Of a DNA stretch of 64,000 nucleotides, positions 1 through 64,000 are shown piece after piece. Below the pieces are notes generated by a model that saw nothing but the letters and a program-made list of their open reading frames with translations, was not told where the DNA came from and made no database searches. Within the stretch, counting starts at the first letter, position 1. Each line of letters begins with the position of its first letter. The DNA is from Thermodesulfobacteriota bacterium. GTDB lineage: Bacteria; Desulfobacterota; Desulfarculia; JACQYL01. The position numbers and the translations under genes were made by a program. The DNA is taken from contig CAXXLZ010000002.1 of NCBI GenBank assembly GCA_963675595.2, positions 3,232,001-3,296,000 on the forward strand, given 5' to 3'.

Positions 1-2001
1 GGATGTCAGCTTTGGCTCCACGTCAAGGAGGGGCGTATCGTCAAGGTCACCGGAGTGGCCGACGGGAAGCCGAACATGGGGAGCCTATGTGTCAAAGGCA
101 GATTCGGTTACGATTTCATCTATTCTTCCGAACGTCTCAAAACGCCGCTGATCCGGGAAGGAGACGTTTTCCGGGAGGCCTCCTGGGACGAGGCCCTGGA
201 CTATACGGCAAAGAAATTTATGGAAATCCGGGAAAAACATGGCCCGGATGCGTTGGCCGGCGTGAGTTGCGCCAGGAGCATCAACGAAGACTCCTATAAT
301 ATGCAGAAGCTGTTCCGCGCGGTGATCGGCACCAACAACATCGATCACTGCGCGCGGACGTGTCACGCGCCCACCGTGGCCGGCTTGGCCATTTCCTTCG
401 GTTCCGGGGCCATGACCAACTCCTTCGAGGACTTCCTTGAGGCGAAAATGTTTTTCGTCATCGGCTCCAACACCACGGAAGCCCATCCCGTGGCTTCCAC
501 TTTCCTGAAACGGGCGGTGCGTAACGGGGCGCGCATGATCGTGGTGGACCCGAGATACTCCGGCATCGCCGAGCATGCCACACGATACGTCCAAATCAAA
601 GTGGGATCGGACATCGCTTTGATCAACGGCTTGATGCACGTGTTGATTACGGAGGGCCTTTACGACCGGGAGTATGTGCGGTCGTGCACCACCGGATTCG
701 AGGAACTGGAAGCCAAGGTGCTTGAGTACCCGCCCCGGCGAGCGGCTGAAATCACCGGGGTTCCCGCCGACGAGATTCGACGAATCGCACGGGAACTGGC
801 GTCGGTGAAACCTCTCATGTTGGTTTACACCTTAGGCATCACGGAACACACTTGTGGTGTGCACAACGTGGTGTCCTGCGCCAACCTCCAAATGTTGTTG
901 GGAAACGTGGGATTCCGCTGCGGCGGAGTGAATCCGCTCCGGGGACAAAACAATGTGCAGGGAGCCTGCGACATGGGGGCTTTGCCCAATGTTTTCCCTG
1001 GATATCACAAGGTTGTGGATCCTGCGGCAAGAGCCAAATTCGAGCAGTTCTGGGGCGTGGAAAATCTTCCCGAGGAAAACGGACTCATGATGCCCGACAT
1101 GCTGGAAGGACTGGTAAAAGGCAACATCAAAGGGTTCTATGTATTCGGAGAGAACTTGGCCAACACGGAGCCGGACATCCGGCATGTCGAGCATTGCCTG
1201 AGTTCGGCTGAATTCCTGGTCTGCAACGACATCTTTCCCACGGAGACCACGCGCTTTGCGCATGTGATCTTTCCGGCGGCGGCATGGAGTGAAAACGACG
1301 GCACCTTTACCAACTCGGAACGACGAGTAAACCGGGTGCGCACCGCTTCCGAAGCGCCCGGAGTCGCCAAGCCCAACTGGTGGGTGTTCAAGGAAATCGC
1401 CGCCAGGATGGGACATCAATGGAAGTCCGACAGTGCTCAGGAGATCTGGGACAACGAGGTGTCCGTGATGGCTCCCCAATTGGCCGGAATCAAATACGCC
1501 CGCATTGAACGCGACGGTCTTCAATGGCCCGTGCCGGACCTTGAACATCCGGGAACGTCGTACCTGCACAAAGACGGCTGTTTCACCTGCGGCCTGGGGA
1601 ACTTCACGGCGGTGGACTGGACGCCTCCTGCGGAGGTTCCCGATGAGGAATATCCTTTCACTTTGAGCACGGGCCGTCGATTGTATCATTACCACACGCG
1701 CACCCAGACCGGTCGTTGTGTGGGGCTGAACGACCTGCTGCCCCATGAGACGGCGGACATCTCCGCGGCGGATGCGGAAAGCCTGGGAATCCGCGACGGA
1801 GAACTGATCCGGGTCAAATCCCGTAGAGGGGAAGTGGAGGTGGTGGCCAAAGTGACCCCCCAGGTTCCCCCCGGGTTGGTTTGGATGGCGTTTCACTTTC
1901 GGGAAGGTTGCGCCAACTGGATCACCAATCCGGCCTATGATCCCATATCCTTAACGGCCGAGTCCAAGGCCTGCGCCGTGCAGTTGGAGCGGATTTCCTA
2001 G
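1..2001 (+). CDS. fdhF: Formate dehydrogenase alpha subunit-like molybdopterin oxidoreductase, 5'-truncated by the window edge
   Basis: Frame is open from position 1 (GCQLWLHV...GSLCVKGRFG). Contains NIDHCARTCHAPT, PLRGQNNVQGACDMG and a C-terminal molybdopterin dinucleotide-binding domain (LSTGRRLYHYHT). Confidence 0.9.
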   Translation, partial: GCQLWLHVKEGRIVKVTGVADGKPNMGSLCVKGRFGYDFIYSSERLKTPLIREGDVFREASWDEALDYTAKKFMEIREKHGPDALAGVSCARSINEDSYNMQKLFRAVIGTNNIDHCARTCHAPTVAGLAISFGSGAMTNSFEDFLEAKMFFVIGSNTTEAHPVASTFLKRAVRNGARMIVVDPRYSGIAEHATRYVQIKVGSDIALINGLMHVLITEGLYDREYVRSCTTGFEELEAKVLEYPPRRAAEITGVPADEIRRIARELASVKPLMLVYTLGITEHTCGVHNVVSCANLQMLLGNVGFRCGGVNPLRGQNNVQGACDMGALPNVFPGYHKVVDPAARAKFEQFWGVENLPEENGLMMPDMLEGLVKGNIKGFYVFGENLANTEPDIRHVEHCLSSAEFLVCNDIFPTETTRFAHVIFPAAAWSENDGTFTNSERRVNRVRTASEAPGVAKPNWWVFKEIAARMGHQWKSDSAQEIWDNEVSVMAPQLAGIKYARIERDGLQWPVPDLEHPGTSYLHKDGCFTCGLGNFTAVDWTPPAEVPDEEYPFTLSTGRRLYHYHTRTQTGRCVGLNDLLPHETADISAADAESLGIRDGELIRVKSRRGEVEVVAKVTPQVPPGLVWMAFHFREGCANWITNPAYDPISLTAESKACAVQLERIS

Positions 2002-2027
2002 TTCCTCGTCTTCATGGAAGGGTGTCG

Positions 2028-2068
2028 GGGAATCCGCCTTCGGCGGATTCCCTCCTCTCTCGTTTTTC
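2028..2068 (+). terminator. Probable intrinsic terminator after fdh
   Basis: GGGAATCCGCC-TTC-GGCGGATTCCC hairpin followed by a pyrimidine/T tract. Confidence 0.45.
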
Positions 2069-2488
2069 GATTCCTGCAATCCCACTTCCCCGCTCGTTTC
2101 CCGCACAAGAGGGCTTGCCCGAAACATCGGTGATTTTCCACGGTTCCGGGAAATGAAGGATATTTTCCAATGGTTCTCGGTTGTGAGAACGTCCCGGATG
2201 CAAAATCCTTGACTGCCGTCCCTTTATCTGGTGTAAAAACCATATAGATGATTTGCTGGCGTGAAGAAAATCGTCCTACGAACGCGCCCACACTCGTTAC
2301 AGGGATCGGAAGGTTCTATTAAGCAGCACGACGGCGCGTGAAAAAAGGGATTCGCTTTGAGGTCGAGCGGATTCCTTTCGCTCGGTGTCTTTGCATCCGC
2401 TGCGGTCCGGATGAGGCGGGAACGCGAGGAAGTTCATTCAGTTGCCGGCAGGGTTATTGAGCGGAACCCAAACCGAATGGAGGCGATG

Positions 2489-4210
2489 ATGAACGGAAGG
2501 CATGGAGGCGGGTGTTTCGGAAGTGTTTACACAGGCCGGACGAAATGGGTAAGGAGCGGAGCTTTCTCCCGCGCAGGTGTGATCATCGTTTTTCTGGTTT
2601 TCGCGTTGGGAGGATCACACGCCTTCGCCGTGAACCAAGATCCGACCATTGACTTGCCCGCCGGGCCGTTGACCTACACGGACGTGCAATGTGCTGAATT
2701 CCAACCCGTCGGCGCGGGCGTTGTATTCAACGATCCCGACGGTTCCGTGGAACCGGACGGGAGTGGAGATCCCGGGCAGAACGCCGAGTTGATCATCCAA
2801 GTGATTGATAACGCGCACGATCTCGACGAGTTGACCATCAATATGGATGGGACCGGGTTCGCGGTGGACCTGTTCGAGCTGACCCTCAACGGCGAGGTCC
2901 CGCCGCCTTGGATCATTGGGGGAGGCAAAGCCGAATTGCGCGCCAAGTTTAAAGACGGAGCCACGGTGGCCGAGGTGCAGAAAATAGCGGAAAATATTCT
3001 CTGGCGTAACACGGCGGTCGCACCCGAAGCGCAACGCACCGTCAAGTTCAGCATCTATGACGGAGCCGGAGGGTACGCGGAGGATACCATCGTGGTGCGG
3101 GTCACCCCCACGGACAAGCCGCCGCGCAACAGAACCGATATCGTTATGACCCAGCTCGATCTTGCGGAGGTACGTCACCAGTACTTGGTCGGGCCCGGAT
3201 GGCGTATCGATCGGCGGCCCACACAGACCTTCGACAACGCGGTTTTCGACGGAGATACGCGCATTCGTCTCGTTTCGGACGGCACTCAGAACGACTACGA
3301 GGGATGGAGCTACGACATCGGTGACGCCACCCGGGTTTCAGTGGAAATGTATGTGCCTTCCACCTGGGGAATCACCGGCAAGGAAGTGCGCGCCGGTCTA
3401 TGGGTGCACGGCTATACCGACCAGGGAGAGCGTATCGAATTCCCGGTGGTTTTCGTGGCGCAGCCGGACGGAGCGCCCGCTCCCAATACGGTGAAGTTCT
3501 ATCTTGATCCTTATGTGGACAAGCCTCTGCCGGCGGACGTCAAATTGGACGCCTGGATGACTTTGACCGTGATTCTGGACAACGGCGACCTCCAGTATTT
3601 CCTCACCGGAACGAGAACCAACGGCGAATCCTTCACCCTGAGCACTGTAAAGGCCGGCACAGGGGTCACCAGCCTGCATCAGGCCCTACTGTCGACGAGT
3701 TTCGCTCCTGCGGGTCAAAGTTTTACCGCGTATTTCGACAACCTGACCTGGAATTCGGGAACCGGGGACAACCAAGAATGGACGCCTCAGGAAACCACGG
3801 CGGGAAAAGCCGTGGTGATCGAAGGATTGATGGTGGCCCCGGGGACGCCGGGCGAGATTCTGACCACGGTGCTCACCACGGGCGGCGGTAATTTGGTGCC
3901 GAAAAGCGGTTCCGGCGCATCCGTCAGCGGTAGCGGCACCGGCAGACTCACCATTCAAGGCACCGCGGATCAGATCAATGAGGCCCTGTCCGAGCTCACG
4001 TTCTATCCGGGAGGCGACACGGAGGGCCGAACCGAGATTCTCGCCGTGACCAGCAATTCCCAAGGGGAGAGCGACACCGATACCATCCTGGTGAACGTAA
4101 AAGCCGTTCCCGTCCCGACCATGGTATCGGCGCTTAATGAAATGGGACTGGCCGTGCTCATCCTGCTGTTGGGGTTCGTGGGATTCCGTATGGTCCGAAG
4201 ACGCGCGTAA
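2489..4210 (+). CDS. Secreted acidic surface protein with an IPTL-CTERM-like sorting tail
   Basis: GGAGG before the ATG; hydrophobic signal region; Ig/cadherin-like segments (LTIQGTADQINEAL); C-terminus VPVPT..LNEMGLAVLILLLGFVGFRMVRRRA (motif, TM helix, Arg cluster). Start is approximate. Confidence 0.75.
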   Translation: MNGRHGGGCFGSVYTGRTKWVRSGAFSRAGVIIVFLVFALGGSHAFAVNQDPTIDLPAGPLTYTDVQCAEFQPVGAGVVFNDPDGSVEPDGSGDPGQNAELIIQVIDNAHDLDELTINMDGTGFAVDLFELTLNGEVPPPWIIGGGKAELRAKFKDGATVAEVQKIAENILWRNTAVAPEAQRTVKFSIYDGAGGYAEDTIVVRVTPTDKPPRNRTDIVMTQLDLAEVRHQYLVGPGWRIDRRPTQTFDNAVFDGDTRIRLVSDGTQNDYEGWSYDIGDATRVSVEMYVPSTWGITGKEVRAGLWVHGYTDQGERIEFPVVFVAQPDGAPAPNTVKFYLDPYVDKPLPADVKLDAWMTLTVILDNGDLQYFLTGTRTNGESFTLSTVKAGTGVTSLHQALLSTSFAPAGQSFTAYFDNLTWNSGTGDNQEWTPQETTAGKAVVIEGLMVAPGTPGEILTTVLTTGGGNLVPKSGSGASVSGSGTGRLTIQGTADQINEALSELTFYPGGDTEGRTEILAVTSNSQGESDTDTILVNVKAVPVPTMVSALNEMGLAVLILLLGFVGFRMVRRRA

Positions 4211-4271
4211 CTCAGGGCGGGGCAAGGGGGACCAAGTCCTCGCTTCCGTGAAAACCCTTCCGAGACGAATC

Positions 4272-4304
4272 AGCCGAGCGCCTGTACAGGCGCTCGGCTT
4301 TTTT
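4272..4304 (+). terminator. Intrinsic terminator, same sequence family as the tRNA-Pro terminator
   Basis: AGCCGAGCGCCTGTACAGGCGCTCGGCT followed by a T run. Confidence 0.75.
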
Positions 4305-4435
4305 GGATTCATTGTTGCATTCTTTCGGTCGGGGTGACCGAAGCTGCATTCCGACCGATTTGCGGCTGTCCAAGAAAGCGGTCGGTCAAAGTGGCTTCGT
4401 CGAAACTGCAGGTCGGCCGAACCTCTCGTCGCGCA

Positions 4436-7400
4436 TCAAGACGGCGTGTCCGAGTCGGCCTCGAAAGCGAGGTCCAGGGTTCGAACCCCTTGAAAGCCTG
4501 GAAGGACAAAGGTTCCCATGCCTTGCGTCTGAGCCGAAAGGCCGAAATTTACCGAGTAGGCCCGTTCGAAAATATCCTGATCCGCTCCGATACCGTCGCC
4601 CACCACGGGGTCCAAAAAAGCGGACAAAGTGTCGCCGACAAGAGTCACCAGGACTGCCGAGCCGGCTTCGTACCGCTGCAGATAGAGGTTCACGTCCTGC
4701 TCGGGCGAGCGCCAGATTCCGTTGGGTGGGAGGTAGGGCCCCGTTTCGGAGGTTTCCGCGAAAAGAAGGGTGACCTCGTAGGTTTCAAATCCCTTTTCCG
4801 TTTGTAGATGCACTTTTCCGGCTTCAGTGGAATCCCCGAATTCGAACACCAACGTTGTCGGAGGGCCGGCGTAACTCCGGAACACATAGGATGCGTCGGT
4901 CACGTCCTGGTCCAGCAACGCCGTTAGACTCCCCTCGTGCAGGAGAACGAGGAAGCTCGAATCGGTTTCATACGTCTGCAGAAAGAACTTCACGGATTGG
5001 TCTCGGCTGCTCCATATGCCGCTGCGGGGAAATTCGTGGGCACCCGCCGCCTGAACCACTTCCGTCGTTTGGGGCAGCGACAGGAAGCCCTGCTCGTCCT
5101 CCGCGTAAAAGGCGATATGGTAGGTACCCGGTTCCGCGAAACCGTCATACACGCCCTCGTATCGGTCGCCGTTCTCGATCAAAGGGAGGATGGGCAGGGA
5201 GGCCACCGGAAAATCCGAGTCCCGAAGAGGCACATCCGGGGGGATGATCATGGCAAAAACGTCGTTTCTCGCGGTGGAGGCGATAACGCCCTCCGCCCAA
5301 AGCTTGAGCGTCTTTTCGCCGGCCAGTTGGGTGGTGGGAATGACGTTTTCAATCTCGGGCAGAGTGGAAGCGGTTGCGATGCCTCGTCCGATTCTCAGTT
5401 GTTCGACGATCGCCAGGTCTTCGTCCTCATTGGCAATTGCGTTCCCATTGGCTTCGATTTGAGGCGTCTGATTTCGGCCGGAAAAGGTGTGACGCAAACC
5501 CCGTTCCGCGATTCGGAAAGCGTTTTTCACGGTTTGGCCCTGAAATATCTGGGTCCAGAAAAATCCGGAAAAGGAAATGGTTCCTTCCACCATGTAGGCC
5601 GGTTCATCGCCCGCCGCACTGGTAACCAGGTATCGGTTCGGGTAATCGGAGTTGATCAACTCCGGAAGGAAGCTGCCGGAATGGCAGGCGTCGATCACCA
5701 GAAGCAGATAACCCGGCAGGGTGCTTTGCGCTTGGTCGATCCAATTCCGCAGGTCGCTGGTGGGCAGGCTCACATTCTTGTTGATGTCGAACGATCCGAC
5801 CCGTCCGTGATCAATCAGAAAGACCAGGAGGTTTTCGGCGTCCCCGGCCCACTGAGTCAGGGTTGTTTCCAGGCCCGCCAACGTGGGCTCGGCGTAGATA
5901 TCGTTGAATCGGCCGTCGTTATCCAAATCCTGATGGGTGACGGGGCTGAAGTAGCGGATGTTCTCTTTCTTGAAGCCTTGGAACAGAAGGGTCCTGTAAA
6001 ACAAGCCGGCCGTACCGGATGTTGCCTCCCAGATGCTGTTTTCGTCACCGGCCCCGCCCCCCGCGATGATGACGGCCTTGTCCTGCAGGGCATTCGCAGC
6101 GGGATGAAACACCTGAATTCGGTTGTTGCCGAGATCGGTTACGAATATGTCCCCATCTCCGTTCACCGCCGCATCGTACGGCCGGTTCAGATAACCGGTC
6201 CCGCTGCCGAAGCCGCCCATTTCTCCCTCGAACTCCCATGAACCGGAAAATACCTGCACGCGATGATTCTCATTGTCCGCCACGAAAACACGGCCGGCTT
6301 GATCCGTGGTCACACCGTAAGGCCGATTGAATTCTCCGGGACCGTCGCCTTTGGTTCCGGTCCCCAAAATGCCCACGAAGGTGTGATCCGCTTCAAAGAC
6401 CTGAATTCTGTGGTTCGCGGTGTCGGCAACGTAGATCCTGCCGTCCGAACCCACGTCAATGCCTCTGGGAGCGTCGAACTCTTCGATGTCCGGACCTTCC
6501 TCGCCCCATTGGAACAGAAATTCGCCTTCGCCGGAGAATTCCTGTACGCGATGATTCAGCATATCGGTCACATAGACGTTTCCCGTCTCGGAAACGGCGC
6601 AGTCGTAAGGAGTCTTGAACTCCTTTTCCCCTGAACCAAAGGATCCCCAGGACTTTTTGAACTCTCCGGAGGATGAGAATTTTTGGACTCGGTGGTTCTC
6701 CGAATCCACCACGAAAATCTCCCCGGCGCCGGAAACACAGACCCCCACAGGTCCGTTGAATTGCCCCTCGCCCGAGCCCTTTTCTCCTCCCAATGTGAAT
6801 TCATGGACGCCCTCGGGGGAAAAGACCTGAACCCGGTCATTGAGGTAATCGCTGCAGTAGATGTTTCCGTCCGGCCCGATGGCGGTCTGCATGGGCCACC
6901 TGAAAAACCCGTCGGAGGTGCCGTTGACCGCCCATTTGTTCGCCGCTTTGGCGTCGGGCGGGAACCTCAGGATTCGATGGTTGGAGCGATCCGACACGTA
7001 TACGGTGTCATCCGCGCCGACGGCGACTCCCATGGGATCGGAAAGAGACCCATTAACGAATCCGTCGTTTTTCCATTGGGAAATGAATCCGCCGTCCGCT
7101 CCCAGTTGCTGAATGCGATTGTTTCGACGATCGACCACGTAGAGACTTCCGGTGGAATCAAAAGCCAGGCCCGCGGGATAGTCGAATTCCAGGGGTCCGG
7201 AACCCGGACTTCCCCAGGCATCCAGCAAGACCCCTTGCTGATCGTACTTTCGAATTTGGGAAGACTCCCGTTCGCTCAAGTAGATGTTTCCTTGAGAATC
7301 AACCGCGATGCCCGTGCCGATCCCTTCGTAAGGGAAGGTGTCTTGCGGAATCGGTTGCCCGTCCTTGGTAAATCTTTGAACTTCGTCGGCGAAATAGTCC

Positions 7401-7852
7401 ACAAGCAATAGAAAGCCGTCCTGATGCCAGGCGATGGGCACCGGGTCCATGGGCCAAGGGGGAATCCCTTGGTAGATGGGCCATTGAGTCAGGAATTCGC
7501 CCGTGGATGTGAACTTCTGGATGCGTTTGTTTCCATTGTCCGCAACGTAGACGTTATCTTCGTCGTCTATGGCGATTCCCGACGGATCGTTGAATTCCCG
7601 CTCCCCCGTCCCGAATCCTCCCCATGCGTTGCACAACCTGCCCAACGGAAAATATTTCTTGACTCGATGGTTCCCGGTGTCCACCACGTAGACGTAACCT
7701 TCCGAATCCGTTGCCACGCCTTCTGGGTACAGGAAAGACCACTCCTCCGGGGAGGAAGGCCAAACCTGGGCAACCTCGTATGTTTCCGCACGAGCGGCGC
7801 AAGGAACGAGGAACATCAGAACAAAGAAACAGGCTGAAAGGCGTTTCAACAT
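4436..7852 (-). CDS. Secreted NHL-repeat beta-propeller protein with a clan CD (C13/caspase-fold) peptidase domain and two C-terminal GIW/QTY modules
   Basis: Signal peptide; about 12 NHL repeats (F..P.GIA.D..G..YV.D..N.RIQ.F); FLIDHG and IDACHSGSF His/Cys motifs. Confidence 0.85.
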   Translation of the reverse strand: MLKRLSACFFVLMFLVPCAARAETYEVAQVWPSSPEEWSFLYPEGVATDSEGYVYVVDTGNHRVKKYFPLGRLCNAWGGFGTGEREFNDPSGIAIDDEDNVYVADNGNKRIQKFTSTGEFLTQWPIYQGIPPWPMDPVPIAWHQDGFLLLVDYFADEVQRFTKDGQPIPQDTFPYEGIGTGIAVDSQGNIYLSERESSQIRKYDQQGVLLDAWGSPGSGPLEFDYPAGLAFDSTGSLYVVDRRNNRIQQLGADGGFISQWKNDGFVNGSLSDPMGVAVGADDTVYVSDRSNHRILRFPPDAKAANKWAVNGTSDGFFRWPMQTAIGPDGNIYCSDYLNDRVQVFSPEGVHEFTLGGEKGSGEGQFNGPVGVCVSGAGEIFVVDSENHRVQKFSSSGEFKKSWGSFGSGEKEFKTPYDCAVSETGNVYVTDMLNHRVQEFSGEGEFLFQWGEEGPDIEEFDAPRGIDVGSDGRIYVADTANHRIQVFEADHTFVGILGTGTKGDGPGEFNRPYGVTTDQAGRVFVADNENHRVQVFSGSWEFEGEMGGFGSGTGYLNRPYDAAVNGDGDIFVTDLGNNRIQVFHPAANALQDKAVIIAGGGAGDENSIWEATSGTAGLFYRTLLFQGFKKENIRYFSPVTHQDLDNDGRFNDIYAEPTLAGLETTLTQWAGDAENLLVFLIDHGRVGSFDINKNVSLPTSDLRNWIDQAQSTLPGYLLLVIDACHSGSFLPELINSDYPNRYLVTSAAGDEPAYMVEGTISFSGFFWTQIFQGQTVKNAFRIAERGLRHTFSGRNQTPQIEANGNAIANEDEDLAIVEQLRIGRGIATASTLPEIENVIPTTQLAGEKTLKLWAEGVIASTARNDVFAMIIPPDVPLRDSDFPVASLPILPLIENGDRYEGVYDGFAEPGTYHIAFYAEDEQGFLSLPQTTEVVQAAGAHEFPRSGIWSSRDQSVKFFLQTYETDSSFLVLLHEGSLTALLDQDVTDASYVFRSYAGPPTTLVFEFGDSTEAGKVHLQTEKGFETYEVTLLFAETSETGPYLPPNGIWRSPEQDVNLYLQRYEAGSAVLVTLVGDTLSAFLDPVVGDGIGADQDIFERAYSVNFGLSAQTQGMGTFVLPGFQGVRTLDLAFEADSDTPS

Positions 7853-7885
7853 GGAGTGCTCCCAAACGGCATACGTGCCGACCTG

Positions 7886-8710
7886 CTAGTAGAGCGTATC
7901 TTTGGACAATTTTTTCAGACCGTCTTCAGCATACCCGCTAAGGTTGTCCACGTAGAAATAATCCACGGTGGGGTTGCGATTGCCGGCGCATTCGTCGATG
8001 GGTATGGCGGGAATCTTGAGCTCCATGTTGACCTGCTTTCGTGTTCCATCGGGATACCTGATGTCCAAATAGCCGGTGTAGTTCCGTTCAGACGCGGCTT
8101 TGGTCTGCAAATAGGTTTCGAATGAGTAGATGTAGGCCTTTTTCTGTCTTCCACCCAACTCCTCGAGATTTTCGGTTCCATTTTCATAGTTGTCGTCAAT
8201 AAAGGCGAAAATACCTGGTGTATCCTGTACAAGGTGAAGAGCGGAGTGCGTGCTCTGGTAGGTCTGATAGTACATCTTCGGGAAGGAGCCTCCGGAGACC
8301 GGGCCCCATATGCCGTCCTTTGTGGGGACTCCGACGACTTCATCCGGAGCTCCGAATGCTTTCGATATGTTTCCCGAAAATTCCGTGGAGCCGTTTAATC
8401 GAAGCTGTAATGTAATGTTTTTGTCGCTTGTTCTGGAAAAGGTCGCGGTCCTTTTGGAATTCAACGCGTCCGTAACGCTTGCGCTGCTCGGCCAGGAGCC
8501 TAGCACGAATACTTTGTAGTTGAAGAGATCGGAAGTCAGAATCGCCACCATGCTTCCGTCTTCGTCATAGGTTTGAATATAGGCGTTTTGGAGGCCTGTG
8601 GAATTCTTGTAGATGCCGTCCTGTCGAGCATGAGCCGCACCGGCGAGCATCAGGCAAAATGAAACGACCAGGAGAGGCACGTACTTCAGGCATGGTAGAC
8701 TGTTTCGCAT
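7886..8710 (-). CDS. Secreted hypothetical protein made of two GIW/QTY modules
   Basis: Signal peptide ending AAHA; repeats DGIYK..NAYIQTY and DGIWG..KMYYQTY. Confidence 0.75.
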   Translation of the reverse strand: MRNSLPCLKYVPLLVVSFCLMLAGAAHARQDGIYKNSTGLQNAYIQTYDEDGSMVAILTSDLFNYKVFVLGSWPSSASVTDALNSKRTATFSRTSDKNITLQLRLNGSTEFSGNISKAFGAPDEVVGVPTKDGIWGPVSGGSFPKMYYQTYQSTHSALHLVQDTPGIFAFIDDNYENGTENLEELGGRQKKAYIYSFETYLQTKAASERNYTGYLDIRYPDGTRKQVNMELKIPAIPIDECAGNRNPTVDYFYVDNLSGYAEDGLKKLSKDTLY

Positions 8711-8742
8711 GTCAACGCTCCGAGCAAATTCGAGTTTTCGGT

Positions 8743-9123
8743 TTAATGAGGCATGGCCGACGGCGGTCCCGACGAACCGGATGTGAAGCAATCCACCAGG
8801 GTATCGCTTGATGCGCCGCACTGGTCTTCCACCCAGGCGTAAAGACAATACAGACCTTCGTACCCCACCGTGCCCAGTTGTATGGTACCGGTCCCACTGG
8901 GCAGGGGAGCGTCGATGGGAAGTTGGAATACCTGTCCCAAGGGGTTTTCTATGGTAATGTTCAAGGTTACCACGTCGCTCAGGCCGTCGGGATCGTCATA
9001 CGACACCGCGATGACGAGGAGGTCCCCCACGTCGGGTGTGGCGGGTATGAGGCTTCCCGCTCGGCTCGTGGAGCTTAGGGTCAGCAGGGCGGCGCAAAGC
9101 AGCATCACCAGACCGAAACGCAT
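8743..9123 (-). CDS. Small secreted hypothetical protein (Ig-like)
   Basis: GAGGAG RBS, signal peptide MRFGLVMLLCAALL, co-oriented first gene of the 9123-4436 unit. Confidence 0.65.
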   Translation of the reverse strand: MRFGLVMLLCAALLTLSSTSRAGSLIPATPDVGDLLVIAVSYDDPDGLSDVVTLNITIENPLGQVFQLPIDAPLPSGTGTIQLGTVGYEGLYCLYAWVEDQCGASSDTLVDCFTSGSSGPPSAMPH

Positions 9124-9735
9124 GTCGCATCTCCTCTTTCAACATGTGTGATGTAATGCCTCTTTTCTTGGAGCAAATTTTGTTCCACATCCGGAAATAG
9201 GCGGACAATCCACCGAACCGGATGGGGATCACCATGTCGGTGAGCCGACCGGGCAAAGAGTATCCGGATGACCATACAGCCCACGCCGGCGTCTTCGAAA
9301 TCCCGAGTTCCGGGCCTCGGAGCATCGATTTTTCCCAACGTCATCGGTGTTTCAGCATTTCATGGGAATTTGGATGATCCTTATATGTGAAGGAATCCAC
9401 CCGTTTCGTCAATAGGGAATTCCCGCCATATTTTGGCCATGGCACGGATTCCGGAAAATTTCCGCGAAGCCGGAAACCCCGGGGTTCGAAGTAGTGCCGG
9501 CGATTGTTCGACCTTGGAAATCCCGTCGGCTTTGATGAGGATCGGGGCATCGTGTCGACCAAATATGGTTGCGATACCCGAAGGGTGCGGTAAAATAATC
9601 AAATATGGTCGATCAGAGCTTCGAGGCCTGGAGCCGGCATGGACGACGAAGCGAAGTTTTGCATATGGAATCGGATGGTTGCATCGGATTCGGTGCGTTT
9701 GGTATGCAAGTTGTACTCATGATCGCCCATAAGCG

Positions 9736-9882
9736 GGCTGTTGAAAACGCGATCTGCGGCGTTGCGTTTCACCCCTCGTCACTGCGACGTACTCTATGTA
9801 CTTCTCATTCCTCAGGATTTGCGCGCCTTGCATCTCATCGTTTTTCAGCAGCCTGCCGCAACCGGCTTTTTTCCACGGGCTG
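9736..9882 (+). repeat. ~147-bp MITE-like repeat, copy 1
   Basis: Ends GGCTGTTGAAAA / TTTTCAGCAGCC..TTTTCCACGGGCTG; aligns with 11607-11753 (inverted) and 45447-45641. Confidence 0.8.
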
Positions 9883-10093
9883 AGAAGCGGGATTCGAGCG
9901 GCCGGCGACGGGAGTGATGCCGTGCAACTGCGCGGCGCTTCTCTAAAGGAACCACCGGCTGAACCGAAGCGGAAAAGATGTTGCTGACCGGGGAATCGAC
10001 GCACAGCCGGACAACACGTCGGCAAGAGCGTCGTGAGCCATGAAAACAACCTTCACGTGGAGATCTCCATCGGGTTCGAGAGGGAACGGCCAA

Positions 10094-11596
10094 ATGAAAG
10101 AAATGGACGGTGTGCATTTGCTGAAAGACCTGTTGAGCGAACTGGACCCGAAGCAACTGCAGCGAAAATTTCTCGGCAAGGTGCTGCAGCTGGAAAACGT
10201 CCGGAGAGGCTCCATCTGGGTGCGAGAGGGTTCGATGTTCCGGTGCGTGGAAGCAGGCGGACCGCACAGCGAAATCGAAGCGGGCTTTGAAATTTCGGCC
10301 GAGGAAAAGAGCATCGTGCGGGCTACGTATGAACGTCGGGAGCGGGTCGTGGCCAACCTGCAACGAGACGATCGCCACTACAAAGCCGTGGAGTGTGGAT
10401 TCGACGTCAAGAGCTCACGCATTCTGGCATTTCCGCTGAACCGCAAGGACGGTTCCATTTACGGCGTGCTGGAACTGATCGATACCAGTCCTTCCGGCGC
10501 TCATATGCGGACCAATGAAGAATATATCGAGCTCATACAGGAAGTTGTGGATGTTTTCGCGGCCCTGCTTTCCAATACCATCTTTTTCACGGAAGAAATG
10601 GAAAAGACCCGAGGACTCCTGGGAAGCAAAGGGGTCAACCTCTATGCCTATCCGAGCAAGCGATTCCAGGAATTGGTGCGATTGGCGGCACGTTTTGCCA
10701 AGTCGGATTACCCGGTGCTTCTGACGGGTGAGAGCGGCACGGGCAAGGAGGTCTTCGCGGAGTTCATCCACGCCGGCAGTCCCAGGGCGCACAAGCCGTT
10801 TGTCGCGGTGAACTGCAGCGCCATCACGGACAACCTGTTGGAAAGCGAGCTATTTGGGCACAAGAAGGGTTCGTTTACCGGAGCCGTCCGGGACAAGGAA
10901 GGGCTGTTCGAAGAAGCCGACGGAGGAACCCTGTTCCTGGATGAGATCGGCGACATGCAACCGGGACTGCAGGCCAGGATCCTTCGGGTACTGGAAGACT
11001 GCACCGTTCGACCCGTGGGCGGCGAACGAAAGGACATGAAAACCGTGAACGTGCGAATCGTGGCGGCCACCAACAAGAACCTGGAAAATTCCATCAATGC
11101 CGACGAGTTCCGGCGGGACCTGTTCTACCGATTGAACGTGCACCCTCTGCACCTGCCTTCCCTGCGGGAACGGAAGGAAGACATCCCGGAACTGGTGCGT
11201 TGTTTCCTGGAAAAGGAGAGCCGCCGGCTCCAAATGCCCATGAAAAGGGTCGCCAAGGAGACCCTGGAAGTGCTCATGGATCGGCCGTGGGAAGGAAATA
11301 TCCGGGAACTGGAGAACCTGGTCAAGAATCTGCTCATCACCACGGAAGGCAACGTGATCCGGCCGGATGATCTTCCCGACTCCGTGCTGCGTCGTCAAGA
11401 AGCCCGCGGAGAGCCCGACGGGAACGCGCCGGTTTTCCAAGGCTACACCTGGGAAGCGCTGGAGAGGGACTACGCGAAGTATCTGCTGGAGAACAACGGC
11501 GGCGTTGTCAGCCGCGCCGCTCGCCAGGCCGACGTGCACCTCAGCACGTTCCGCGCCCGCATCAAGAAGTTGCTGGGAGATACAAAGCCGGTGTGA
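10094..11596 (+). CDS. GAF-domain sigma-54-dependent transcriptional activator (NtrC/NifA-like bEBP)
   Basis: GESGTGKE Walker A, ESELFGHKKGSFTGA, GTLFLDEIGD, FRRDLFYRLNV, WEGNIRELEN and a C-terminal HTH. Confidence 0.92.
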   Translation: MKEMDGVHLLKDLLSELDPKQLQRKFLGKVLQLENVRRGSIWVREGSMFRCVEAGGPHSEIEAGFEISAEEKSIVRATYERRERVVANLQRDDRHYKAVECGFDVKSSRILAFPLNRKDGSIYGVLELIDTSPSGAHMRTNEEYIELIQEVVDVFAALLSNTIFFTEEMEKTRGLLGSKGVNLYAYPSKRFQELVRLAARFAKSDYPVLLTGESGTGKEVFAEFIHAGSPRAHKPFVAVNCSAITDNLLESELFGHKKGSFTGAVRDKEGLFEEADGGTLFLDEIGDMQPGLQARILRVLEDCTVRPVGGERKDMKTVNVRIVAATNKNLENSINADEFRRDLFYRLNVHPLHLPSLRERKEDIPELVRCFLEKESRRLQMPMKRVAKETLEVLMDRPWEGNIRELENLVKNLLITTEGNVIRPDDLPDSVLRRQEARGEPDGNAPVFQGYTWEALERDYAKYLLENNGGVVSRAARQADVHLSTFRARIKKLLGDTKPV

Positions 11597-11606
11597 TTTT
11601 CGTAGA

Positions 11607-11753
11607 CAGCCCGTTGAAAAAGTCGGGTTACGGCAGGTTGTCGAAAAATGATGAGATGCAAGGCGTGCAAATCCTGAGGAATGAAACGTACATAGCGTAC
11701 GTCGCAGTAACGAGGGATGAAGCGCAACGCCGCAGATCGCGTTTTTCGACGCC
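11607..11753 (-). repeat. ~147-bp MITE-like repeat, copy 2 (inverted relative to copy 1)
   Basis: Reverse complement aligns end to end with 9736-9882. Confidence 0.8.
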
Positions 11754-11962
11754 TGGTAAGGAGAGCGACGACGTTGGACCAGAGCGAGAGAAGGCGAAAG
11801 TGGCATCCTCGATGAATTACGAATCGTTGGTTCAGTCCTTGGAGACGCCTGAGAGGTCATTCAACCATCGGAAACGTCGACAGCGGAAATCGAATCGATT
11901 CTATGTGCTTGGACAGGGGGTATCCGGGACAACCTTTTGAAAAGGTTTCCTATGTGGCCTCA

Positions 11963-12180
11963 AGTCAAGCCGGAATTGGATAACCGTTTCCTATTCGCGC
12001 CCGAAGCGCCAAGTACACATGCGATGTAGAAGCGAAGATGCCGCCATTTCCCCAGCGCTACCGATGCAGCCAAACTTTATCGCGGCCGTCTCCGCTTTTT
12101 TCTCCCGGCTTGAGGCTCGGGACCCACCTCAAGTATGGGTCCCGAGCCGGTTGGGTTCTCCTAAACAAGTCCTAACCGGC
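11963..12180 (-). ncRNA. Candidate IS1111 seekRNA/bridge RNA
   Basis: About 220-nt non-coding region downstream of the transposase, with a strong hairpin (GGCTCGGGACCCA/TGGGTCCCGAGCC) and short matches to the donor junction and target. Confidence 0.5.
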
Positions 12181-13269
12181 TCATGCTTGGTCCGCTTGGA
12201 GACGAAATTCATAGGTCCGTTTTTCCATGGTCAATCGCCATAGAACAACGGCCAGTTTCCGTGCCAACGCACAAATGGCCTTTTGTGGAAGGCCCGTTCG
12301 CGACAGGAGTTTTCGATAATGCGAATCAATGGCCGGATCCCTGGACTTCCACGTCCAGGCCGCCTCCACCAACAGACTCCGCAGTCGCGTCTGACCCACG
12401 GGAGGAAGCGCCACTCGAGATTTCCGCTCTCCGCTTTGTCTTACCAACGGTGCGAGTCCCAGATAGCTGGTCACTTCCTCCACCCGATGGAACCGACTCG
12501 GGCGAAACAATTCCAGGAGGAAGGTAGCCGCTGTGATGGGACCCACCCCGGGGACGCTTCGAAGGCATCGCATTTCCTCAAAGTGTTCAGGTTTCTCGCA
12601 CACACTGGAAGTCCTTTCCTCCATGAAGGCTTTTTCCTTTGTGAGGAAATTCAACTCACGGAGCAAGCTGAGCAGCGTCGCTTTGGCCTCCTTCGGCAGA
12701 CGAAGCTTTCGAAGTTGCGCCACAGCGCTTCGGCCCCAATGATTGAGCCCGGGAGGCGCCTCCACACCGTGAAACAGCAGAAGGGATTGAATTCTCTGCT
12801 TAACGCGTCGAGTGCCGTCGGCCAGATCGTGCCGACGGCGAATTACGCTGCGTTCGGCCTCCTCTTCCTCCGTGGGAACGGCGATGGACTTCAATATCCC
12901 TCGGGCGGCATGGTCCGCCAACCGCATGCAATCCAGGCGGTCGGTCTTGGCCCCCGCAGTCACCGGCCTAGGGACCCGACTCGGCGCCACCACGATCACG
13001 CTGAACCCGGCTTTGGCCAAAGTGCGCGCAAGGCCGAAGCCGGTGGGCCCCGCTTCGTAGGCTACGGCTCGGATGCGCCTCAAGTGGGGGAGCAACATGG
13101 CCACGATGGCCTCCGGAGAGGCCGAGGACACAAAAGTCTTCACCTCGCCGTCGCTGCGAAGCACGGCCACGTGGTAGCTCTTTTTGTGTACGTCGATCCC
13201 GACGTGGAAATCACGGTCGATATCCAGCTCCAAAAACTTGGCCAATTCTGTTACTTTCGTTGCTACCAT
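12181..13269 (-). CDS. IS110-family (DEDD) transposase/recombinase
   Basis: VGIDVHKK, YEAGPTG, AKTDRLD, LRSVPGVGP, YLGLAP...QSG; AGGAG RBS before ATG 13269. Confidence 0.95.
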   Translation of the reverse strand: MVATKVTELAKFLELDIDRDFHVGIDVHKKSYHVAVLRSDGEVKTFVSSASPEAIVAMLLPHLRRIRAVAYEAGPTGFGLARTLAKAGFSVIVVAPSRVPRPVTAGAKTDRLDCMRLADHAARGILKSIAVPTEEEEAERSVIRRRHDLADGTRRVKQRIQSLLLFHGVEAPPGLNHWGRSAVAQLRKLRLPKEAKATLLSLLRELNFLTKEKAFMEERTSSVCEKPEHFEEMRCLRSVPGVGPITAATFLLELFRPSRFHRVEEVTSYLGLAPLVRQSGERKSRVALPPVGQTRLRSLLVEAAWTWKSRDPAIDSHYRKLLSRTGLPQKAICALARKLAVVLWRLTMEKRTYEFRLQADQA

Positions 13270-13441
13270 GTTGGTCTCCTTTCTGTTTGGGTGATGCTCC
13301 ATCATAACGATCGAGCACCTGAGGCCAACATGGTATTTTCCCGGCCCCTTTCCCAAACAATTTGAGCGGGTTGCTCGCCGGCGCATCGCAACCGAGGTCG
13401 GGCGGTCTCACTGAATAGGTTACCGGGTCCGTAACAAAAGG

Positions 13442-13534
13442 AGCCTCTCCGCCGAAGGCGGTGAGGCCTGCTTGAAATGTTTAAAGGGGGGCGCACGGGG
13501 GTAGCTTTTTTAAAAGCTCCCCCCGTGAATGCCT
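13442..13534 (+). repeat. REP-like hairpin repeat interrupted at its 3' end by the group II intron
   Basis: CACGGGGGTAGCTTTT/AAAAGCTCCCCCCGTG hairpin; homologous to the reverse complement of 47181-47274. Confidence 0.7.
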
Positions 13535-15558
<2,024 letters not shown>

Positions 15559-15589
15559 ACGACAGGAGAATGGCTGAAAGGCTTCAGTC

Positions 15590-16135
15590 GTGATCACGCG
15601 CCGTCAATATCTCATCGGATCGGCCCTGGCCCTCTGCGGTGTCGGGTGCGGATGGGCGATGTTCGGCCCGCTTTATCGGCGCATGCGGTGGAAGCACATT
15701 GTGATCCACCACAGTGCGTCGGATGCGGGCAACGCGGAGGTGTTTGATGCGTGGCATCGACAGCGGGGCCTGCGCTTCGGCTTGGCGTACCATTTCGTCA
15801 TCGGCAATGGAAAGGGCTCGGGAGACGGCGCGGTGGAGATCGGGAACCGATGGGAAAAGCAACTGTGGGGCGCCCACGTCAAGAACCGCACATGGAATCT
15901 GCATTCCATCGGAATCTGCCTGGTGGGCAATTTTGAACATGACTCACCCACGCCTCGGCAGATCAGCCGCCTGGAAAAGCTCATCCTCGAGCTGTCGGAA
16001 ACCTACGGAATCGAGGTTTCCGAAATGAAAGGCCATAAAGAAGTGCCCGGGGAACACACCCTTTGTCCCGGGTCAAGGTTTGATTTGGATGCGTTTCGGT
16101 CGGGTCTGGGGGTTGGCCCTGGACCTTTTGCATAG
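15590..16135 (+). CDS. N-acetylmuramoyl-L-alanine amidase (Amidase_2/PGRP family), possible Tat signal
   Basis: TRRQYL N-terminus; HIVIHHSA, YHFVIG, GAHV, SIGICLVGNF, GHKE, TLCPG. Confidence 0.85.
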   Translation: MITRRQYLIGSALALCGVGCGWAMFGPLYRRMRWKHIVIHHSASDAGNAEVFDAWHRQRGLRFGLAYHFVIGNGKGSGDGAVEIGNRWEKQLWGAHVKNRTWNLHSIGICLVGNFEHDSPTPRQISRLEKLILELSETYGIEVSEMKGHKEVPGEHTLCPGSRFDLDAFRSGLGVGPGPFA

Positions 16136-16303
16136 TCCGAGGAGAAGCGCCGCCGCCGCTTTCGAATCCGAAGACCTACTTGCCGCGGCGGGCTTGGGGG
16201 TTATTCGTCCGGCCTCGGGCCGGCGCGGGTGAGAGGGTCTGGTCAACACCTGTGCACGGGAGCGCAATCCTTGAACGGCGCTCTTCGGGCGAAGGGTGGT
16301 GAA

Positions 16304-16429
16304 CTCAGCAGACGCGCGCCGAGGTTCTTGTTGCGGTTGTCCGGCGTGTTGTTGTTCCGATTCGCCGAACGGCAGTTCTTCGCGTTGTTGTTCCAGCTGC
16401 CGCCGCGTTTCACCCGGTTGGAGCCTGAT
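16304..16429 (-). repeat. DGR template repeat (TR)
   Basis: Ungapped match to 18494-18619 with 25 mismatches, 24 at TR adenines; 12 AAY codons; conceptual translation SGSNRVKRGGSWNNNAKNCRSANRNNNTPDNRNKNLGARLL. Confidence 0.97.
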
Positions 16430-16435
16430 CGTCCC

Positions 16436-17446
16436 TCACACCAAATTCTTGCCGTAAAAGAAATCCCGTCTCATCCTCCAGGTATCAGCATGCAATACGT
16501 GGCCGAGCAGGCTTGCCGCCGACCTTGCGAACCGTTCATCATCCATTTCCCCGGATAGATAAGCCTTCTCATTTTCGCGAAACTTTCGACGAAACCGTAC
16601 CAGATTGGCACGCTTCAGCCGAATCAGGTTGGGAAACACCCTGAACCCCAAAAACGGAACCCCTTGCGAGACCGGCGCCAGGAAGGTTCCACTTTCCTTG
16701 AGGCGGAGATTGAGCCGCTGGGAAAGAAACATGCCGATCCGTGCCCTCAACCGGTGTAGCTCTTCCTTGCCGGTGCTCAGGACGACCATGTCATCCATAT
16801 ACCGGATGTACCGTTTCACTCCCAACTCGTCCTTCACGAAATGGTCCAGTTGATTCAGATAGTGGTTCGCCCACCATTGGCTCGTGAGATTACCTATGGG
16901 CAGGCCTTTGCCGGGTATTTGATCCGGCATGGGATGATCTATGATGAGAAAAAGCAAGGCGAGCAGGTCCGCATCCTTGATCTTGCGCTCGATCATCCGC
17001 TTCAGAATCGCATGGTCGACGGAATCGAAAAACTTCTCCACGTCCATTTTCAGAAAGAAATTCGAATCCCGGCAGAAGGATTGGAGCCTTGCAATCGCCC
17101 GGTGAGTGCCCTTGTCTTTCCGGCAGGCGTAGGAATCGTGAATGAACGACCGCTCGAAAAGAGGCTCCAGCACATTGCATACCGCATGATGGACGACGCG
17201 GTCACGAAAGTCGGCGGCGCAGATCCGCCGTTGTTTGGGTTCATGGATGGTGAAGCTTCGGTACGGTTCGGGACGGTAGGTCTTGGAAAGCAATTCTCGC
17301 TGCAAAGCGACCAGCTCGAACTCGAAATTCAGATGGAAATCGGCGACCCTGGGTTTGTTCAGCTTTCCTCTAAAGGCCTTGCGGGCCGCTGAGCACAGAT
17401 TGTGGAAGGAGCAAACATCCTCGAACAGATTTCCGTATCTCTTCAT
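16436..17446 (-). CDS. DGR reverse transcriptase
   Basis: 336 aa; KQRRI, FRDRVVHHA, GLPIGNLTSQWWAN (the SQ motif typical of DGR RTs), YIRYMDD, PFLGF; no maturase domain. Confidence 0.95.
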   Translation of the reverse strand: MKRYGNLFEDVCSFHNLCSAARKAFRGKLNKPRVADFHLNFEFELVALQRELLSKTYRPEPYRSFTIHEPKQRRICAADFRDRVVHHAVCNVLEPLFERSFIHDSYACRKDKGTHRAIARLQSFCRDSNFFLKMDVEKFFDSVDHAILKRMIERKIKDADLLALLFLIIDHPMPDQIPGKGLPIGNLTSQWWANHYLNQLDHFVKDELGVKRYIRYMDDMVVLSTGKEELHRLRARIGMFLSQRLNLRLKESGTFLAPVSQGVPFLGFRVFPNLIRLKRANLVRFRRKFRENEKAYLSGEMDDERFARSAASLLGHVLHADTWRMRRDFFYGKNLV

Positions 17447-17787
17447 GGTCCTTCCTGTTGCTTGATCCAGGCCCCCACCATCCTGCCGATCTCGTAGAGT
17501 TCTTTGACCGCGTGTTCATAACCTCGGTCGCCCAGGTACCTTTGTTCATGGGAAATACGGAGGAGCACTCGCATCTTTTCGATATCCAGATTGACGCGTC
17601 TCAACAGCGTGGTCTTGTTCGACGTATACGCCGCTTCAACGAGGCGTTCCAGGATGTCCAGAGCGAGGTTGCCCAGCCTGGAAGAAAACGTGAAGCGCAC
17701 CCGCTTGGGAAACTTTTCCGTGGCCGAAAGCAGCCAAGCGAGAAAGCGCCGCCAACGAACGAAAACTTTCAGGTCGTCGTGCCCCAA
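17443..17787 (-). CDS. avd: DGR accessory variability determinant (Avd-like four-helix bundle)
   Basis: About 114 aa and basic; KFPKRVRFTFSSRL ... EIGRMVGAWIK; TTG start after GGAGGAG; stop overlaps the RT start (ATGA). Confidence 0.88.
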   Translation of the reverse strand: MGHDDLKVFVRWRRFLAWLLSATEKFPKRVRFTFSSRLGNLALDILERLVEAAYTSNKTTLLRRVNLDIEKMRVLLRISHEQRYLGDRGYEHAVKELYEIGRMVGAWIKQQEGP

Positions 17788-17789
17788 GA

Positions 17790-18278
17790 CTATGGCTCCT
17801 CCACGGTGGCTTTGGCGGAAGCGACCACCGCAAGGATGTCCTTGCCGTATTTTGTCAGCTTGGCGGTTCCAATCCCTTCCACGGCCGCAAGTTCGTTGAG
17901 GCTCTTGGGTGCCTTTGAGGCGATTTCGGCAAGGCGTCTGTTGTCGCAGATCACGTAGGGGGGCACGGCGTCCGTCTTGGCCCGTTCGTTCCGCCATTCC
18001 CGCAAGAGGTTGAAGAGCGGCATGCTTTCGTCCGAGAGCAGCGAGCGGTAGTCCTGCTTTTCCTTTTCCTGGAAATCCGTGGCTACGTCTGGGGTTTCCA
18101 CCTTCGGGCGAGGAAGTTTGTACAGCACCATGAACGTCCAGTACGCGTCGCCGTTTGCCGTGAAGAAATGCTCCCGCACCGAAAGGACCTCTTTGTCCGT
18201 CATGAAGGATCGGAGGGGTCCGTCGTCGAAACCCTCGATGACAGGTGAGAAACGGAGCGTGAAAATTCGTATGTGCAT
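17790..18278 (-). CDS. HRDC-domain protein (DGR accessory)
   Basis: LFNLLREWRNERAKTDAVPPYVICDNRRLAEIA...VEGIGTAKLTKYG is a canonical HRDC signature. Confidence 0.88.
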   Translation of the reverse strand: MHIRIFTLRFSPVIEGFDDGPLRSFMTDKEVLSVREHFFTANGDAYWTFMVLYKLPRPKVETPDVATDFQEKEKQDYRSLLSDESMPLFNLLREWRNERAKTDAVPPYVICDNRRLAEIASKAPKSLNELAAVEGIGTAKLTKYGKDILAVVASAKATVEEP

Positions 18279-18480
18279 GGATTCACGAATCCGATGGTAA
18301 ATTCAGCCTCGCTTCGCTCGGCTTTCTCTTCCCCCTATCCTCACGCCGGGGACGGCTGCCCGTTCCGGGCCGGGTTCTCCGCTCATGGGCTTCGCCGCAT
18401 GCGCAGGCTCCGCCCTCTTCGCTTGGAACCCAGGCCCTCCCCGACAAGGAAAACCACAAAGGGTAAAGGGGTAAAAGGGA

Positions 18481-20604
18481 TCAGGGGTAAGACCTCAGCA
18501 GACGCGCGCCGAGGCTCCGGCTGCGGTTGCCCGGCGTGAGGATGTAGCGACTCGCCGAACGGCAGAACCCCGCGCTGAAGAGCCAGCTGCCGCCGCGTAT
18601 CACCCGGCCGGAGCCCGACGACGGACCCGTGGGATCCGTCACGGATCCACCGGGATAGTCGCCGTACCAATCCTGCACCCACTCCCACACGTTTCCGTGC
18701 ATATCATACAATCCCCAGGCATTGGGATCATAACTCCCCGCAGGCACCGTGGAATCAACCGGCAAACCTCTCGATTTTGCGTAGGAGACACATCTTGTTT
18801 CCGAACTTCCGGGATCGTTTTCATAGTTCATCTTGTCACACCTCGGCTCGTCTCCCCAAGGGTATCGGCCCGTGCTGCCGGCCCGCGCCGCATACTCCCA
18901 CTCCGCTTCCGTGGGCAGCCGATACCGATGCCCTCCCGCCAACCGATTGAGCTTCCCGATGAACTCTTGACAGTCGTTCCAGGAAATATTCTCCACGGGG
19001 CAGTCGTCTCCACAATTCTTGAATTCGGAGGGATTGCTCCCCATAACGGCCTTCCACTGCCCTTGGGTGATCTCCGTGGTCTGCAGGTAAAACCCTTTGC
19101 TAAGCGTCACTTGGTGCTGCGTCTCATTGCTGACTCGGCCCGGCTCGTTGCTCGGGCTTCCCATCATGAACGTGCCCGGCGGAATGTACGCGAAGGTGAA
19201 TTCCACGCCGGCAATGCGATCCACAAGGGTTTTCCCCGTTCTTTCCGAAGACTGCGACGGCTTGGGGGGAACCGCCGTCAGCCGGATTTCCACGTCCCGG
19301 TCTTCCCCGGCGTCCAGATCGATCCATTCCTCGTGCGCTTCGTATCCTTCCGCCGAGACCTCCAGATGATACCGCCCGGCGGCCAGTTCCATCCCTTGGC
19401 TGAACCGAGGCGCGATGTTCAAAATCCGCACCGCGGCGTCGGAAGGAACCGTACGCACGTACAGCCGTGCCGGCTTGGGCCTTACCGCCGTCAAGGACGC
19501 CCGCACGATGCGTTTGCGCCCGGATTGAATCTCCATTTCGTCTTCCCAGGGCTCGTACCCCTCTTTGATGATTCGCACCCGAACACGACCGGCGGGCACA
19601 TCCGGCACGAAGGCCGGAGCTTCCCCCATGTCCTTCCCGTCCATGTACACTCGCGCGCCGTCCACCCGTGTCCCGTTTACACTTGCCCGGATCTCCAGGT
19701 GCCCGGTCTTCTTATCCGGCTTGGGACCGGGCGGTTCCGGCTCGCTCCATTGAGCTCCCTGTTGTGCGATAAAAACAAAGTCGCCCCTCGAAAGTTCATA
19801 ATCGCGAATGTTCCCGAATTGAGGGGTCTGGTCTTCGTGTTTGGGCACCTCCTTGCGCAGATATAACCCCAGTTCCGTGCCGGAGATGTACCCGTCCTTG
19901 TCCATATCTCCCAATCCGTATTTCAAGGCATCCACAAAGGCCGGCGTAAAGGTGCTCTTAGCCGGCACCGATTCCCCCGCATCTCCGGCCGTCAGATACT
20001 GTCGCACGGGGAGGGCGGTCATTTTGCTGATGTCCGGCGGCACGTTCGGCAGGTCCTTGGCCTTGAAAATGGTGCCCGAAAAACAGCTGTCGAAAAGAAA
20101 CAAGGCGTGCTTGGCGTTCATGTCGCGGGACCAGGCCAGAATCTGATCCATGGAAAGGGACTTCCGAAGGAATTCCTTTTCATTTTCACGAGGGTCCGGA
20201 GCGTCCTTGGGCAACAGGTAGCCTTTGGAACCGTCCCGCATGGTATGCCCATGACCCGAAAAGAAGAACAGCAACCGGTTCCGCCTGTCGTACCCGTATT
20301 TGTCGATGAAGGCCTTGAAAGTTTCATCCAGTTCCCTGCCGGTAAGATTGTCCTTCCTCACCACCTCGAACCCTTGGTCCTTGAGCACCTCTCCTACCGC
20401 GTCCAATTCCTTCGGTACGTTGGGGAGTCTGGGCCAGCCGGCGGTGTAGTCGCTCATGCCGATAAGGAGGGCATAACTGCCGTCGTAGAGCGGCAGCACT
20501 TCCCCCGACTTGGTCTTGACCTGGATCCCCTTGCTCGTTCCCGAGGAGGTCAGGGGGAGGAACAGCGCCGAAATCAATACCAGAACGGGAAGGAGTCTTC
20601 TCAT
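18481..20604 (-). CDS. DGR target: secreted caspase-like (C14) + PEGA + FGE-sulfatase/CLec-fold protein
   Basis: GGAGG RBS and signal peptide; FFFSGHG and LFDSCFSG; two PEGA-like repeats; FMMGSP..E, TEITQGQW, RLPTEAEWEYAARAG, GLYDMHGNVWEW; C-terminal VR. Confidence 0.93.
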   Translation of the reverse strand: MRRLLPVLVLISALFLPLTSSGTSKGIQVKTKSGEVLPLYDGSYALLIGMSDYTAGWPRLPNVPKELDAVGEVLKDQGFEVVRKDNLTGRELDETFKAFIDKYGYDRRNRLLFFFSGHGHTMRDGSKGYLLPKDAPDPRENEKEFLRKSLSMDQILAWSRDMNAKHALFLFDSCFSGTIFKAKDLPNVPPDISKMTALPVRQYLTAGDAGESVPAKSTFTPAFVDALKYGLGDMDKDGYISGTELGLYLRKEVPKHEDQTPQFGNIRDYELSRGDFVFIAQQGAQWSEPEPPGPKPDKKTGHLEIRASVNGTRVDGARVYMDGKDMGEAPAFVPDVPAGRVRVRIIKEGYEPWEDEMEIQSGRKRIVRASLTAVRPKPARLYVRTVPSDAAVRILNIAPRFSQGMELAAGRYHLEVSAEGYEAHEEWIDLDAGEDRDVEIRLTAVPPKPSQSSERTGKTLVDRIAGVEFTFAYIPPGTFMMGSPSNEPGRVSNETQHQVTLSKGFYLQTTEITQGQWKAVMGSNPSEFKNCGDDCPVENISWNDCQEFIGKLNRLAGGHRYRLPTEAEWEYAARAGSTGRYPWGDEPRCDKMNYENDPGSSETRCVSYAKSRGLPVDSTVPAGSYDPNAWGLYDMHGNVWEWVQDWYGDYPGGSVTDPTGPSSGSGRVIRGGSWLFSAGFCRSASRYILTPGNRSRSLGARLLRSYP
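18494..18619 (-). repeat. DGR variable repeat (VR)
   Basis: Encodes SGSGRVIRGGSWLFSAGFCRSASRYILTPGNRSRSLGARLL; differs from TR almost only at adenines. Confidence 0.97.
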
Positions 20605-21096
20605 ATGCACCTCCCAGGATTGAAGTTTGCCGAAGGACGGGAAAAGCGACCCCAATGTTTCAAAACCGAATCCCGGCTTCCGGCGCGGGAACCGGAGCAA
20701 TAAAGACCAAATGAGCCCCGGGTTCCAACTCTGGAACCATACTTCGATAATTCCCGGGTTGGAAATCAAGGATTATTTCATCAACGCCGAGACTCCGGCG
20801 GACATCCCGGAGCACGGAATATCGGAAGCTATCGAAATGGAGTACCAAAAACAGGCCCTTCGAGCAATCCGAAACCGCAACACGGGAGCCCGACGGAATT
20901 TCCTCGGTGATTCCGCCGGTTGCGGAGCCGGTCGGGTCGATCGACAAGAAACCGCCCTGAAAGCCTAGTTCGTCGCTCGCTCCCGCTCTCGCATGCATTC
21001 ATGGTGGAAGACTTTGTCGAAAGCCTTCCACCGTACTCCCATCCAAGGCTCCTCAGACAGGCCTCTCCGCCGAAGGCGGCAAGGTCCGCGCTGGCG

Positions 21097-22273
21097 CTAC
21101 AGCTTCAGCAGGTTCTTGAGACGTCGAATGGCCAGTAACGCGTCCGCGCCGTCCACCGGTCCGTGAGGGTTGAACTCCCCCGTGGCCAAACTTTCGGATT
21201 CCATGACTCCCCGGCTGGTGACCACCATGACCGCGTTGAAATAGGGCAGATCGCTCCTCAGATCCGGAAACGGCGAGGCGCTCCCGATGAATTCCGTGGA
21301 CAGCTTGTCGTCGCCGGTGAGCTTGACGAGGATGTCCTCCACCATGACGGCGTACTCGGCCCGGTTGATGGGTTCATCCGGATGAAAGGTGTGGTCCGGG
21401 TACGGTTCCAGGCCTCGCACGCCCAGCTTGATGACTTCGTCGATGTCGGCCTTTAAAGGATGGTCTTGGATATCCACGGCCGGTGCCGTCTTCACCAGGG
21501 TTTCCGTTTCAAAGTCCTTCTCGGGGGAATGGAAGGCCGTATCGAATTCCTTTCGGCCCATTTTGCGGTAGAGCTCGTTCAGCTTCAACTCCTGGATGAA
21601 CAAAGCGGCTGCGTCGGCTCGACCGATCTTGTCGATCAAGGCGATTTTCTTTCCAATCAGGGTGCCGGGCGCGGCGCGGCGCGGCGCGGCGGATTTTTTG
21701 CACCAGTTTCCACTCCGTGTCTGCCTGATTCACGTAATCCTTGTCGATCTCGATGACCTTGGCGAACAGGTCCGCCGCCTTGCCGAATTCATAGGCCGTT
21801 CGGTAGGCCGTGCCCATGAAGTAATACGTCGGCGCGTACCGGTCGTTGATCTTTTCGGCCTTCTTGAAGTGCTTCTCGGCCTTTTCCACCCAATCTTCCG
21901 CTCGTTAAGCCGAATAGACGCGCACCATGCCCACATGGTAGTCCAGTTTGTCCTGTTCGGACTTCATGGTGTCTTCGGCCGCTTCCATGTGTCGGAATGC
22001 GGAATCGAAGTCGCCTTTGAGCGCCGTTGTAATGCCGAGCCCGGAAAAGGCTCGGGAATACTTGGGGTCCAGCTCGACGGCGAGGTTGAATTCCCGTTCC
22101 GCGTCGTCCGGGCGTTCTTCCTCCAAAAGCCTCAATCCGGTGAGCACGTGGTGTTCCGGGGTATCCATGGCCCCGGTGGGCTTGCGGATCCGGGGTTCCT
22201 TGGCGCAGGAGGCCGCCAGCAGCAGAACGGATACGGCGGCCAGGGCCGCGAATACTCGCAATTTGGCGTTCAT
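21097..22273 (-). pseudogene. TPR-repeat lipoprotein with a C-terminal SLH-like domain, disrupted
   Basis: Lipobox LAASC; TPR repeats; SLH-like FHPDEPINRAE; in-frame TAA at 21905-21907 and a frameshift at the (GGCGC)4 tract 21668-21687. Confidence 0.8.
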
Positions 22274-22307
22274 GGATCAATCCTCCGATGGGGTTATGGG
22301 CTTGGCG

Positions 22308-23258
22308 TTAGTCCAGGACGAACATGGTCCGGCATTGACGGAGAAAGGACAGGGTCTCCGAGGTCCGGCGCAGGGATTCCGCCGCTTCGTTGCCGATGAC
22401 CACGTTGGTTCCGGCGGTTCCGGTGACCTGCAGCGCCTTGATGGTCAACGGATTGTTGGTGACCCGTTGATTGCTCTGGGCCGCGTTGATGTCCTTGGAA
22501 TACCCCGCCATGCCGTATTGGACGGCCCACTCGCGATCCGCGAAGGCGGAACCGTAGACTTCTCTTCCGTCTTCGTCCAATACGCGGGGGCTCATGCAGG
22601 GCTTGAGGTTCAGCCCACGGGAGTCGATGACCAGGCCCGTGTAGACCACGCCGGGCTGAGCCGCGGGCTCGACGACGGTTTGCGGCGCGGCCTCGGGTGC
22701 GGCCACCGGCTGTTGGGCCTGTTGCGGCTGAATCGGCCGATTCTCTTGCGGTGCGGACGCCGTCCGGTGTTGAGGCTGCGAGGGTGCGGCTTGCCGCAAC
22801 TTGGGTCCCAGAATTTCGTCCGTGAATCGACCGTAAAGATTCAGAACCATGGTGACCTCCACGGTACCGTCTTCGATGTATCGGGTATCCTCGACTCTGG
22901 CCCCCTTGATCACGCCCTCGACCTTGGCATGGATGACGTCGCTTTCCGTCATGAAATCAGCGACCTTGGTTTCCGCGTCCACCTGAACCCCTTTGATGAT
23001 TTCCAGGAGGTTACGATAAGCCACGGTCCGGGCGGCGCGGAGGGCCATGGGGCGTTCATTGGCTTTGCCCTCATATTTGAGGGGAGGGGCCCCGATGCCC
23101 ACCACGGTGACGTTGCCGTCCTGCCAGTTGATTGTTCCGTTGACCGTTTGTTCCACATACCCCCACCGCCCTTGGGCCAAAGCGGGGACGGCGGCAGTGA
23201 ACCAACAACCCGCCGTCAGCAGGGTCAAAAACACGATCCGCAAAACCCGGTTCATCAT
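22308..23258 (-). CDS. Secreted LPP20-like protein
   Basis: Signal peptide; INW..G.V.V.GIG, ALRAARTVAYRNLLEIIKGVQVD, YTGLVIDSRG..L.P.MSPR. Confidence 0.7.
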   Translation of the reverse strand: MMNRVLRIVFLTLLTAGCWFTAAVPALAQGRWGYVEQTVNGTINWQDGNVTVVGIGAPPLKYEGKANERPMALRAARTVAYRNLLEIIKGVQVDAETKVADFMTESDVIHAKVEGVIKGARVEDTRYIEDGTVEVTMVLNLYGRFTDEILGPKLRQAAPSQPQHRTASAPQENRPIQPQQAQQPVAAPEAAPQTVVEPAAQPGVVYTGLVIDSRGLNLKPCMSPRVLDEDGREVYGSAFADREWAVQYGMAGYSKDINAAQSNQRVTNNPLTIKALQVTGTAGTNVVIGNEAAESLRRTSETLSFLRQCRTMFVLD

Positions 23259-24005
23259 GTTCCACTCCTTTCGTGCGCAAGGGAATGTGCCCATCAGGGC
23301 TGAGAATGGTTTGCGCCGCTTCTTTCAATCGCTTGTTTGAAATTGCTCTTTCCCAACGATCCGCCGAACTTCAGGTCTTCCCTTTTTTTCCACTATCCGT
23401 TCACTGGTTTCTTGCGGGATATCCGGGAAGTCGAAAACGGACCCGCCGCCCTCGCAAGTAACCTAAGCAAAACAGGTGCCGGAGGGTTTCTCTGAGTGCC
23501 CTGCGTGAGGAAGGGCCTTGAACGGTGCCGAACAACGGAGGATTTGAATCGCGGGTTGGAGTTCCTATGGCCGGGTCATCCAGGAAAAGGGTAGCCACAT
23601 TTGGTATTGGAACGAAATATGGCGGTCAATGTTGGTCGTCATGGACGCTCGGCCGATTCGGAGCATGTGATTCCGACACTGAAATGATTGGAATCGGAGG
23701 GACTCCGAATGGGATTACGCGCACTCTGCCGGTTTCCCGGTTGTTTTCCGCATTCGGTTGCTTGTCAATGTGGGCCTCTTGGAATGAGTCAACGGCCGAA
23801 GTCCGCGGACCTAAGACACAAGACACACTCTCCAGGAAATACCACTCGTTTTGGCGCTCTTTGGCTTTTTCTTAGGGATTCGTTTGCCTGCATTTGGTTG
23901 CTCAATGGCTCGTTTCGATGTTTCGGAGTTGGTGACGGCAAGCGGGTCTTGTTCGTGCAGGAAGACAGGAGAGGGTTCGGCCCGAGGCATGTTCATCCGG
24001 TCGGC

Positions 24006-24064
24006 AAAACAAGAAGCCAAGCGCATGTGCAGGCGCTCGGCCGATTTTCCGATGGATTCCGGCC
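24006..24064 (-). repeat. Copy of the tRNA-Pro 3' flank/terminator (att-like)
   Basis: 52/59 ungapped identity with 27302-27360. Confidence 0.8.
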
Positions 24065-24065
24065 T

Positions 24066-24569
24066 CTATTCCACTGCGGCCTTCATGTCCTTGATGAGCA
24101 GAAAGAGATGGAAGGGATCGGTGGGGCTGATTTCGAAACCCCATGAGAGATACCACTGTTTCGCGTCTTGTCCTTTGGCGTGCACCGGGAGCGCTCGAAT
24201 TCCGGCGATGTCGGCGGCCTGTACGGTGCGGAGCAGAGCGTCTTTGAGCAATGCGCGGCCCAGGCCCCGCCCCTGATGTGTTCGATCCACGGCCAAGCGA
24301 GCCAACAGCATCACCGGCACGGGATGTCTTGCAAGCCCCTTGACGACCCGAGCGGGCGCATCCTCGGGAACAACACTTCCCACACAAAGGCTGTAATATC
24401 CGGCAACCGTTTTACCCGCACAAGAAACATACGTTTGTGCGCTGTCGGCCTTTTGATTGAGCAAAGCATAGCGCTGGAGGAAGACGTTCAGTTCCGGCTC
24501 TTCGCAGTCGAAGGAATCCACTTATTCGTCGTCGGTGAGTTTGCGGACCGGGCTGAGAGGCTCCTTCAT
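24066..24569 (-). pseudogene. GNAT acetyltransferase toxin (TacT/AtaT-like) with a premature stop
   Basis: ATG overlaps the antitoxin stop (ATGA); TAA at codon 16 (24522-24524); the downstream FDCEEPELN, LLARLAVD and QGRGLG are intact. Confidence 0.8.
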
Positions 24570-24847
24570 CCGTCGAGGATTCCGGGCTCGTTGAGCAATT
24601 GCCTGAGGCGCGGTTTGATCGTCACAGGCCGATCCAGAGCGGCCTGGAACTCCTGCCATCGGGCTTCATCCAGAAGGAATACACGCCTGTCGGCCAGGAT
24701 CTGATTGGCGGCGACGATTCCGGCTTCCAGAATGAATTCGCTTACACTCTTGTGGGACGCTTTGGCGGCTTCATGGAGCAAGGCCTTGGCGGCGCTGCCG
24801 ACACGGATGTCGATGCGTTCGGTTTTTGCTTCTCTTGTGGCGGGCAT
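24566..24847 (-). CDS. DUF1778 RHH antitoxin (TacA/AtaR-like)
   Basis: KTERIDIRV...AAKASHKSVSEFIL...F.LD...WQEFQAALDRP; lies upstream of the GNAT gene. Confidence 0.88.
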   Translation of the reverse strand: MPATREAKTERIDIRVGSAAKALLHEAAKASHKSVSEFILEAGIVAANQILADRRVFLLDEARWQEFQAALDRPVTIKPRLRQLLNEPGILDG

Positions 24848-25008
24848 CTCAGGCCTCCGTGTTTGACAATCGGGAATGTATTGTACGGTGATTGTCCCGA
24901 CAAGTTAATTCGTTGCCTAAGGTTGGCGAGCCGTGGTGCAGGCGATGATGCCCGTTCCCCGAGCGTTGCGGGCTGTGGGCATCACGTTCCAGCCATGCGG
25001 GATAGACG

Positions 25009-25122
25009 GCGGCATTGCTTTGAGCCGCAGTACCGGCCGCCGCCGTGTGACACCCGGTACGAGCCCGCCGACGGACCGGGGGCAGATCCATCGGGATGGT
25101 CGCCGTACCAGTCTCGGCACCC
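25009..25122 (-). pseudogene. Relic of a second FGE/CLec VR-bearing gene
   Basis: CRDWYGDHPDGSA---PGPSAGSYRVSHGGGRYCGSKQCR aligns with the target's VQDWYGDYPGGSVTDPTGPSSGSGRVIRGGSWLFSAGFCR at both DNA and protein level. Confidence 0.75.
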
Positions 25123-25168
25123 GGGGATTGCGGTCACAGTCACAAGGGGAGCGAGCCGTCGGGGGCGC

Positions 25169-25510
25169 TCAGGTATCGGAAGGACGTGTGGGGCCGTTGG
25201 GTTCAACGGCTTCGGCGTGCAGTCTCAGCCCCAGTGCGCCGATCACCTTGAGGATCGTGTCGAACCCTGGGCTTCGCTCGCCGGAGAGCGCCTTGTAAAG
25301 GCTTTCCCTGGAAAGCCCGGCATCGCGCGCCACTTGTGTCATGCCTTTGGCCCGGGTCCGTTTGTCGCCGCCGGCCAACAACACGACCACCTGCCGATCC
25401 TGCTCCCTGTAATACACCCGATAGCCGGGTCCGTAGTCAATCCGCAATTCAGAAACACCCTCACCCACGGCCTTCACATCTCCGGGATTGCCGGCCGCCA
25501 ATCGCTCTAT
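25169..25510 (-). pseudogene. Fused remnant of a RelE/HigB-like addiction killer and an HI1420-like HTH antidote
   Basis: IERLAAGNPGDVKAVGEGVSELRIDYGPGYRVYY...LLAGGDKRT joined in frame to RAKGMTQVARDAGLSRESLYKALSGERSPGFDTILKV. Confidence 0.75.
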
Positions 25511-25528
25511 ACGGTCACATGCTGCTCG

Positions 25529-25626
25529 TTTTGCGAATCGCGTACGCGATTCGTAAAAGCGCAACGGGGGGCCGGGGGGCCATTGGTCCCCCGGCAGGGG
25601 GTGCAGGGGGACGGCGTCCCTCTGCG
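25529..25626. repeat. Palindrome plus REP-like GC hairpins replacing the toxin 5' end
   Basis: TTTTGCGAATCGCGTACGCGATTCGTAAAA near-perfect palindrome; GCCGGGGGGCCATTGGTCCCCCGGC and GCAGGGGGACGGCGTCCCTCTGC hairpins. Confidence 0.55.
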
Positions 25627-26164
25627 GCAAATCTGCTCGGCGTTCTCTTCCCAAGCGTGTCGCAACGGCTTCCGGAATGTGAATCTCAGGATACGGCCCA
25701 CACGACGTTCAAGAAGGTAAGAAGATCACCTCGGCGGTAGACTGGACTTCCGACGAACGGTCGGGCTAAAATATGAACGATTTCTCCTATCGTCGCAGTG
25801 GGCTTTTGTTTTGGCGAATCAGTGCTTCCTGCTCCGGCCGGCGCCTTCCTTTGCTGATTTGTGACCTGCTCAGTTGCCTGGCCGGACGAACCGAATGCAC
25901 TTGGACGAGAGCATGCCGCCGGTTCGGCTCGCATAGGAGTCCGGCATTTCGCTGAATTTGTCACCCAACCGTTCATCATCTATCGAAAGCAGGCAGACGT
26001 CGAATGGCTCTTGGTTGTTCGCCGAGGTCTCTTGTCGGCGTAGCGAACCAGGCAACCGGTATCTTTCTTTCAAGCAGCTTTGAGCCGTCGTTTTGCGCCG
26101 TCGGAGCGGCGCGACAAAGTCGGATTGAGCAACCTAGGTGCCCGTTCTACAAAAGGAGTCGATC

Positions 26165-26974
26165 ATGGAAGATTGGACGCAGCAAGTGATCAATTTTGTA
26201 ACCGGCTATGGTTTGAATATCCTCGGCGCCGTAGTCATTCTGATCTTGGGTAAGATAGCGGCGTCCGTAGGACGGTCGGCTTTGCACAGGGTGCTCACCA
26301 AGGCCGGAACGGATGAGGCTCTGGTCGCCTTTTTCGGGCATTTGGCCTATTACCTCGTCTTGGTGTTCGCGGTCATCGCCGCCTTGTCGAAATTCGGCGT
26401 ACAAACGGCCTCTTTCATCGCCGTACTCGGAGCCGCGGGTTTTGCCGTGGGGTTCGCCTTGCAGGGGTCGTTGGCCAACTTTGCGGCCGGCGTGCTCATC
26501 CTCGTGCTCCGCCCTTTCCGGCTGGGCGATTACATCGAGGGTGCCGGCGTTTCGGGAACCGTCAAGGAAATCCAGCTGTTCAACACCATTCTCGCCACTC
26601 CCGATAATATCAAGATTATTGTGCCCAACGGCAAAATGTTCGGTGATGTGATCAAGAACATAACGGCCTACGATACCAGACGCGTCGATCTTGTGGTGGG
26701 CATCGGCTACGATTCCGACATTGCGTTGGCCTTCCAAACCATTGCGAAAATTCTCGCTGAGGACGATAGGATCTTTCCGGATCCCGCTCCCCAGATCGCT
26801 GTTTCCGATTTGGCGGATTCCAGCGTCAACTTGATTATTCGCCCATGGGTCAAGAAAGAACATTACTGGCCGGTGCGCCTGGATTTGACTCGAAGAATCA
26901 AGGAGGAGTTCGACGAAAACGGTATCGAGATTCCGTTCCCGCAAAGGACGGTGCATATGGTTTCAAACCATTGA
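26165..26974 (+). CDS. mscS: Small-conductance mechanosensitive channel
   Basis: GAAGFAVGFALQGSLANFAAG, RPFRLGD, IIVPNG, IEIPFPQR. Confidence 0.93.
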   Translation: MEDWTQQVINFVTGYGLNILGAVVILILGKIAASVGRSALHRVLTKAGTDEALVAFFGHLAYYLVLVFAVIAALSKFGVQTASFIAVLGAAGFAVGFALQGSLANFAAGVLILVLRPFRLGDYIEGAGVSGTVKEIQLFNTILATPDNIKIIVPNGKMFGDVIKNITAYDTRRVDLVVGIGYDSDIALAFQTIAKILAEDDRIFPDPAPQIAVSDLADSSVNLIIRPWVKKEHYWPVRLDLTRRIKEEFDENGIEIPFPQRTVHMVSNH

Positions 26975-27301
26975 CGGCCTCGGGGCTCCGTGAGTAAGCT
27001 GGACACCATACCCGTCCTTCCATGATGCAGGAGCGATCGACGGAGGTGACGGTACCTTCCGTATCGCTGCGAGGTGATTCCTTTTACTCACCGCGGCCTT
27101 CATGAGCGGAAGGAGATGTAAGGGATCGGTGGGGCCGGCCCCGAAACCCCGGCCGGGTCGTTTCTCCGGCAGTTGTTTTTTCAGCGGATCTTTCGTCGGC
27201 TTTTTGGGCTGCATGCTCAAGCGATGTCCCTTTTCCGGTAATCCGACAACTGGAACCCGAAATCGGACTATGTAGCAAAGACGGCGGAAAAAGCCTTTCC
27301 A

Positions 27302-27339
27302 AAAACAAAAAGCCGAGCGCTTGTGCAAGCGCTCGGCCG
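27302..27339 (-). terminator. Intrinsic terminator downstream of tRNA-Pro
   Basis: GCCGAGCGCTTG/CAAGCGCTCGGC hairpin with a T tract on the minus strand. Confidence 0.8.
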
Positions 27340-27355
27340 ATTTGCCGATGGATTC

Positions 27356-27432
27356 TGGTCGGGGTGACTGGACTTGAACCAGCGACCCCCGCCTCCCGAA
27401 GACGGTGCTCTACCAGGCTGAGCTACACCCCG
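27356..27432 (-). tRNA. tRNA-Pro (CGG)
   Basis: CGGGGTGTAGCTCAGCCTGGTAGAGCACCGTCTT-CGG-GAGGCGGGGGTCGCTGGTTCAAGTCCAGTCACCCCGACCA forms a cloverleaf with encoded CCA. Confidence 0.96.
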
Positions 27433-28075
27433 AAACCATGAAGACCGCTCTCCTACGGGACATTCGCGCCTCGAACCCCTTGGCGGGGCGTCCGAAGAGT
27501 CGATTCATCCCTCGAAGACCGGAAGCCCCGTATGTTAATGAATACCATATGGATTGTCACGCTTTTTTTAAGGTGGCGGATGTGGTAAGGAAACAAGTGT
27601 CGCATGGGGCGTGCAAAGAGCCGCAGAAGCGGGTCGGCGCATGCTCCGTTGCGGCCGAGACCCGGCCGGTTGATCCGCAGCATTCCGAGACGGCACAGTC
27701 TCGTTTATGAGAATCGATCCCCTTGCCGATATGCCGGGGAGGCGCCTACGGCAAGCCGCCGAGGGCGGGCGTGATCTCGTCGCGGAGATCCGGGTCGCCG
27801 AGATTCGTCGAGGCCGGCTTCCTCCGCACACGGGGTCCGGGGGAAATATGGGTCCCCTGGGGCGACCGTGAGAACCATATCATCAGGTTGCGCCGTGTGG
27901 GTTGTTCGGGTCCGGACCGCTCTCCTCCGCGCGCCCGTCCGCCGAAGACGTTGAGACGTGTTCGGGGGGCCTTGATTTGAAAAGAGGTCCGAGACACAGT
28001 ACGTTCGAGAGTTCTCTTTCGGAGCATACCTAAAACCTTCCACCCGTTCATCATGACAAAAAAAGCAGGTCCCGC

Positions 28076-29098
28076 ATGAAAAAAATCGACACTCGAGACG
28101 CCGTAGGCAAGGTCTTGGGACACGACGTCACGAAGATCATTCCCGGTTCCTTCAAAGGTGTGGCATTCAGCAAAGGGCACGTAATCACGGAAAAAGACGT
28201 GGATGAGCTGATGGACATCGGGAAGTACTCGATCTACGTGATGGAAATGCCTCCCGGACACATTCACGAAGACGAGGCCGGCATTCGGCTGGCCCGGGCT
28301 TTCGCCGAAGAAGACCTCCGATTCACGGGCCCCAAGGAAGGCAAGGTGGCCATTGCGGCTCCCCACCAGGGCCTGCTCCAGGTGCGGCCCGAATTGGTGA
28401 CGCGGGTGAACCTGGTGGAAGGCGTCATGCTGTCCACCCTGCATACTCTTACCCCGGTGGAGGCGGATGAAACCGTGGCCGCGGCCCGAATCCATCCTTT
28501 GACCATCGACGAAAAAGTCATTTTGGACATGGAGGAACTCAGTGTCCGTGAAGGGAAGATCATCCGGGTCCTGCCTTATCTGACCAAACGCATCGGAGCC
28601 TTGGTCACGGGCACGGAAATCGTGGAAGGTCGAATCCGGGACGGTTTTGACGAGGCCGTGGGTAGAAGGATCGAACGCTTCGGTCAGACGGTGCGCATGA
28701 AACTCACGGCCCGGGACGATCGGGATGAGATCGCGTCCAAAATCACCGCCTTGAAACAGGCCGGCATGGAGATCATTACCATCACGGCGGGGCTGTCCGT
28801 GGACCCCGACGACGCCACCGTGGCGGGAGTGAAGCAGGCCGGAGCGAAAATCGTGTTCTACGGGTCTCCTCTCCTCCCCGGCGCCATGTTCCTGTACGCG
28901 AAACTGGACGGTACGGACGTGCTCGGCTTGCCCGCATGCGTGTTTTATCACGCCACTACGGCTTTTGACGTGTTTTTCCCGAGGATTCTGGCCGGGCTGG
29001 AAATCACGCCGCAGCAGGTGGCCGAGATGGGTCACGGAGGGTTCTGTCGCAACTGCCCCGAATGCCGGTATCCCAACTGCGCCTTCGCCAAGGTTTGA
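28076..29098 (+). CDS. Molybdopterin-binding (MoeA/MogA-like) protein
   Basis: AVGKVLGHDVT, LVTGTEIVEGRIRD, GLSVDPDD, PLLPGAMFL, LGLPAC and a C-terminal CxxCxxCxxPxC. Confidence 0.85.
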   Translation: MKKIDTRDAVGKVLGHDVTKIIPGSFKGVAFSKGHVITEKDVDELMDIGKYSIYVMEMPPGHIHEDEAGIRLARAFAEEDLRFTGPKEGKVAIAAPHQGLLQVRPELVTRVNLVEGVMLSTLHTLTPVEADETVAAARIHPLTIDEKVILDMEELSVREGKIIRVLPYLTKRIGALVTGTEIVEGRIRDGFDEAVGRRIERFGQTVRMKLTARDDRDEIASKITALKQAGMEIITITAGLSVDPDDATVAGVKQAGAKIVFYGSPLLPGAMFLYAKLDGTDVLGLPACVFYHATTAFDVFFPRILAGLEITPQQVAEMGHGGFCRNCPECRYPNCAFAKV

Positions 29099-29117
29099 GG
29101 AATCAATAATCATGATG

Positions 29118-29163
29118 CCGGGGGGCGCTTTTGGAAAAAGCGCCCCCCGGACCCCCCGCAAAA
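29118..29163. repeat. REP-like hairpin repeat
   Basis: CCGGGGGGCGCTTTT-GG-AAAAAGCGCCCCCCGG followed by ACCCCCCGCAAAA; same architecture as the copies near 11.9, 13.5, 47.2 and 50.9 kb. Confidence 0.65.
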
Positions 29164-29283
29164 CGGTTGCGTATGGCCGCACCGCCTCCGGCGGAGCGGC
29201 GGGGTATGAGCAAATGGTCATCATTTACGGGGGGAACTTGTCTATTGTAGGGGCGGGTCCCCAAATCTCCTTTGGAGTCTGTT

Positions 29284-30108
29284 ATGACCATGGATAAACG
29301 GAATTCCTCCCCTTCTCTGAAGGACCTGCGCGTTCTGATCATCGGGGCCGGCGACCTGGCTACGGGTACGGGCCACCGGCTTTTTCAAAGCCGTTTCAGA
29401 GTCATGATGACCGAAATCCTCCAACCGCTGGCCGTTCGCAGGACCGTAAGCTTCAGCGAAGCGGCCTACGAAGGCGTTCATGTGGTGGAAGGGGTGCGAG
29501 CGGAACGCATCGATGATTCCGGCGAAGCGGATCGCGTGTGGGCCGCCGGCGGGGTTCCGATTTTGATTTCGGAGAATCCGGACCTACGCAACCTGGCTTT
29601 CGACGTGGTGGTGGAAGCCACGCTGCGCAAGCGCAACGTGGGCCTGACACGGGAAGTCGCTCCCCTGGTGATCGGCCTTGGGCCGGGTTTCACCGCAGGG
29701 CGGGACGTCCACGTGGTGGTCGAAACCAATCGGGGTCACAATCTGGGCAGGTTGATCTATGAGGGAGCCGCCGAGCCGGATACGGGAATTCCGGGGAACA
29801 TCGCGGGGTTTACCTGGGAACGGGTCCTGCGGTCTCCCGCGGAAGGCGTGCTGGAAGCCGGCATAAGGCTTGGAGACAAGGTGGAAAAGGACCAGGTGGT
29901 GGCTCATGTGGCGGGTTTGCCCGTTGTGGCCGGGGTGTCGGGGGTGGTCCGGGGGCTCATTCGACCGGGCATTCGGGTGAGTGACAAAGCCAAAGTGGGC
30001 GACATTGACCCACGGGGTGAAATCGGATATCTATATTCCATTTCAGACAAATCCAGGGCCATAGCCGGATCGGTGCTGGAAGCCGTTCTCCATCATTTCA
30101 ATTGTTGA
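29284..30108 (+). CDS. yqeB: Selenium-dependent molybdenum hydroxylase system protein, YqeB family
   Basis: GAGDLATG, AVRRTVSFSEA, IGLGPGFTAG, ETNRGHNLGR, KVGDIDPRG, SDKSRAIAGSVLEA. Confidence 0.88.
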   Translation: MTMDKRNSSPSLKDLRVLIIGAGDLATGTGHRLFQSRFRVMMTEILQPLAVRRTVSFSEAAYEGVHVVEGVRAERIDDSGEADRVWAAGGVPILISENPDLRNLAFDVVVEATLRKRNVGLTREVAPLVIGLGPGFTAGRDVHVVVETNRGHNLGRLIYEGAAEPDTGIPGNIAGFTWERVLRSPAEGVLEAGIRLGDKVEKDQVVAHVAGLPVVAGVSGVVRGLIRPGIRVSDKAKVGDIDPRGEIGYLYSISDKSRAIAGSVLEAVLHHFNC

Positions 30109-30137
30109 GTTCCCATCTCTCGCCTCGGTGAAACGCT

Positions 30138-31163
30138 ATGAACGAGCAATCCGCAGGACCCGTTTGGATCACGGGCGCCGCCGGCTTCATCGGCTACCAT
30201 CTCTCGGAGAGGCTGCTCCGAGAAGGCTTTGAAGTCATCGGAATCGACAATCTGGACGACTACTACGATGTCAACCTGAAAAAGGCCCGGTTGAGCCGTC
30301 TGACGGACTTGTCCGGGTTCACCTTCGTAAAAGCGGACATTGCCGACAGGGGGCTGATGCCGGACTTGTTCCGCAAACACGCTCCATGGCGCGTGGTCAA
30401 TCTGGCCGCTCAGGCCGGCGTTCGCCACTCCCTGAAGAATCCTTACGTGTACATCGACTCCAACATCCAGGGCTTTCTGAACATTCTGGAAGGTTGCCGA
30501 TGGGCCAACGTGGATCACCTCGTGTTCGCTTCGTCGAGTTCGGTCTACGGGGCCAATACCCGCATGCCGTTCTCCGTGTCGGACAACGTGGACCACCCGG
30601 TGTCCCTTTACGCGGCCACCAAGAAGTCCAATGAACTGATGGCGCATACCTACAGCCATCTCTACGGCGTTCCCTGTTCCGGGCTTCGGTTCTTCACCGT
30701 GTACGGTCCCTGGGGCAGACCCGATATGGCGCTGTTTTTGTTTACCAAAGCCATCCTGGAAGACCGTCCCATCGACGTGTTCAATTTCGGCAAGATGCTC
30801 CGGGATTTCACCTATGTGGACGATATTGTCGAGGGGGTCGTGCGGGTGATGGGTCATCTTCCCGAGCCGGACCCGGAGTGGAGCGGCGACCGACCGGACC
30901 CGTCCCGCAGCAACGCACCGTACCGAATCTACAACATCGGGAACAACGAGCCTGTGGAGCTAATGCGTTTCATTGAGGTCCTCGAGAACGCTTTGGGCAA
31001 AGAGGCCAAAAAGAACCTGCTTCCCATACAGCCGGGAGACGTGCCCGCCACGTACGCGGACATCGTAGATCTTGAGCAGACGGTGGGGTTTCGGCCGGCG
31101 ACTCCCCTGGAAACGGGGATTCAGCGGTTCGTGGACTGGTATCGCAGCTACTACGGGGTTTGA
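30138..31163 (+). CDS. NAD-dependent epimerase (UDP-glucuronate 4-epimerase-like)
   Basis: TGAAGFIG, LAAQAGVR, ASSSSVYG, YAATKK, GLRFFTVYGPWGRPDMA. Confidence 0.92.
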   Translation: MNEQSAGPVWITGAAGFIGYHLSERLLREGFEVIGIDNLDDYYDVNLKKARLSRLTDLSGFTFVKADIADRGLMPDLFRKHAPWRVVNLAAQAGVRHSLKNPYVYIDSNIQGFLNILEGCRWANVDHLVFASSSSVYGANTRMPFSVSDNVDHPVSLYAATKKSNELMAHTYSHLYGVPCSGLRFFTVYGPWGRPDMALFLFTKAILEDRPIDVFNFGKMLRDFTYVDDIVEGVVRVMGHLPEPDPEWSGDRPDPSRSNAPYRIYNIGNNEPVELMRFIEVLENALGKEAKKNLLPIQPGDVPATYADIVDLEQTVGFRPATPLETGIQRFVDWYRSYYGV

Positions 31164-31245
31164 GCCGTCGAAATTCCTTACCTATTCACCTAATTCCATT
31201 TGTGCCGACGAATCGTCGCCGCACGCCGAAGGAAAGGCGGGAATC

Positions 31246-32769
31246 ATGGGAGCTTATGATTTCACCATTTACGACGTGATCCGGAAAAACGCGCAACTTC
31301 GTCCCAACGAAGACGCGGTGGTGTTCAAAGGCCGTCGTTTTACCCATGCCGAGTTCAAGGATCGGTGCGACCGGCTTGCCGCCGGACTGGTGGAATCGGG
31401 CGTCGCGCCGGGAGAACGTGTGGGAGTGGTGGCGCAGAACAGCGACGAGTTCCTGATGATCTATGGAGCCGCCGCCAAAGTGGGGGCCGTAGTCCTTCCC
31501 GTGAACTGGCGTCTGCAGCCCGACGAAATCGCTTATATCCTGAAGGACGGTGCACCCAAAGTTGTGATCGCCGGGTCCGAGTTTCAGCAGGTGACTCGGG
31601 ACGCCCTACAAGGCGTGTCTTCCGTCGAGGCCTGTTTCGTAATGGACGGCGGGGAGACCGCCGAGGGTTTCAACAAGCTGGAGACGGCCTACATCGAGCA
31701 GGGAAAGGACCGGGAATTCGAGGTATCCGCAGAGGACGGTTTTGTGATCATCCATACGGCCGCTGTGGAGGGACGTCCCCGGGGTGCGCTGCTCAGCCAT
31801 CGGGCTTTCGTGGCCGGCAACCTGATGCAGATGGAGATGTTCGGTCTCAAGGCCGACGACGCGCATCTCTGCTTCATTCCTCTTTTTCATATCGCCGGGT
31901 TGGGACTCGCCATGGCCGTCATGCATGCCGGCGGAAAGAACGTGGTCCAGGAGAAGCTGGAAGCGGAAACGACTCTCGAACTGATACAAAGGGAACGCGG
32001 CAGCATCTTTTTCGATTTCGCACCCATACTGAAAACCTTGTTGGACCGCCACGACCAGGGAGGGTACGATCTGTCCCCGTTGAGAACCGTTGTGGGTCTC
32101 GACTCCCCGGAGACCATCCAGCGATTCCAGGCTGCGGCGCCCCACGCCCGTTTCTGGCCTCTCTTCGCTCAAACCGAAGCCCTTTGCGTGACCGCGGGTC
32201 CCTTTGACGAGCGCCCGGGCTCCGCGGGTCGTCCCTATCCCACGGCGCGGGTGGCGTTGTTCGACGATTACGACAACGAGGTTCCCACCGGGTCGCCGGG
32301 AGAAATCTGCGTGCGGTCGGCCAACGTCTTTTCCGGATACTGGGGATTGGAGGAAGAGAGCCGCCACACGTTTCGCAACGGTTGGCATCATACGGGAGAT
32401 GTGGGCCGATTCGACGAGGACGGATATCTCTTCTATGTAAAGCGCAAGGCTCAAAAGGAACTGATCAAACCCGGCGGCGAGAACGTCTATCCTTCCGAGG
32501 TGGAAAAAGTCCTTTTGACCCATGAGTCCATTGCCGAGGCAAGCGTCATCGGGGTACCGGACAAAGACTGGGGTGAGGCCATCAAGGCGGTGTGCGTGCT
32601 CGAGCCCGGAGCGAAACTCGACGCCGCCGAGGTGGCGGAGTACGTGGCTGCTCGAATCGCCAGGTACAAGAAGCCCAAGCATGTGGTGTTTGTGGACCGC
32701 CTTCCCAAGACAGCGGATGGGGAAGTGGACCGGGAACAGGTGAAGAAGGATCACGGCGGGCTCTATTAA
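31246..32769 (+). CDS. Long-chain acyl-CoA synthetase / AMP-binding enzyme
   Basis: IHTAAVEGRPRG, PLFHIAG, GWHHTGDVG, IKPGGENVYPSEVE, RYKKPK. Confidence 0.9.
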   Translation: MGAYDFTIYDVIRKNAQLRPNEDAVVFKGRRFTHAEFKDRCDRLAAGLVESGVAPGERVGVVAQNSDEFLMIYGAAAKVGAVVLPVNWRLQPDEIAYILKDGAPKVVIAGSEFQQVTRDALQGVSSVEACFVMDGGETAEGFNKLETAYIEQGKDREFEVSAEDGFVIIHTAAVEGRPRGALLSHRAFVAGNLMQMEMFGLKADDAHLCFIPLFHIAGLGLAMAVMHAGGKNVVQEKLEAETTLELIQRERGSIFFDFAPILKTLLDRHDQGGYDLSPLRTVVGLDSPETIQRFQAAAPHARFWPLFAQTEALCVTAGPFDERPGSAGRPYPTARVALFDDYDNEVPTGSPGEICVRSANVFSGYWGLEEESRHTFRNGWHHTGDVGRFDEDGYLFYVKRKAQKELIKPGGENVYPSEVEKVLLTHESIAEASVIGVPDKDWGEAIKAVCVLEPGAKLDAAEVAEYVAARIARYKKPKHVVFVDRLPKTADGEVDREQVKKDHGGLY

Positions 32770-33163
32770 TCTTCACCGGTGGTTCGGTTGAAGTGGGATT
32801 CTATGACGCTCGTCCGAGTACGTGGGGTGAGGTGAGCGGGACACCCCGCTGGGAGCCTTTTCGATAAACAGGCGTAAGAACGATGTGGTTTCCTTCCATT
32901 GCGGAATCACCGATCAGAGCGTGATGTCGGCCCGTTGCATGGACCGATCTCCTTTTCGTACCGGTTGACTCTTCCTTGAGATTGAGGGAGCCTTTACTTG
33001 GTTCGGGCTTCCGAAACCCTCCGACCGCTTTCCAGCCCGAAGATGCCGTGAGTGAGCCCGCACCCCGCATGGGCTCCGACAGGCGGCCCAAAAGCATGAT
33101 TCCTCTCCAACGAATCGCTCCGGTTTTTCCATGCCCGAGCCGTTCACCGGATCGACGACAAAC

Positions 33164-34597
33164 ATGAAAGCTTTGGAAATTCTTCGCCTCCGTTGGGGCG
33201 AAACCAATGGTTATCGGGACGTCCTTTCCATCAGTCTGCCTCTGGTGGCCAGCATGGCGTCCAGTACGGTCATGCATTTCACGGATCGGGTCTTCCTGTC
33301 CCACTATTCGGTGGAGGCCATTGCCGCGGCCATGCCGGCGGGCATTGCGTCTTTCACCCTTTGTTCCTTCTTCTTGGGGGTGGCCGGATATTCCAACACG
33401 TTCATCGCCCAGTACACAGGCTCGGGGGAGAATCAGCGCGTAGGCGATTCCCTGTGGCAGGCTCTATACTTTTCCCTGTTTGCGGGTGTCTTTCTGGCCC
33501 TCACGGCATTGCCGGCAGAGACGTTGTTTCGTGTCATGGGGCATGAGGACGCCGTCCGGGATTTGGAGACGATCTATTTCCGGATTCTGATGCTGGGGGG
33601 CTGTTTCAACGTCATGGGATGGAGCCTGGCCTGTTTCTATTCCGGTCGCGGCCTCACTCGGGTGGTGATGGTGGTAAACGTTCTGGGAGCGGCCTTCAAC
33701 ATCCCTTTGGACTACGTTTTGATCAATGGGACGTGGTTTTTCCCCGAATGGGGCATCGCCGGGGCCGCCGTCGCAACCGTCTGTTCCTTTGCGTTCATGT
33801 GCGGTTTGTATGCTTTGTTGATTTTCACCAAGGAAAACGACCGGGTTTTCGGGGTGATCTCGCGGCGCGCCTTAGACCGGGAATTGTTCGCGAGGATGAT
33901 GAAGTACGGCGTTCCCAAAGGGGTGCAGTTTTTCATGGACATCTTCGCCTTCACTTTTTTTGTTTCCATGGTGGGGCGCATCGGCACCATCGAACTCGCC
34001 GCCACCAACATCGTGTTCACGATCAACATGCTGGGATTTCTGCCCATGATCGGCTTTTCCATTGGAACGAGCGCTCTCGTGGGTCAGGCCATAGGACGGG
34101 GAAAGCCGGAGGGGGCTGCACGGGCGGTATCGAATTCGTTGCAGCTCACCATGGCCTACATCTTGATGGTGGCTCTTTGTCTTGTCCTTCTCCCGGAATG
34201 GTTGGTGGGAATTTTCACGTCCGGCGGCGGGGCGGGGGCCGAGGCGGCCCGGATTCGGGACCTGGGCGTGGTGCTGCTTCGGTTCGTGGCCCTGTATTGC
34301 CTGTTCGATACGGTGAATCTGATCTATTCCGCGGCTCTCGAAGGAGCGGGAGATACCCGGTTCGTCATGGCCGTGGTGGGGTCGCTGTCCCTGGGCCTTA
34401 TGGTGATACCCACCTATGTGGGGATTCGATTCTTGGGTTTGGGGCTGTTCGAAGTGTGGGCCTTGATCGTTTTGTACCTTTTCACCATGGCGGCCGTCTT
34501 CCTTTTCCGCTATCGAGGCGGAAAATGGAAAGGCATGAGTGTGATCGAAACCCATGAAGGAAGTGTCGATCACGGCAGAGAAGCGGCCCGAGCATGA
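33164..34597 (+). CDS. MATE family efflux transporter
   Basis: About 12 hydrophobic segments; NIPLDYVLI, WGIAGAAVAT, LVGQAIG, GAGDTR. Confidence 0.9.
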   Translation: MKALEILRLRWGETNGYRDVLSISLPLVASMASSTVMHFTDRVFLSHYSVEAIAAAMPAGIASFTLCSFFLGVAGYSNTFIAQYTGSGENQRVGDSLWQALYFSLFAGVFLALTALPAETLFRVMGHEDAVRDLETIYFRILMLGGCFNVMGWSLACFYSGRGLTRVVMVVNVLGAAFNIPLDYVLINGTWFFPEWGIAGAAVATVCSFAFMCGLYALLIFTKENDRVFGVISRRALDRELFARMMKYGVPKGVQFFMDIFAFTFFVSMVGRIGTIELAATNIVFTINMLGFLPMIGFSIGTSALVGQAIGRGKPEGAARAVSNSLQLTMAYILMVALCLVLLPEWLVGIFTSGGGAGAEAARIRDLGVVLLRFVALYCLFDTVNLIYSAALEGAGDTRFVMAVVGSLSLGLMVIPTYVGIRFLGLGLFEVWALIVLYLFTMAAVFLFRYRGGKWKGMSVIETHEGSVDHGREAARA

Positions 34598-34764
34598 ATC
34601 ACATGACTCGATCAAGGCCGGTTTTCGTTCACCGGGCCGAACGGAGTCAGGAGCCCGGGAATGACTTGTGTGCTTGCCGGGGTGGACGGCTACAATCCTT
34701 TTGACATGGATGGGGAATGCTTATATGCTCATCCGTTCATCATTCTTATTTGAGGAGTGGACCC

Positions 34765-35937
34765 ATGGAAGAATTCAGGCGGATGAAACGGCTGCCGCCG
34801 TATGTGTTTGCCACGGTTAACGAGCTGAAAATGCAGCTCCGATGGGCCGGGGAGGACGTGATCGACCTCGGAATGGGTAACCCTGATCTCGCCACTCCGG
34901 ACCACATCGTGCAGAAGCTTGTCGAGGCGGCACAGAAACCTCACAATCACCGGTATTCCGCTTCCAAGGGCATCGCCCGTCTGCGCAAGGCCATTTGTGA
35001 CTGGTACAAACGCCGCTACGACGTGGATCTGGACCCGGACACGGAAGCCATCGTGACCCTGGGGGCCAAAGAAGGGCTTTCGCACCTGGTCTTGGCCATC
35101 GTCACGCCGGGAGACGTGGTGTTTTCCCCCAATCCCACGTATCCGATTCACCCCTACTCGGTGATTATCGCCGGGGGGGACCTTCGGAGCATCCCTATCG
35201 GGGACGGTCGGGACTTTTTCGAAGACCTGCTTACCGCGACCAAGCAGACGTGGCCGGCTCCCAAGATGCTCATCATCTCTTTTCCGCACAACCCCACCAC
35301 GGAAGTGGTGGATATCGAGTTCTTCGAGAAGATCGTCGCTTTCGCCAAAGAACACGATATCATGGTGATTCACGACTTCGCCTATGCGGACCTGGTTTTC
35401 GGGGACTACAAAGCCCCGAGTTTCCTCCAGGTACCGGGTGCCAAGGACCTGGGCGTTGAATTATTCTCCCTGTCCAAAAGCTACAGCATGCCCGGCTGGC
35501 GGGTGGGTTTCGCCGTGGGCAACAAGCGGATGATCCAAGCGCTGACGCGGTTGAAGAGCTATCTCGACTACGGGGCGTTCCAGCCCATCCAGATCGCCTC
35601 CATCATCGCCTTGGACGGCCCGGACGACTGCGTTAAGGATATGGTGGAGACGTATCGGGACCGTATGGAAACTTTGGTCAACGGGCTCAATCGGGTGGGG
35701 TGGGAAGTACAGATGCCCAAAGCCACCATGTTTCTCTGGGCCAAGATTCCGGAACGGTTCGCGAATATGGGTTCCGTCGAGTTTTCCAAAATGCTGATGA
35801 GGGAGGCCAAGGTGGCCGTTTCCCCCGGCCTGGGTTTTGGAGAATACGGCGACGACCATGTGCGTTTCGCGTTGGTGGAAAACAACCATCGGATCAATCA
35901 AGCCATCCGGGGGTTGAGAAAAGTCTTTCAGAAGTGA
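34765..35937 (+). CDS. alaC: Class I/II PLP aminotransferase (AlaC-like)
   Basis: [42 protein letters not shown]. Confidence 0.85.
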
Positions 35938-37271
35938 GGCCTCAAGTGCGCGATATCCAGGTGGGGCTCATCGGGTTGGGTACGGTGGGCTCGGGCGTGG
36001 CCCGGATTCTCCTTGATCGCGGAGAACTGATTCGGAAAAAGATCGGCGTCCGTTTGAACCTCAAGCGGGCGGTGGATCTGGACCTCTCTCGCGGCGGGGA
36101 TTTGAACCTGCCCGACGGGGTTTTGTCCAACGACGCCCACGCGATTCTGGACGATCCGGAAATCGACGTGGTGGTGGAGCTTATCGGGGGTCAGGAACCG
36201 GCCGGCGGTTTTATTCTCAAGGCCTTGGAATCCGGAAAAGACGTGGTGACCGCCAACAAGGCTCTTCTGGCCGAACGGGGCGGGCCGCTGTTCGAGGCTG
36301 CGGCCCGAACGGGGAAGAATCTTCTGTTCGAAGCCGCCGTGGCCGGCGGCATCCCCATCATTCGAACGCTGAAAGAAGGGTTGGCGGCCAACCGAATCGA
36401 GCGAATCCAGGGCATTCTCAACGGCACCTGCAACTATATCCTGACCAAAATGACCTCCGAAGGGACCGGTTTCGAGGAAGTGTTGAAGGAGGCCCAGGCG
36501 TTGGGTTACGCGGAGGCCGATCCGACTTTCGATGTCGACGGGCACGATTCGGCCCACAAGGTGGCCATTCTGGCCGCTCTGTCCTTCGGTGTGCAGGTGG
36601 ATTTCGGCAAGGTTTATGTGGAAGGTATCCGCCGGATCACGCCGTTGGACATTCAATTCGCACGGGAGTTCGGATACCGGATCAAGCTGTTGGGCCTGTG
36701 CACCAGCCATAACGGAGAGATCGAGGCACGGGTGCACCCCGCCATGATTCCCGAGGGGCACATGCTGGCCAACGTGGGCCGGAACAACAATGCCCTGCTC
36801 ATCACCGGGGATGCCGTGGGCGACGTGCTCCTTTACGGGGCCGGCGCCGGATCCTTGCCCACGGCCGGCGCCGTGGTGGGAGACTTGATCGAGCTGGCCA
36901 GGGATATTCTTCGGGGGGCCGGCGGACGGGTTCCGTGCATGGGATTTCTCGATGAGAATATCGTGCCGGCGCGAATCAAACCCATGGAAGAGATTTTGAG
37001 CCGATATTACTTTCGAATCTTCGCCTTGGATCGTCCCGGGGTTCTGTCGGAGGTGTCGGGAATTCTGGCCCGGTACGGTATCAGCATCGCCTCCGTAATC
37101 CAGAAGGAGCGCAGGAACAAGGGGTGGGTGCCGGTGGTCATGATGACCCATCTGGCCCTTGAACGTGACGTGAAAGCCGCCCTGTCCGAGATCGATCGAT
37201 TGGAGCAGATCGGGGAGGCCACCATGATGATTCGTGTGGAGGACGAGAACGAACGGGAGTCGGACGCATGA
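35934..37271 (+). CDS. hom: Homoserine dehydrogenase with ACT domain
   Basis: [51 protein letters not shown]. Confidence 0.94.
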
Positions 37272-38461
37272 CCGGTCGAAAATACATCATACTTGTCGGA
37301 GACGGCATGGGGGATTATCCCCTGGAAGAGCTGTCCGGCCGTACTCCTTTGCAGGCCGCTCGGACTCCGAACATGGACGCCGTGGCGCGAAGAGGCCGTT
37401 TGGGCCTGGTGCAAACCATTCCCGAAGGGTTGGAGCCCGGCAGCGACATCGCCAATCTGAATCTCATGGGCTACGATCCCAAACGTTACCACACGGGCCG
37501 GGCGCCCTTGGAAGCCGCATCCATGGGGGTGGATCTGGGCCGGGACAAGACGGCCTTCCGGTGCAATCTGGTGACCTTAGGCTTTCGGGACGACGGCATC
37601 TACATGGAGGATTACAGCGCGGGTCACATTGCTTCGGACAAGGCGCGTTTGGTCGTGGACGCACTGAACGAGGAGTTGGCCGACGATGTGATTTCCTTCC
37701 ATCCCGGAGTGAGCTATCGACACCTGATGGTCTGGGACAACGGACCTGAAAAGGCTCCAAGTTTTCCTCCCCATGATCTCACCGGACGGGAAGTGGGATA
37801 CCTGCTCAACGATTTCGACCTTCCCGGGCTGAACAAGATTATTCGCGACTCCTGGAATACCCTGGAACGCCTTAAAGAGACTCGCGGGGATATTTCGGCC
37901 AATTCCGTTTGGCTTTGGGGATCGGGCAAGGCCCCCGCCATGCCTTCCTTCAAGGAGCGGTACGGCGTGACCGGAGGCGTGATTTCCGCCGTGGACCTGC
38001 TCAAAGGCATTGGAGTCTATGCGGGCCTGGAAGTCATCAACGTGCCCGGCGCCACCGGCTATCTGGATACGAACTACGAGGGCAAGGCACGCTGCGCCCT
38101 GGATCGACTCAAAGAGCTGGATTTCGTGTATGTGCACGTGGAAGCGCCGGACGAAGCCTCTCACGGGGGATCGCTGGAAAACAAGATCCGGGCTATTGAG
38201 GATTTCGACGAGAGAGTGGTGGGACCGGTGCTGGCGGGAATGGAGACTTTCGGCAAATTCCGGCTCCTGGTGGTGACGGACCACAACACGCCCATTTCAG
38301 TCAAGACGCACACCTCCGAGCCGGTACCTTTCGCCATGCTGGACGAAGCCGACCCGCCCGAGGGAGCTCCGGGGCGGGGGTACAACGAAATCGACGCGGC
38401 CCTCATGGACGATTTCGTGGAAGAGGCGCACCTTTTGGTGGAACTGCTGGTGAGGCCCTAA
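37268..38461 (+). CDS. apgM: Cofactor-independent phosphoglycerate mutase (ApgM/AP superfamily)
   Basis: VGDGMGD, TPNMD, PGSDIAN, GRAPLEA, HVEAPDEASH, TDHNTP. Confidence 0.88.
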   Translation: MTGRKYIILVGDGMGDYPLEELSGRTPLQAARTPNMDAVARRGRLGLVQTIPEGLEPGSDIANLNLMGYDPKRYHTGRAPLEAASMGVDLGRDKTAFRCNLVTLGFRDDGIYMEDYSAGHIASDKARLVVDALNEELADDVISFHPGVSYRHLMVWDNGPEKAPSFPPHDLTGREVGYLLNDFDLPGLNKIIRDSWNTLERLKETRGDISANSVWLWGSGKAPAMPSFKERYGVTGGVISAVDLLKGIGVYAGLEVINVPGATGYLDTNYEGKARCALDRLKELDFVYVHVEAPDEASHGGSLENKIRAIEDFDERVVGPVLAGMETFGKFRLLVVTDHNTPISVKTHTSEPVPFAMLDEADPPEGAPGRGYNEIDAALMDDFVEEAHLLVELLVRP

Positions 38462-38488
38462 CCGGCCGTTTTTTAAAACGGGTTCTCC

Positions 38489-38920
38489 ATGACCGAAGCG
38501 CACCGCACACAAATTCGGGTTCTGTACGGCGACGTGGATTCCATGAAGGTCGCGTATTACGGCAACTACATGCGCTGGTTCGAGTTGGGTCGGGCCGAGT
38601 ACATGAGGAACCGCGGTTTTCCATACTCCGAAGCGGAGAAGCGAGGCGTGTTTCTGCCCGTGATCGAAGCGTTCTGCAAGTATCGGAAATCGGTGCGATA
38701 CGACGATCTGATCTGGATCGAAGCCCGGCCCGAGGATGTGAGAAGGGTGAAGGTCCGATTCGCCTACCGCATTCTGAACGAAGCGGAAGAATGCATGGCC
38801 GAGGGATACACGGTGCACGCGGCGGTGGATGAAACCGGGCGGGTGGTTCGGCTCCCGGATTTCCTGCTGGAGGCTCTTTCCGATGACGCATCGGAGGGAG
38901 TGACGACCGCTGATGCGTGA
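38489..38920 (+). CDS. Acyl-CoA thioesterase (YbgC/4HBT family)
   Basis: IRVLYGDVDSMKVAYYGNYMRWFELGR. Confidence 0.88.
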   Translation: MTEAHRTQIRVLYGDVDSMKVAYYGNYMRWFELGRAEYMRNRGFPYSEAEKRGVFLPVIEAFCKYRKSVRYDDLIWIEARPEDVRRVKVRFAYRILNEAEECMAEGYTVHAAVDETGRVVRLPDFLLEALSDDASEGVTTADA

Positions 38921-38973
38921 TTGTGCGCCCAAGGATGGTTAATATAAGGGATAAGAGATTCCTGGAAAACTTC

Positions 38974-39003
38974 TTGACAAAAAAGAGGCGTCTCGGCTAT
39001 AAA
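38974..39003 (+). promoter_or_regulatory. Sigma-70 promoter of tRNA-fMet
   Basis: TTGACA-18 nt-TATAAA ending 13 nt before the tRNA. Confidence 0.65.
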
Positions 39004-39016
39004 GAGAAATTCCTGA

Positions 39017-39093
<77 letters not shown>

Positions 39094-39104
39094 AAAAGCA
39101 AGAC

Positions 39105-39142
39105 AAGGGGTTAGTCGAAAGTCGACTAACCCCTTTTTGTTT
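39105..39142 (+). terminator. Intrinsic terminator after tRNA-fMet (IIC intron target)
   Basis: AAGGGGTTAGTCG-AAAGT-CGACTAACCCCTT followed by a T tract. Confidence 0.88.
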
Positions 39143-39143
39143 G

Positions 39144-41024
<1,881 letters not shown>

Positions 41025-41059
41025 TCCTGATTCCGTTCCGGTTCTGTCCCCGATTTTCA

Positions 41060-41195
41060 CGAAAACCAAGTGGTTCAACAACCATCTCTCCAGAGCCGCC
41101 GAAAGGCTCGATCAGGCTATTCTCGATGTCATCAGTCATCCCGATCAGGTCAAACAAACCGCCGCAATCGGAACGTTATTTTGAAAACCACTCTA
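41060..41195 (+). pseudogene. 3' remnant of an IS630 element (transposase C-terminus and right IR)
   Basis: KWFNNH...RLDQAILDVI.HP..VKQTAAIGTLF* and GGAACGTTATTTTGAAAACCACTCTA, nearly identical to the end of the adjacent IS630. Confidence 0.85.
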
Positions 41196-41218
41196 GAATG
41201 CAAGTGCAAAAGATATTA

Positions 41219-42345
41219 GAGCGTTTGTCAGAACTACGTTCCTTATTAGGCGGACGTTGTGCATAAGTGAATCTAGACTTTTGTGATAATGTGTGCCACT
41301 AGATTATGGCATGGCGCGACGACTGCTGGAACCCGATGCGGAGAACGGGACTCGCTCTGAACTCAAGGAGGCGGGACGCGTGGGCTCCAATGAGACGGCC
41401 TTGAGGTGCACGGCCATCCAGATGCTTCTATCGGGCATATCCCGCGACCAGGTAGTCGAAGCCTTGTTGGTGACGGAGCGAGCCCTCCCAAAATGGGTAA
41501 AACTTTTCAATGAATGCGGCGTAGACGGGCTCATCGTCAAGAAACGCCCCGGACGGACCGCCATTCTTAGGGGGCAACAGGCCGAGGAGTTGGTTGAGCT
41601 TCTCGAAAAGCCGGAAAAAGCCGAGCGCACGTTTTGGACCGCCAAAGCGTTTCACGGGCATATCAGCGACAGCCACCAGATCCAATGCAGTTATGAGACC
41701 GTCGTTCGGTTCTTCCATAAAAGCGGATTCGCCCTGAAAACGCCTCAACCTTGGCCGGACCGTCAGGATGATGCGCAACGGGAAGCTTTTCGAAAACAAG
41801 TATCCGAACTCCTTGAGAATCCGGACGTGGACATCTGGTTTGCCGATGAATCCGGATTTGAAGGAGACCCCAGACCCAGACGCCGCTGGGATCGAAAAGG
41901 CAACAAAACCCGCATCACCAAAAACGGAGACCACCTCCGAATGAACGTGATGGGCATGGTCTGCCCTCGATCCGGCGAATTCTTCGCCATCGAGACCTCC
42001 CATTCCGATTCGGAGACGTTCCAGGCTTTCCTGGATGAGGCCGAGCGGTTTGTCCCCTTACAGCGCCGCCGTAACGTCATGGTCCTGGACAATGCATCCT
42101 GGCATCGAAAACAGTCGATCAAATGGCATGGATGGGAGCCCCTATTCCTGCCTCCTTACTCACCGGACCTCAATACCATCGAACGAATATGGCTCGCCAT
42201 GAAAGCCAAGTGGTTCAACAACCATGTTTCCAAGACCGTCGAAAAGCTCCTCGAAAGGCTGGATCAAGCCATTCTCGATGTCATAAACCACCCTCACCGA
42301 GTCAAGCAGACCGCCGCAATCGGAACGTTATTTTGAAAACCACTC
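41219..42345 (+). mobile_element. IS630-family insertion sequence
   Basis: TA on both sides (41217-41218, 42346-42347); imperfect IRs GAGCGTTTGTCAGAACTACGTTCC / GGAACGTTATTTTGAAAACCACTC. Confidence 0.9.
41293..42336 (+). CDS. IS630 transposase
   Basis: HTH, WFADESGF, VLDNASWH, LPPYSPDLNTIERIW. Confidence 0.93.
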   Translation: MPLDYGMARRLLEPDAENGTRSELKEAGRVGSNETALRCTAIQMLLSGISRDQVVEALLVTERALPKWVKLFNECGVDGLIVKKRPGRTAILRGQQAEELVELLEKPEKAERTFWTAKAFHGHISDSHQIQCSYETVVRFFHKSGFALKTPQPWPDRQDDAQREAFRKQVSELLENPDVDIWFADESGFEGDPRPRRRWDRKGNKTRITKNGDHLRMNVMGMVCPRSGEFFAIETSHSDSETFQAFLDEAERFVPLQRRRNVMVLDNASWHRKQSIKWHGWEPLFLPPYSPDLNTIERIWLAMKAKWFNNHVSKTVEKLLERLDQAILDVINHPHRVKQTAAIGTLF

Positions 42346-42348
42346 TAG

Positions 42349-42600
42349 GGATGGTTTCCCTCCAAGCTGGGGGGCGAGGCGCTTCTGAAAACGGCATCAA
42401 ACAAGACGAGAACACCCTGCGCAGGGACCAAGCGAGCGGTCATCGGTTTGCATCCAATGAAGCCCGACTGAAAATGGGTTTTCTTGCGCACAACCTGATT
42501 CGTCTGATATCCTGTTTCTAGTTGTGGGGCGAAAACCGGTACCGGTCCATCGCGCAGTTCAGCCTTAGTATCCGCCTCGTGTGCACCAAAGAGCCCTATC
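42349..42600 (+). pseudogene. Decayed IS1380-like transposase fragment
   Basis: GRGASENGIKQ..N.L..D..S.HRFASNEARLKMGFLAHNL, with stops downstream. Confidence 0.6.
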
Positions 42601-42764
42601 CGAAGATGTACAAGAACGACTAACCGCTCAGATATGGAGCGGCAGGAACCCATGTAACCCATAGAGGCGATGAAAAGCGAGCGCCGTCCATCCGAGGGCT
42701 CGATCGCCCTAAATTTGCCGCGCCCGGAGCGCCGGCAACCCAGAAGCACGGAAGGGCCCGGATT

Positions 42765-43997
42765 TTGGAACCGCGATTGTCGCAAAAGCGGTGTATTTGG
42801 AGGAAAAGGAACCGATCCTCAAGAACGTGTGGGTTGCCCGTCCTTGCGGCGATCATCGCTGCGTTGCTTTGCCTGAGTAGAGTGAGCCGGGTGCAAGCGG
42901 CGGAGTTCGACGTCTCCGATGTGGAGCAGCTTGAAGTCGCTTTGAGCGAAGCCGTAGGCAACGGGCAAGACGACATCATCCGCCTGGCGGTCGGAACCTA
43001 TGCCATTACCAGCACTCTGACTTACGAGTCCGATGAAGACTTTTCCCTCACTCTTGTCGGCGTTCTCGGTGAGACCCTATTGGACGGGGGATCGGGGGAA
43101 CGCATTTTCTACATTTGGACACACGGCGACGGCGCGTCGGTGACCATGAACGGCCTCACCCTTCAAAACGGCTTCCACGGCGCCACCACTGGGGACGATA
43201 CCGGAGGCGGCCTTTTCCTCCGCACTCAGCAGTCGGACATTACCATTGAAAAGTGCCGTTTTCTGAACAACCGTTGTTCGCGCATGTATTTTTCCGCGGA
43301 CGCGGGAGGCGCCTTCATTCGGATTGAAGGCACCGGGACGATTACAGTCAAGGATTGTGTCTTTCTGGACAACTCGGCCGTTAGTAACGGGGGCGGACTG
43401 CTGCTGCACGGCGGCTCGGGAAGCGACTTGGTGCTCGTGAACAATGTTTTTCAGGGGAATACGGCCAGCACCAGCGGTGGGGGGCTGCTTGTCCGCAGTT
43501 TCGGTAATGCGGTCACCTTGACCAACAACACGGTGACCGCCAACGAAGCAATGAGCAGCGCCGGCCTGGGCGGAGGCGGAATTTACATGAACGTGTGGTT
43601 CGAAAGCACGACGGTCGGTCTCTACAACAACATTGTCCGGGGGAATACAAGCGGTGTCGTGCTTGCACAGGATCTGTACATTGAGGATGATGGAAATGCG
43701 AACGGCACCGGAGCGATGCTGAACGTATGCTTCAACGATCTCGGCGTAGCGGCTTATCAGATAGGGAACCGGCTTGAACAGAACCATAACATAAACGAAG
43801 ATCCTCTCCTGGATTCGGACGGCATCCCCCAAAAAGGATCTCCATGTGTGAACGCAGGAGACAACTTGGCGCCCTTCCTCCCGTCCCAAGACTTGTCGGG
43901 TAATCCACGTATTTTACAGGGGACGGTGGATATGGGAGCCTACGAGGTCTGGACCGCCGTTGTCCCATCCTGGAATGAACTGCTGCTGATGGAATAG
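42765..43997 (+). CDS. Secreted right-handed beta-helix protein with a choice-of-anchor-Q-like C-terminus
   Basis: Repeated F.NN.A..GGG motifs; SPCVNAGDN...DLSGNPRILQGTVDMGAYE. Start is uncertain. Confidence 0.78.
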   Translation: MEPRLSQKRCIWRKRNRSSRTCGLPVLAAIIAALLCLSRVSRVQAAEFDVSDVEQLEVALSEAVGNGQDDIIRLAVGTYAITSTLTYESDEDFSLTLVGVLGETLLDGGSGERIFYIWTHGDGASVTMNGLTLQNGFHGATTGDDTGGGLFLRTQQSDITIEKCRFLNNRCSRMYFSADAGGAFIRIEGTGTITVKDCVFLDNSAVSNGGGLLLHGGSGSDLVLVNNVFQGNTASTSGGGLLVRSFGNAVTLTNNTVTANEAMSSAGLGGGGIYMNVWFESTTVGLYNNIVRGNTSGVVLAQDLYIEDDGNANGTGAMLNVCFNDLGVAAYQIGNRLEQNHNINEDPLLDSDGIPQKGSPCVNAGDNLAPFLPSQDLSGNPRILQGTVDMGAYEVWTAVVPSWNELLLME

Positions 43998-44360
43998 CAC
44001 TCCGTTCCTTCATCCGTCCCGACCAAGACTCGATTCGACGGTTTCCCCTTGGGTTCTATCTTTGTTTCAGGCGGCCGACGCAGTTCCCTCCGCCTCCGGT
44101 TGCATGGTTCCATATCCGTTGGAACTTTCAGGTGCTTGTCCGCCTTTGCGCTCAGGCAACAGCCCGCTCGTGCCAGGCACGCATGTTGTTCAATCGTCGG
44201 CCGACCATGAGAATTCAAGGTGTTTACCATGACCGGTGTTGTCCGGCCGGTGGAAGGGCCTCTTTCGGGAAGAGGCTTCATATCCATCCAGTGATCGGAT
44301 GCTCCGCGCCCATGGTCGGCGATGGGCCCGACCCCCGATCGACCTTGGTGTCGCTTGCCT

Positions 44361-45260
44361 TCATGTTCGAGCTTCAACCGGCATTTTGCCCGGTCGGGAG
44401 GAAAACAACCAAGGAATGGCACCGTTCCGACGTCTTTTCGAGTAAGAACCTTGCGGGAAGAAAGCCTCGATGCGTTTCGTCGCTCCCAGGAGATGTTTGG
44501 TAGGTACTCTCAGGCCGAGACTCGTTTCATCACACACGAAAATATCTTCGCGGCGCTTCATTAATTCTCTCAGGTACTTGCCGACCTCGCGCTCCCGGGA
44601 TTGACCCTGGGTGTAATCGTGCCACACAACAACGGCGTCCTTGGTCAGTTTAGGCCACAACTTTTCCGTGTCGTTTTTCACCGCTTCATAGGAGTGGGCC
44701 GCATCGATGAAAGCAAAGTCGACTTGACGGGGAATGCCCGTCCAGGTTTTCTCCTGAAAGGAGTCGCCGAATATTTGAGTCACATTTCGAGCCAGGGGAT
44801 GAGATTTGTAATCACAACCGATCACGCCGCATCCGGCTGATGGGACTTTGGTGTGACCATGCGCGGATGGTGATTTCTCTAAGGGAAGGTCAATCGTGAA
44901 TATCTTGGCGGATGAATCCATATTATCCAAGAATAATCTTGTGGTTGCGCCCCGTTGCGTGCCGACTTCAACAATGATCGCCGGTTTGAAATATTTGATC
45001 AATTGAGCCATCACCACGCGTTCCGTCGCACTGGTGGTGCCTTCCATCCATTGATATGCATTCAGCTTCAGATCATCTTCCACGGAAAACGCACGAATCA
45101 CGTCCGATAGTCGCATCCTGCGCGTGTGGACCTGATCATAGGCGAACAACGTGGTCACCAGCACATGACCGGCTTTCAAAGGTCCATGTCTCAGTCCGGT
45201 TAAAACGGCGGCCGGACTCAAGCCGAATATACCTCTGAACACCTTCCTCAACAGGCTCAT
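44361..45260 (-). CDS. Class I SAM-dependent methyltransferase (Methyltransf_24-like)
   Basis: IVEVGTQRG, FTIDL, GDS, DFAFIDAAHSYEAVKND, VVWHDY. Confidence 0.82.
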   Translation of the reverse strand: MSLLRKVFRGIFGLSPAAVLTGLRHGPLKAGHVLVTTLFAYDQVHTRRMRLSDVIRAFSVEDDLKLNAYQWMEGTTSATERVVMAQLIKYFKPAIIVEVGTQRGATTRLFLDNMDSSAKIFTIDLPLEKSPSAHGHTKVPSAGCGVIGCDYKSHPLARNVTQIFGDSFQEKTWTGIPRQVDFAFIDAAHSYEAVKNDTEKLWPKLTKDAVVVWHDYTQGQSREREVGKYLRELMKRREDIFVCDETSLGLRVPTKHLLGATKRIEAFFPQGSYSKRRRNGAIPWLFSSRPGKMPVEART

Positions 45261-45446
45261 TTCCTGCAAGCTCCTCCACCGATTCGTAGAAGGTCCGGAA
45301 GTCTTGAGTAATCTAAGCAGCAGTCGTGGAAGGTGTCCAGGCTTTTCCAGTCATGGGGTGACGACGGTCGCGACTTTCAAACCCCTGAGCTGCGGGAGTG
45401 CATCGTGAACTCCACGGCTCCGCGAGGGGGTCCACTTATGCCGATA

Positions 45447-45641
45447 GGCAATTGAAAAATGCGATCTGCGGTGTTGCGCTTCATCCCTCGTTGCTGCGAC
45501 GACGTACTTCCAGATGCGCCTTGTATCTTGCTTAAGACGCATTTTGATGTAAGTTCTTTGATTCTGTGTGTACCGATTTAGGCGCCTTGCATCTCATCGT
45601 TTTTCAATAGCCCACAATAATCCGACTTTTGCAACCGGCAG
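45447..45641 (+). repeat. MITE-like repeat, copy 3 (diverged, with an internal insertion)
   Basis: GCGATCTGCGGTGTTGCGCTTCATCCCTCG... and GCGCCTTGCATCTCATCGTTTTTCA match 9736-9882. Confidence 0.7.
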
Positions 45642-45804
45642 TTTAAGGAGTGGGCGACATTTCGGAATTTCCGCGTTGACACCTCAAAACGCAAGCGGTT
45701 ACGGTGCAAAGGGATGGTTGGGGAATGCCGGGTTCCTCCGCAAGCGGGAAAATCGGCGTCAAAGCAATGCGTTGATGAATTCAAATTCGGAAGGAGGTTC
45801 GGAC

Positions 45805-47079
45805 ATGCGGAAATGCGGTGAGTTCTTGTTCTTGTCGGGCTTTTTCATCTTCTTGGCTCTTGCCGTTCCGGCAGCACAGGCTGCGGACTGTGAGCTCTTC
45901 TACGAGGATTTTTCCGGGGACTCCATCCACACGTGGGATTTCTTTGGAGATCCCTACTGGTCCATTGAAAACGGTATGGTGGTTCTCACCGATCCCGAGG
46001 AATATACCGTTGCCGAAACCTCGTTCGTTCCCGGTGAACCTTTTGTGATGGATGTGGACGTGGTGGACTACACGTTTTCGGAAGAAGATAAGGACTGTTA
46101 TTTCGGGCTGTACGCGTTTACTAAAGGGCATGGTCGGTTCACCGTCGAAGGAGAGGAAGTCGACGGAGTGACGGCGGTGGTGTGGCCCATCGATTACGAG
46201 GATGCCTGTCTTGGTGTATGGGACACACCCAATCAGGAGTGGATCACCGCGGATTGCCACGTGTTTCCCGTGCCCCTGACTTCCTTCGGGATTTCGATAT
46301 CGGAGACCGAACTGGTTCTTCGTCTCAACAAGGAGAACACCCCGGTGAAGTTTAGTGGAGACTTCTCCGCCGCGGCACCGCTCATCGACACGGTATGGCT
46401 CAGGGCCAATTGTCCGGGGATGACCTTGCGCCTGGACAATCTATGCGCCCAACCTTTATCCGAAGGCGGTTACGACGGGATCTGGAAGGATGCAGGCCCA
46501 ACCATGAATTTCTACGTGCAAACCTACGCTCCGGGATCCGTCATCGTAATCGCCACGCCCAACTTGTCGGATTTCTATGTATTTCTCGATTCGGACGTTT
46601 CGGACGGGGTGGATGTCGACGACCTTGCCGGCGCGGGGCATCATTTGAGCCTTACCTTTTCTTCTCCGACCGAGGCTTCCGCGACCATGACTTTGGCCGG
46701 TTCCGCCGCAAAAAATTACGCCATCGCCAGGGAGTTCCGCATACCGGCCAATCCCGATGCCGACGGAATTTGGAAGTCCCCCTCATGCGATGCTCCGACA
46801 CGGAATCTCTACGTACAGACCTACGCGGCCGGTTCCGGCATCGCCATCGTCACGTCGGACTTGCAGGAATTCATGGTTTTCCTGGATTCGGATACGGCTT
46901 CCGGGTTCGAAGCTGAGGAACTATCCGGTAAGCCGTTCCACCTCTCTTTGGGGTTCAGTGGTTCACCTCCGGAAGGCGCCACCACCATGTCCCGGTGCGT
47001 GGCGGCACCTCAGGGCGTGACTTCCGCGGAAATGAACGGGTATGTTTCCCTATACTCCATTATAACGACGGACAAGTAG
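45805..47079 (+). CDS. Secreted acidic protein: N-terminal lectin-like beta-sandwich plus two GIW/QTY modules
   Basis: GGAGG RBS; signal peptide ending AQA; YDGIWKD..NFYVQTY and DGIWKS..NLYVQTY repeats. Confidence 0.78.
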   Translation: MRKCGEFLFLSGFFIFLALAVPAAQAADCELFYEDFSGDSIHTWDFFGDPYWSIENGMVVLTDPEEYTVAETSFVPGEPFVMDVDVVDYTFSEEDKDCYFGLYAFTKGHGRFTVEGEEVDGVTAVVWPIDYEDACLGVWDTPNQEWITADCHVFPVPLTSFGISISETELVLRLNKENTPVKFSGDFSAAAPLIDTVWLRANCPGMTLRLDNLCAQPLSEGGYDGIWKDAGPTMNFYVQTYAPGSVIVIATPNLSDFYVFLDSDVSDGVDVDDLAGAGHHLSLTFSSPTEASATMTLAGSAAKNYAIAREFRIPANPDADGIWKSPSCDAPTRNLYVQTYAAGSGIAIVTSDLQEFMVFLDSDTASGFEAEELSGKPFHLSLGFSGSPPEGATTMSRCVAAPQGVTSAEMNGYVSLYSIITTDK

Positions 47080-47180
47080 AACGAGGCGGGCCGGACGGTC
47101 CGTGAAGGATGAACCCACCTTGGCAGGCCGCTTCCAAGGGCTGAAAGGTCCAGGGGGTGCGCCGGAGACCGCCGGCAAGG

Positions 47181-47274
47181 CGTATGCATTCACGGGGGGG
47201 AACTTTGAAAAGTTCCCCCCCGATGCCCCCCCTCAGATACCATATTGGCCTCGTCGCCTCGGGCGGAGAGGCTT
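47181..47274 (-). repeat. Intact REP-like repeat homologous to the intron-interrupted copy
   Basis: Reverse complement reads AGCCTCTCCGCCCGAGGCG..GAGGCC...GGGGGGAACTTTTCAAAGTTCCCCCCCGTGAATGCATACG. Confidence 0.75.
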
Positions 47275-47891
47275 CATATTTGATCACCGCGAAGTTGGAA
47301 CTCCGGTCTCAAGATCGAAACCCGCCTCTGCAAACCGAAAACCCTCCGTGTCGAAAAAACCGTACGTACCCAAAGACTGCCGACCCGGAACCGGCCCGGC
47401 GAAGGTTATTGACTCCCACTCGCATGGTCTCGGAAAAAAGGGCCATCATAAAATGATCGGAAAACGATAAATAATCATTGCAATACGATAAATAGCGTGG
47501 TACTTTGATTTTTAAATACAGCGGGCCTCGTCGGACGGTGGCCGAATTCGGATGCCGGCACGCTTGGGGGAGAAGGGAGCCGCCAAAAGTGCTGAACGCA
47601 ATATGAGACGCGGGAAGAGTGGGCGCGGGAGGGGAGCGAAACGCGAAATAGGCCCCGCCGACGGCCAAGGCGGGAAGGGTGGTAACCCCTCACGGGGGGA
47701 ACCTCTTCCATTGTAGGGGCAGGCCGCAGTGCCTGCCCGAAAGACGGCCGAAGACCCACCTTCTCCGCGGTGCATCCGTGCCGGCGATCCCTCGGTGACC
47801 CTGTCAATAGGAATGAAGAGTGGTCCGACCGCATCGGACGTAGTCCGTTCATGCCGGACCGTTACCGATCCGTAACCCGGGAGATATCCTC

Positions 47892-48434
47892 ATGGACAAT
47901 GCTTCAAGAATACGAAATCTCAGCAGGTCCTTTTATCTGTTGTTTTCTTTTTTGTCGGCGGCAATACCTTTGTATTATGCATGTTACTGGTTCTTTCTTA
48001 ATGATCTTCCCGACAGGCTCATCACGGTCAATATGGCCCCCACACCCCTGGTTCCGAACCATCTGGCCGCAATACAACGCCTGATCGGATTCCTTGCGAG
48101 TTTGTTCCCTATGTCGGTCTTGATCTACGGCATGCTTAACGTCAGAAAACTATTCTTATTCTATAGCCGAGGAATCATATTTTCCTTCGAGCACGTCGTG
48201 CTCTTCAAAAAAACCGCCAAGGCTTTTCTAATATGGGTCTTCTTGTCGATCCTGTATGAGTCCGCGAAAAGCGTGTTGTTTACCATTGGAAACCCTCCGG
48301 GCAAGAGACTACTTCAAGTCGGGTTCGGTTCGGAACAGGCGACGATGCTTTTGGCGGCGGGAATCCTGTTCGTCATCGCCTGGATAATGGACGAAGGAAG
48401 AATCTTGAGAGAAGAGAACGAACTGACCGTCTGA
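47892..48434 (+). CDS. DUF2975-like membrane protein
   Basis: Four hydrophobic segments; C-terminal IAWIMDEGRILREENELTV; followed by a YozG-like HTH gene. Confidence 0.8.
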   Translation: MDNASRIRNLSRSFYLLFSFLSAAIPLYYACYWFFLNDLPDRLITVNMAPTPLVPNHLAAIQRLIGFLASLFPMSVLIYGMLNVRKLFLFYSRGIIFSFEHVVLFKKTAKAFLIWVFLSILYESAKSVLFTIGNPPGKRLLQVGFGSEQATMLLAAGILFVIAWIMDEGRILREENELTV

Positions 48435-48445
48435 TCGGGGTTTTC

Positions 48446-48649
48446 ATGTCGATTATGATCAATCTGGATGTGATGCTGGCCAAGCGTAAGATGAAATCGA
48501 ACGAGTTGGCCAAGCTCATCGGCATCACCGAACAGAATCTATCCATTCTGAAGACGGGAAAAGCCAAGGCGATTCGTCTTTCCACCTTGGATGCCCTATG
48601 CAGGCACCTTGAGTGCCAACCCGGAGACCTTCTTGAATACAAAGAATAA
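48446..48649 (+). CDS. Xre/Cro HTH regulator (YozG-like)
   Basis: IMINLDVMLAKRKM...GITEQNLSILKTGKAKAIRLSTL...CQPGDLLEY. Confidence 0.92.
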   Translation: MSIMINLDVMLAKRKMKSNELAKLIGITEQNLSILKTGKAKAIRLSTLDALCRHLECQPGDLLEYKE

Positions 48650-49562
48650 TCGACTGACGGCTGCGGCGATACATATCAGATCGTTGCCGTTCTTCTTGAC
48701 GCTGATTTTCGTGTTTCTGTCGTCGCCGGGGTATTCGAAAGAATCCGGGTCGCTGCTTGAGGTTACACCTTACGTGGCGGCGTACGCATCGGAACAGGTA
48801 AAACCCGTCCCGGGCTCCCATGGGGACGAAGGTCGTTTGGCCCGGCTCCTGAAGGTTTCCAAGATTCTGATCGATCCCGAACGGGGCGTTCACACCAACG
48901 GCATCAAACCGTCCACCTTTATTTTATACGACAAGCTGGACTTCGTGGGGCTCGGCTTCCTAATAACTTGGGGACTTACCACCGACCAAAGACGGATCCT
49001 GAAGGAATGGCACAGGAAGTACATGGGTGACAACCCAGCGAATGTGTTTTTCGCGCCCACCGCCGACGACATTGTACGAACCCGGGCCGCGTTCGGGTGC
49101 TCCCACTACGCCAGAGCGTTCATAGCGGTGGTGAAGTCACTGAGGCTGGTGGATCGACCGGAAAGCCTCCGGTATGTCGTTTCCTGTAAAGCGGACGACT
49201 ACAACAACGCGTTGGAAGCAGGGAACCGGGAGAAGACCATCAACGGTCACCAGTTCGTCCTGGCCGAAATCGACGGCAGGTGGGCGGCAATCAACACCTC
49301 CAAGGGTGAATGGATCGAAATGCCGGACGGGTTTTCGCCCGACCGGATCGGGCCTCCCGACAATGTCACCGTCCGCTTCCAATCGTACCCCGATGTCGTG
49401 TTCGCGCTCCGGAAAATCGGGAAAGATTACAATGACGGATGCAACGATGATTCCTTGTTCGCCCTGATGAATCTTTATCGTTCTGGGGATGAGGAGGATT
49501 CGGATTTCAGATGGAAGAAGGTCCCACTCGGAGACGATCCGACGGGGCGGCCACAACGGTGA
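48591..49562 (+). CDS. Secreted hypothetical protein, possibly with a transglutaminase/papain-like fold
   Basis: Hydrophobic signal region; FGCSHYARAF...GHQFVLAEIDGRWAAIN suggests a Cys-His-Asn triad. True start is probably downstream of 48650. Confidence 0.55.
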   Translation: MPYAGTLSANPETFLNTKNNRLTAAAIHIRSLPFFLTLIFVFLSSPGYSKESGSLLEVTPYVAAYASEQVKPVPGSHGDEGRLARLLKVSKILIDPERGVHTNGIKPSTFILYDKLDFVGLGFLITWGLTTDQRRILKEWHRKYMGDNPANVFFAPTADDIVRTRAAFGCSHYARAFIAVVKSLRLVDRPESLRYVVSCKADDYNNALEAGNREKTINGHQFVLAEIDGRWAAINTSKGEWIEMPDGFSPDRIGPPDNVTVRFQSYPDVVFALRKIGKDYNDGCNDDSLFALMNLYRSGDEEDSDFRWKKVPLGDDPTGRPQR

Positions 49563-49605
49563 GAAGAGTGAAAACAGGCGGTATCGCCCGCCGGCGGCCT
49601 TTTTT

Positions 49606-50778
49606 CTACTTCCACTTGTTCGAAAAACCCAGGGCAAAGGCACGGAACACGAGCCGCAGGAAGCCGGGATTGTCCAATATGATTTTCTCCGAACCCAGGG
49701 TTCCGCGGAAGGATGCCGCGTCTTCCGGTTTGCCGGAAACCGTCGCAGCAATTTGTCCCGCATAGGTGATCATGATTTCTTGGGCGCAGCCTTGAGGCAG
49801 AACGCCCCAGGTCAGTTTGTCCTTCAAATGCACCAGGGCCGCCACCGCCGCCACGGTTACGGCGTCGCGTTCGATCTCGGAAAAGTTCTCCTTCAACAGC
49901 CGGGCCGACTCCGCATCGAGGAACCCTTGAATCCCCTCGATCATGCGCGTTTCGTCCGTCCCGAATCTTTCCACATGGACCAGCGAGGAGCACCGGCTTA
50001 GAGGCGTCATCTCGTTCTGCAGTTCCAGGGCTTTCTTGACCGCCGTTTTAACGACCCGGCCGATGAGCTCCCCCAGTTTGACGTGCTTGCCCGCTCCCGC
50101 GAGCGGCACGCCCGTACCCAGCATGCACGCCACGGCGATTTGATCCGTTCCGGTGCCCGTGGCCAGGCCGTCGGAATAGCGGGAATTGACGGCCAATTCC
50201 TGTAGCGCGGCCGTCTTGGCTTCCGCGGCGGTCATTACGGTTCGCACCAGGGCTCCCGACGTAAGTTCCTTGTTGATGCACACTATGGTGTTGATGGTTC
50301 CTTCTTGGGGAAGCGCCTCCTGATTAAGGCTCTCGTAAACTCCGTCATGCTCGTAGCAGGAAGCCGGGTCTCCCGCCCGGCCGGCGTTGGTTTCCACACC
50401 GCCCGTGACCACGGCGGCGACCTCCAATTCGCGGAAGCGTTCGGACACGACGGCCGCGTTGTTCATGTTGGCGGCCGTTCCCAGGGTGGCGCATTCCTCG
50501 GGCGGCAATCCGTGCCGTTCGCACACGAATCGACGAAATTCGCTCGGCTCCAACGGGTTGGTGCCGGGAAAGCTTTTCATATGCCGGCCGTGGGGTTCGC
50601 ATCCCTGGTGGTTGTAGATGTACGTTTTTTCTTCGCTGATGCCTCCGTCGCAGCGGCAGGTGGAGATGATGCGGTGAGGGGAGAGGAACCTTACAATGAT
50701 GATCTTTTCTCTTCGCTCCACTTCCACATGACCGTACAGGGTTTCCAACAGCATCATCCTCTCCTTGTATTTGCTCAC
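49606..50778 (-). CDS. cbiZ: Adenosylcobinamide amidohydrolase
   Basis: LGTAANM, VTGGVETNAGRAGDPA, GTINT, EAKTAALQEL, ATGTGTDQ, GKHVKLGELIG. Confidence 0.88.
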   Translation of the reverse strand: MSKYKERMMLLETLYGHVEVERREKIIIVRFLSPHRIISTCRCDGGISEEKTYIYNHQGCEPHGRHMKSFPGTNPLEPSEFRRFVCERHGLPPEECATLGTAANMNNAAVVSERFRELEVAAVVTGGVETNAGRAGDPASCYEHDGVYESLNQEALPQEGTINTIVCINKELTSGALVRTVMTAAEAKTAALQELAVNSRYSDGLATGTGTDQIAVACMLGTGVPLAGAGKHVKLGELIGRVVKTAVKKALELQNEMTPLSRCSSLVHVERFGTDETRMIEGIQGFLDAESARLLKENFSEIERDAVTVAAVAALVHLKDKLTWGVLPQGCAQEIMITYAGQIAATVSGKPEDAASFRGTLGSEKIILDNPGFLRLVFRAFALGFSNKWK

Positions 50779-50935
50779 ACCGTGTGCGGGGGAACATTCG
50801 CTTCACCGGCCCCCCTTGTATATCGGGCATGTCGTCGTTTTTCACCCGCCTGCGGCAACCGGCCTTTTCAACAGGCTCTTGAGCGATTTTGAGGGAATTC
50901 GACCCGCTTTCACTTCACGGGCGTACTTCGGAACT

Positions 50936-50998
50936 CGTATTCATTCACGGGGGAGGACTTTCGGGAAAGTCCTCCCCCGGACCCTCTCCCAAAGCTTT
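50936..50998 (-). repeat. REP-like hairpin repeat
   Basis: CGGGGGAGGACTTT-CGGG-AAAGTCCTCCCCCG with the flank GTGAATGAATACG on the minus strand. Confidence 0.7.
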
Positions 50999-51242
50999 CT
51001 GAGGAAGTAATCCGGTTTCCTTACTCATTCCCAACGCTTGTTACATCTGCTGAATCGGCAAAGAGGTTCCCAAGCTCGGCTTCGTCCCGGAAGCAACGGA
51101 CCCCCGTTTCGATCTTGCGAATCGTCTAGGGAATTCGCAAAACGGGTAGTGTGTACCGCCTAACATGCTAAAATACCTAAAGTTGCTAGGAAGGAGCCCG
51201 AGGGAACCCTCCGGATGCTCACCGGAACTCAACCGCCATGCC

Positions 51243-52940
51243 CTAATTTGCCATTGGGGGTTTTGCATCGCCGGCCTCGGAGGTCACTTTCTTGAGGGTT
51301 TGTTCCAGACCCATGAGAAAGACCTGGGGCTCCTTCAGCTCCGATGTGAGTTGCATGTAACGATGCGCATGGTAGTGGATCGGCGAAGCGGTACTTCCAT
51401 GAGTGGAGGCATGGGTTTGGGCGTTCTCTCGGCCGTGATGCGCTGTGCCGTGCCCGTGCGCCGACCCGCTCGTGTTGTGATCCGGTTGCTCATGGACATC
51501 GGAAAGGTAGTTCGTAGACCTCATCAGTTCAACTTCTTCCAGAACTCGGGGAATCATTTCTTCCAGGGCCGCGCGGTGGACCTCCAACCGATGCGCCAGG
51601 CTTCGAATATCCGGATGGAGAGACTCTTCCGTTGCGGGGGATGACCCGACCGTCGTGCCGACCTCCTTAAGGTAAGATCGGATGCCGTTCAATCTGTTCT
51701 CCATGTCGAGCCACAAGAGGAAAACGGATTGTCCGAGCACCTTGTGCTCCCGTTCGCGCTCCGTGCGGGCTGCTTGGAGTTGAGGGGCGATACGATCCAC
51801 GGTTCGGGTCATGGATTCAATGGAGACGGACAACGCGGTCCATTGGGCTTTGGGAATGAGCTGGGCCGCTTCCGGCATTCCGGGTGCGGTCGCCCCCATA
51901 GGCCGTTTCCGGGAACTGCTTCCACCGCCCAGATAGTAGACCCAATCAACGAACACCCGAGGCTCTCCAATTTCCGGGTGAGGTCCGCACAGAATGACTC
52001 GGCCCTTGCCGTAGGAGCCGGTGATCACGGCAGGTCGCGATACCAGTTTGTTCGGGGCGTTGTGATCATAAGGTTCGCCTTGGTAGGAAAAACAATCGCC
52101 GAAATCCCGATAGGCGGCGAGGAGTTCGACGCCCTCACCCACCGAGGAAAACGTCTGTCCGGAGTAATAGAGCGGTTTGAATGGCTTCGAAGCGCCGAGC
52201 ATGGCGGGGTGCGTCGGTGCGAGGGTGTCCAATCGGGCGAACCCATGAAGGTTGAGGCCGTAGGTGTAGCCGCGGTCGGATTGGAGGAGCGAGGCCTCCA
52301 GGAGCCCCAAACGAACGCCGAAGACGTTGCCGCCGCAGGTTCCCAGAAATCCCAATCCTCGATCATGAACGGATTGCTTGAGGATCCGTTGATCCTCGGA
52401 ACTTATGTAGGCTTCATAGCCGCCGCCGGAGGGGAAGCTGACCACGTCCACGCCTTCCGTCAAATGCATGCTGGTTTCGTCGAAAAGAACGAAAGGGATT
52501 CCGCTTTCTTCCAGGGGTTTGGCGTGCCACAAATGCCCGGCCGTAACCCCTTTGCCGCAGTAAATGCCCACGGTCACCGGTTTCAGGCGTGGGGCGCCCG
52601 GGTCGTCGGGACACGGCACTCGGAACGTCCCTTCAGGCAGGTCTTCGGCGAGCAAATCGGACTTCCCGTCAAGTCGGACGATGAACGTCCCTCTTTGGAT
52701 ACCCTCCTGGGGTATATCGTTGGTCGCTCGACTCACCTTAAACCCTTTGTCCACAAGTCGGCCTACCAAGGCATATTGCCGGTAATCCGGAGGAATAACG
52801 AGACAATTGGGTGCCGACGGTGATCCGTAACATATACTCAAACATAGTATATCTATAGATAGAAGCACTAGCAACGCAGTGAGAATCGTTCCATACTTGA
52901 TCACATGCTGTAAATAGTCCACTCCATCCCCCGAAGTCAT
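51243..52940 (-). CDS. Class I glutamine-amidotransferase-like (BPL-N-like) protein with a His-rich C-terminal region
   Basis: FPSGGG, FLGTCGG nucleophile elbow, YGKGRVILCGPHPE; HNTSGSAHGHGTAHH...HYHAH. Confidence 0.65.
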   Translation of the reverse strand: MTSGDGVDYLQHVIKYGTILTALLVLLSIDILCLSICYGSPSAPNCLVIPPDYRQYALVGRLVDKGFKVSRATNDIPQEGIQRGTFIVRLDGKSDLLAEDLPEGTFRVPCPDDPGAPRLKPVTVGIYCGKGVTAGHLWHAKPLEESGIPFVLFDETSMHLTEGVDVVSFPSGGGYEAYISSEDQRILKQSVHDRGLGFLGTCGGNVFGVRLGLLEASLLQSDRGYTYGLNLHGFARLDTLAPTHPAMLGASKPFKPLYYSGQTFSSVGEGVELLAAYRDFGDCFSYQGEPYDHNAPNKLVSRPAVITGSYGKGRVILCGPHPEIGEPRVFVDWVYYLGGGSSSRKRPMGATAPGMPEAAQLIPKAQWTALSVSIESMTRTVDRIAPQLQAARTEREREHKVLGQSVFLLWLDMENRLNGIRSYLKEVGTTVGSSPATEESLHPDIRSLAHRLEVHRAALEEMIPRVLEEVELMRSTNYLSDVHEQPDHNTSGSAHGHGTAHHGRENAQTHASTHGSTASPIHYHAHRYMQLTSELKEPQVFLMGLEQTLKKVTSEAGDAKPPMAN

Positions 52941-53121
52941 CTATTGTCCATAGGTTATAGACCCTGTGCGCCCAAGTACACATTAGGCCTGTAGCATGAG
53001 AAGAAGTGGTTGTCGAATCAAAAGCTCGAACAGGCGGAGGGTGCTATGGAAGTATTGTGATCCGACGTAATTTCACCTTGACTTATCCCGCTATGCCGTG
53101 CGAAGGAATATGAACATTATT

Positions 53122-53277
53122 TGCAGGTGCGAAAGCTTAATAGGGAACCCCGTGAGAGTCGGGGGCGGTCCCGCCGCTGTGACCGGGAACGAACTCCTCG
53201 GAAGCCACTGCGAGTCTGAAGACTGGTGGGAAGGCGAGGAGTGTAGATGGATCCGGGAGCCAGAAGACCTGCCTGCA
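53122..53277 (+). promoter_or_regulatory. Cobalamin riboswitch 1
   Basis: AGGGAA..CCGTG..A.TCGGG.GCGGTCCCGCCGCTGT, GCCACTG, GGGAAGG and the B12 box AGCCAGAAGACCTGCC; hairpin plus T tract at about 53352-53390. Confidence 0.93.
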
Positions 53278-53445
53278 AGGACGGAATGGATTGGGCGCTG
53301 CGGTGAATTGTGCCCGATTCGGTAATGCAAGGGATCAAGAAAACTGGGTGCAGTCCCTGAGTCCTCATGGCTCGGGGATTTTCTTTTTTCCGGGCCGTGG
53401 GTTCCAAAGACCGTTGGAAACCAACAAGGCGTGAGGAGGTAGGTT

Positions 53446-54909
53446 ATGAAGTCCCTGAAGGCGGGCGTTCTGGCCATGGTCTTTTTGCTTGCGGCAACGG
53501 CGGCTTATGCGGAGTACGGGGGCATCTGGAAGAACGCCGATCAGACCATCAATATCTGGCTTTCCGAACACGATACCCGGGCCATGACCGCGGTCCGCAC
53601 ACCGGACCTGACGGCGTTCGAGTCTTTTCTGGATTCCGATTTCACGAACGGATTCGACGCCATGGAACTGAGCGGTCTGGGCAGCCGCCTGCAAATCACC
53701 TTTACCGGCGATACCACGGCAACGTGTACTTACACACCGTCCGGCGGTTCCCCCGTGGTCGACGAGCTCACCAAGAGCTTCGGGGGGGCTTACTGCGGAT
53801 TCGTGTTTGCCACGGGCGGCTTGTTCAGCGATCCCGAAGGGCTGACCTATCGCCTCACCGCCTCGTCCCCCTTCAACATCGGGGAGTTCAAGGTGGCCAA
53901 CGGCGACGACTTGATCGTGTACGAGGACTCCTTCGTCCGCGTGTACGGAGACAATGCGTATTTTATCGGCCGATACGGCAGCGACACGGTAACCGTCATG
54001 AAAGCGACCGAATTGCAGGCCGACCCCGTGGTTCAATACAGCGTGGGGCCTGAAGACACCATGGGCGATCTGGACCTGCCGACGCCCCAGGCCTCCACCA
54101 ACCCGCACGACATGGTGTTTTTGAGCGAGTCGACGGCTTATATGAGTTTCGCCGGCGCGAGCGCGATTCTGAAGCTCAACCCGCTGACGGGCGAACGCTT
54201 GGCGTTGATCGATGTGTCCGCCTACTGCGAAGGCGACGACGAGTTGCCCGAGGCGAGCCCCATGGCCAAGGTGGGACAATATATCTATGTGGCGCTCAAA
54301 CGGCAGGATCGAAACAACAGTTGGAAACCGGATATTCCCGTGATCATCAAGATTGATACGGAGACGGACACCATCGTGGACCTGGACCCGGTCGCCGAAG
54401 GGGTGCAGGGGATCACCCTGTCGCTACGCAATCCTTCCGCCATGGAATACGTGGAGGCTCGAAACGAGCTGTATTTGTCGTGCACCGGTGACTCCAACGA
54501 TGCCGAAGTACCTTCGGGCGTGCAGATCATCGATGTGCTCACCGACACGGTGAAGGGGGCGATTCTTACCCCGGCGGAAACCGGATATCGAGTGTCCATT
54601 CTTCGGGCCTCCAGTGCATCCAAGGCGTACATCATCGGGTACGATGATTCGGCCGACTGGCCGTGGCCCTATTTCCTCAGCGAGGTGGACCTGAACAGCG
54701 GGCAGGTGGTGGACGACAAGTTTCACTCGGTTGATTACTATATTCCGGACATGGCCCTGGGATGCAAAGACTGCGGTTGCCGGCTGTTCGTCCTGGATCG
54801 ATCGGACGAAGACCCGGGCATCTGGATATTCGAGACTCAGGGGAATACATTGCTCGGTAAGGCGCAAACCATGCTGCCTTTGGCGGGTATGGCGGTGATG
54901 GAGCGCTAG
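53446..54909 (+). CDS. B12-riboswitch-controlled secreted protein: one GIW module plus a YncE/BtuG-like beta-propeller
   Basis: AGGAGG RBS; signal peptide ending AYA; YGGIWKN..; NPHDMVF.S.S.AY, IYVALKRQDR, NPSAM.Y, GVQIID repeats. Confidence 0.75.
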   Translation: MKSLKAGVLAMVFLLAATAAYAEYGGIWKNADQTINIWLSEHDTRAMTAVRTPDLTAFESFLDSDFTNGFDAMELSGLGSRLQITFTGDTTATCTYTPSGGSPVVDELTKSFGGAYCGFVFATGGLFSDPEGLTYRLTASSPFNIGEFKVANGDDLIVYEDSFVRVYGDNAYFIGRYGSDTVTVMKATELQADPVVQYSVGPEDTMGDLDLPTPQASTNPHDMVFLSESTAYMSFAGASAILKLNPLTGERLALIDVSAYCEGDDELPEASPMAKVGQYIYVALKRQDRNNSWKPDIPVIIKIDTETDTIVDLDPVAEGVQGITLSLRNPSAMEYVEARNELYLSCTGDSNDAEVPSGVQIIDVLTDTVKGAILTPAETGYRVSILRASSASKAYIIGYDDSADWPWPYFLSEVDLNSGQVVDDKFHSVDYYIPDMALGCKDCGCRLFVLDRSDEDPGIWIFETQGNTLLGKAQTMLPLAGMAVMER

Positions 54910-55021
54910 GCTGTCATCCGGGCCTCGATTCGCCGGACCGAAGCGGATCGCGGTCCTTCGGAATTCAACAACCGACTTCACGAAATCGGCCGCCGTTGCG
55001 AGACGCGCGGCCGATTTCTTT

Positions 55022-55978
55022 TCAGCCCAGAAAGAAATATCCGGCCCCCACGAGGAACAGCACGGCCATGCGGGCGGCATTGTTGCAGACGATGAGGAGC
55101 ATGGCCTGCCTGGGCTTGAAGATGCTCGTGTAATAGGGCAGTTGGGATCGGATCGCCAAGATCGGCGCTGATACGAAACTGCCGATGATCATGAGCAACA
55201 CCACCTGTTTCGCGGTTAATTCTCCGTTTTCCAGAAGTGCTCCCGCAGCCGCCAACCCCGCGGTGTACTCGCCCGTGAAACGGATCACCAGAACGCTCAC
55301 CGCCTGTGGAGGAAGCCATTCCAACCAGCTTACGCGCTTCAGAAGAACCTGTTCCAGCCATTCGAAAAAACCCAACCGGATCAGTGCGAAGACGGCGACA
55401 TACACGGGCGTTGTGGCGAGGAGAATTCTCTTGATCCTTACCACAAAACGGCTCTTGAAGTTTTCAAACACCTCGCGGCGGGTCGGCCGGGCGGTCTGTT
55501 CGGAGGAGGGGACTTCAACAGGAATCGGGCGGGAGGATCGATTCACGATCCTGCTGATGAGCAGGACCACGGTAAAACGAAGCACGGACCCCAAGTAGGT
55601 GAGGCCCACGTATACGAACGCCGCGGATCCAAGAAAGGAGGCCGTCAGCATGAGCAACATGGGCAGTTCCTGCAACATCAAGGGCAAGGTGTTCAGCATG
55701 TTGGCGAGGACAAGGTCGCGGGTCGTTAATTTCCCTTGTTCGTGGGCTTCAGCGAGCAAGGTATTGGCGGCGATTCCTGAAAAAAAGGCGAAGCACAGAC
55801 TTGCGCCGGCCGTCTGAGTGAGTCTGCCGGCTCGTATCAGGGGACTCGCCAGTTTGGAAATTCGCTGAATCCAGTTCATCGCCTCCATGAAATTGGCCAC
55901 AGCCAGGCTCACGGAGATGAAAAGAACGATCTGGAGGAGGGGCTGGATCAACCCTTCCCGGATTTCATGAAATGTCAT
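55022..55978 (-). CDS. Nucleoside-recognition (Gate) domain membrane protein
   Basis: Polytopic; AFFSGIAANTLLAEAHEQG, R.QLPYY.SIF.P; directly downstream of cobN. Confidence 0.75.
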   Translation of the reverse strand: MTFHEIREGLIQPLLQIVLFISVSLAVANFMEAMNWIQRISKLASPLIRAGRLTQTAGASLCFAFFSGIAANTLLAEAHEQGKLTTRDLVLANMLNTLPLMLQELPMLLMLTASFLGSAAFVYVGLTYLGSVLRFTVVLLISRIVNRSSRPIPVEVPSSEQTARPTRREVFENFKSRFVVRIKRILLATTPVYVAVFALIRLGFFEWLEQVLLKRVSWLEWLPPQAVSVLVIRFTGEYTAGLAAAGALLENGELTAKQVVLLMIIGSFVSAPILAIRSQLPYYTSIFKPRQAMLLIVCNNAARMAVLFLVGAGYFFLG

Positions 55979-56106
55979 GGTGATGGACCGATTGTCGAGG
56001 CGCCTCCGCGTCCCTCTTTGCGGTCGAATTCGCGATGCATGCCGGGCTCGAATCCTTGAACAGGAAATCGGTTCGACCGGGAAATTGAACGGACGGATGG
56101 ACCAGT

Positions 56107-59100
56107 CTATGATTTCTTCGGATTCATCCGCCATTTGGTGTTCCATTTTTCCACGTCGCCCCGAGTCAGAATATTCACTTTGCCCCCTTGGAATTCCTCC
56201 CGCACCTCCCCCATCGTTTCTTCCATATCGCCTTCAATCTCCAAGGCCGTGATTTTCACGGCTTCAAGCAGGTCCCGGTCCGCATCCCACATCCCTCTCG
56301 CCTGCGCCTCCAACAGACGTCGGGTGATCTCCTCAAGGGCGTAAGGATTGTGAGACCGCAACCAGGTCAGGTTTTCCTTATTCAGGATGTATTTCTCCAC
56401 CACGCCGTCGAAGAGCCGCTTGTCCACCTGTTCCGTAACGGCGCTCCATTTGAAGAGATTTCGGACGCCGGAAGAAACGAGTTCGGCTCCTTGGCCGCCG
56501 TGCTCTTTCAGGCCCTCGATCCAGCGGTCGTTCATGAGCTTGGCGCGAAACGCGGCTTCGACGGCGCTTTTCGTATCGTGGATTTTGTTCTTTCCTTGGG
56601 GGGAGGCATCCGCCCAATACAGCTTGGCGGCTTTGCCTCCCAGCGACTTGGCCGCCATGGATACGGCGCCTTGGCAGGTGGCATAGCATCCTTCATCCAA
56701 AAGGTCGTATTCCGGAGAATATTGCTTCATGTAGGAGACGGATACGTTCTTGAGGTGCCCGGCGTAAAGATCATAAGCTTCTACCCCGAAAGCGTCCGGT
56801 TGGCCGGAAGCGCCGTAGGCATGGCCTCCCCAGTTCACGTAGATTTCGGTCAGGTCCTTATGGTCGTTCCAGGCCGAGGCGTCGATGGCCAAATCCACCC
56901 CGATGCCGTAGGAGCCCGGAGGTGAGGAGAATACGCGAAAACCGGCCAGGCGACGAATTCGATCCATGGAATGGGAGGCCCCCATGGTTTCCCGGAGTTC
57001 CCTCATCCGTTCATCGGTATGTTTGCGGACGAAGTTCCACTCGTGGGGCTCGTCGAGGTCCCCGACGAACAGGACCGCGTGATCGAGGATATCGATGAAC
57101 GTGGGCAGCATGTCTCGCACGATTCCGCTTGTCTGGATCAGCACGTCGATTCTGGGACGGGAGATTGCGCTTCCCGTGTGCAGCAGGACCTTGAGCTCGT
57201 CCAGAGGGATGGGCTCCGTCTTCTTGAATCGGCCGTCGGAAGCCCACACGGGTTTCACGCCCATAAGGTACAGAATCTGGCACAGCACCTCGCCGTCGGA
57301 TTTGAAGCCGTCAATGCTCCAGAGGTTGACGGCCACGCTTTCAGGAAAGGTTTTCTCTTCTGTCAGATACTTCGTCAGAAGCGCATCCGCCCTCTGCTTG
57401 CCGATTTCCCAGGCAGCGGGGGTGGGCAGGGCACCGATATCCACGGCGAAGAAGTTACGGTCCGTGGGCAATGCACGGGTCTTTCCCATGAGCAAGGAGC
57501 CGGCCGGTCCCGGTTCGACGTATTTCCCGTCGAGGGCTCGGAGCAGCTGTGGAATCTCGTTCGAACACTCGACAATCCTCTTGTACAGCTCTCTTCCCCA
57601 GGCCTGTATTATGAGAATCTCGGAATCTCTTCCAAGTTGGGACGGCACGTCGCCCGAAAGGATTCGTCCGATTACCCGGCTTTGCACCGCAAAATCATCG
57701 GACCTCGCGTCCTCGAGTTTGCTCACCACACGGCTCAGCTCCGGCAGACCCTCGGGACTCATTCTCAGCATGCCGGTCAGCATCTGAGCAATCTGTGTTG
57801 CGTTCGGTGAGCGACCGAAGACGTGCAATCCCTCGGGAGCGAAGGAATTTCTTGTCAACTCGATCTGTCGAATCCAAAGATCGGCTTTTTCCGGGAGATC
57901 GTCCATGGGGTCGATTTCATCCGTGAACTTCAGCTTTTTCAGAAGGGGTGCCAGGCGTTCCTTGAGGACCTCGGCTCTATCCTCTTCACGGAAGCGGGCG
58001 GCTTTTTGATATTGTTCGAGCAGGTCCGCGAGTTCCTCCGTTTCCCGGTCCGTTTCCGCAGGTCGATAGACGGGGGTCAGATGGTCCACGATCACCGCCC
58101 GGCCCCGTCGCTTGGCCATCAGCCCTTCACCCGGGACATCCATGCAATAGGGATAGATATTGGGCAGGTCCCCAATGGAGATTTCGGGAAAACAGGCGTC
58201 CGACAGGCCGGCGCTCTTGCCCGGCAGGAATTCGAGCGCGCCGTGCGCGCCGAAATGCACCACGGCGTCCGAGTTTTCCTGAATGTACTTATACGCGGCG
58301 ATCCAGTGATGGGGAGGAGCCAGTTGGGGGTCATGAAGGATACGGCAGACCTCGCCGGTGCATTTGGGACCGTAGCAACCGCGCTTGGGTTGTACCATGA
58401 TACGGATGTTGCCGTACTTCAACCCGGTGACCAGGACGTATTCCTTTCCACCTTCGTTCCACGCCATGCCTTGGCCGGGAAAGGCTCCCCAATCTTGAAG
58501 CAGTCGGTCCCGAGCCGAGTCCGGGAGTTCGTCCAGGTAGGACTCATACTCTTCCGCGGAAGTCTTGTGCAGCACTCCGCCTTTGGCGACGATCTCGTCC
58601 ACCGTGGTCCATCGGAATTCCGATATGGCCTTGCGAGTCATGATGGTTCTCTTGAGGCCCTCGCCGGTCAAAGGAACGTCCTCCAGGAAGTAGCCTCGGT
58701 CCTTCATGGCTTTGAGAACCGAAGCGAGGCTTTCGAAGGTGTCCAGACCCACGGCGGAACCGATGGTGGCTTCCACGCTTCTGCATGGAGCGTTGTGCAG
58801 GACGAAGGTGATGCGTTTTTCTTCATTGGGGAGCTTTCGCAATCGAATCCACTTCTCAAGGCGTCGGCAAAGCGATTCCATTCGTTCCTTCACCGCGACA
58901 TATTCTCCTTGGGGGGTGGGCAATCCGGCGGGCGCCTCCGGTTGGACGGCCGTCAAGGTCGGTTCGATGGCTCCGGCTAATTCAGGTTGAACCAGGGAGT
59001 ACACCATGCTGCTCGGCGGCAGGCCGGCCGGGTCCTCGCGCCATGCCCGTTCGCTTCTGTTGTACAGTCGTATGAGCTGAAACAACGGGACATCCAGCTC

Positions 59101-59865
59101 TCTCAGGAGGGACACGTCCTCGGTTTTCGACAGGAGCCGGCCCGCCGTCAAATTCAGTATCGCCTCAGCGGATCCGCTTCGTTGGAAATATTTGAGCCAG
59201 GGATAACGCCTTTCTTTGGGGAGGGCGCCGTCGTACATGCCTTCACAGAACACGCAGATGGGAAGGAATCCGTGGTTTTCAAGGGTCCGGATCAGGGCGT
59301 CGATTTCTCGAGTCTGCCGTTCCACGAGTTGGCCGTAGTAGAAAAGGATTCCCACGACGGATCTACGGCCACGCGGAGGGTGCTCTTGGTCATACCAATC
59401 GAAATAGTCCGAAGTGGATTCAAAGAATTGGGGGGCGTCGGTATGGTAGATTCCGTCCGTGCGCACGCTTTGGACCGCACCCACGGCCCCTTGGAAGCCT
59501 GCGTGCGAGGCGAGGAAGCGAATGCCGTGTCCGAAATTGTCCGCCGAAAGCCTACTCAGATACGCGCGCATTCTTTCCGCATCGTCGCGGGACAGCGTTG
59601 TAAAATCTTTCGGCATTTCGATGCCGTAACCGAAACGAACGGGCACCGCCGTCATCAGTTCGAGGAGTACGTCGAATCCGGGAATTTCTCGGGACAGATC
59701 GGCCGCAACACAATCGACCCCGCCTTCCAACAGGGCCCGGCGAACCGCTTCCCACCCATACTGGCTGAAGGCTCGAAGTTCGATGCCCTCCGAAGAGAGC
59801 GATTCCGACACCGGTTCCCATAAGCGTCGATTGAACATATGGCCTTGAATCAGCAGGATTCTCAT
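56107..59865 (-). CDS. cobN: Cobaltochelatase subunit CobN
   Basis: QPELAGAIEP, QPKRGC, ILHDP..PPHHW, HFGAHGALEFLPGK, AKRRG, LPT.RNF, RPRIDV, SGIVRD, NPYAL. Confidence 0.92.
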   Translation of the reverse strand: MRILLIQGHMFNRRLWEPVSESLSSEGIELRAFSQYGWEAVRRALLEGGVDCVAADLSREIPGFDVLLELMTAVPVRFGYGIEMPKDFTTLSRDDAERMRAYLSRLSADNFGHGIRFLASHAGFQGAVGAVQSVRTDGIYHTDAPQFFESTSDYFDWYDQEHPPRGRRSVVGILFYYGQLVERQTREIDALIRTLENHGFLPICVFCEGMYDGALPKERRYPWLKYFQRSGSAEAILNLTAGRLLSKTEDVSLLRELDVPLFQLIRLYNRSERAWREDPAGLPPSSMVYSLVQPELAGAIEPTLTAVQPEAPAGLPTPQGEYVAVKERMESLCRRLEKWIRLRKLPNEEKRITFVLHNAPCRSVEATIGSAVGLDTFESLASVLKAMKDRGYFLEDVPLTGEGLKRTIMTRKAISEFRWTTVDEIVAKGGVLHKTSAEEYESYLDELPDSARDRLLQDWGAFPGQGMAWNEGGKEYVLVTGLKYGNIRIMVQPKRGCYGPKCTGEVCRILHDPQLAPPHHWIAAYKYIQENSDAVVHFGAHGALEFLPGKSAGLSDACFPEISIGDLPNIYPYCMDVPGEGLMAKRRGRAVIVDHLTPVYRPAETDRETEELADLLEQYQKAARFREEDRAEVLKERLAPLLKKLKFTDEIDPMDDLPEKADLWIRQIELTRNSFAPEGLHVFGRSPNATQIAQMLTGMLRMSPEGLPELSRVVSKLEDARSDDFAVQSRVIGRILSGDVPSQLGRDSEILIIQAWGRELYKRIVECSNEIPQLLRALDGKYVEPGPAGSLLMGKTRALPTDRNFFAVDIGALPTPAAWEIGKQRADALLTKYLTEEKTFPESVAVNLWSIDGFKSDGEVLCQILYLMGVKPVWASDGRFKKTEPIPLDELKVLLHTGSAISRPRIDVLIQTSGIVRDMLPTFIDILDHAVLFVGDLDEPHEWNFVRKHTDERMRELRETMGASHSMDRIRRLAGFRVFSSPPGSYGIGVDLAIDASAWNDHKDLTEIYVNWGGHAYGASGQPDAFGVEAYDLYAGHLKNVSVSYMKQYSPEYDLLDEGCYATCQGAVSMAAKSLGGKAAKLYWADASPQGKNKIHDTKSAVEAAFRAKLMNDRWIEGLKEHGGQGAELVSSGVRNLFKWSAVTEQVDKRLFDGVVEKYILNKENLTWLRSHNPYALEEITRRLLEAQARGMWDADRDLLEAVKITALEIEGDMEETMGEVREEFQGGKVNILTRGDVEKWNTKWRMNPKKS

Positions 59866-59922
59866 GTTCGTCTCCCCGATTGCGGCATAGGACGACCGGA
59901 GTCGTCTCGTCGGCGAATCAAT

Positions 59923-59955
59923 AAAAAAACCCCCTGTCTCGAAAAGACAGGGGGA
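59923..59955 (-). terminator. Riboswitch-associated terminator upstream of cobN
   Basis: CCCCCTGTCT/AGACAGGGGG hairpin with a T7 tract on the minus strand. Confidence 0.8.
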
Positions 59956-60053
59956 TTGCACCCGGTTTCCTTCATCCCCTAAATAGATGAGGGATCTCTC
60001 GGATCCTCAAGAGGCAACGGGAGCCTCACGCTCCCTCACTCTCATCTTATGAA

Positions 60054-60215
60054 ACCGGCAGGTCTTCTGGCTCTCGGATCACCCTAATCCCCGCGCCTTC
60101 CCAACGGATTTTCTCCGACAGTGGCCTCGTGCGGGTTTCGTTCCCGATCACAGCGGCGGGACCGCGACGAATTCACATCGTCTTCCCTATTGTTCCTTCT
60201 TAGAAGGACCGATTC
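60054..60215 (-). promoter_or_regulatory. Cobalamin riboswitch 2 (cobN)
   Basis: Minus strand reads AATAGGGAA...GCGGTCCCGCCGCTGT...GCCACTG...GGGAAGG...AGCCAGAAGACCTGCC. Confidence 0.92.
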
Positions 60216-60372
60216 CGTTGAAAGCTCTATCCAAGAGCGCCGGCGGAGTCAAGTACAATCGCACGAACCGTTTGAAGACCCCGCTTCCCCGGACTATGTT
60301 TCACACGGGAGTCAGGATTAACTATGAATATCGAACTGTTATGGCCTCTTTCGGGAGCGGGGGATTTGTTGG

Positions 60373-60400
60373 TTGACAGCTTTCCCTTTTTCGATATGAT
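60373..60400 (+). promoter_or_regulatory. Sigma-70 promoter for the riboswitch 3 unit
   Basis: TTGACA-16 nt-TATGAT just upstream of the riboswitch. Confidence 0.6.
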
Positions 60401-60412
60401 TGTCTTTACGTT

Positions 60413-60566
60413 AACAGGTGCTCATCCGAGCTGAAAAGGGAATCCCGTGAAAATCGGGAGCGGTCCCGCCGCTGTGATCGGGGATGCGTCCGCTAATGCC
60501 ACTGTCCGGAAAGGACGGGAAGGCGCGGTCGCCGAACAGACCCGAGAGCCAGAAGACCTGCCTGTT
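60413..60566 (+). promoter_or_regulatory. Cobalamin riboswitch 3
   Basis: AAAAGGGAATCCCGTGAAAATCGGGAGCGGTCCCGCCGCTGT...GCCACTG...GGGAAGG...AGCCAGAAGACCTGCC. Confidence 0.93.
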
Positions 60567-60639
60567 GGACCTTCTATAGCAACCCCGCGGTAAGGGTTTC
60601 GTAGTATGACGACGGTTTTTCGGGCAGCTTGAAAAACTT

Positions 60640-60678
60640 GTCGCCTGATCCTTGATCCAGGCGACCGGTTTTTTTTTA
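60640..60678 (+). terminator. Riboswitch-associated terminator
   Basis: GTCGCCTG...CAGGCGAC hairpin followed by a T9 run. Confidence 0.78.
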
Positions 60679-60754
60679 TGCTTGAAAGCCCCCGTCGGCG
60701 AGCCTCGGGTCCGGAAGTCGGATATCGCGGGATATGAAGTGCGGGAGCGTGCGG

Positions 60755-61525
60755 ATGTCCGGCATCCCTCCGGGGGAGGCGACATTTCAAGGGGCGGTGC
60801 TCCTTTATCTTTTCGGGTTCTTCGCGTCGCTTTTCAGAGCTCGGCGCTTGAGCCGGATATCGATCGGTCTGGGATTGTGCTCGAACCTGCTCTCCGCTGG
60901 GGCGAGATATTACAATGCCTGGCCCCTCCTTCCTCTCTTTCAGGGACCTTTTTTCCTTCCGCTGTTTTTCGGTGTATGCTGCACATCCCGCTTCCGGGAC
61001 GACCACCCGAAGGTCCCGCTCTTCAGCGGGGCGTTGGCCTTGATGGGCTTGACGGCCCTCTTCTTTCCCAATGATTTCTATGTTCCGTTCCTTAAATCGA
61101 AGACGATCTTTTCCCACCTGTATTTCGTCTTCGGCGTGGTGGGCCGAGCCTGCTTTTTCATGAGCGCCCTCTGGGCCGTTCTGTTCCTCATCGACAACAA
61201 GAATCAAAACAAAGGCGGAATGGGTCCCGTTTACACTTGGGTTGTCCGGGGATTTGTTTTCTGGACCCTTTCCATGTTTTCAGCGGAAGCCTGGTCGTAC
61301 TTGAGTACCGGATACCCGGTGGTCTGGGAAGATGCTTCCATGACCACGACCATTGCGGCCTGGTTCTATTATGCCTGCTTTCTTCACCTGCATCTTTACG
61401 GGGTCTGGAGCCTGAAGTTCAGGTCCATCTTCGCGGCAATAGGCGCCGTTGTCGTGTTCACGTTTACCAGTTATCCGGAGCTTGGGGCGTTCCGGATTCC
61501 CGAATTCAGATGGGCTCGGTTTTGA
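60755..61525 (+). CDS. Divergent CcsA/ResC-like (cytochrome c assembly family) membrane protein
   Basis: Polytopic; P.LKS..IFSH, GFVFWTLSMFSAEAWSYLSTGYPVVWED...AAWFYYACFLH resemble CcsA with a degenerate WWD motif. Confidence 0.7.
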   Translation: MSGIPPGEATFQGAVLLYLFGFFASLFRARRLSRISIGLGLCSNLLSAGARYYNAWPLLPLFQGPFFLPLFFGVCCTSRFRDDHPKVPLFSGALALMGLTALFFPNDFYVPFLKSKTIFSHLYFVFGVVGRACFFMSALWAVLFLIDNKNQNKGGMGPVYTWVVRGFVFWTLSMFSAEAWSYLSTGYPVVWEDASMTTTIAAWFYYACFLHLHLYGVWSLKFRSIFAAIGAVVVFTFTSYPELGAFRIPEFRWARF

Positions 61526-61820
61526 CTCGTATTTGGGACTTCTGGTGCAGCGTCCGACTGACGGTGCTGTTGCTTTTTTTGATTATGATCGATCTTTGGA
61601 TCGGTTATTTCGTGCTCGAATCTCACAAGAGTTATTTTGTTCCGCTTAATCAACTCGGATTGACGGAGTGGGCCGGTACGTATGGTATTACGCATCCCTT
61701 GATCACGAGTTGGTTTTTTGTTCTTGTTTTTCTACTGGCCTCTTTGGGGTTAAATACGTTTGTTTGCACCACCGACAAGCTGATTTCATTACTTCGTGCA
61801 TATTCATCGTTTCCAAGCTT

Positions 61821-63696
61821 GATGCCGTCGTAAGAACCCCCCTTTACGAACAGGGCTGTTTTTTGGAGCATTGGAAGTTCAAGCGGCCATTGCAACACTG
61901 CCAAGGTTACTGTCATCGTGACATAGGCTACAAAGACGACGGAAATTATCGTTGCTGCCTCCCTCTATCGAGTTGGAAAGGGCCTTCTTGGCCTTATCAA
62001 GGCGGCTCTGGACGAACCTCTTGATGTTGATGGCCAGGGCCTTCATGAAAACAGATAAGGTGACCCGTTTTTTGCCTCGGGTCCACGATCGTTTCAATCC
62101 CGTGACCCGATCCGCTTCGGAGATGGTGGCCTCGATGCCGGACCGGATTTTGTAGCGTTCTTTGAAATCATGGCTTTCCTGCTGTAGTCTGCGCTTGGAG
62201 GTCGCCATGTCCTTGCGCTTGTACTTCAGTCGATAATTTCCGCCCTTGATCCGTTTTACCGGACAGATGGGGAGAAATTCGCATAGGAGACAGTGCTCGC
62301 GGGAAAACACGGCTTCCACCGCTTTGCCGCGGTCAACGATCTTGCATTCAAGTGGCGCGTGCCCCCGGATACAGTAAACGACCTGGGTGCAGTCCTCGTT
62401 CGTTTCAAAGTCACTCAACTGCATCTTATTGAGATCCGGCGCTTTTCCGCAAGTCACCGGAGCGGTAAGCTCGACTCCGTGCTCGTGAGCTTGAAGGATG
62501 TTCTCGCCGCTGCCGTAGCCTGCGTCGGCGAACAACTCTTCGGGTTTGCGGCCCGTTTCCTCCAGGCGTTCGATAACGGGCATCACGTCTTTCTGGTCGC
62601 TGTCATAGGAAGGGGCCACGTCCACATCGGTGATCACCTGGAAGGGATTTTCCTTCACGCAGGTCTCCGTGAGGGAAGCCTTATATCCTTTGCCCTTGCG
62701 CCCATAGGTGGCGTCGGGATCCGAAGGATTCTGCAGGGAGTCCGCAGGGATTTCCTTGGGCTTCTCGAGTTCTGTTTTGTCGGGATCTCCCTCGGTGAAA
62801 CGGCATTGCTCCGACAGTAGTCGGGCCATCAGCCGGTATTCTTTCATTCGGCTGATTTCCGGATGACCTCGGAAGCGGTCCACCAGGTCGGCGAGATGGC
62901 GGGCGGACTTGTCCAGACGACGCTTGGCCCGCGATGATTTTGCATCGGCAAAATAGCCTGCGCGCTTCAAGTAGGCCTTGTCGTAAAGTCGGGGCAGTTT
63001 CTCATACAACTTGGGATGTTTCTTATGGAGCCGTTTCAAGAACGCCTCGATGGTGCGCGTAAAGAGCCCCAGACGGCTCAGATGAGCCATGTTGGAAGTG
63101 ATCTGTGTGGAGTCCAACCGCTGTTTGTCCGTGCTAAGGGCCGCCGTCTCGATGATGGCGTCCGTGATTCCGGTAAAGAGGCTCCGCGCTTGCTTGTTGT
63201 CGGTAATCAAGGTCCGGAAATTGTGCAGGGTCTTCTGGCAGACGTGAGATTCAAAGGCGTTGATGTTGAAGGCATATTGCCAACGCAGATCGAAGTCCAG
63301 AGCGCCCAAGACTTCCGCATCGGTCAGGCTGTTCATTTCCTTCAAAACACACGCTCCGACAAGGATGGCCACGGGTCTGTTGGGCCTGCCGTTGTCCTCA
63401 CAGTAGAAAGGCCGGAAAGACTCCTCATCGATCATGGGAAGCACCAGGCGCCGGAACGGACCGGCCCACGTCTTCTCCAACGCCTCGATCCTGTCTGCGG
63501 GAAGGCAAATATCGTGGTCGAAAATGGTCTTTTGCGTTCTCTTAGGCCGAAACAAAACAACCCCCCTAAGGACCATATTATTAATCAAGTCAGATACTTA
63601 TCATACAGGACCCAAAAGAAAGGTCAACCCATAAATGCCATTTTTATTCATATTTTCAACTAGATACCTTTACGGAGAGGTTTTTACGAACTCATC
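61821..63696 (-). mobile_element. IS1182/IS5-like insertion sequence
   Basis: IRs GATGCCGTCGTAAGAACC / GGTTTTTACGAACTCATC; AAGCTT target duplication (61815-61820, 63697-63702). Confidence 0.88.
61879..63576 (-). CDS. DDE transposase (IS1182-like)
   Basis: GRPNRPV, RLDSTQI, LQNPSDPDATY, GYK, ADAGY, YKIRSGIEATISE. Start is approximate. Confidence 0.88.
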   Translation of the reverse strand: MVLRGVVLFRPKRTQKTIFDHDICLPADRIEALEKTWAGPFRRLVLPMIDEESFRPFYCEDNGRPNRPVAILVGACVLKEMNSLTDAEVLGALDFDLRWQYAFNINAFESHVCQKTLHNFRTLITDNKQARSLFTGITDAIIETAALSTDKQRLDSTQITSNMAHLSRLGLFTRTIEAFLKRLHKKHPKLYEKLPRLYDKAYLKRAGYFADAKSSRAKRRLDKSARHLADLVDRFRGHPEISRMKEYRLMARLLSEQCRFTEGDPDKTELEKPKEIPADSLQNPSDPDATYGRKGKGYKASLTETCVKENPFQVITDVDVAPSYDSDQKDVMPVIERLEETGRKPEELFADAGYGSGENILQAHEHGVELTAPVTCGKAPDLNKMQLSDFETNEDCTQVVYCIRGHAPLECKIVDRGKAVEAVFSREHCLLCEFLPICPVKRIKGGNYRLKYKRKDMATSKRRLQQESHDFKERYKIRSGIEATISEADRVTGLKRSWTRGKKRVTLSVFMKALAINIKRFVQSRLDKAKKALSNSIEGGSNDNFRRLCSLCHDDSNLGSVAMAA

Positions 63697-64000
63697 AAGC
63701 TTGTATAGGTTTGTGTTCAAGTTGTCTCCACACTTAATGCATTATGCCGTATTGGTAATTTTATTGGGTTTTCTCGTGAGCTACCTGACGTCGTCCGTTT
63801 ATCCGGGAAAGATATTGCTTCCGAATACACCAATCAATCTGCCCGGATCGTCCTTTTCCATGGTCATGAAAGCAATGGACGTCGAGTTCTACAACGGGTC
63901 TCGGTTGGGGTTTTTAGAGGATCAAGCCATGGAAGTGACCGCGCGGGTCGACTTTCGGGATCAGGAAGGTCGGCCGTTAAAGGAAGCCGTTCTGGCCGTC

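Follow-up and report, generated by a model that had tools for sequence, protein, structure and literature searches.

That insertion sequences of the IS1111 group are guided by RNA and make use of REP hairpins has already been published (PMC11187229, PMC11208160), and the element described here, located in a 64,000-nucleotide stretch of DNA (the window) from a Thermodesulfobacteriota bacterium, leaves their known working unchanged. ISPa11, an IS1111-group element of Pseudomonas aeruginosa, resembles it in inserting into REP hairpins always at one position and in one orientation, and in encoding its seekRNA downstream of the transposase gene, with the complement of the top strand placed 5′ of that of the bottom strand (PMC11187229); host lineage and target sequence differ, however, and the two elements are likened by description rather than by sequence. 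ISEc11 and ISXne4, also of the IS1111 group, share the architecture of the window element and have a promoter at the junction of the circular form, as is predicted for the window element. In that set, relatives have been naturally retargeted through replacement of loop sequences, which is paralleled by the window element versus an 81% relative, by L035 versus L056, and by L059 versus L060. The target of ISEc11 is short and linear, not a hairpin, and the activity of ISEc11 was established experimentally, whereas the window element is known from its sequence.

IS621, of the IS110 group, likewise combines a DEDD recombinase (PDB 8wt6) with REP targeting. Its bridge RNA has one loop for the target and another for the donor; in each, the left guide reads the bottom strand and the right guide the top strand, and both guides include the core. 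When this two-loop pattern was sought in the window element, the target loop and the left-donor guide were supported, and the right-donor guide partly. In IS621, the RNA is encoded at the left end, ahead of the gene, whereas the predicted RNA of the window element lies in the right end. The guide for the bottom strand occupies the 5′ side in each loop of IS621 but the 3′ side here, and the donor segment, which occupies a simple internal loop in IS621, is placed here in a multi-branch loop closed by the stem P1. The subterminal repeats of IS621 are reported to measure only 2–3 bp. The RNA predicted here is bridge-like in its working and IS1111-type in its arrangement. For ISPpu9 and ISPpu10 (Pseudomonas putida, IS110 family), multiple copies in REP sequences and a small RNA gene beside the transposase gene are reported, both of which have their counterparts here. 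In ISPpu9, the RNA gene also exists as additional solo copies, whereas a second RNA gene is carried here by one truncated relative, the sole one of its kind (C1:339442–339997).

The window adds a well-delimited, multi-copy, and apparently active IS1111-type element, the target, ends, and guide loops of which are fully readable. The natural retargeting pairs, together with a left-donor guide that tracks the 3-nt right extension in two clades, could help to define the guide rules of IS1111 elements.

Transposase, ends, and copies of the element

The element and its principal parts are as follows.

11949–13338, minus strand: whole insertion sequence (1390 bp), delimited by termini common to all eight copies and by uninterrupted paralogues
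12181–13269, minus strand: transposase gene (362 aa; stop codon 12181–12183), assigned by Pfam and NCBIfam
13332–13338, minus strand: left terminal extension AAATACC (7 nt), placed by the 7-nt/3-nt rule (PMC11187229)
13318–13331, minus strand: left subterminal inverted repeat ATGTTGGCCTCAGG, read from the sequence and by alignment to the right repeat
11952–11964, minus strand: right subterminal inverted repeat CUUGAGGCCACAU, read from the sequence and by alignment
11949–11951, minus strand: right terminal extension AGG (3 nt), fixed by the eight copies
11949–12180, minus strand: non-coding region, predicted seek/bridge RNA (232 nt)

The transposase, slightly outside the 330–350 aa quoted for the IS1111 group, matched PF01548 (DEDD_Tnp_IS110; 1.3e-15) and PF02371 (Transposase_20; 4.1e-22) in Pfam, and NF033542 ("IS110 family RNA-guided transposase") in NCBIfam with 228.5 bits (cut-off 140). 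Structural entries in the PDB matched by the protein were ISCro4 (4.8e-11) and the IS621 transposase (8wt6; 3.9e-10). The C-terminal IS1111 motif GL-P----S(t)G is present as GLAPLVRQSG. A search of plasmid proteins gave a best match of 46.8% identity, with labels that were generic ("IS110 family transposase" only).

In IS1111 elements, the subterminal inverted repeats are followed outward by 7 bp at the left end and by 3 bp at the right end (PMC11187229); the repeats themselves are about 11–13 bp long, or 7–17 bp according to Durrant et al. In the window element, ATGTTGGCCTCAGG (13331–13318) and ATGTGGCCTCAAG (11952–11964) agree at 12 positions with one indel (score 10 over 15 nt), corresponding to repeats of 13–14 bp. 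As the earlier note had proposed, they are located 3 nt (11949–11951) and 7 nt (13332–13338) from the ends; in transposase orientation, 13338 is the left end and 11949 the right end. The first A residues of AAATACC are the core shared with the target. Non-coding sequence amounts to 232 nt downstream of the transposase gene versus 69 nt upstream (13270–13338), and it is the downstream region that is the longer one in the IS1111 group. Taken together, the DEDD transposase, the repeats of 13–14 bp with outer extensions of 7 and 3 nt, and the downstream non-coding region of 232 nt make the element IS1111-type, and its assignment to the IS1111 group of the IS110 family is supported at the level of sequence. 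The core of the earlier reading, an RNA-guided IS1111-type element aimed at a host repeat and carrying guide sequences in its downstream non-coding region, was borne out by these features and by the relatives analysed below.

Eight full copies with 99–100% DNA identity are present in the genome (seven of 1390 bp, one of 1391 bp). All of them start with CCTATGTGGCCT and finish with AACATGGTATTT on the plus strand, so that the ends deduced earlier, 11949 and 13338, are common to the whole set. Once joined, the flanks equal uninterrupted paralogous sites, which makes the ends exact, without duplicated target bases. A dead fossil, with RNA features that are relics and with copies arisen by segmental duplication rather than transposition, is a very improbable explanation. 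The flanks of the copies at C2:1357377 and C2:3698759 are indeed near-identical over at least 45 nt per side, which could reflect either a single duplication or two separate insertions into a repeated unit, but beyond the target the flanks of the other six copies differ. Moreover, the open reading frames are intact in all eight copies and encode transposases that are 100% identical, and the element, with a few differences, also occurs in sequencing runs labelled as three other organisms. We are confident that the element represents an IS1111-type insertion sequence that is intact and was active recently, the transposase of which is guided by RNA from the minus strand of the 232-nt downstream region.

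Among the other four genomes of the order (a sample of five genomes from a sparsely sampled lineage), no relative was found at E 1e-40 or better. The contigs (and contigs only) of four sequencing runs contained no back-joint of a circle. Joints skipping from 11943 to 13336–13339 were rejected as evidence for excision, since their sides are 30 nt or shorter, additional letters stand between these sides, and uninterrupted paralogues of the repeat account for them. The flank 11764–11891 was without cover in three of the four runs. Of the listed sequencing runs containing this DNA, none is registered as an RNA run.

The interrupted host hairpin

The insertion splits a palindromic repeat of the host into two parts.

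11924–11948, plus strand: left part of the interrupted hairpin (CCGGGA C AACCTTT TGA AAAGGTT T)
13339–13436, plus strand: TCCCGG, which completes the hairpin on the right, and the remainder of repeat unit A, of which there are 24 other genomic copies

Joining the flanks yields CCGGGA-C-AACCTTT-TGA-AAAGGTT-T-TCCCGG, which had been regarded as a member of a local REP-like family. This view was corroborated, as the sequence that results from joining the 3′ arm to the right flank (AAAAGGTTTTCCCGGCCCCTTTCCCAAAC) is found uninterrupted at C2:4499788 and C2:201998, and the unit at the right flank (unit A) recurs in the 24 copies listed above. One loose hairpin pattern retrieved 35 hairpins from the genome; GGGGAAACCTTT occurs 25 times (0.74 expected), and the 11-mer GGGGAAACTTT 19 times (2.6 expected). 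The target, a short imperfect palindrome with many genomic copies, thus qualifies as REP-like. For the 81% relative, CTGCAAACTTT is predicted as the target; it was also considered as an enriched sequence and discarded (three occurrences versus 2.06 expected).

All eight copies are inserted between GGG(G/A) and AAA, that is, in a site- and orientation-specific manner and without target duplication. The expectation that other copies occupy the equivalent position in REP hairpins held for the ends and the insertion point in every case, but not for the hairpin itself, as two of the eight copies (C2:476836 and C2:2980055) lie outside hairpins. The consensus target GGGG-AAACTTT (insertion point at the hyphen) is used by five copies. 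The window's own site, CCGGGA followed across the insertion point by AAACCTTT, is off-consensus and fits the guides poorly compared with the consensus target; it is best explained as a tolerated imperfect match, mismatched and bulged. Because the hairpin is palindromic, either of its arms is usable.

Predicted fold of the non-coding region

The minus strand of the non-coding region is predicted to fold (MFE −102.4 kcal/mol, z −4.87) into one stem enclosing two hairpin-centred loops.

12119–12182, minus strand: two stem-loops just past the stop codon, from the centroid structure
12103–12113, minus strand: 5′ strand of the closing stem P1 (UCAAGCCGGGA), from the fold and the duplex (−21.2 kcal/mol); includes TCCCGG
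11965–11975, minus strand: 3′ strand of P1, from the fold and the duplex; overlaps the candidate −35 box TTGACT (11968–11963)
12030–12097, minus strand: target-binding arm with outer stems, internal loop, and inner hairpin P3 (12070–12057)
12014–12028, minus strand: hairpin P4, from the fold; ACAU/AUGU becomes GCAU/AUGC in the 81% relative
11997–12009, minus strand: hairpin P5 (GCGCU-UCG-GGCGC), from the fold

Stems equivalent to P1 are present in relatives L055 and L031, and the 81% relative carries a compensatory change in it. In the target arm, the outer stems are formed by 12097–12089 with 12038–12030 and by 12086–12082 with 12044–12040. In an alignment of 11 sequences, 96.5% of the cells of this arm were paired, with compensatory changes in 8 of 13 pairs, and none of 500 shuffles reached a pairing as high. 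P5 (helix 3) was 100% paired, with compensatory changes in two of four pairs. Eight G.U cells were counted versus no A.C cells, which favours the transposase-sense strand.

Three motifs had been put forward as guides. Two of them, TTTCCTAT (11987–11994) and AAACTTT (12072–12078), are present, unpaired in the minus-strand fold, and guide-like in relatives. The third, TCCCGG (12103–12108), is present as well, but belongs to the closing stem (RNA positions 76–81 pair with 209–214). Its match of 7 nt (GCCGGGA) fits the flank of the window copy only, whereas the other seven copies, which have the RNA in common, have GGGG flanks; it is kept in L055 although the target of L055 lacks it, and in the 81% relative, the motif and its pairing partner change jointly. 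TCCCGG was, therefore, dismissed as a guide, and the true left-target guide, TTTCCCC (12047–12053, plus strand), had been overlooked.

When 11500–13800 was scanned with Rfam (E up to 10), no family was found in 11949–12180 except mir-1825 at chance level (E 4.9). The only real match in the scanned segment was a group II intron domain at 13562–13696.

Target guides and their variation among relatives

Two segments of the internal loop in the target arm are predicted to read the target.

12072–12078, minus strand: right-target guide AAAGUUU (5′ side of the loop), complementary to top-strand AAACTTT right of the insertion point
12047–12055, minus strand: left-target guide CUGGGGAAA (3′ side of the loop), with the sequence that the top strand has left of the insertion point, extended by the AAA core

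Having the sequence of the top strand, CUGGGGAAA would base-pair with the bottom one. IS1111 seekRNAs measure 70–100 nt, or 145–170 nt in their long form, and bind the transposase. Within the RNA, AAAGUUU (positions 106–112) precedes GGGGAAA (131–137), and both overlap on AAA; the complement of the top strand is also located 5′ of that of the bottom strand in IS1111 seekRNAs (PMC11187229), the same order as here. The right-target guide (AAAGTTT) is exact for five of the eight copies, and the left-target guide is exact over 7–9 nt (GGGGAAA or longer) for seven. When the non-coding region was subjected to 5000 mononucleotide shuffles, the three motif matches were reached singly by 673, 336, and 166 shuffles, and jointly by two. 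Taken from the window element by itself, the guides are thus only moderately convincing, and it is the comparison with relatives that carries the weight.

Relatives were collected from other genomes and metagenomes, and the ends of the loci were set by end motifs. Because the longest exact match over the whole non-coding region proved noisy (for the left target of the far clade, it showed little enrichment, 7/41 versus 218/1640), the best 9-nt window, restricted to the loop and tolerant of mismatches, was instead compared with an element's own flanks and with those of other elements. At 8/9 or better, the right target of the near clade was matched in 11 of 12 own flanks versus 4 of 90 others, and the left target in 4 of 12 versus 1 of 90. 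One element accounts for 7 of the 12 near-clade sites, so that the near clade comprises six independent elements. In the far clade, the corresponding values were 20/34 versus 79/1122 (right target) and 5/34 versus 14/1122 (left target). The right-target guide, therefore, varies with the right flank, and the signal of the left-target guide is weaker; the 81% relative has CUGCAAA at the position of the latter. Guide and flank also differ jointly between near-identical elements, namely, L035 versus L056 (GGACUUUU/AAAAGTCC versus GAACUUUU/AAAAGTTC) and L059 versus L060 (AAAUCAAAA/CTAATCAAAA versus AUAUCAAAA/GATATCAAAA). That the target loop and the donor strand of the predicted RNA change with flanks and ends across relatives is supported by these comparisons and by those of the donor side below.

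It is against this background that recognition by protein alone has to be weighed, in which the transposase would read the shape or sequence of the hairpin, the structured downstream region would be no more than a terminator, a stabiliser, or a site bound by the transposase, and the matches would be due to chance. Each match of the window element spans just 7–8 nt and is, singly, not rare; the targets are hairpins, and folding is just as strong for the plus strand (z −5.67) as for the minus strand. However, the matched sequences track the flanks in relatives with unrelated targets, many of them not hairpins, and are located in loops bounded by covarying stems. Furthermore, two of the eight copies lie outside hairpins, and no terminator-like site was found in the non-coding region. 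Recognition by protein alone is, thus, hardly credible, and guidance by the predicted RNA is the preferred reading.

Proposed donor guides

On the donor side, two further segments were assigned.

11987–11994, minus strand: left-donor guide AUAGGAAA, corresponding to the final 5 nt of the right end joined to the initial 3 nt of the left end
12011–12016, minus strand: candidate right-donor guide GUACUU, set against AAATAC of the left end, with one internal A.C mismatch

The left-donor 8-mer is exact in the window element, and its equivalent is exact in 40 of 51 loci of relatives; the 3-nt extension within it agrees in 44 of 51. Alternatively, the RNA might act as a short seekRNA only, with a functional target loop, with AUAGGAAA and GUACUU conserved through protein binding or overlap with the promoter, and with the long repeats read by the protein. 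For ISEc11, an 82-nt RNA with the target matches alone is sufficient, and how its ends are recognised is unknown (Siddiquee et al.). In line with this alternative, the right-donor match is imperfect and not compensatory in L058–L060, and the left-donor 8-mer reaches merely 6/8 in 7 of the 51 loci. Nevertheless, in the 44 loci just mentioned, the 8-mer follows all four right extensions (AGG, AAG, AAC, and AGC), and it is placed relative to a small hairpin just like the left-target guide. In addition, far-clade loci with the left end AGATAGT carry ACUAAC, not AUUAAC (three of three), and Durrant et al. describe donor-complementary loops in the IS1111 elements inspected there. A role confined to the target is, hence, unlikely, although it retains some weight, and an RNA that reads target and donor is favoured.

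For GUACUU as the right-donor guide, the support is partial only. The candidate (GGUACUU in relatives) is always mismatched opposite the third base of the left end, also in the far clade, and in most relatives, it is paired in a hairpin, the other strand of which resembles the left end. These features could serve as an intrinsic switch, with the donor loop held shut until a circle has formed, or indicate where the crossover occurs. Whether the donor side in this IS1111 clade may be read differently from that of IS621 is quite doubtful; if it is, this would, together with the mismatched, bulged target of the window copy, point to a recognition that is looser and more tolerant of register than the current model allows.

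Proposed mechanism, junction promoter, and 5′-UTR

The following steps are modelled on what has been published for ISEc11, ISPa11, ISKpn4, and IS621. Excision of the element would give a circle in which ...CATAGG abuts AAATACC.... The circle junction would create a promoter (TTGACT, 17 nt, TACCAT) driving the transposase gene and the RNA. The complex of transposase and RNA would then pair with both strands of GGGG-AAACTTT in an arm of the REP-like hairpin and with the circle junction, and recombination would take place inside the A-run common to target and element. In transcripts begun outside the element, a hairpin in the 5′-UTR would mask the ribosome-binding site.

13330–13335, minus strand: TACCAT, candidate −10 box of the junction promoter, identified by eye; in the circular form only
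13262–13335, minus strand: 5′-UTR hairpin, UACCAUGUUGG.CUC with GAG.CCAACAUGGUA (−32.6 kcal/mol)

The junction promoter is inferred from the −35 box TTGACT, 14 nt from the right end, which together with AAA results in a spacer of 17 nt (by eye); the spacing of TTGACT and TACCAT is equal in relatives. The 5′-UTR hairpin spans the ribosome-binding site (GGAG, 13279–13276) and the start codon, and has a z of −5.85, with none of 200 shuffles being equally stable.

Termini and genomic copies

The mobile element comprises 1390 bp (window 11949-13338). When its own genome (G000; 6.79 Mb in 3 contigs, among them C1 and C2) was searched at the DNA level with window 11900-13400 as the query, eight full-length matches with 99-100% identity were found, together with one 555-bp relative (81%), one 72-bp left-end fragment, and many short matches confined to the flanks. 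The termini were located by using the outermost 20 bases on each side of the element as anchors: on the window plus strand, all eight full copies start with CCTATGTGGCCT and finish with AACATGGTATTT. Seven are 1390 bp long and one is 1391 bp; the encoded protein (362 aa) is 100% identical among them. The window copy is flanked by ...CCGGGACAACCTTTTGAAAAGGTTT on the left and TCCCGGCCCCTTTCCCAAAC... on the right, and the uninterrupted sequence, ...AAAAGGTTTTCCCGGCCCCTTTCCCAAAC, stands in paralogues at C2:4499788 and C2:201998. Because these paralogues equal the joined flanks, the ends predicted in the earlier note (11949 and 13338) are exact, and no target base is duplicated. The 72-bp fragment (C2:3813470-3813541) is a solo left end, 97% identical, and no right end was found nearby.

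The element is also present in assembled contigs of sequencing runs under four organism labels; the runs listed as containing this stretch include none recorded as RNA. Those of three labels differ slightly (T>G at 12097, T>G at 12100, and an extra base after 12103) in the linker and in the stem adjoining P1, the closing stem of the predicted RNA, and there are several further differences in the 3' part of the transposase gene. The target and donor guides, that is, the RNA segments matching target flanks and element ends, do not differ in the main contigs of the runs compared. Contig joints that skip the element were considered as evidence of excision and rejected, as they fit paralogous uninterrupted repeats.

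Assignment to the IS1111 group

13269-12181, minus strand: transposase reading frame (Pfam, NCBIfam, and structure matches)

The transposase matched DEDD_Tnp_IS110 (1.3e-15) and Transposase_20 (4.1e-22) of Pfam and NCBIfam NF033542, "IS110 family RNA-guided transposase" (228.5 bits; cut-off, 140); the solved transposases of ISCro4 (4.8e-11) and IS621 (3.9e-10) were matched weakly. Its translation contains GLAPLVRQSG, which fits the motif GL-P----S(t)G given for IS1111 transposases by Siddiquee et al. (PMC11187229). In transposase orientation, the left end reads AAATACC, then ATGTTGGCCTCAGG, and the right end CUUGAGGCCACAU, then AGG. The subterminal inverted repeat (13-14 bp) is thus preceded by 7 nt at the left end and followed by 3 nt at the right, which is the published IS1111 geometry (PMC11187229). 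As in IS1111 elements, the longer non-coding region is downstream of the transposase gene (232 nt, versus 69 nt upstream). At the level of sequence, the element agrees with IS1111 in every feature that could be tested. Two other IS110-type transposase gene families occupy 12 loci of the same genome (7 copies with ~28% and 5 with ~30% identity to the transposase studied here).

It has been published that IS1111 elements, among them ISPa11 in REP sequences, choose their targets by RNA guidance and that relatives are naturally retargeted (PMC11187229). According to Durrant et al. (PMC11208160), 93% of IS1111 elements have a predicted bridge RNA in their right end, whose loops are complementary to target and donor. 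The individual insertion sequence is new, but its kind is already known; the clade or its donor strand may already be contained in the supplements of these papers.

Predicted RNA

Folded on the minus strand, 11949-12183 reaches -102.4 kcal/mol (z -4.87 versus shuffles). As the plus strand is likewise more stable than its shuffles (z -5.67), fold stability alone gives no strand. On the minus strand, two stem-loops directly follow the stop codon, and then the 5' strand of P1:

12113-12103 with 11975-11965, minus strand: closing stem P1, UCAAGCCGGGA paired with UUCCGGCUUGA (from the fold)

Inside P1 follow a target arm, in which two stems stack and an internal loop surrounds the small hairpin P3, then hairpin P4, a short single strand, the GC hairpin P5, and a longer single strand. 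An alignment of 11 sequences (the element, the 81% relative, and nine loci of relatives from other genomes and metagenomes) has a consensus structure containing the inner target-arm stem, P3, and P5. In it, 96.5% of the cells are paired and 8/13 pairs changed on both sides, which none of 500 shuffles reached. Because the non-standard cells comprise eight G.U and no A.C, the alignment favours the transposase-sense strand as the RNA. Equivalents of P1 occur in the relatives L055 (-21.9 kcal/mol) and L031 (-11.7 kcal/mol), and are weak or absent in remoter ones.

Guides and insertion sites

Three segments of this RNA match the target flanks or the element's own ends:

12078-12072, minus strand: right-target guide AAAGUUU, 5' side of the target loop; complement of AAACTTT
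12055-12047, minus strand: left-target guide CUGGGGAAA, 3' side of the target loop; equals the top strand spanning the insertion point
11994-11987, minus strand: left-donor guide AUAGGAAA, after P5

In element orientation (slash, insertion point), the eight copies sit at CCGGGGG/AAACTTTC (three), CTGGGG(G)/AAACTTTC (two), ATGGGG/AAAAACTC (one), ATGGGG/AAACCTTT (one), and, for the window copy, CCGGGA/AAACCTTT. The right-target guide matches the sites of five copies exactly, and the left-target guide is exact over 7-9 nt at seven. The best fit of the guides is GGGG/AAACTTT; the window site is therefore imperfect, with an A for G adjoining the core and an additional C in the right half. The left-donor guide reproduces the right end's final five bases followed by the left end's first three, the sequence expected at the junction of a circle. 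The complement of the top strand lies 5' of that of the bottom strand, an order reported also for IS1111 seekRNAs, whereas in IS621 it is reversed. When the region was shuffled 5000 times, 673, 336, and 166 shuffles attained the respective single matches and 2 attained all three together; evidence for the guides from this element alone is moderate.

The earlier note, which had proposed three motifs as guides, was right in substance. Its TTTCCTAT (11987-11994) is the donor guide read on the plus strand, equal to right-end plus left-end bases, and its AAACTTT (12072-12078) is the right-target guide read on that strand; both are unpaired in the fold. Its third motif, TCCCGG (12103-12108), is wholly paired in P1 and was discarded: the 7-nt match, GCCGGGA, is only to the flank of the window copy, the other seven copies having the same RNA and GGGG flanks; L055 retains the same AAGCCGGGA although its target is CCTCCC/AAAATTAGA; and in the 81% relative the motif reads CCGAUU, the opposite P1 strand having changed to match. 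The real left-target guide, TTTCCCC (12047-12053), had been overlooked.

Guide-flank covariation in relatives

The nearest relatives are 50-58% identical in protein; a search of the order's four other genomes found none. Several guides read by eye correspond to the flanks of their own element.

Flanks and guides of relatives, read by eye (locus; flank; guide)
L055; right, AAAATTAGA; UCUAAUUUU
L055; left, CCCAAAAA; CCCAAAAA
L057; right, ATACCATTC; GAAUGGUAU
L061; right, AAATAAC; GUUAUUU
L035; AAAAGTCC; GGACUUUU
L056; AAAAGTTC; GAACUUUU
L059; CTAATCAAAA; AAAUCAAAA
L060; GATATCAAAA; AUAUCAAAA

L035/L056 and L059/L060 are near-identical metagenomic pairs; within each, the guides differ at 1-2 bases and the flanks differ correspondingly, which makes these pairs clean cases of natural co-variation between guide and target. 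Seven copies in a Desulfovibrionaceae MAG sit at YYC(C)/AAAACTTT, with guides CUCCAAAA and AAAGUUUU.

For counting, 96 sequences were collected: the window element plus 15 loci from genomes and 80 from metagenomes. Both ends were recognized by end motifs in 59, of which 51 also had a conserved anchor before the donor guide; 48 had full flanks, and 46 remained after removal of duplicates (near clade, 12 sites with 6 different RNAs; far clade, 34 sites). The best 9-nt window of the target-loop region was scored against the element's own flanks or those of another element.

Matches of at least 8/9 (own flanks; others' flanks; p); the p-values overstate the case because related elements are not independent
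Near clade, right target; 11/12; 4/90; 1.7e-8
Near clade, left target; 4/12; 1/90; 3.2e-5
Far clade, right target; 20/34; 79/1122; 2e-14
Far clade, left target; 5/34; 14/1122; 0.0085

In a cruder test, which took exact matches from the whole non-coding region, the right-target signal was clear, and there was almost none for the far-clade left target (7/41 own versus 218/1640 others).

The 81% relative (C1:339442-339997) is truncated, retaining only transposase residues ~236-362, but its RNA region is complete. It shares the right-target guide AAAGUUU, which its right flank, AAACTTTAGG, fits; its left-target guide is CUGCAAA versus GGGGAAA. Compared with the studied element, it is a case of natural retargeting inside one genome.

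Donor guides

In the 51 anchored loci, the 8-mer after a conserved CGA was compared with the right end's final 5 nt followed by the left end's first 3 nt. It was exact in 40, agreed at 7/8 positions in four, and at 6/8 in seven; among cross-pairs with differing ends, it was exact in 8/1570. The 3-nt right extension agreed in 44/51 (AGG 11/11, AAG 2/2, AAC 25/29, AGC 6/9). A right-donor guide is probable:

12016-12011, minus strand: candidate right-donor guide GUACUU, opposite AAATAC; third base mismatched (A.C)

Near relatives mostly have GGUACUU, but paired inside a GUACC/GGUAC hairpin. In the far clade, AUUAAC(N)U lies opposite AGATAAT with one mispair and one bulge, and the loci with left end AGATAGT have ACUAAC (3/3), a compensating change. 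In L058-L060 (left end AAATAAT, GAUACUG), the candidate shows no compensatory change.

Predicted expression signals

TTGACT lies at 11968-11963, 14 nt from the right end, and TACCAT at 13335-13330, after the left-end AAA, so that a circle would be predicted to create a TTGACT-17 nt-TACCAT promoter. Relatives read by eye have the same spacing (TTGACA...TACCAT; the far clade and the L058 group have TAATAT instead), and junction promoters have been described for this family (PMC11187229). Scanned for consensus signals, the linear element has a single weak promoter-like site, located in its left end, and nothing resembling a terminator.

13262-13335, minus strand: left-end hairpin, UACCAUGUUGG.CUC with GAG.CCAACAUGGUA (-32.6 kcal/mol, z -5.85)

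The left inverted repeat serves at the same time as the 5' arm of this hairpin, which spans both the ribosome-binding site and the start codon of the transposase. As a transcript begun after the junction -10 box would be without the 5' arm, translation may be restricted to the circular form. The hairpin complementarity was also seen by eye in L055, L056, and L057.

Target family and neighbourhood

Short host palindromes built as GGGG(G)AAAC(C)TTT-loop-AAA(G)GTTTCCCC are numerous in the genome (35 by one loose pattern); GGGGAAACTTT occurs 19 times (2.6 expected) and GGGGAAACCTTT 25 times (0.74 expected). The window hairpin is part of a longer unit that recurs 24 times elsewhere in the genome. 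Being a palindrome, the hairpin offers the target word on both strands. Six of the eight element copies sit in hairpin arms; relative to the asymmetric CCCCTTTC... beside the hairpin, three use the near and three the far arm, and two sit outside any hairpin. As both arms are used and two copies lie outside hairpins, the sites fit a reading of target sequence rather than of shape.

One copy of the hairpin unit (C2:3665013-3665249) has a ~140-bp insertion in its 3' arm, about where the insertion sequence sits in the window. In the window, the insertion sequence adjoins a group II intron within a nest of small repeats. The intron (13526 to ~15560; RF02003 match at 13562-13696, 63.4 bits) begins with GTGCG just past a repeat hairpin, contains a reverse-transcriptase-like ORF (13951-15402, 483 aa), and has six further full-length and two internally deleted copies in the genome. 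Its copies start at the 3' edge of a second repeat, unit B (13442-13531, ~90 bp; hairpin GGGGGTAGCTTTTTTAAAAGCTCCCCCC; roughly 70 genomic copies). Upstream of the target hairpin, an ORF on the plus strand (10040-11596, 518 aa) has GESGTGKE and ESELFGH motifs in its translation and, by eye, looks like a sigma-54-dependent activator.

Follow-up and report, generated by a model that had tools for sequence, protein, structure and literature searches.

A complete HRDC-plus-Avd diversity-generating retroelement on the chromosome of a Thermodesulfobacteriota bacterium, with a proposed orthocaspase-lectin target

The window analysed here, a stretch of 64,000 nt, carries a complete diversity-generating retroelement (DGR) that is chromosomal and belongs to the HRDC-plus-Avd class, and for which we propose a cis-primed, Avd-type ribonucleoprotein (RNP) mechanism recoding the lectin domain of its target (probability of roughly 0.85). 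Judging from its sequence, the element is a real and probably functional DGR. The first-pass annotation had called it a DGR, and that call held in each part that could be tested: the A-specific pattern between template repeat (TR) and variable repeat (VR), the reverse transcriptase (RT), Avd, HRDC, the location of VR in an FGE domain and a covarying RNA. The cassette is ordered target gene with VR, HRDC, avd, RT and TR, on the minus strand throughout (Table 1), and on the plus strand the mismatches therefore show at T, a small correction to the annotation.

Table 1. Positions of the cassette parts, RNA elements and neighbouring features in the window, and of the second template elsewhere in the genome
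Feature	Position	Strand	Description
Amidase_2 gene	15590..16135	+	Convergent with cassette
Structured RNA, spacer-like domain 3' of TR	16146..16303	-	RNAalifold and covariation
Long interrupted stem of 3' RNA	16192 to about 16146	-	
Hairpin of 3' RNA, then A-rich stretch	16206-16227	-	
Duplex, downstream strand CCCUCUCACC	16228-16237	-	Pairs with 10 nt just upstream of TR
11-bp stem-loop of 3' RNA	16260-16283	-	
TR1, template repeat	16304..16429	-	37 A, 19 A-containing codons
Duplex, upstream strand GGUGUGAGGG	16433..16442	-	Spans RT stop codon, just upstream of TR
DGR reverse transcriptase	16436..17446	-	336 aa; RVT_1 (Pfam)
avd	17443..17787	-	114 aa; TTG start at 17787
HRDC accessory gene	17790..18278	-	162 aa; HRDC domain at residues 88-152
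VR 3' flank	18283..18493	-	Last target codons and stop, up to HRDC start
VR1, variable repeat	18494..18619	-	In 3' end of target gene
Target gene	18481..20604	-	707 aa; carries VR
Locus 2, RT-less template (TR2)	G000 C2:4724298-4724834		Clean 1.77-kb HRDC-avd-RT deletion

Read on the minus strand, TR1 (16429..16304) and VR1 (18619..18494) align without gaps over 126 bp with 25 mismatches, 24 of which fall on TR adenines (12 A>G, 9 A>T and 3 A>C), just as the first-pass annotation had described; under a hypergeometric model, placing 24 or more of the 25 mismatches on the 37 adenines among 126 positions has a probability of 2.0e-15. VR1 is identical to TR1 at 88 of the 89 non-A positions, and the one exception (G>C at TR position 73, CGG>CGC) is indeed synonymous, arginine being encoded on both sides. 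The reported 12 AAY codons are present (11 AAC and one AAT), whereas the reported figure of about 35 adenines was slightly low. With its A-containing codons, TR1 could give rise to ~10^19 possible peptides. The homology ends abruptly at both borders. At the 3' ends of the repeats, where IMH/IMH* would be expected in a DGR, a GC-rich 21-nt end is identical in TR and VR, and beyond it the flanks are alike at 9 of 17 positions (by eye). That the pair is no retroelement product at all, and represents ordinary paralogous sequence or chance similarity, is a reading we consider practically negligible: the genome does hold ~20 FGE-domain paralogues, but the mismatches are restricted to adenines, one of the two repeats is non-coding and adjoins the RT gene, and five further repeats show this adenine bias as well (P from 2e-7 to 1e-12).

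The end of VR1 is 13 nt short of the last base of the target stop codon. The 3' flank of VR is kept at five VR loci, with the first ~110 alignment columns nearly invariant in all five; between loci 1 and 2, 179 of 190 aligned bases in this flank are the same (94%), compared with 48-87% in the coding part. This flank may serve as a target-recognition or promoter region. The DNA downstream of VR gave no hairpin or cruciform better than shuffled sequences (z = +0.82), and a promoter scan of the minus strand returned no sigma-70-like promoter.

All four ORFs are without defect and translationally coupled, which bears out the earlier description of RT, avd and HRDC as intact and tightly coupled. 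The HRDC stop lies 2 nt ahead of the avd TTG, itself preceded by a Shine-Dalgarno sequence (GGAGGAG); the avd stop and the RT ATG overlap as ATGA, and 6 nt separate the RT stop from TR. The motif-4 signature of DGR-clade RTs is [ILV]GxxxSQ, and the window RT shows IGNLTSQ at residues 184-190 (within LPIGNLTSQ, 182-190) together with YMDD at 216-219. It matches phrog_1423 (E 1.3e-127); among NCBIfam RT families, none reaches its own cut-off with this protein. Avd was recognised by NCBIfam NF033474 ('DGR protein Avd', 102.9 bits versus a curated cut-off of 80) and by Pfam bAvd (PF22296, 67.8 versus 40). The product of the HRDC gene, which sits between VR and avd, matches Pfam HRDC (PF00570, E 4.1e-20) and RecQ HRDC chains, and full-length homologues of it are encoded upstream of RT in 55 of 82 related loci.

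The target protein begins with a signal-peptide-like segment, followed by a Peptidase_C14 (orthocaspase) domain (residues 44-184, Pfam E 4.8e-15; PF00656, 56.3 bits versus a cut-off of 21.4), two PEGA/CarboxypepD_reg-like domains in the middle (Pfam PEGA, E 9.1e-20) and a C-terminal FGE-sulfatase domain of C-type-lectin fold that holds VR (residues 473-704, Pfam E 2.9e-49). Its translation contains SGHG and DSCFSG, which we take to be the putative His/Cys dyad of the orthocaspase p20-like domain. The sequence thus suggests an exported-looking orthocaspase-PEGA-FGE/C-type-lectin protein. Its closest solved chain is Treponema denticola TvpA (2y3c, E 1.8e-28), and full-length homologues adjoin related DGRs at two other loci, L019 (52% identity over 715 aa) and L017.

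A structured RNA flanks TR. The model of this RNA contains 34 pairs; 90.1% of cells are paired, as opposed to 34-51% with slid partners, and 24 of the 34 pairs change on both sides in a compensatory fashion, a level reached by none of 500 shuffles. The pairing pattern is maintained across 63 model matches, and no Rfam family matched the TR flank. Since the MAFFT alignment had placed the long-range duplex out of register, this duplex was scored per sequence: equivalent complementary pairs of differing sequence were present in all 12 aligned elements. Taken alone, the window's own duplex did not exceed shuffles (101 of 500 did as well), nor did a single-sequence fold of the whole TR RNA (z = -0.86). 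The 11-bp stem-loop was seen in 13 of 14 matches at avd-only loci, 12 of 17 at loci with both avd and HRDC (the remaining five being weak matches at VR ends) and none of 27 at HRDC-only loci. Within this RT clade the stem-loop thus tracks avd, which may mean that HRDC-only DGRs build a differently organised RNP.

The elements of this RNA can be placed one by one against those reported 3' of TR in Bordetella phage BPP-1 (an 11-bp stem-loop, a strand pairing upstream of TR, a short hairpin with adenosines and a long interrupted stem), as far as the available text of bioRxiv 10.1101/2023.10.23.563531 goes. Their roles are assigned here by that likeness, and the Bordetella phage DGR is likewise the model from which cis-priming is proposed. 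Under this model, the HRDC-avd-RT-TR operon would be transcribed, and the RNA from the last ~10 nt of RT through TR to ~160 nt downstream would fold into an RNP scaffold made of the Avd-type stem-loop, the duplex between upstream and downstream strands and further stems. RT-Avd would then reverse-transcribe TR by cis-priming, with misincorporation opposite adenines, and the resulting cDNA would replace VR in the 3'-terminal part of the target gene. As many as 19 codons, specifying the ligand-binding face of the FGE-type lectin domain at the C-terminus, are predicted to be recoded in this way.

Genome-wide, the window cassette is the sole set of DGR RT, avd and HRDC. A search of the genome with TR, which the first-pass annotation had proposed as a way of locating remote VRs, did reveal such repeats: a second template (TR2) and five further VR-like repeats with adenine-biased mismatches are present elsewhere, the remote VRs lying 1.5-2.4 Mb from the cassette; one of the five is a VR/TR hybrid scar. 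Remnants of Amidase_2 accompany three other loci of this DGR family, and the Amidase_2 gene next to the cassette was therefore part of the duplicated module.

The same Amidase_2 gene bears on whether the DGR forms part of a prophage, or of a prophage remnant, and diversifies a phage protein, which we regard as very unlikely. Its product matches phage lysis families (phrog_822, E 1.6e-21), and two kinds of mobile element, an IS110 transposase gene and a group II intron, are located less than 4 kb away. Against this, none of the 39 ORFs scanned between window positions 55 and 35937 matched a phage structural or packaging family, and the flanking genes are of cellular type (molybdopterin oxidoreductase, sigma-54 activator, MscS, SLH and NHL proteins). 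Across loci, the targets begin with signal-peptide-like segments and are of orthocaspase or PKD type, and the distance of the VRs also argues for a non-phage element, remote targets being linked to non-phage DGRs in the available part of PMC5758913. The earlier reading of a cellular setting with no phage genes nearby is largely right, the adjacent amidase with its phage lysis matches being the one qualification.

Locus 2 lacks HRDC, avd and most of RT, and its deletion retains the last 45 nt of RT (including the upstream duplex strand), TR2 and the entire 3' RNA domain, which scores almost as highly as that of TR1 (112.6 versus 113.4 bits). One reading of this locus, which we hold tentatively and at somewhat less than even odds, is that of a working satellite, in which the window RT-Avd-HRDC would act in trans on TR2 RNA and so diversify the neighbouring VR (X4724) and perhaps others. 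The clean limits of the deletion are in its favour, as is the TR2 duplex, which is perfect (10 of 10 pairs), a result that 3 of 500 shuffles equalled. Identity to locus 1 reaches 95-97% in TR2 and its flanks, above both the adjacent amidase remnant (83%) and the target gene (48-87%), and the neighbouring target of 700 aa is intact. Additionally, the X4724 VR shares with TR2 a GCT at positions 10-12 and C103, differing from it at 21 A sites and two non-A sites. The high identity need not reflect selection, however, and could result from gene conversion or recent copying; the GCT in place of AAC is a VR-type change in TR2 that may stem from VR-to-TR recombination, and the deletion itself could be very recent.

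The window core may, by extension, serve all five other VR-like repeats in trans as well as use the RT-less template. Such a hub-and-satellite network would comprise one RT-Avd-HRDC core, two template RNAs, with TR2 as a minimised enzyme-less template gene, and up to five exported targets (three orthocaspase-PEGA-lectin and two PKD-lectin proteins); the TR2 deletion would have spared precisely those RNA elements that cis-primed reverse transcription requires. As a whole this network is rather doubtful. Two accounts of the dispersed loci were rejected: a retro-copied TR-type flank at X903, where ~165 nt of flank carry no A-specific changes (2 differences in 168), and re-insertion of an excised VR x TR circle, which predicts a VR-type flank after TR that was not seen.

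The annotation's description of the cassette as currently or recently active may be correct. At position 103, G is private to TR1 and VR1, C being present in TR2 and in each of the five other VRs; that VR1 is the only VR with this marker implies that exchange between TR1 and VR1 took place after the split of TR1 and TR2. A substitution left unexplained by simple faithful copying is G73C, common to four of six VRs and present in neither TR. Non-A mismatches to the better-matching TR number two in X903, two in X4724, three in X950, seven in X885 and nine in X952 (five of these within the last 15 nt).

An alternative that we judge unlikely is that the element is intact but silent, in which case the TR/VR differences would document past events and the other VR loci would be fossils of lost cassettes. 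Consistent with silence are the absence of G103 from the five other VRs, the non-A mismatches accumulated in X885 and X952, a frameshift in the X903 target and the cassette deletions at loci 2, X885 and X903. These observations are opposed by four ORFs that remain defect-free and tightly coupled, by the single difference between VR1 and TR1 in 89 non-A sites, by the presence in VR1 of the private TR1 marker and by RNA elements that are intact in both TR1 and TR2. Five sequencing runs from two studies were considered as assembled Logan contigs, and four of them aligned to the window. In one run, a 431-nt assembled contig over VR1 showed no differences from the window; other letters inside VR (e.g. 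at 18517) carry the C103 of paralogous VRs and were read as misaligned paralogues.

No close kin of the DGR was found in the collections searched. Of 41 related genomes, among them that of the element itself, only three had an RT match, the best being 47% identical; the relatives of RT are mostly from Desulfobacterales and Planctomycetota MAGs, by which measure the organism is not a cyanobacterium. The 79 metagenome loci reached at most 63% identity, in the lectin domain only, and the 90% cluster of the target has one other member, a 112-aa N-terminal fragment (90% identical). Neither these three sets nor any member of them supplied an orthologue for a between-strain comparison of VR. Among the 11 closest related loci with both HRDC and avd, 10 carry TR/VR pairs with A-biased differences, and in these TR immediately follows RT.

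With its HRDC gene inside the cassette, the element belongs with the HRDC-containing DGRs (Architecture C of PMC5758913). As in the accessible descriptions of that group (PMC5758913, PMC4891356), the setting is chromosomal and non-phage, there are remote targets (>100 kb off in the published cases), and target-like genes remain after loss of the core; about half of the 14 HRDC DGRs surveyed there have both HRDC and avd. The DGR of T. denticola shares the HRDC gene beside RT and, in TvpA, a variable protein with an FGE-type C-lectin domain. In contrast to that element, so far as its available descriptions extend, the window cassette additionally has avd, TR follows RT rather than preceding the HRDC gene, and the targets are orthocaspase-PEGA or PKD fusions instead of TvpA-type lipoproteins. 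The BPP-1 DGR has Avd, RT and adenine mutagenesis in common with the window element, but is phage-borne, is ordered avd-TR-RT and targets the tail-fibre protein Mtd, in place of a chromosomal setting and an orthocaspase-lectin target. The window element has an extra HRDC protein, and the cruciform that follows VR in BPP-1 was not found; owing to the RT-TR order, the upstream duplex strand is in the 3' end of RT, not in avd.

For Thiohalocapsa PB-PSB1, the available portion of PMC10907252 describes DGR classes with one complete locus each and 'degenerate' loci without RT or TR, VRs at incomplete loci that match a TR elsewhere, proposed trans action and loci shaped by mobile elements, all comparable to the present genome. 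The targets there are mostly cytoplasmic STAND/MoxR conflict-system sensors, whereas those here look exported; loss there occurred by transposon or MITE replacement, and in the present genome through clean deletions or a collapse of VR x TR; and diversification was measured in populations, the window DGR being known from assembled sequence. Orthocaspase proteins of cyanobacterial DGRs (PMC7517822) and metacaspase-FGE-sulfatase fusions (PMC3501461) likewise have a caspase-like peptidase at the N-terminus and an FGE/C-lectin domain at the C-terminus in the text available; compared with these proteins, the window target adds a signal-peptide-like segment at its start and, between its protease and lectin parts, PEGA domains. 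The system is not new in kind, and its architecture and RNA elements may already appear in the supplementary tables of PMC5758913 and bioRxiv 10.1101/2023.10.23.563531; its value is that of a well-preserved model case rather than a discovery.

As a cellular DGR that is both clean and complete, the locus exemplifies the HRDC-plus-Avd class, which has been less studied, and each element of the covarying RNA beside TR has its counterpart in the phage RNP. Mechanistic knowledge of DGRs comes mostly from one phage element, and we know of no other prokaryotic system of targeted protein hypermutation. The full cassette, template-only, VR-only and VR/TR-collapse loci form a natural deletion series within one genome, a ready means of separating parts required in cis from those able to work in trans. 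Finally, exported-looking orthocaspases with a hypervariable lectin domain bear on recognition by bacterial caspase homologues outside the cytoplasm.

Read on the minus strand, the template repeat (TR, here also TR1) and the variable repeat (VR, also VR1) of the diversity-generating retroelement (DGR) aligned without gaps over 126 bp with 25 mismatches. Twenty-four of these fell on TR adenines (12 A>G, 9 A>T and 3 A>C; P = 2e-15 for at least 24 of 25 mismatches landing by chance on the TR's 37 A positions). The alignment claimed in the first-pass annotation was thus reproduced at the positions it gave, with the correction that both repeats are read on the minus strand. The sole exception, a G>C at position 73, was a synonymous CGG>CGC change, as had been described; for curated DGRs a figure of 23% is given for non-A differences (PMC5758913). 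The TR holds 37 adenines, not the ~ 35 first estimated, while the earlier count of 12 AAY codons (11 AAC, 1 AAT) stood. These adenines are spread over 19 codons, making ~ 10^19 peptides possible, and three Lys codons in the TR are potential sources of stop codons.

Features of the DGR cassette, its template RNA and the neighbouring mobile elements (window positions)
Feature	Position	Strand	Remarks
IS110-family transposase	12181-13386	-	DEDD_Tnp_IS110 and Transposase_20; 3 kb from TR
Group II intron	about 13562-15558	+	Rfam RF02003, RF00029; ORF 13951-15402 RT/maturase, Pfam RVT_1 and GIIM
Target gene	20604-18481	-	707 aa; VR at extreme end
VR	18619-18494	-	
HRDC gene	18278-17790	-	
avd	17787-17443	-	TTG start 2 nt past HRDC stop; GGAGGAG ahead of start
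RT	17446-16436	-	ATG overlaps avd stop
Upstream duplex strand GGUGUGAGGG	16442-16433	-	10 nt just 5' of TR, across RT stop codon
TR	16429-16304	-	Starts 6 nt past RT stop
11-bp stem-loop	16283-16260	-	Starts 21 nt past TR
Duplex strand CCCUCUCACC	16237-16228	-	
Hairpin, then A-rich stretch	16227-16206	-	
Long interrupted stem	16192 to about 16146	-	

The minus-strand order is target gene with terminal VR, a 211-nt spacer, HRDC, avd, RT and TR, and the tabulated spacings bear out the tight coupling noted earlier. Avd scored 102.9 bits against a curated cut-off of 80 (NCBIfam 'diversity-generating retroelement protein Avd'), and the RT, which matched phrog_1423 (1.3e-127), carried both previously named motifs, LPIGNLTSQ and YMDD. 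Of 372 curated DGRs, 14 have an HRDC gene, roughly half of these together with avd, and avd-RT-TR orders are known (PMC5758913). The N-terminus of the target appears signal-peptide-like by eye from the translation; the protein has a Peptidase_C14 domain containing SGHG and DSCFSG, two PEGA-type domains and an FGE-sulfatase domain; among solved structures, the nearest relative of that last domain is TvpA, a variable protein of T. denticola. Orthocaspase-lectin variable proteins have been described in cyanobacteria (PMC7517822) and metacaspase-FGE fusions have been reported (PMC3501461). Elsewhere in the window, a 1138-aa protein (4436-7852, minus strand) combines eight NHL repeats with a legumain-like Peptidase_C13 segment and is another caspase-fold protease joined to a binding module.

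ORFs scanned between positions 55 and 35937 had cellular functions (molybdopterin oxidoreductase, NHL/Peptidase_C13, sigma-54 activator, SLH, MscS, epimerase and others), and among them the amidase alone matched phage lysis families. The first-pass statement that no phage genes lie nearby therefore holds for the scanned ORFs except this amidase, which is adjacent to the element. The group II intron ends ~ 30 nt short of the amidase gene; its 3' part has 100% identical copies at six other genome sites, with seven identical RT copies. An RT-like match at ~ 39693-40358 (plus strand; C2:3271693-3272358), within ORF 39396-40952, shared 27% identity with the DGR RT across 225 aa.

Sequences from the TR 3' end onward were aligned for the window and 10 related elements and folded with RNAalifold, which predicted 34 pairs, 24 of them with compensatory changes (11 sequences). 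In a separate count, 90.1% of cells were paired, compared to 34-51% with partners slid by 1-3 columns, and the observed pairing measures were reached by 0 of 500 shuffles. Apart from a single U.U mismatch, the strand GGUGUGAGGG is complementary to CCCUCUCACC, and an equivalent long-range duplex, at the same places and with a different sequence each time, was found in 12 of 12 sequences. At most 5 of 500 per-sequence shuffles matched the observed duplex in seven of the 12; taken alone, the window duplex was statistically insignificant (matched by 101 of 500 shuffles). The Bordetella phage RNP is described as having an Avd-binding 11-bp stem-loop directly after the TR, a duplex of TR-upstream sequence with the spacer, a short stem-loop that carries adenosines and a long stem bound by the RT (bioRxiv 10.1101/2023.10.23.563531). 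Since the window RNA shows the same order, its elements can be named functionally by analogy, as putative counterparts.

A covariance model built from the 11 sequences and run against 87 sources (E up to 0.01) gave 63 matches, across which covariation was still seen. The 11-bp stem-loop was present in 13 of 14 matches from avd-only loci, in 12 of 17 from avd+HRDC loci (the other five being weak matches at VR ends) and in none of 27 from HRDC-only loci, in counts where the loci are kin, the alignment is fitted to the model and avd presence is scored by one tblastn query (E 1e-4). Within the alignment of all 63 matches (A5; related loci L014-L095, the window, L009 and L011), the stem-loop tracked avd and the distal long stem occurred in nearly all.

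RTs of 82 related loci, mostly in MAGs labelled Desulfobacterales, Planctomycetota, Bacteroidota and Spirochaetota, were 35-59% identical. Full-length HRDC homologues were found in 55 of these loci, avd in 31 and both in 11, with a TR directly after the RT and an A-biased VR in 10 of the latter; full-length homologues of the orthocaspase target were present in L019 and L017. In a contig of a different organism label from another study (run X5, record 25), a VR-like piece is joined to an amidase homologue that shows 13 differences over 496 nt, and a 112-aa protein of another assembly (P0003) is 90% identical to the target N-terminus, indicating that related strains exist.

RT, avd and HRDC were each single-copy in the 6.79-Mb genome (tblastn), while other RT matches reached no more than 31% identity, seven being the identical group II intron copies. 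Remote VRs, for which the first-pass annotation had suggested searching the genome with the TR, were indeed recovered: a second template (TR2) and another five VR-like repeats, each of them on contig C2 at a distance of 1.5-2.4 Mb. Remote targets are described as a mark of non-phage DGRs (PMC5758913). Scored against the better-matching TR, mismatches fell on adenines in 21 of 23 cases for X4724 (2 non-A) and 20 of 22 for X903 (2 non-A), both against TR2, and in 24 of 27 for X950 (3 non-A), 19 of 26 for X885 (7 non-A) and 25 of 34 for X952 (9 non-A, five of them within the last 15 nt) against TR1 (P from 2e-7 to 1e-12 over the five repeats). Genes carrying X4724 (700 aa) and X885 (712 aa) encode orthocaspase-PEGA-FGE proteins, those carrying X950 and X952 are PKD-FGE genes in tandem, and in the X903 gene the FGE domain is divided between two frames. 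Further FGE-domain paralogues (21 tblastn rows including self) lie at C2:881685-883553 (~ 3686-5554 of locus L010) and ~ 14 other places; among them, an orthocaspase-FGE gene sits in tandem immediately 5' of the X885 target, and its VR region is only 83% alike over 36 nt.

TR2 lies in an RT-less locus (locus 2, C2:4724298-4724834) corresponding to the window cassette (locus 1) without window positions 16481-18250, the junction being clean with a 1-nt overlap. What remains is TR2 with the entire 3' RNA domain, together with 28 nt of HRDC and the final 45 nt of RT, and only 285 nt separate TR2 from the neighbouring VR. At X903, the 5' part and the coding sequence upstream of it are of VR type and are fused to a TR-type 3' flank that matches locus 1 at 166 of 168 positions; an amidase gene with an internal deletion comes next. 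Such a junction is what VR × TR recombination would be expected to produce. X885 has kept its VR and an amidase remnant and has no TR. Exactly three full-length copies of the RNA model were found in this genome, plus one weak partial match (19 bits).

The two templates differ at four positions (CAA/GCT at 10-12 and G/C at 103). G103 is limited to TR1 and VR1 and GCT to TR2 and X4724; from these private markers, each TR exchanged sequence with its neighbouring VR after the TR1/TR2 split. Flow from TR1 to VR1, the usual direction, is the simplest reading at locus 1. At TR2, VR-to-TR conversion is equally possible, because the AAC>CTC change looks like a VR-type one. G103 is absent from all remote VRs, so TR1 has not rewritten them through position 103 since G103 arose. 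Non-coding cis regions of the two loci were far more alike (TR 122/126, 3' RNA flank 161/168, RT 3' end 49/51, VR 3' flank 179/190) than their surroundings (137/165 in the amidase remnant, 48-87% in the target coding sequence); selection on working cis elements and concerted evolution would each account for this. C at position 73 (window 16357), next to an AAC run on its 5' side, is found in four of six VRs, both TRs having G, and in L017 a similar non-A G>C before AAC (TR position 81) is common to all three VRs. The position-73 change may go back to an old mutation of the TR combined with conversion tracts that were only partial; a copying error specific to the site is the alternative.

In T. 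denticola, target genes are described as outlasting loss of the DGR core (PMC4891356), and in Thiohalocapsa complete and degenerate DGR loci occur together, with action in trans proposed (PMC10907252). Literature searches found no account of this organism's element. The window element is a real, complete DGR, every feature of which has a published counterpart, and it is probably functional. What it adds is a natural deletion series and a second, RT-less template.

Follow-up and report, generated by a model that had tools for sequence, protein, structure and literature searches.

Why does a pair of genes resembling those for the cytochrome c biogenesis proteins CcsA and ResB lie behind a cobalamin riboswitch? 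Here, we address this question for a locus at the end of the window, i.e., the entire 64,000-nucleotide stretch of DNA analyzed (Table 1). Because the pair leads an uptake operon with predicted B12 repression in this genome and in related genomes of sulfate reducers, we conclude from the riboswitch and the neighboring genes that its substrates are probably B12-type molecules and not heme. More specifically, and with modest confidence, we favor that the pair is not a cytochrome c synthase and that it belongs, as a diverged two-subunit form, to the superfamily of heme-handling (WWD) membrane proteins and was recruited to B12-repressed salvage, of the TonB/BtuFCD type, of tetrapyrroles that are most likely corrinoids.

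Table 1. Features of the locus in window coordinates
Feature	Coordinates	Strand	Details
Membrane protein, Gate domain (nucleoside-recognition, FeoB-type)	55022..56146	-	PF07670, 36.6 bits; downstream of cobN1
CobN-family chelatase subunit (cobN1)	56107..59961	-	PF02514, 1048 bits
Second cobalamin riboswitch	60040..60228	-	114.7 bits; serves the divergent cobN operon
Sigma-70-like promoter, TTGACA-16 nt-TATGAT	60373..60400	+	11/12 matches, consensus match only; directly 5' of riboswitch
Cobalamin riboswitch aptamer, RF00174	60399..60579	+	122.1 bits (gathering score 31.5); E 3.9e-30
Terminator-like hairpin and nine-T run	60640..60677	+	Sequence reading; hairpin 60640-60665, T run 60669-60677
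CcsA-like gene	60755..61525	+	256 aa; ATG 60755 behind GGGAG is the likelier start; alternative upstream ATG 60734
ResB-like gene, N-terminal part	61510..61819	+	103 codons and 1 base; matches residues 1-103 of intact homologs
AGCT target-site duplication, left copy	61816..61819		4 bp
Insertion sequence	61820..63697	-	1878 bp; TGATG... inverted ends, DDE transposase
DDE transposase ORF in insertion sequence	61879-63588	-	PF13751, 59 bits
AGCT target-site duplication, right copy	63698..63701		4 bp
ResB-like gene, C-terminal part	63702..64000, on to 64210	+	Resumes in frame; SPHLMH with two invariant His

The CcsA-like protein is a remote but recognizable relative of canonical CcsA. It had been described as short in the earlier note; this is only modestly so, as the canonical CcsA of the same genome has 281 aa. 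The window protein scores 27.8 bits with PF01578, just below the cut-off of 29.9, and in 12 further genomes that were searched, members of the family score 27.5-56.4 bits, all except one above the cut-off; with TIGR03144, the window protein reaches 28.2 bits versus a cut-off of 187.6. A profile-profile comparison with canonical CcsA (hhalign) gave a probability of 96.4 and an E value of 1.4e-9, while a profile search of PDB sequences with the family gave no match. The AF2 model (pLDDT 90.2) folds into eight helices and contains the four-helix WWD-protein core. Based on VIA-align, this model matches system I CcmF best overall (6zmq; Z 18.8, 238 aa, rmsd 3.9), followed by system II CcsBA (7s9y; Z 18.6, 239 aa, rmsd 3.6, chain residues 616-890), and its core helices match CcmC with Z 10.6-11.3. 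This fold serves heme export in CcsBA and, in CcmF, holds a fixed heme for electron transfer; the model resembles both equally.

The candidate His ligands quoted in the earlier note, IFSH (H121) and FLHLH (H211 and H213, counted from the Met at 60755), are present. H211, the equivalent of the TM-His, is found in 54/54 CcsA-like family sequences and aligns (hhalign) with LLHARY of canonical CcsA. H121, which is situated at the outer end of a core helix and aligns with the His in LKSNWLIAHV, is His in 49/54 sequences and Gln in five; based on excerpts of PMC10663686 and our reading of the alignment, we refer to it as the P-His1 equivalent. The Trp-rich WWD-like loop comprises residues 177-193, with W180, W185, and W191 conserved in 54/54, 52/54, and 53/54 sequences, respectively, and hhalign sets these Trp onto the canonical WWD motif. 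The consensus nevertheless differs (WSYLGWxxPVxW versus canonical WGxYWxWDPKE), and the window copy has a T in place of the middle Trp. Unlike system II, the family has no conserved P-His2: from the beginning of the last helix onward, 48/54 sequences are without any His, and the remaining six have one at scattered positions, none of them conserved. The structural alignment to 7s9y stops at chain residue 890.

For the ResB-like protein, both His of the PHxMH motif are invariant (26/26). Its similarity to canonical ResB is indicated by hhalign (probability 93.1), and its AF2 model (pLDDT 90.5) matches 7s9y with a Foldseek E value of 7e-7. With PF05140 (cut-off 24.6), the C-terminal piece encoded from the window scores 26 bits and intact homologs 32.9 and 42.5 bits, covering profile positions 151-268 of 486 only. 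In the model, the periplasmic beta domain has ~100 aa and its start aligns with that of canonical ResB, whereas the canonical protein of the same genome has ~250 aa there; overall, the ResB-like subunit has ~275 aa compared to >430 in system II. Altogether, the pair resembles system II CcsB-CcsA/ResB-ResC (Helicobacter hepaticus CcsBA, 7s9y and 7s9z) in having two subunits with the shared CcsA fold, the ResB-type N-terminal helices and the beginning of the beta domain, one membrane His per subunit, a P-His1 equivalent, and a Trp-rich periplasmic loop. It differs not only in the features described above but also in residing in BtuFCD/CobN operons controlled by B12 riboswitches instead of in cytochrome or thiol-redox contexts.

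The riboswitch that the earlier note placed ahead of the CcsA-like gene is covered by the full RF00174 model (positions 1-189) with a covariance-model score above the gathering score, and is accompanied by a promoter and a terminator-like hairpin; cobN was also correctly described as divergent, and it has its own riboswitch. For the hairpin, the palindrome scan gave a 9-pair stem on the minus strand only, and the plus-strand T run begins 3 nt past the stem. Hairpin and T run are likely the expression platform of the riboswitch.

This regulatory arrangement recurs. A same-strand B12 riboswitch is present within 10 kb upstream at 32/37 family loci; these genomes have only 4-17 cobalamin riboswitches each. 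Among the 27 other loci of the class, it lies within 1.5 kb at 15 and 2.3-8.3 kb upstream at 10 of the remaining 12; among high-scoring loci from other classes, 7/10 have one within 10 kb. For co-transcription from the distant (2-8 kb) riboswitches, gene direction was checked in four loci. The genes for the CcsA-like protein, an intact ResB-like protein, BtuF, BtuC, and BtuD are colinear at 20/20 class loci, and in eight wide contexts from other classes the order is the same through BtuC in all and BtuD was matched in seven. Thus, BtuF- and BtuC-like genes are colinear with the pair in 28/28 wide contexts, and CobN is encoded nearby in 25 of them. The operon continues from CcsA-like, ResB-like, BtuF-like, BtuC, and BtuD to ChlD/ChlI, a radical-SAM/SPASM enzyme, and CobN, and adjoining genes overlap at start and stop. 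At four annotated loci, the operon also includes a TonB-dependent receptor or ExbB/TonB/TPR genes, and CbiK and CbiZ adjoin it; in two genomes a CbiK chelatase and BtuCDF-like genes under further riboswitches adjoin the locus. The binding-protein homolog scores 55.8 bits with PF01497 (Peripla_BP_2) and is encoded together with a FecCD permease and an ABC ATPase; BtuC (NF003001, 197.5 bits) and the corrinoid ATPase (NF007082, 230.7 bits) each score under the equivalog cut-off. No signal peptide is present in the sequences of CobN and ChlI/ChlD. Using our queries and Pfam scans of the contexts, among which multiheme genes were not specific queries, we found no cytochrome gene. Reading past position 64000, as the earlier note had suggested, leads from the end of the ResB-like gene to BtuFCD-type operon genes downstream.

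The family is small (at E<=1e-30, a search of 1.84 billion representatives yields 57 clusters) and distinct from the housekeeping proteins. This genome also carries a canonical ResB (254.6 bits), a canonical CcsA (201 bits), and a third CcsA, and canonical copies are present in 12/12 of the other genomes searched. In a phylogenetic tree, a branch of length 2.87 with SH-aLRT 100 parts 18 canonical rows from the CcsA-like family. The earlier note had allowed that homologs might fall among canonical CcsA and lack B12 elements; we found the opposite in the tree and in the linkage to riboswitches, BtuF/BtuC, CobN, and TonB-type genes, together with the lack of a conserved P-His2. Its argument that a B12-controlled pair of this type is probably not for heme attachment is therefore supported. 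By contrast, the CcsA/ResB-like module is not tied to B12 by nature because a distant sister subfamily, whose TonB-receptor loci also encode a tetrapyrrole-methylase fusion and a permease, has a B12 riboswitch in 0/7 loci and usually lacks BtuF.

The BtuF-like protein of the operon is unusual in having an extra, family-specific N-terminal segment and a Cys (Cys270) that is invariant in the family alignment. In 7/29 loci, including this genome, the codon is TGA, read as selenocysteine. A common hairpin lies downstream of the TGA in all seven; the energy of the single-sequence hairpin is no better than that of shuffled sequences (z -1.07). As tRNA-Sec is also encoded in this genome, we predict from sequence that its binding protein is a bacterial selenoprotein. 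By sequence, the closest solved relative of the binding protein is 4ovk (E 1.2e-11), a 'periplasmic binding protein' without a name of its own; the only NCBIfam matches, to IsdE and BtuF, were weak. In a docking model of the binding protein on the pair, the score was 0.79 versus 0.00 for the best of three controls; this score, which is the confidence of the model and not a measurement, is attained by 58/80 solved complexes and 2/110 mismatched pairs, a calibration that is rough here given our own alignments and three chains. The runs share at least 88% of contacts with partner pLDDT of at least 87. The modeled interface involves family-invariant residues of the CcsA-like protein (111-114 and 253-256), the ResB-like protein (41-62, 137-150, and 215-231), and the binding protein (35-59, 159-164, and, flanking Cys270, 263-265 and 272-280). 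To our knowledge, no binding protein of this kind has been solved together with a CcsBA-type protein.

Based on these observations, we suggest the following model. When B12 is scarce, the riboswitch would let the operon be read. The membrane pair would form a CcsB-CcsA-like complex in which, judging from homology and conservation, a tetrapyrrole site lies between the two invariant membrane His, while the Trp-rich loop and the P-His1 equivalent make up a periplasmic site. According to the controlled docking model, the binding protein may dock on the periplasmic face of the pair via its N-terminal extension and the Cys/Sec loop. The Cys/Sec could then serve as the second axial ligand in place of the missing P-His2, and a metal-tetrapyrrole would be passed, or processed and then passed, between pair and binding protein for import by BtuCD. 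Finally, the gene linkage suggests that, once imported, the molecule would be acted on in the cytoplasm by CobN-ChlID and the radical-SAM enzyme. Only tentatively do we propose that a CcsBA-type channel is repurposed for a non-heme tetrapyrrole (a corrinoid or cobalt-tetrapyrrole) and exchanges its cargo directly with a Sec/Cys-ligating periplasmic binding protein. If true, the superfamily of heme-handling proteins would gain its first non-heme substrate, the complex would be the first between such a protein and the binding protein of an ABC importer, and B12 uptake in anaerobes would have a sixth and a seventh component.

Other functions of the pair can be considered. In one, the membrane His hold a fixed b-heme as in a CcmF-like redox module; the electrons that this heme carries across the membrane reduce or de-ligate a Co(III) corrinoid, bound either to the periplasmic site or to the binding protein, and thereby allow the Cys/Sec to bind cobalt before import. 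Cys and Sec alternating at one position usually mark a redox-active or metal-binding residue, and BtuM provides a precedent for Cys-cobalt ligation with decyanation. The near-identical fit of the model to CcmF and CcsBA also speaks for this function, as does the stable heme bound by the two TM-His of CcmF according to excerpts of PMC10663686. However, we identified no quinol site or electron donor, and we consider this function unlikely by itself; it is compatible with the hand-off model, and both could hold. We are more doubtful still that the pair works outward, an idea close to that of the earlier note, in which a cytoplasmic tetrapyrrole (e.g., a cobalt-free precursor) is exported to the periplasmic site, metalated or loaded on the Cys/Sec protein, and re-imported by BtuCD, the tetrapyrrole acting as a cobalt scavenger. 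Both TM-His are invariant in the pair, and excerpts of PMC10663686 describe the TM-His of CcsBA as required for heme passage from the inside to the outer site; moreover, the modeled docking of a periplasmic acceptor would parallel CcsBA-apocytochrome and CcmC-CcmE, and the adjoining CbiK and BtuCDF-like genes in two genomes fit as well. Nevertheless, sending out a precursor under B12 scarcity and taking it up again is costly, uptake from outside is indicated by the TonB-dependent receptors and TonB/ExbB genes of the same operons, and CobN-ChlID is ATP-driven and lacks a signal peptide.

HemX has a regulatory role in Bacillus and Staphylococcus, and a HemX-like sensor or regulator that tunes tetrapyrrole biosynthesis or transport without moving the substrate would be in line with the existence of PF01578 proteins outside cytochrome maturation. 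Excerpts of PMC2700814 place a ResC/HemX-like gene among heme-synthesis genes in Geobacter. Still, the constant pairing with the ResB-like subunit and BtuFCD, the start/stop overlaps, and the modeled docking fit a transport complex better, making a sensor very improbable. Hardly credible at all is a dedicated synthase for one B12-related c-type cytochrome, comparable to NrfI for NrfA: the homology to CcsA and ResB and the extra CcsA copies common in these genomes would agree with it, but the family lacks a conserved P-His2, which cytochrome c synthases need, TIGR03144 is far from its cut-off, the ResB-like protein has a much smaller periplasmic domain, and the constant neighbors are BtuFCD rather than, within the scope of our scans, cytochrome genes.

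The preferred reading, i.e., tetrapyrrole salvage, can be set against known systems. As in BtuB-BtuFCD uptake, there is a riboswitch, a TonB-dependent receptor or TonB genes, a Peripla_BP_2 protein, a FecCD permease, and a corrinoid-type ATPase; the binding protein differs in its N-terminal segment and its invariant Cys/Sec, and our literature searches found no CcsA/ResB-like subunits in a described Btu system. In system I (CcmF/CcmC; 6zmq, 7f02, 8ce1), CcmC cooperates with an ABC ATPase in passing heme on to a periplasmic chaperone, which is a formal parallel to the pair with its binding protein and BtuCD; unlike system I, the loci are without CcmE, CcmH, and CcmAB as well as P-His2, and their ABC transporter is a binding-protein-dependent importer of type II. 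The hmu/BtuS loci of Bacteroidota, with the CobN-like de-chelatase HmuS, are likewise tetrapyrrole salvage loci that link a CobN-family protein to a TonB-dependent receptor, and the BtuS class was proposed for metalloporphyrin salvage (excerpts of PMC6460266 and PMC12583661). HmuS and BtuS are under iron regulation and reside in the membrane or the periplasm, and the hmu loci are without a CcsA/ResB-like pair; here, CobN occurs with ChlI/ChlD ATPases under B12 regulation. Finally, BT2473-BT2482 of Bacteroides thetaiotaomicron, with two 'CcsA' genes, is alike in annotation and locus type, as PF01578-annotated proteins are encoded in a nutrient-acquisition and not a cytochrome locus; as described in excerpts of PMC10434189, that locus is an uncharacterized iron-starvation locus, regulated by iron and not B12, with other neighbors.

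In this genome, the ResB-like gene is not the single reading frame assumed earlier: its start ATG at 61510 overlaps the stop of the CcsA-like gene as proposed, but an insertion sequence splits it, and SPHLMH lies in the C-terminal piece. Because the insertion sequence both splits the gene and precedes the rest of the operon, the system is probably inactive in this genome; the ResB-like gene is broken, and the strain thus lives without that gene. In near-identical DNA on contigs from two other studies, position 61813 is joined to 63696, skipping 1882 bases, and there is no insertion. The earlier note had missed this element, which is present in at least 21 full copies with 99.8-100% identity in the genome.

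Taken together, our data indicate that the CcsA-like and ResB-like genes leading the operon (the pair) behave as a constant component of a B12-repressed unit that comprises a TonB receptor, BtuFCD and CobN. An earlier note, made from the sequence alone, had placed a B12 riboswitch before the CcsA-like gene and a cobN gene divergent from it, and profile matches confirm both (see the table). A promoter, an aptamer, and a hairpin followed by a T run are the usual layout of a transcription-terminating riboswitch, and we infer that the riboswitch leading the operon acts in this way together with the hairpin and T run. The note had also proposed to read the genes beyond position 64000 and to look for recurrent linkage among homologues, and both were done here. 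Downstream of the pair, we found genes for a BtuF-like binding protein, BtuC (197 bits), a corrinoid-type ATPase (231 bits), ChlD (TIGR02442, 805 bits, over the cut-off), ChlI, a radical-SAM/SPASM enzyme and a second CobN (TIGR02257, 956 bits, over the cut-off). The order CcsA-like, intact ResB-like, BtuF, BtuC, BtuD is kept in 20 of 20 loci of the window's class (11-20 kb of context each). Among high-scoring loci from other classes, the ResB-like and BtuF genes adjoin the CcsA-like gene in all 10; in the eight with wide context the order is kept through BtuC, and BtuD was matched in seven of them. Of the 28 wide contexts, 25 include CobN, in many cases accompanied by ChlID and the radical-SAM gene. 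Based on Pfam annotation of four loci, a TonB-dependent receptor lies directly upstream in three (G078, G069 and G052) and a DUF3450-ExbB-TonB-TPR set accompanies the fourth (G046), with CbiK, CbiZ and tetrapyrrole-methylase genes alongside.

Features of the locus (window coordinates unless stated otherwise)
Feature	Coordinates	Strand	Evidence and remarks
Third cobalamin riboswitch	53108-53290		Rfam
Gate-domain (FeoB-type) membrane protein	55022-56146	-	Co-directional with cobN1 and downstream of it, behind second riboswitch
CobN (cobN1)	56107-59961		1048 bits; divergent from CcsA-like gene
Second cobalamin riboswitch	60040-60228	-	Rfam
Sigma-70-like promoter	60373-60400		TTGACA-16-TATGAT, before first riboswitch
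First cobalamin riboswitch, full-length	60399-60579	+	Rfam (RF00174), 122.1 bits; gathering score 31.5
GC-rich hairpin, then nine-T run	60640-60665, 60669-60677		3' of first riboswitch; from sequence
CcsA-like ORF	60734-61525	+	First behind riboswitch; likeliest start ATG 60755 after GGGAG, giving 256 aa
Insertion sequence, 1878 bp	61820-63697		DDE_Tnp_1_6 transposase on - strand (PF13751, PF01609, DUF772); TGATG... inverted ends; AGCT duplication either side
BtuF-like binding protein gene	64180-65334 (6180-7334 of L009, the locus running past the window end)		Just past window; TGA at L009 7014-7016

The family, i.e., the divergent relatives of the pair, comprised 40 clusters in a word-indexed search, one of them named from Desulfobacula toluolica. 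An exhaustive profile search of 1.84 billion representatives gave 162 proteins at E<=1e-10, 57 of them at E<=1e-30; almost all have ~250 aa. One copy is present in 28 of the 95 genomes of the window's class, and 30 of 401 sampled genomes of the phylum have a match at E<=1e-25. The only atlas clusters matched, from Myxococcota and Thermodesulfobacteriota, are labeled "Cytochrome C assembly" and do not point to a function. RF00174 lies on the same strand at most 1.5 kb upstream in 15 of the 27 other class loci; in a whole-genome RF00174 search, 10 of the remaining 12 have a riboswitch on that strand 2.3-8.3 kb upstream, and in these 10 the pair follows receptor or radical-SAM and CobN genes. For the 10 loci from other classes, a riboswitch is found within 10 kb in seven and at 10.6 and 15.4 kb in two more, and one contig ends 1.5 kb upstream. 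In total, 32 of 37 loci have a riboswitch within 10 kb, compared with ~1% by chance (our own estimate from 4-17 riboswitches per 1.9-6.5 Mb genome).

Canonical ResB (254.6 bits) and CcsA (201 bits) are also encoded as a pair in the window's genome, together with a third CcsA (144 bits), and canonical copies are present besides the divergent one in 12 of 12 other genomes. The CcsA-like protein of the window scores 27.8 bits against Pfam Cytochrom_C_asm, slightly below the cut-off of 29.9, and 28 bits against the CcsB equivalog TIGR03144, for which the cut-off is 187.6. A maximum-likelihood tree against canonical CcsA, which the earlier note had likewise suggested, separated the family from 18 canonical sequences by a branch of 2.87 with an SH-aLRT of 100 (55 rows; unrooted, "quick" search without bootstrap, five ORFs of >320 aa shortened to the C-terminal 300 aa prior to alignment). 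Five loci with doubtful ORF limits (L117, L118, L125, L131 and L133) formed a separate long branch and were left uninterpreted. The homology of the family to CcsBA, CcmF and CcmC shows by fold and by hhalign only: a search of the PDB sequences with the family profile matched none of the three, while profile-profile comparison aligned CcsA-like with canonical CcsA (probability 96.4, E 1.4e-9) and ResB-like with canonical ResB (probability 93.1). The AlphaFold models are confident (pLDDT 90.2 for CcsA-like and 90.5 for ResB-like). Two structures match the CcsA-like model far above the next unrelated rows (Z ~11): CcmF, with Z 18.8 over 238 aa (rmsd 3.9), and CcsBA, whose CcsA part (residues 616-890) gives Z 18.6 over 239 aa (rmsd 3.6). 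The ResB-like model matches CcsBA (E 7e-7).

[quoted passage not shown] In the family, all 54 CcsA-like sequences have the membrane histidine, both histidines of the ResB-like PHxMH motif are likewise invariant (26/26), and the ResB-like subunit keeps four helices and a ~100-aa beta domain. At the position equivalent to P-His1, 49 of 54 sequences have His and the other 5 have Gln. The three loop tryptophans are kept, with T at the middle one in the window's own copy. After the last helix of the CcsA-like protein, there is no conserved histidine, and 48 of 54 sequences have none there at all. This loss of P-His2 argues against a cytochrome c synthase; the sites that are kept argue that the pair still binds a tetrapyrrole. 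The earlier note had read the pair as a possibly repurposed corrinoid or cobalt translocator; the observation behind that proposal is real, though it was read incompletely, and the operon linkage and the lost P-His2 indicate that the interpretation points the right way, with its mechanism still hypothetical.

To relate the pair to the binding protein, we modeled three chains of G046, each with its own alignment and with the binding protein as partner (21 of 28 binding-protein rows used). The docking score was 0.79 (0.77-0.81 in three runs) versus 0.00 for the best of three controls; in the calibration of the tool, which applies only roughly here, 58 of the 80 solved complexes scored this high, as did 2 of the 110 mismatched pairs. 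At least 88% of contacts recur among the runs, and the partner pLDDT is at least 87. In the model, the CcsA-like side contributes its conserved FPxDxYLPF loop together with the C-terminal tail, where canonical proteins bear P-His2; the ResB-like side contributes its periplasmic loop and beta domain; and the binding protein contributes an N-terminal segment peculiar to its family and the residues on either side of Cys270. As a prediction, the model supports binding of this protein to the pair. We favor a mechanism in which the pair would be a periplasmic hand-off or processing station: a tetrapyrrole held by the Trp-rich loop and P-His1 would be exchanged, in either direction, with the Cys/Sec of the docked binding protein, and the binding protein would afterwards serve BtuCD. 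Three versions fit the data alike: in addition, the pair may translocate the tetrapyrrole outward as in CcsBA, translocate it inward, or hold a fixed electron-transfer heme as in CcmF.

The operon's BtuF-like binding protein probably contains selenocysteine. Its ORF apparently stops after 278 codons at a TGA that aligns with the invariant Cys of its homologues, and the frame runs 106 codons further, so gene callers would cut the protein short at 278 aa. At this site, 7 of 29 loci have TGA and 22 have Cys. A hairpin starting ~15 nt 3' of the TGA is common to 7 of 7 TGA loci versus, by our own reading of the folds, 3 of 21 Cys loci; folded singly, the SECIS-like hairpin has a z of only -1.07, and the argument for selenocysteine rests instead on the 7/7 presence. 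A tRNA-Sec is present in the window's genome. Among selenoproteins, a 2026 review (PMC13188914) names a "cobalamin-binding protein BtuF" whose motif is CxxU; the motif here is G-x-S/H-U-L/I-E with no Cys at -3, so the two may or may not be of the same family. Other binding proteins that contain selenocysteine and have a different fold were described by Haft and Gwadz (bioRxiv 10.1101/2022.07.06.499078).

The overlapping ResB-like gene of the earlier note stood in part: its ATG at 61510 overlaps the CcsA-like stop, but the gene is not intact, as an insertion sequence missed by the note interrupts the ORF after 61819. The frame resumes at 63702 and ends at 64210, outside the window, and the two pieces abut exactly in an alignment with 19 intact homologues. 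Contigs from public data show the site empty: an 11.6-kb contig of run X3 joins 60400-61813 directly to 63696-64000, skipping 1882 bases, and a contig of run X5 has the same joint, while contigs of run X1 end at the ends of the element. Because of the empty site in X3 and X5, the insertion is recent and strain-specific. In the window's strain, the element probably also silences the remaining operon genes. The broken copy and the near-identical intact copies in other samples make up a natural mutant/wild-type pair. The genome has at least 21 near-identical full copies of the element (99.8-100% identity by BLAST), including a head-to-tail pair with 2 nt between copies (C2:3852921-3856684), which points to a recent burst. 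An end-to-start joint with "TA" between the ends also occurs in X1 and X9 contigs.

In other families of the phylum, five loci (L095, L096, L097, L099 and L109) carry a more distant sister subfamily that scores 97-139 bits against the family profile. Here, the CcsA-like/ResB-like pair adjoins a TonB-dependent receptor, and its neighbors include an Oxidored_molyb-like/tetrapyrrole-methylase fusion and an amino-acid-permease-type (APC-type) transporter. An Rfam scan found no B12 riboswitch in 7 of 7 sister-subfamily loci. Since the sister pair sits in TonB loci lacking this riboswitch, the module in general probably serves to handle tetrapyrroles during TonB-dependent uptake. B12 control is probably specific to the window's family, and the sister locus looks like a second, undescribed tetrapyrrole-linked uptake locus.

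To our knowledge, cytochrome c maturation is the only process from which heme-handling (WWD) proteins have been described. A WWD branch lacking the second synthase histidine and locked into B12-repressed uptake operons would widen the known uses of the fold. The pair would also add new steps to corrinoid salvage in sulfate reducers and related bacteria, groups that contribute heavily to both the production and the consumption of B12 in anoxic sediments. In the literature searched, with thin coverage of subscription journals and supplements, CcsA/ResB were not linked to Btu genes or B12 riboswitches. Closest among the described systems are the CobN-like BtuS/HmuS of Bacteroidota in heme salvage (PMC6460266, PMC12583661) and an iron-induced locus of B. 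thetaiotaomicron with two "CcsA" genes (PMC10434189). Our finding ties together three problems: the CobN/ChlID paralogues of anaerobes, where most CobN homologues are described as still lacking an assignable function (PMC12583661); the co-traveling radical-SAM enzyme; and a binding protein whose invariant Cys is probably selenocysteine in a quarter of loci.

Several further genes lie near the locus. The neighboring cobN1 and Gate-domain genes combine a chelatase family with a metal-permease-like protein and recall HmuS/BtuS with FeoAB in Bacteroides. Behind the third riboswitch lies a gene (53446-54909, +) for a 487-aa protein that has a signal peptide and matches no Pfam family; it is a candidate for a secreted protein that binds corrinoids. 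Another corrinoid-salvage gene, for the adenosylcobinamide amidohydrolase CbiZ (204 bits), is at 49606-50778 (-), and CbiZ also lies beside the G069 locus. Rfam matched group II intron domains at 13562-15558 (RF02003 and RF00029) and at 39229-39515 (RF02001 and RF01998), the latter just 3' of a tRNA at 39017-39090.
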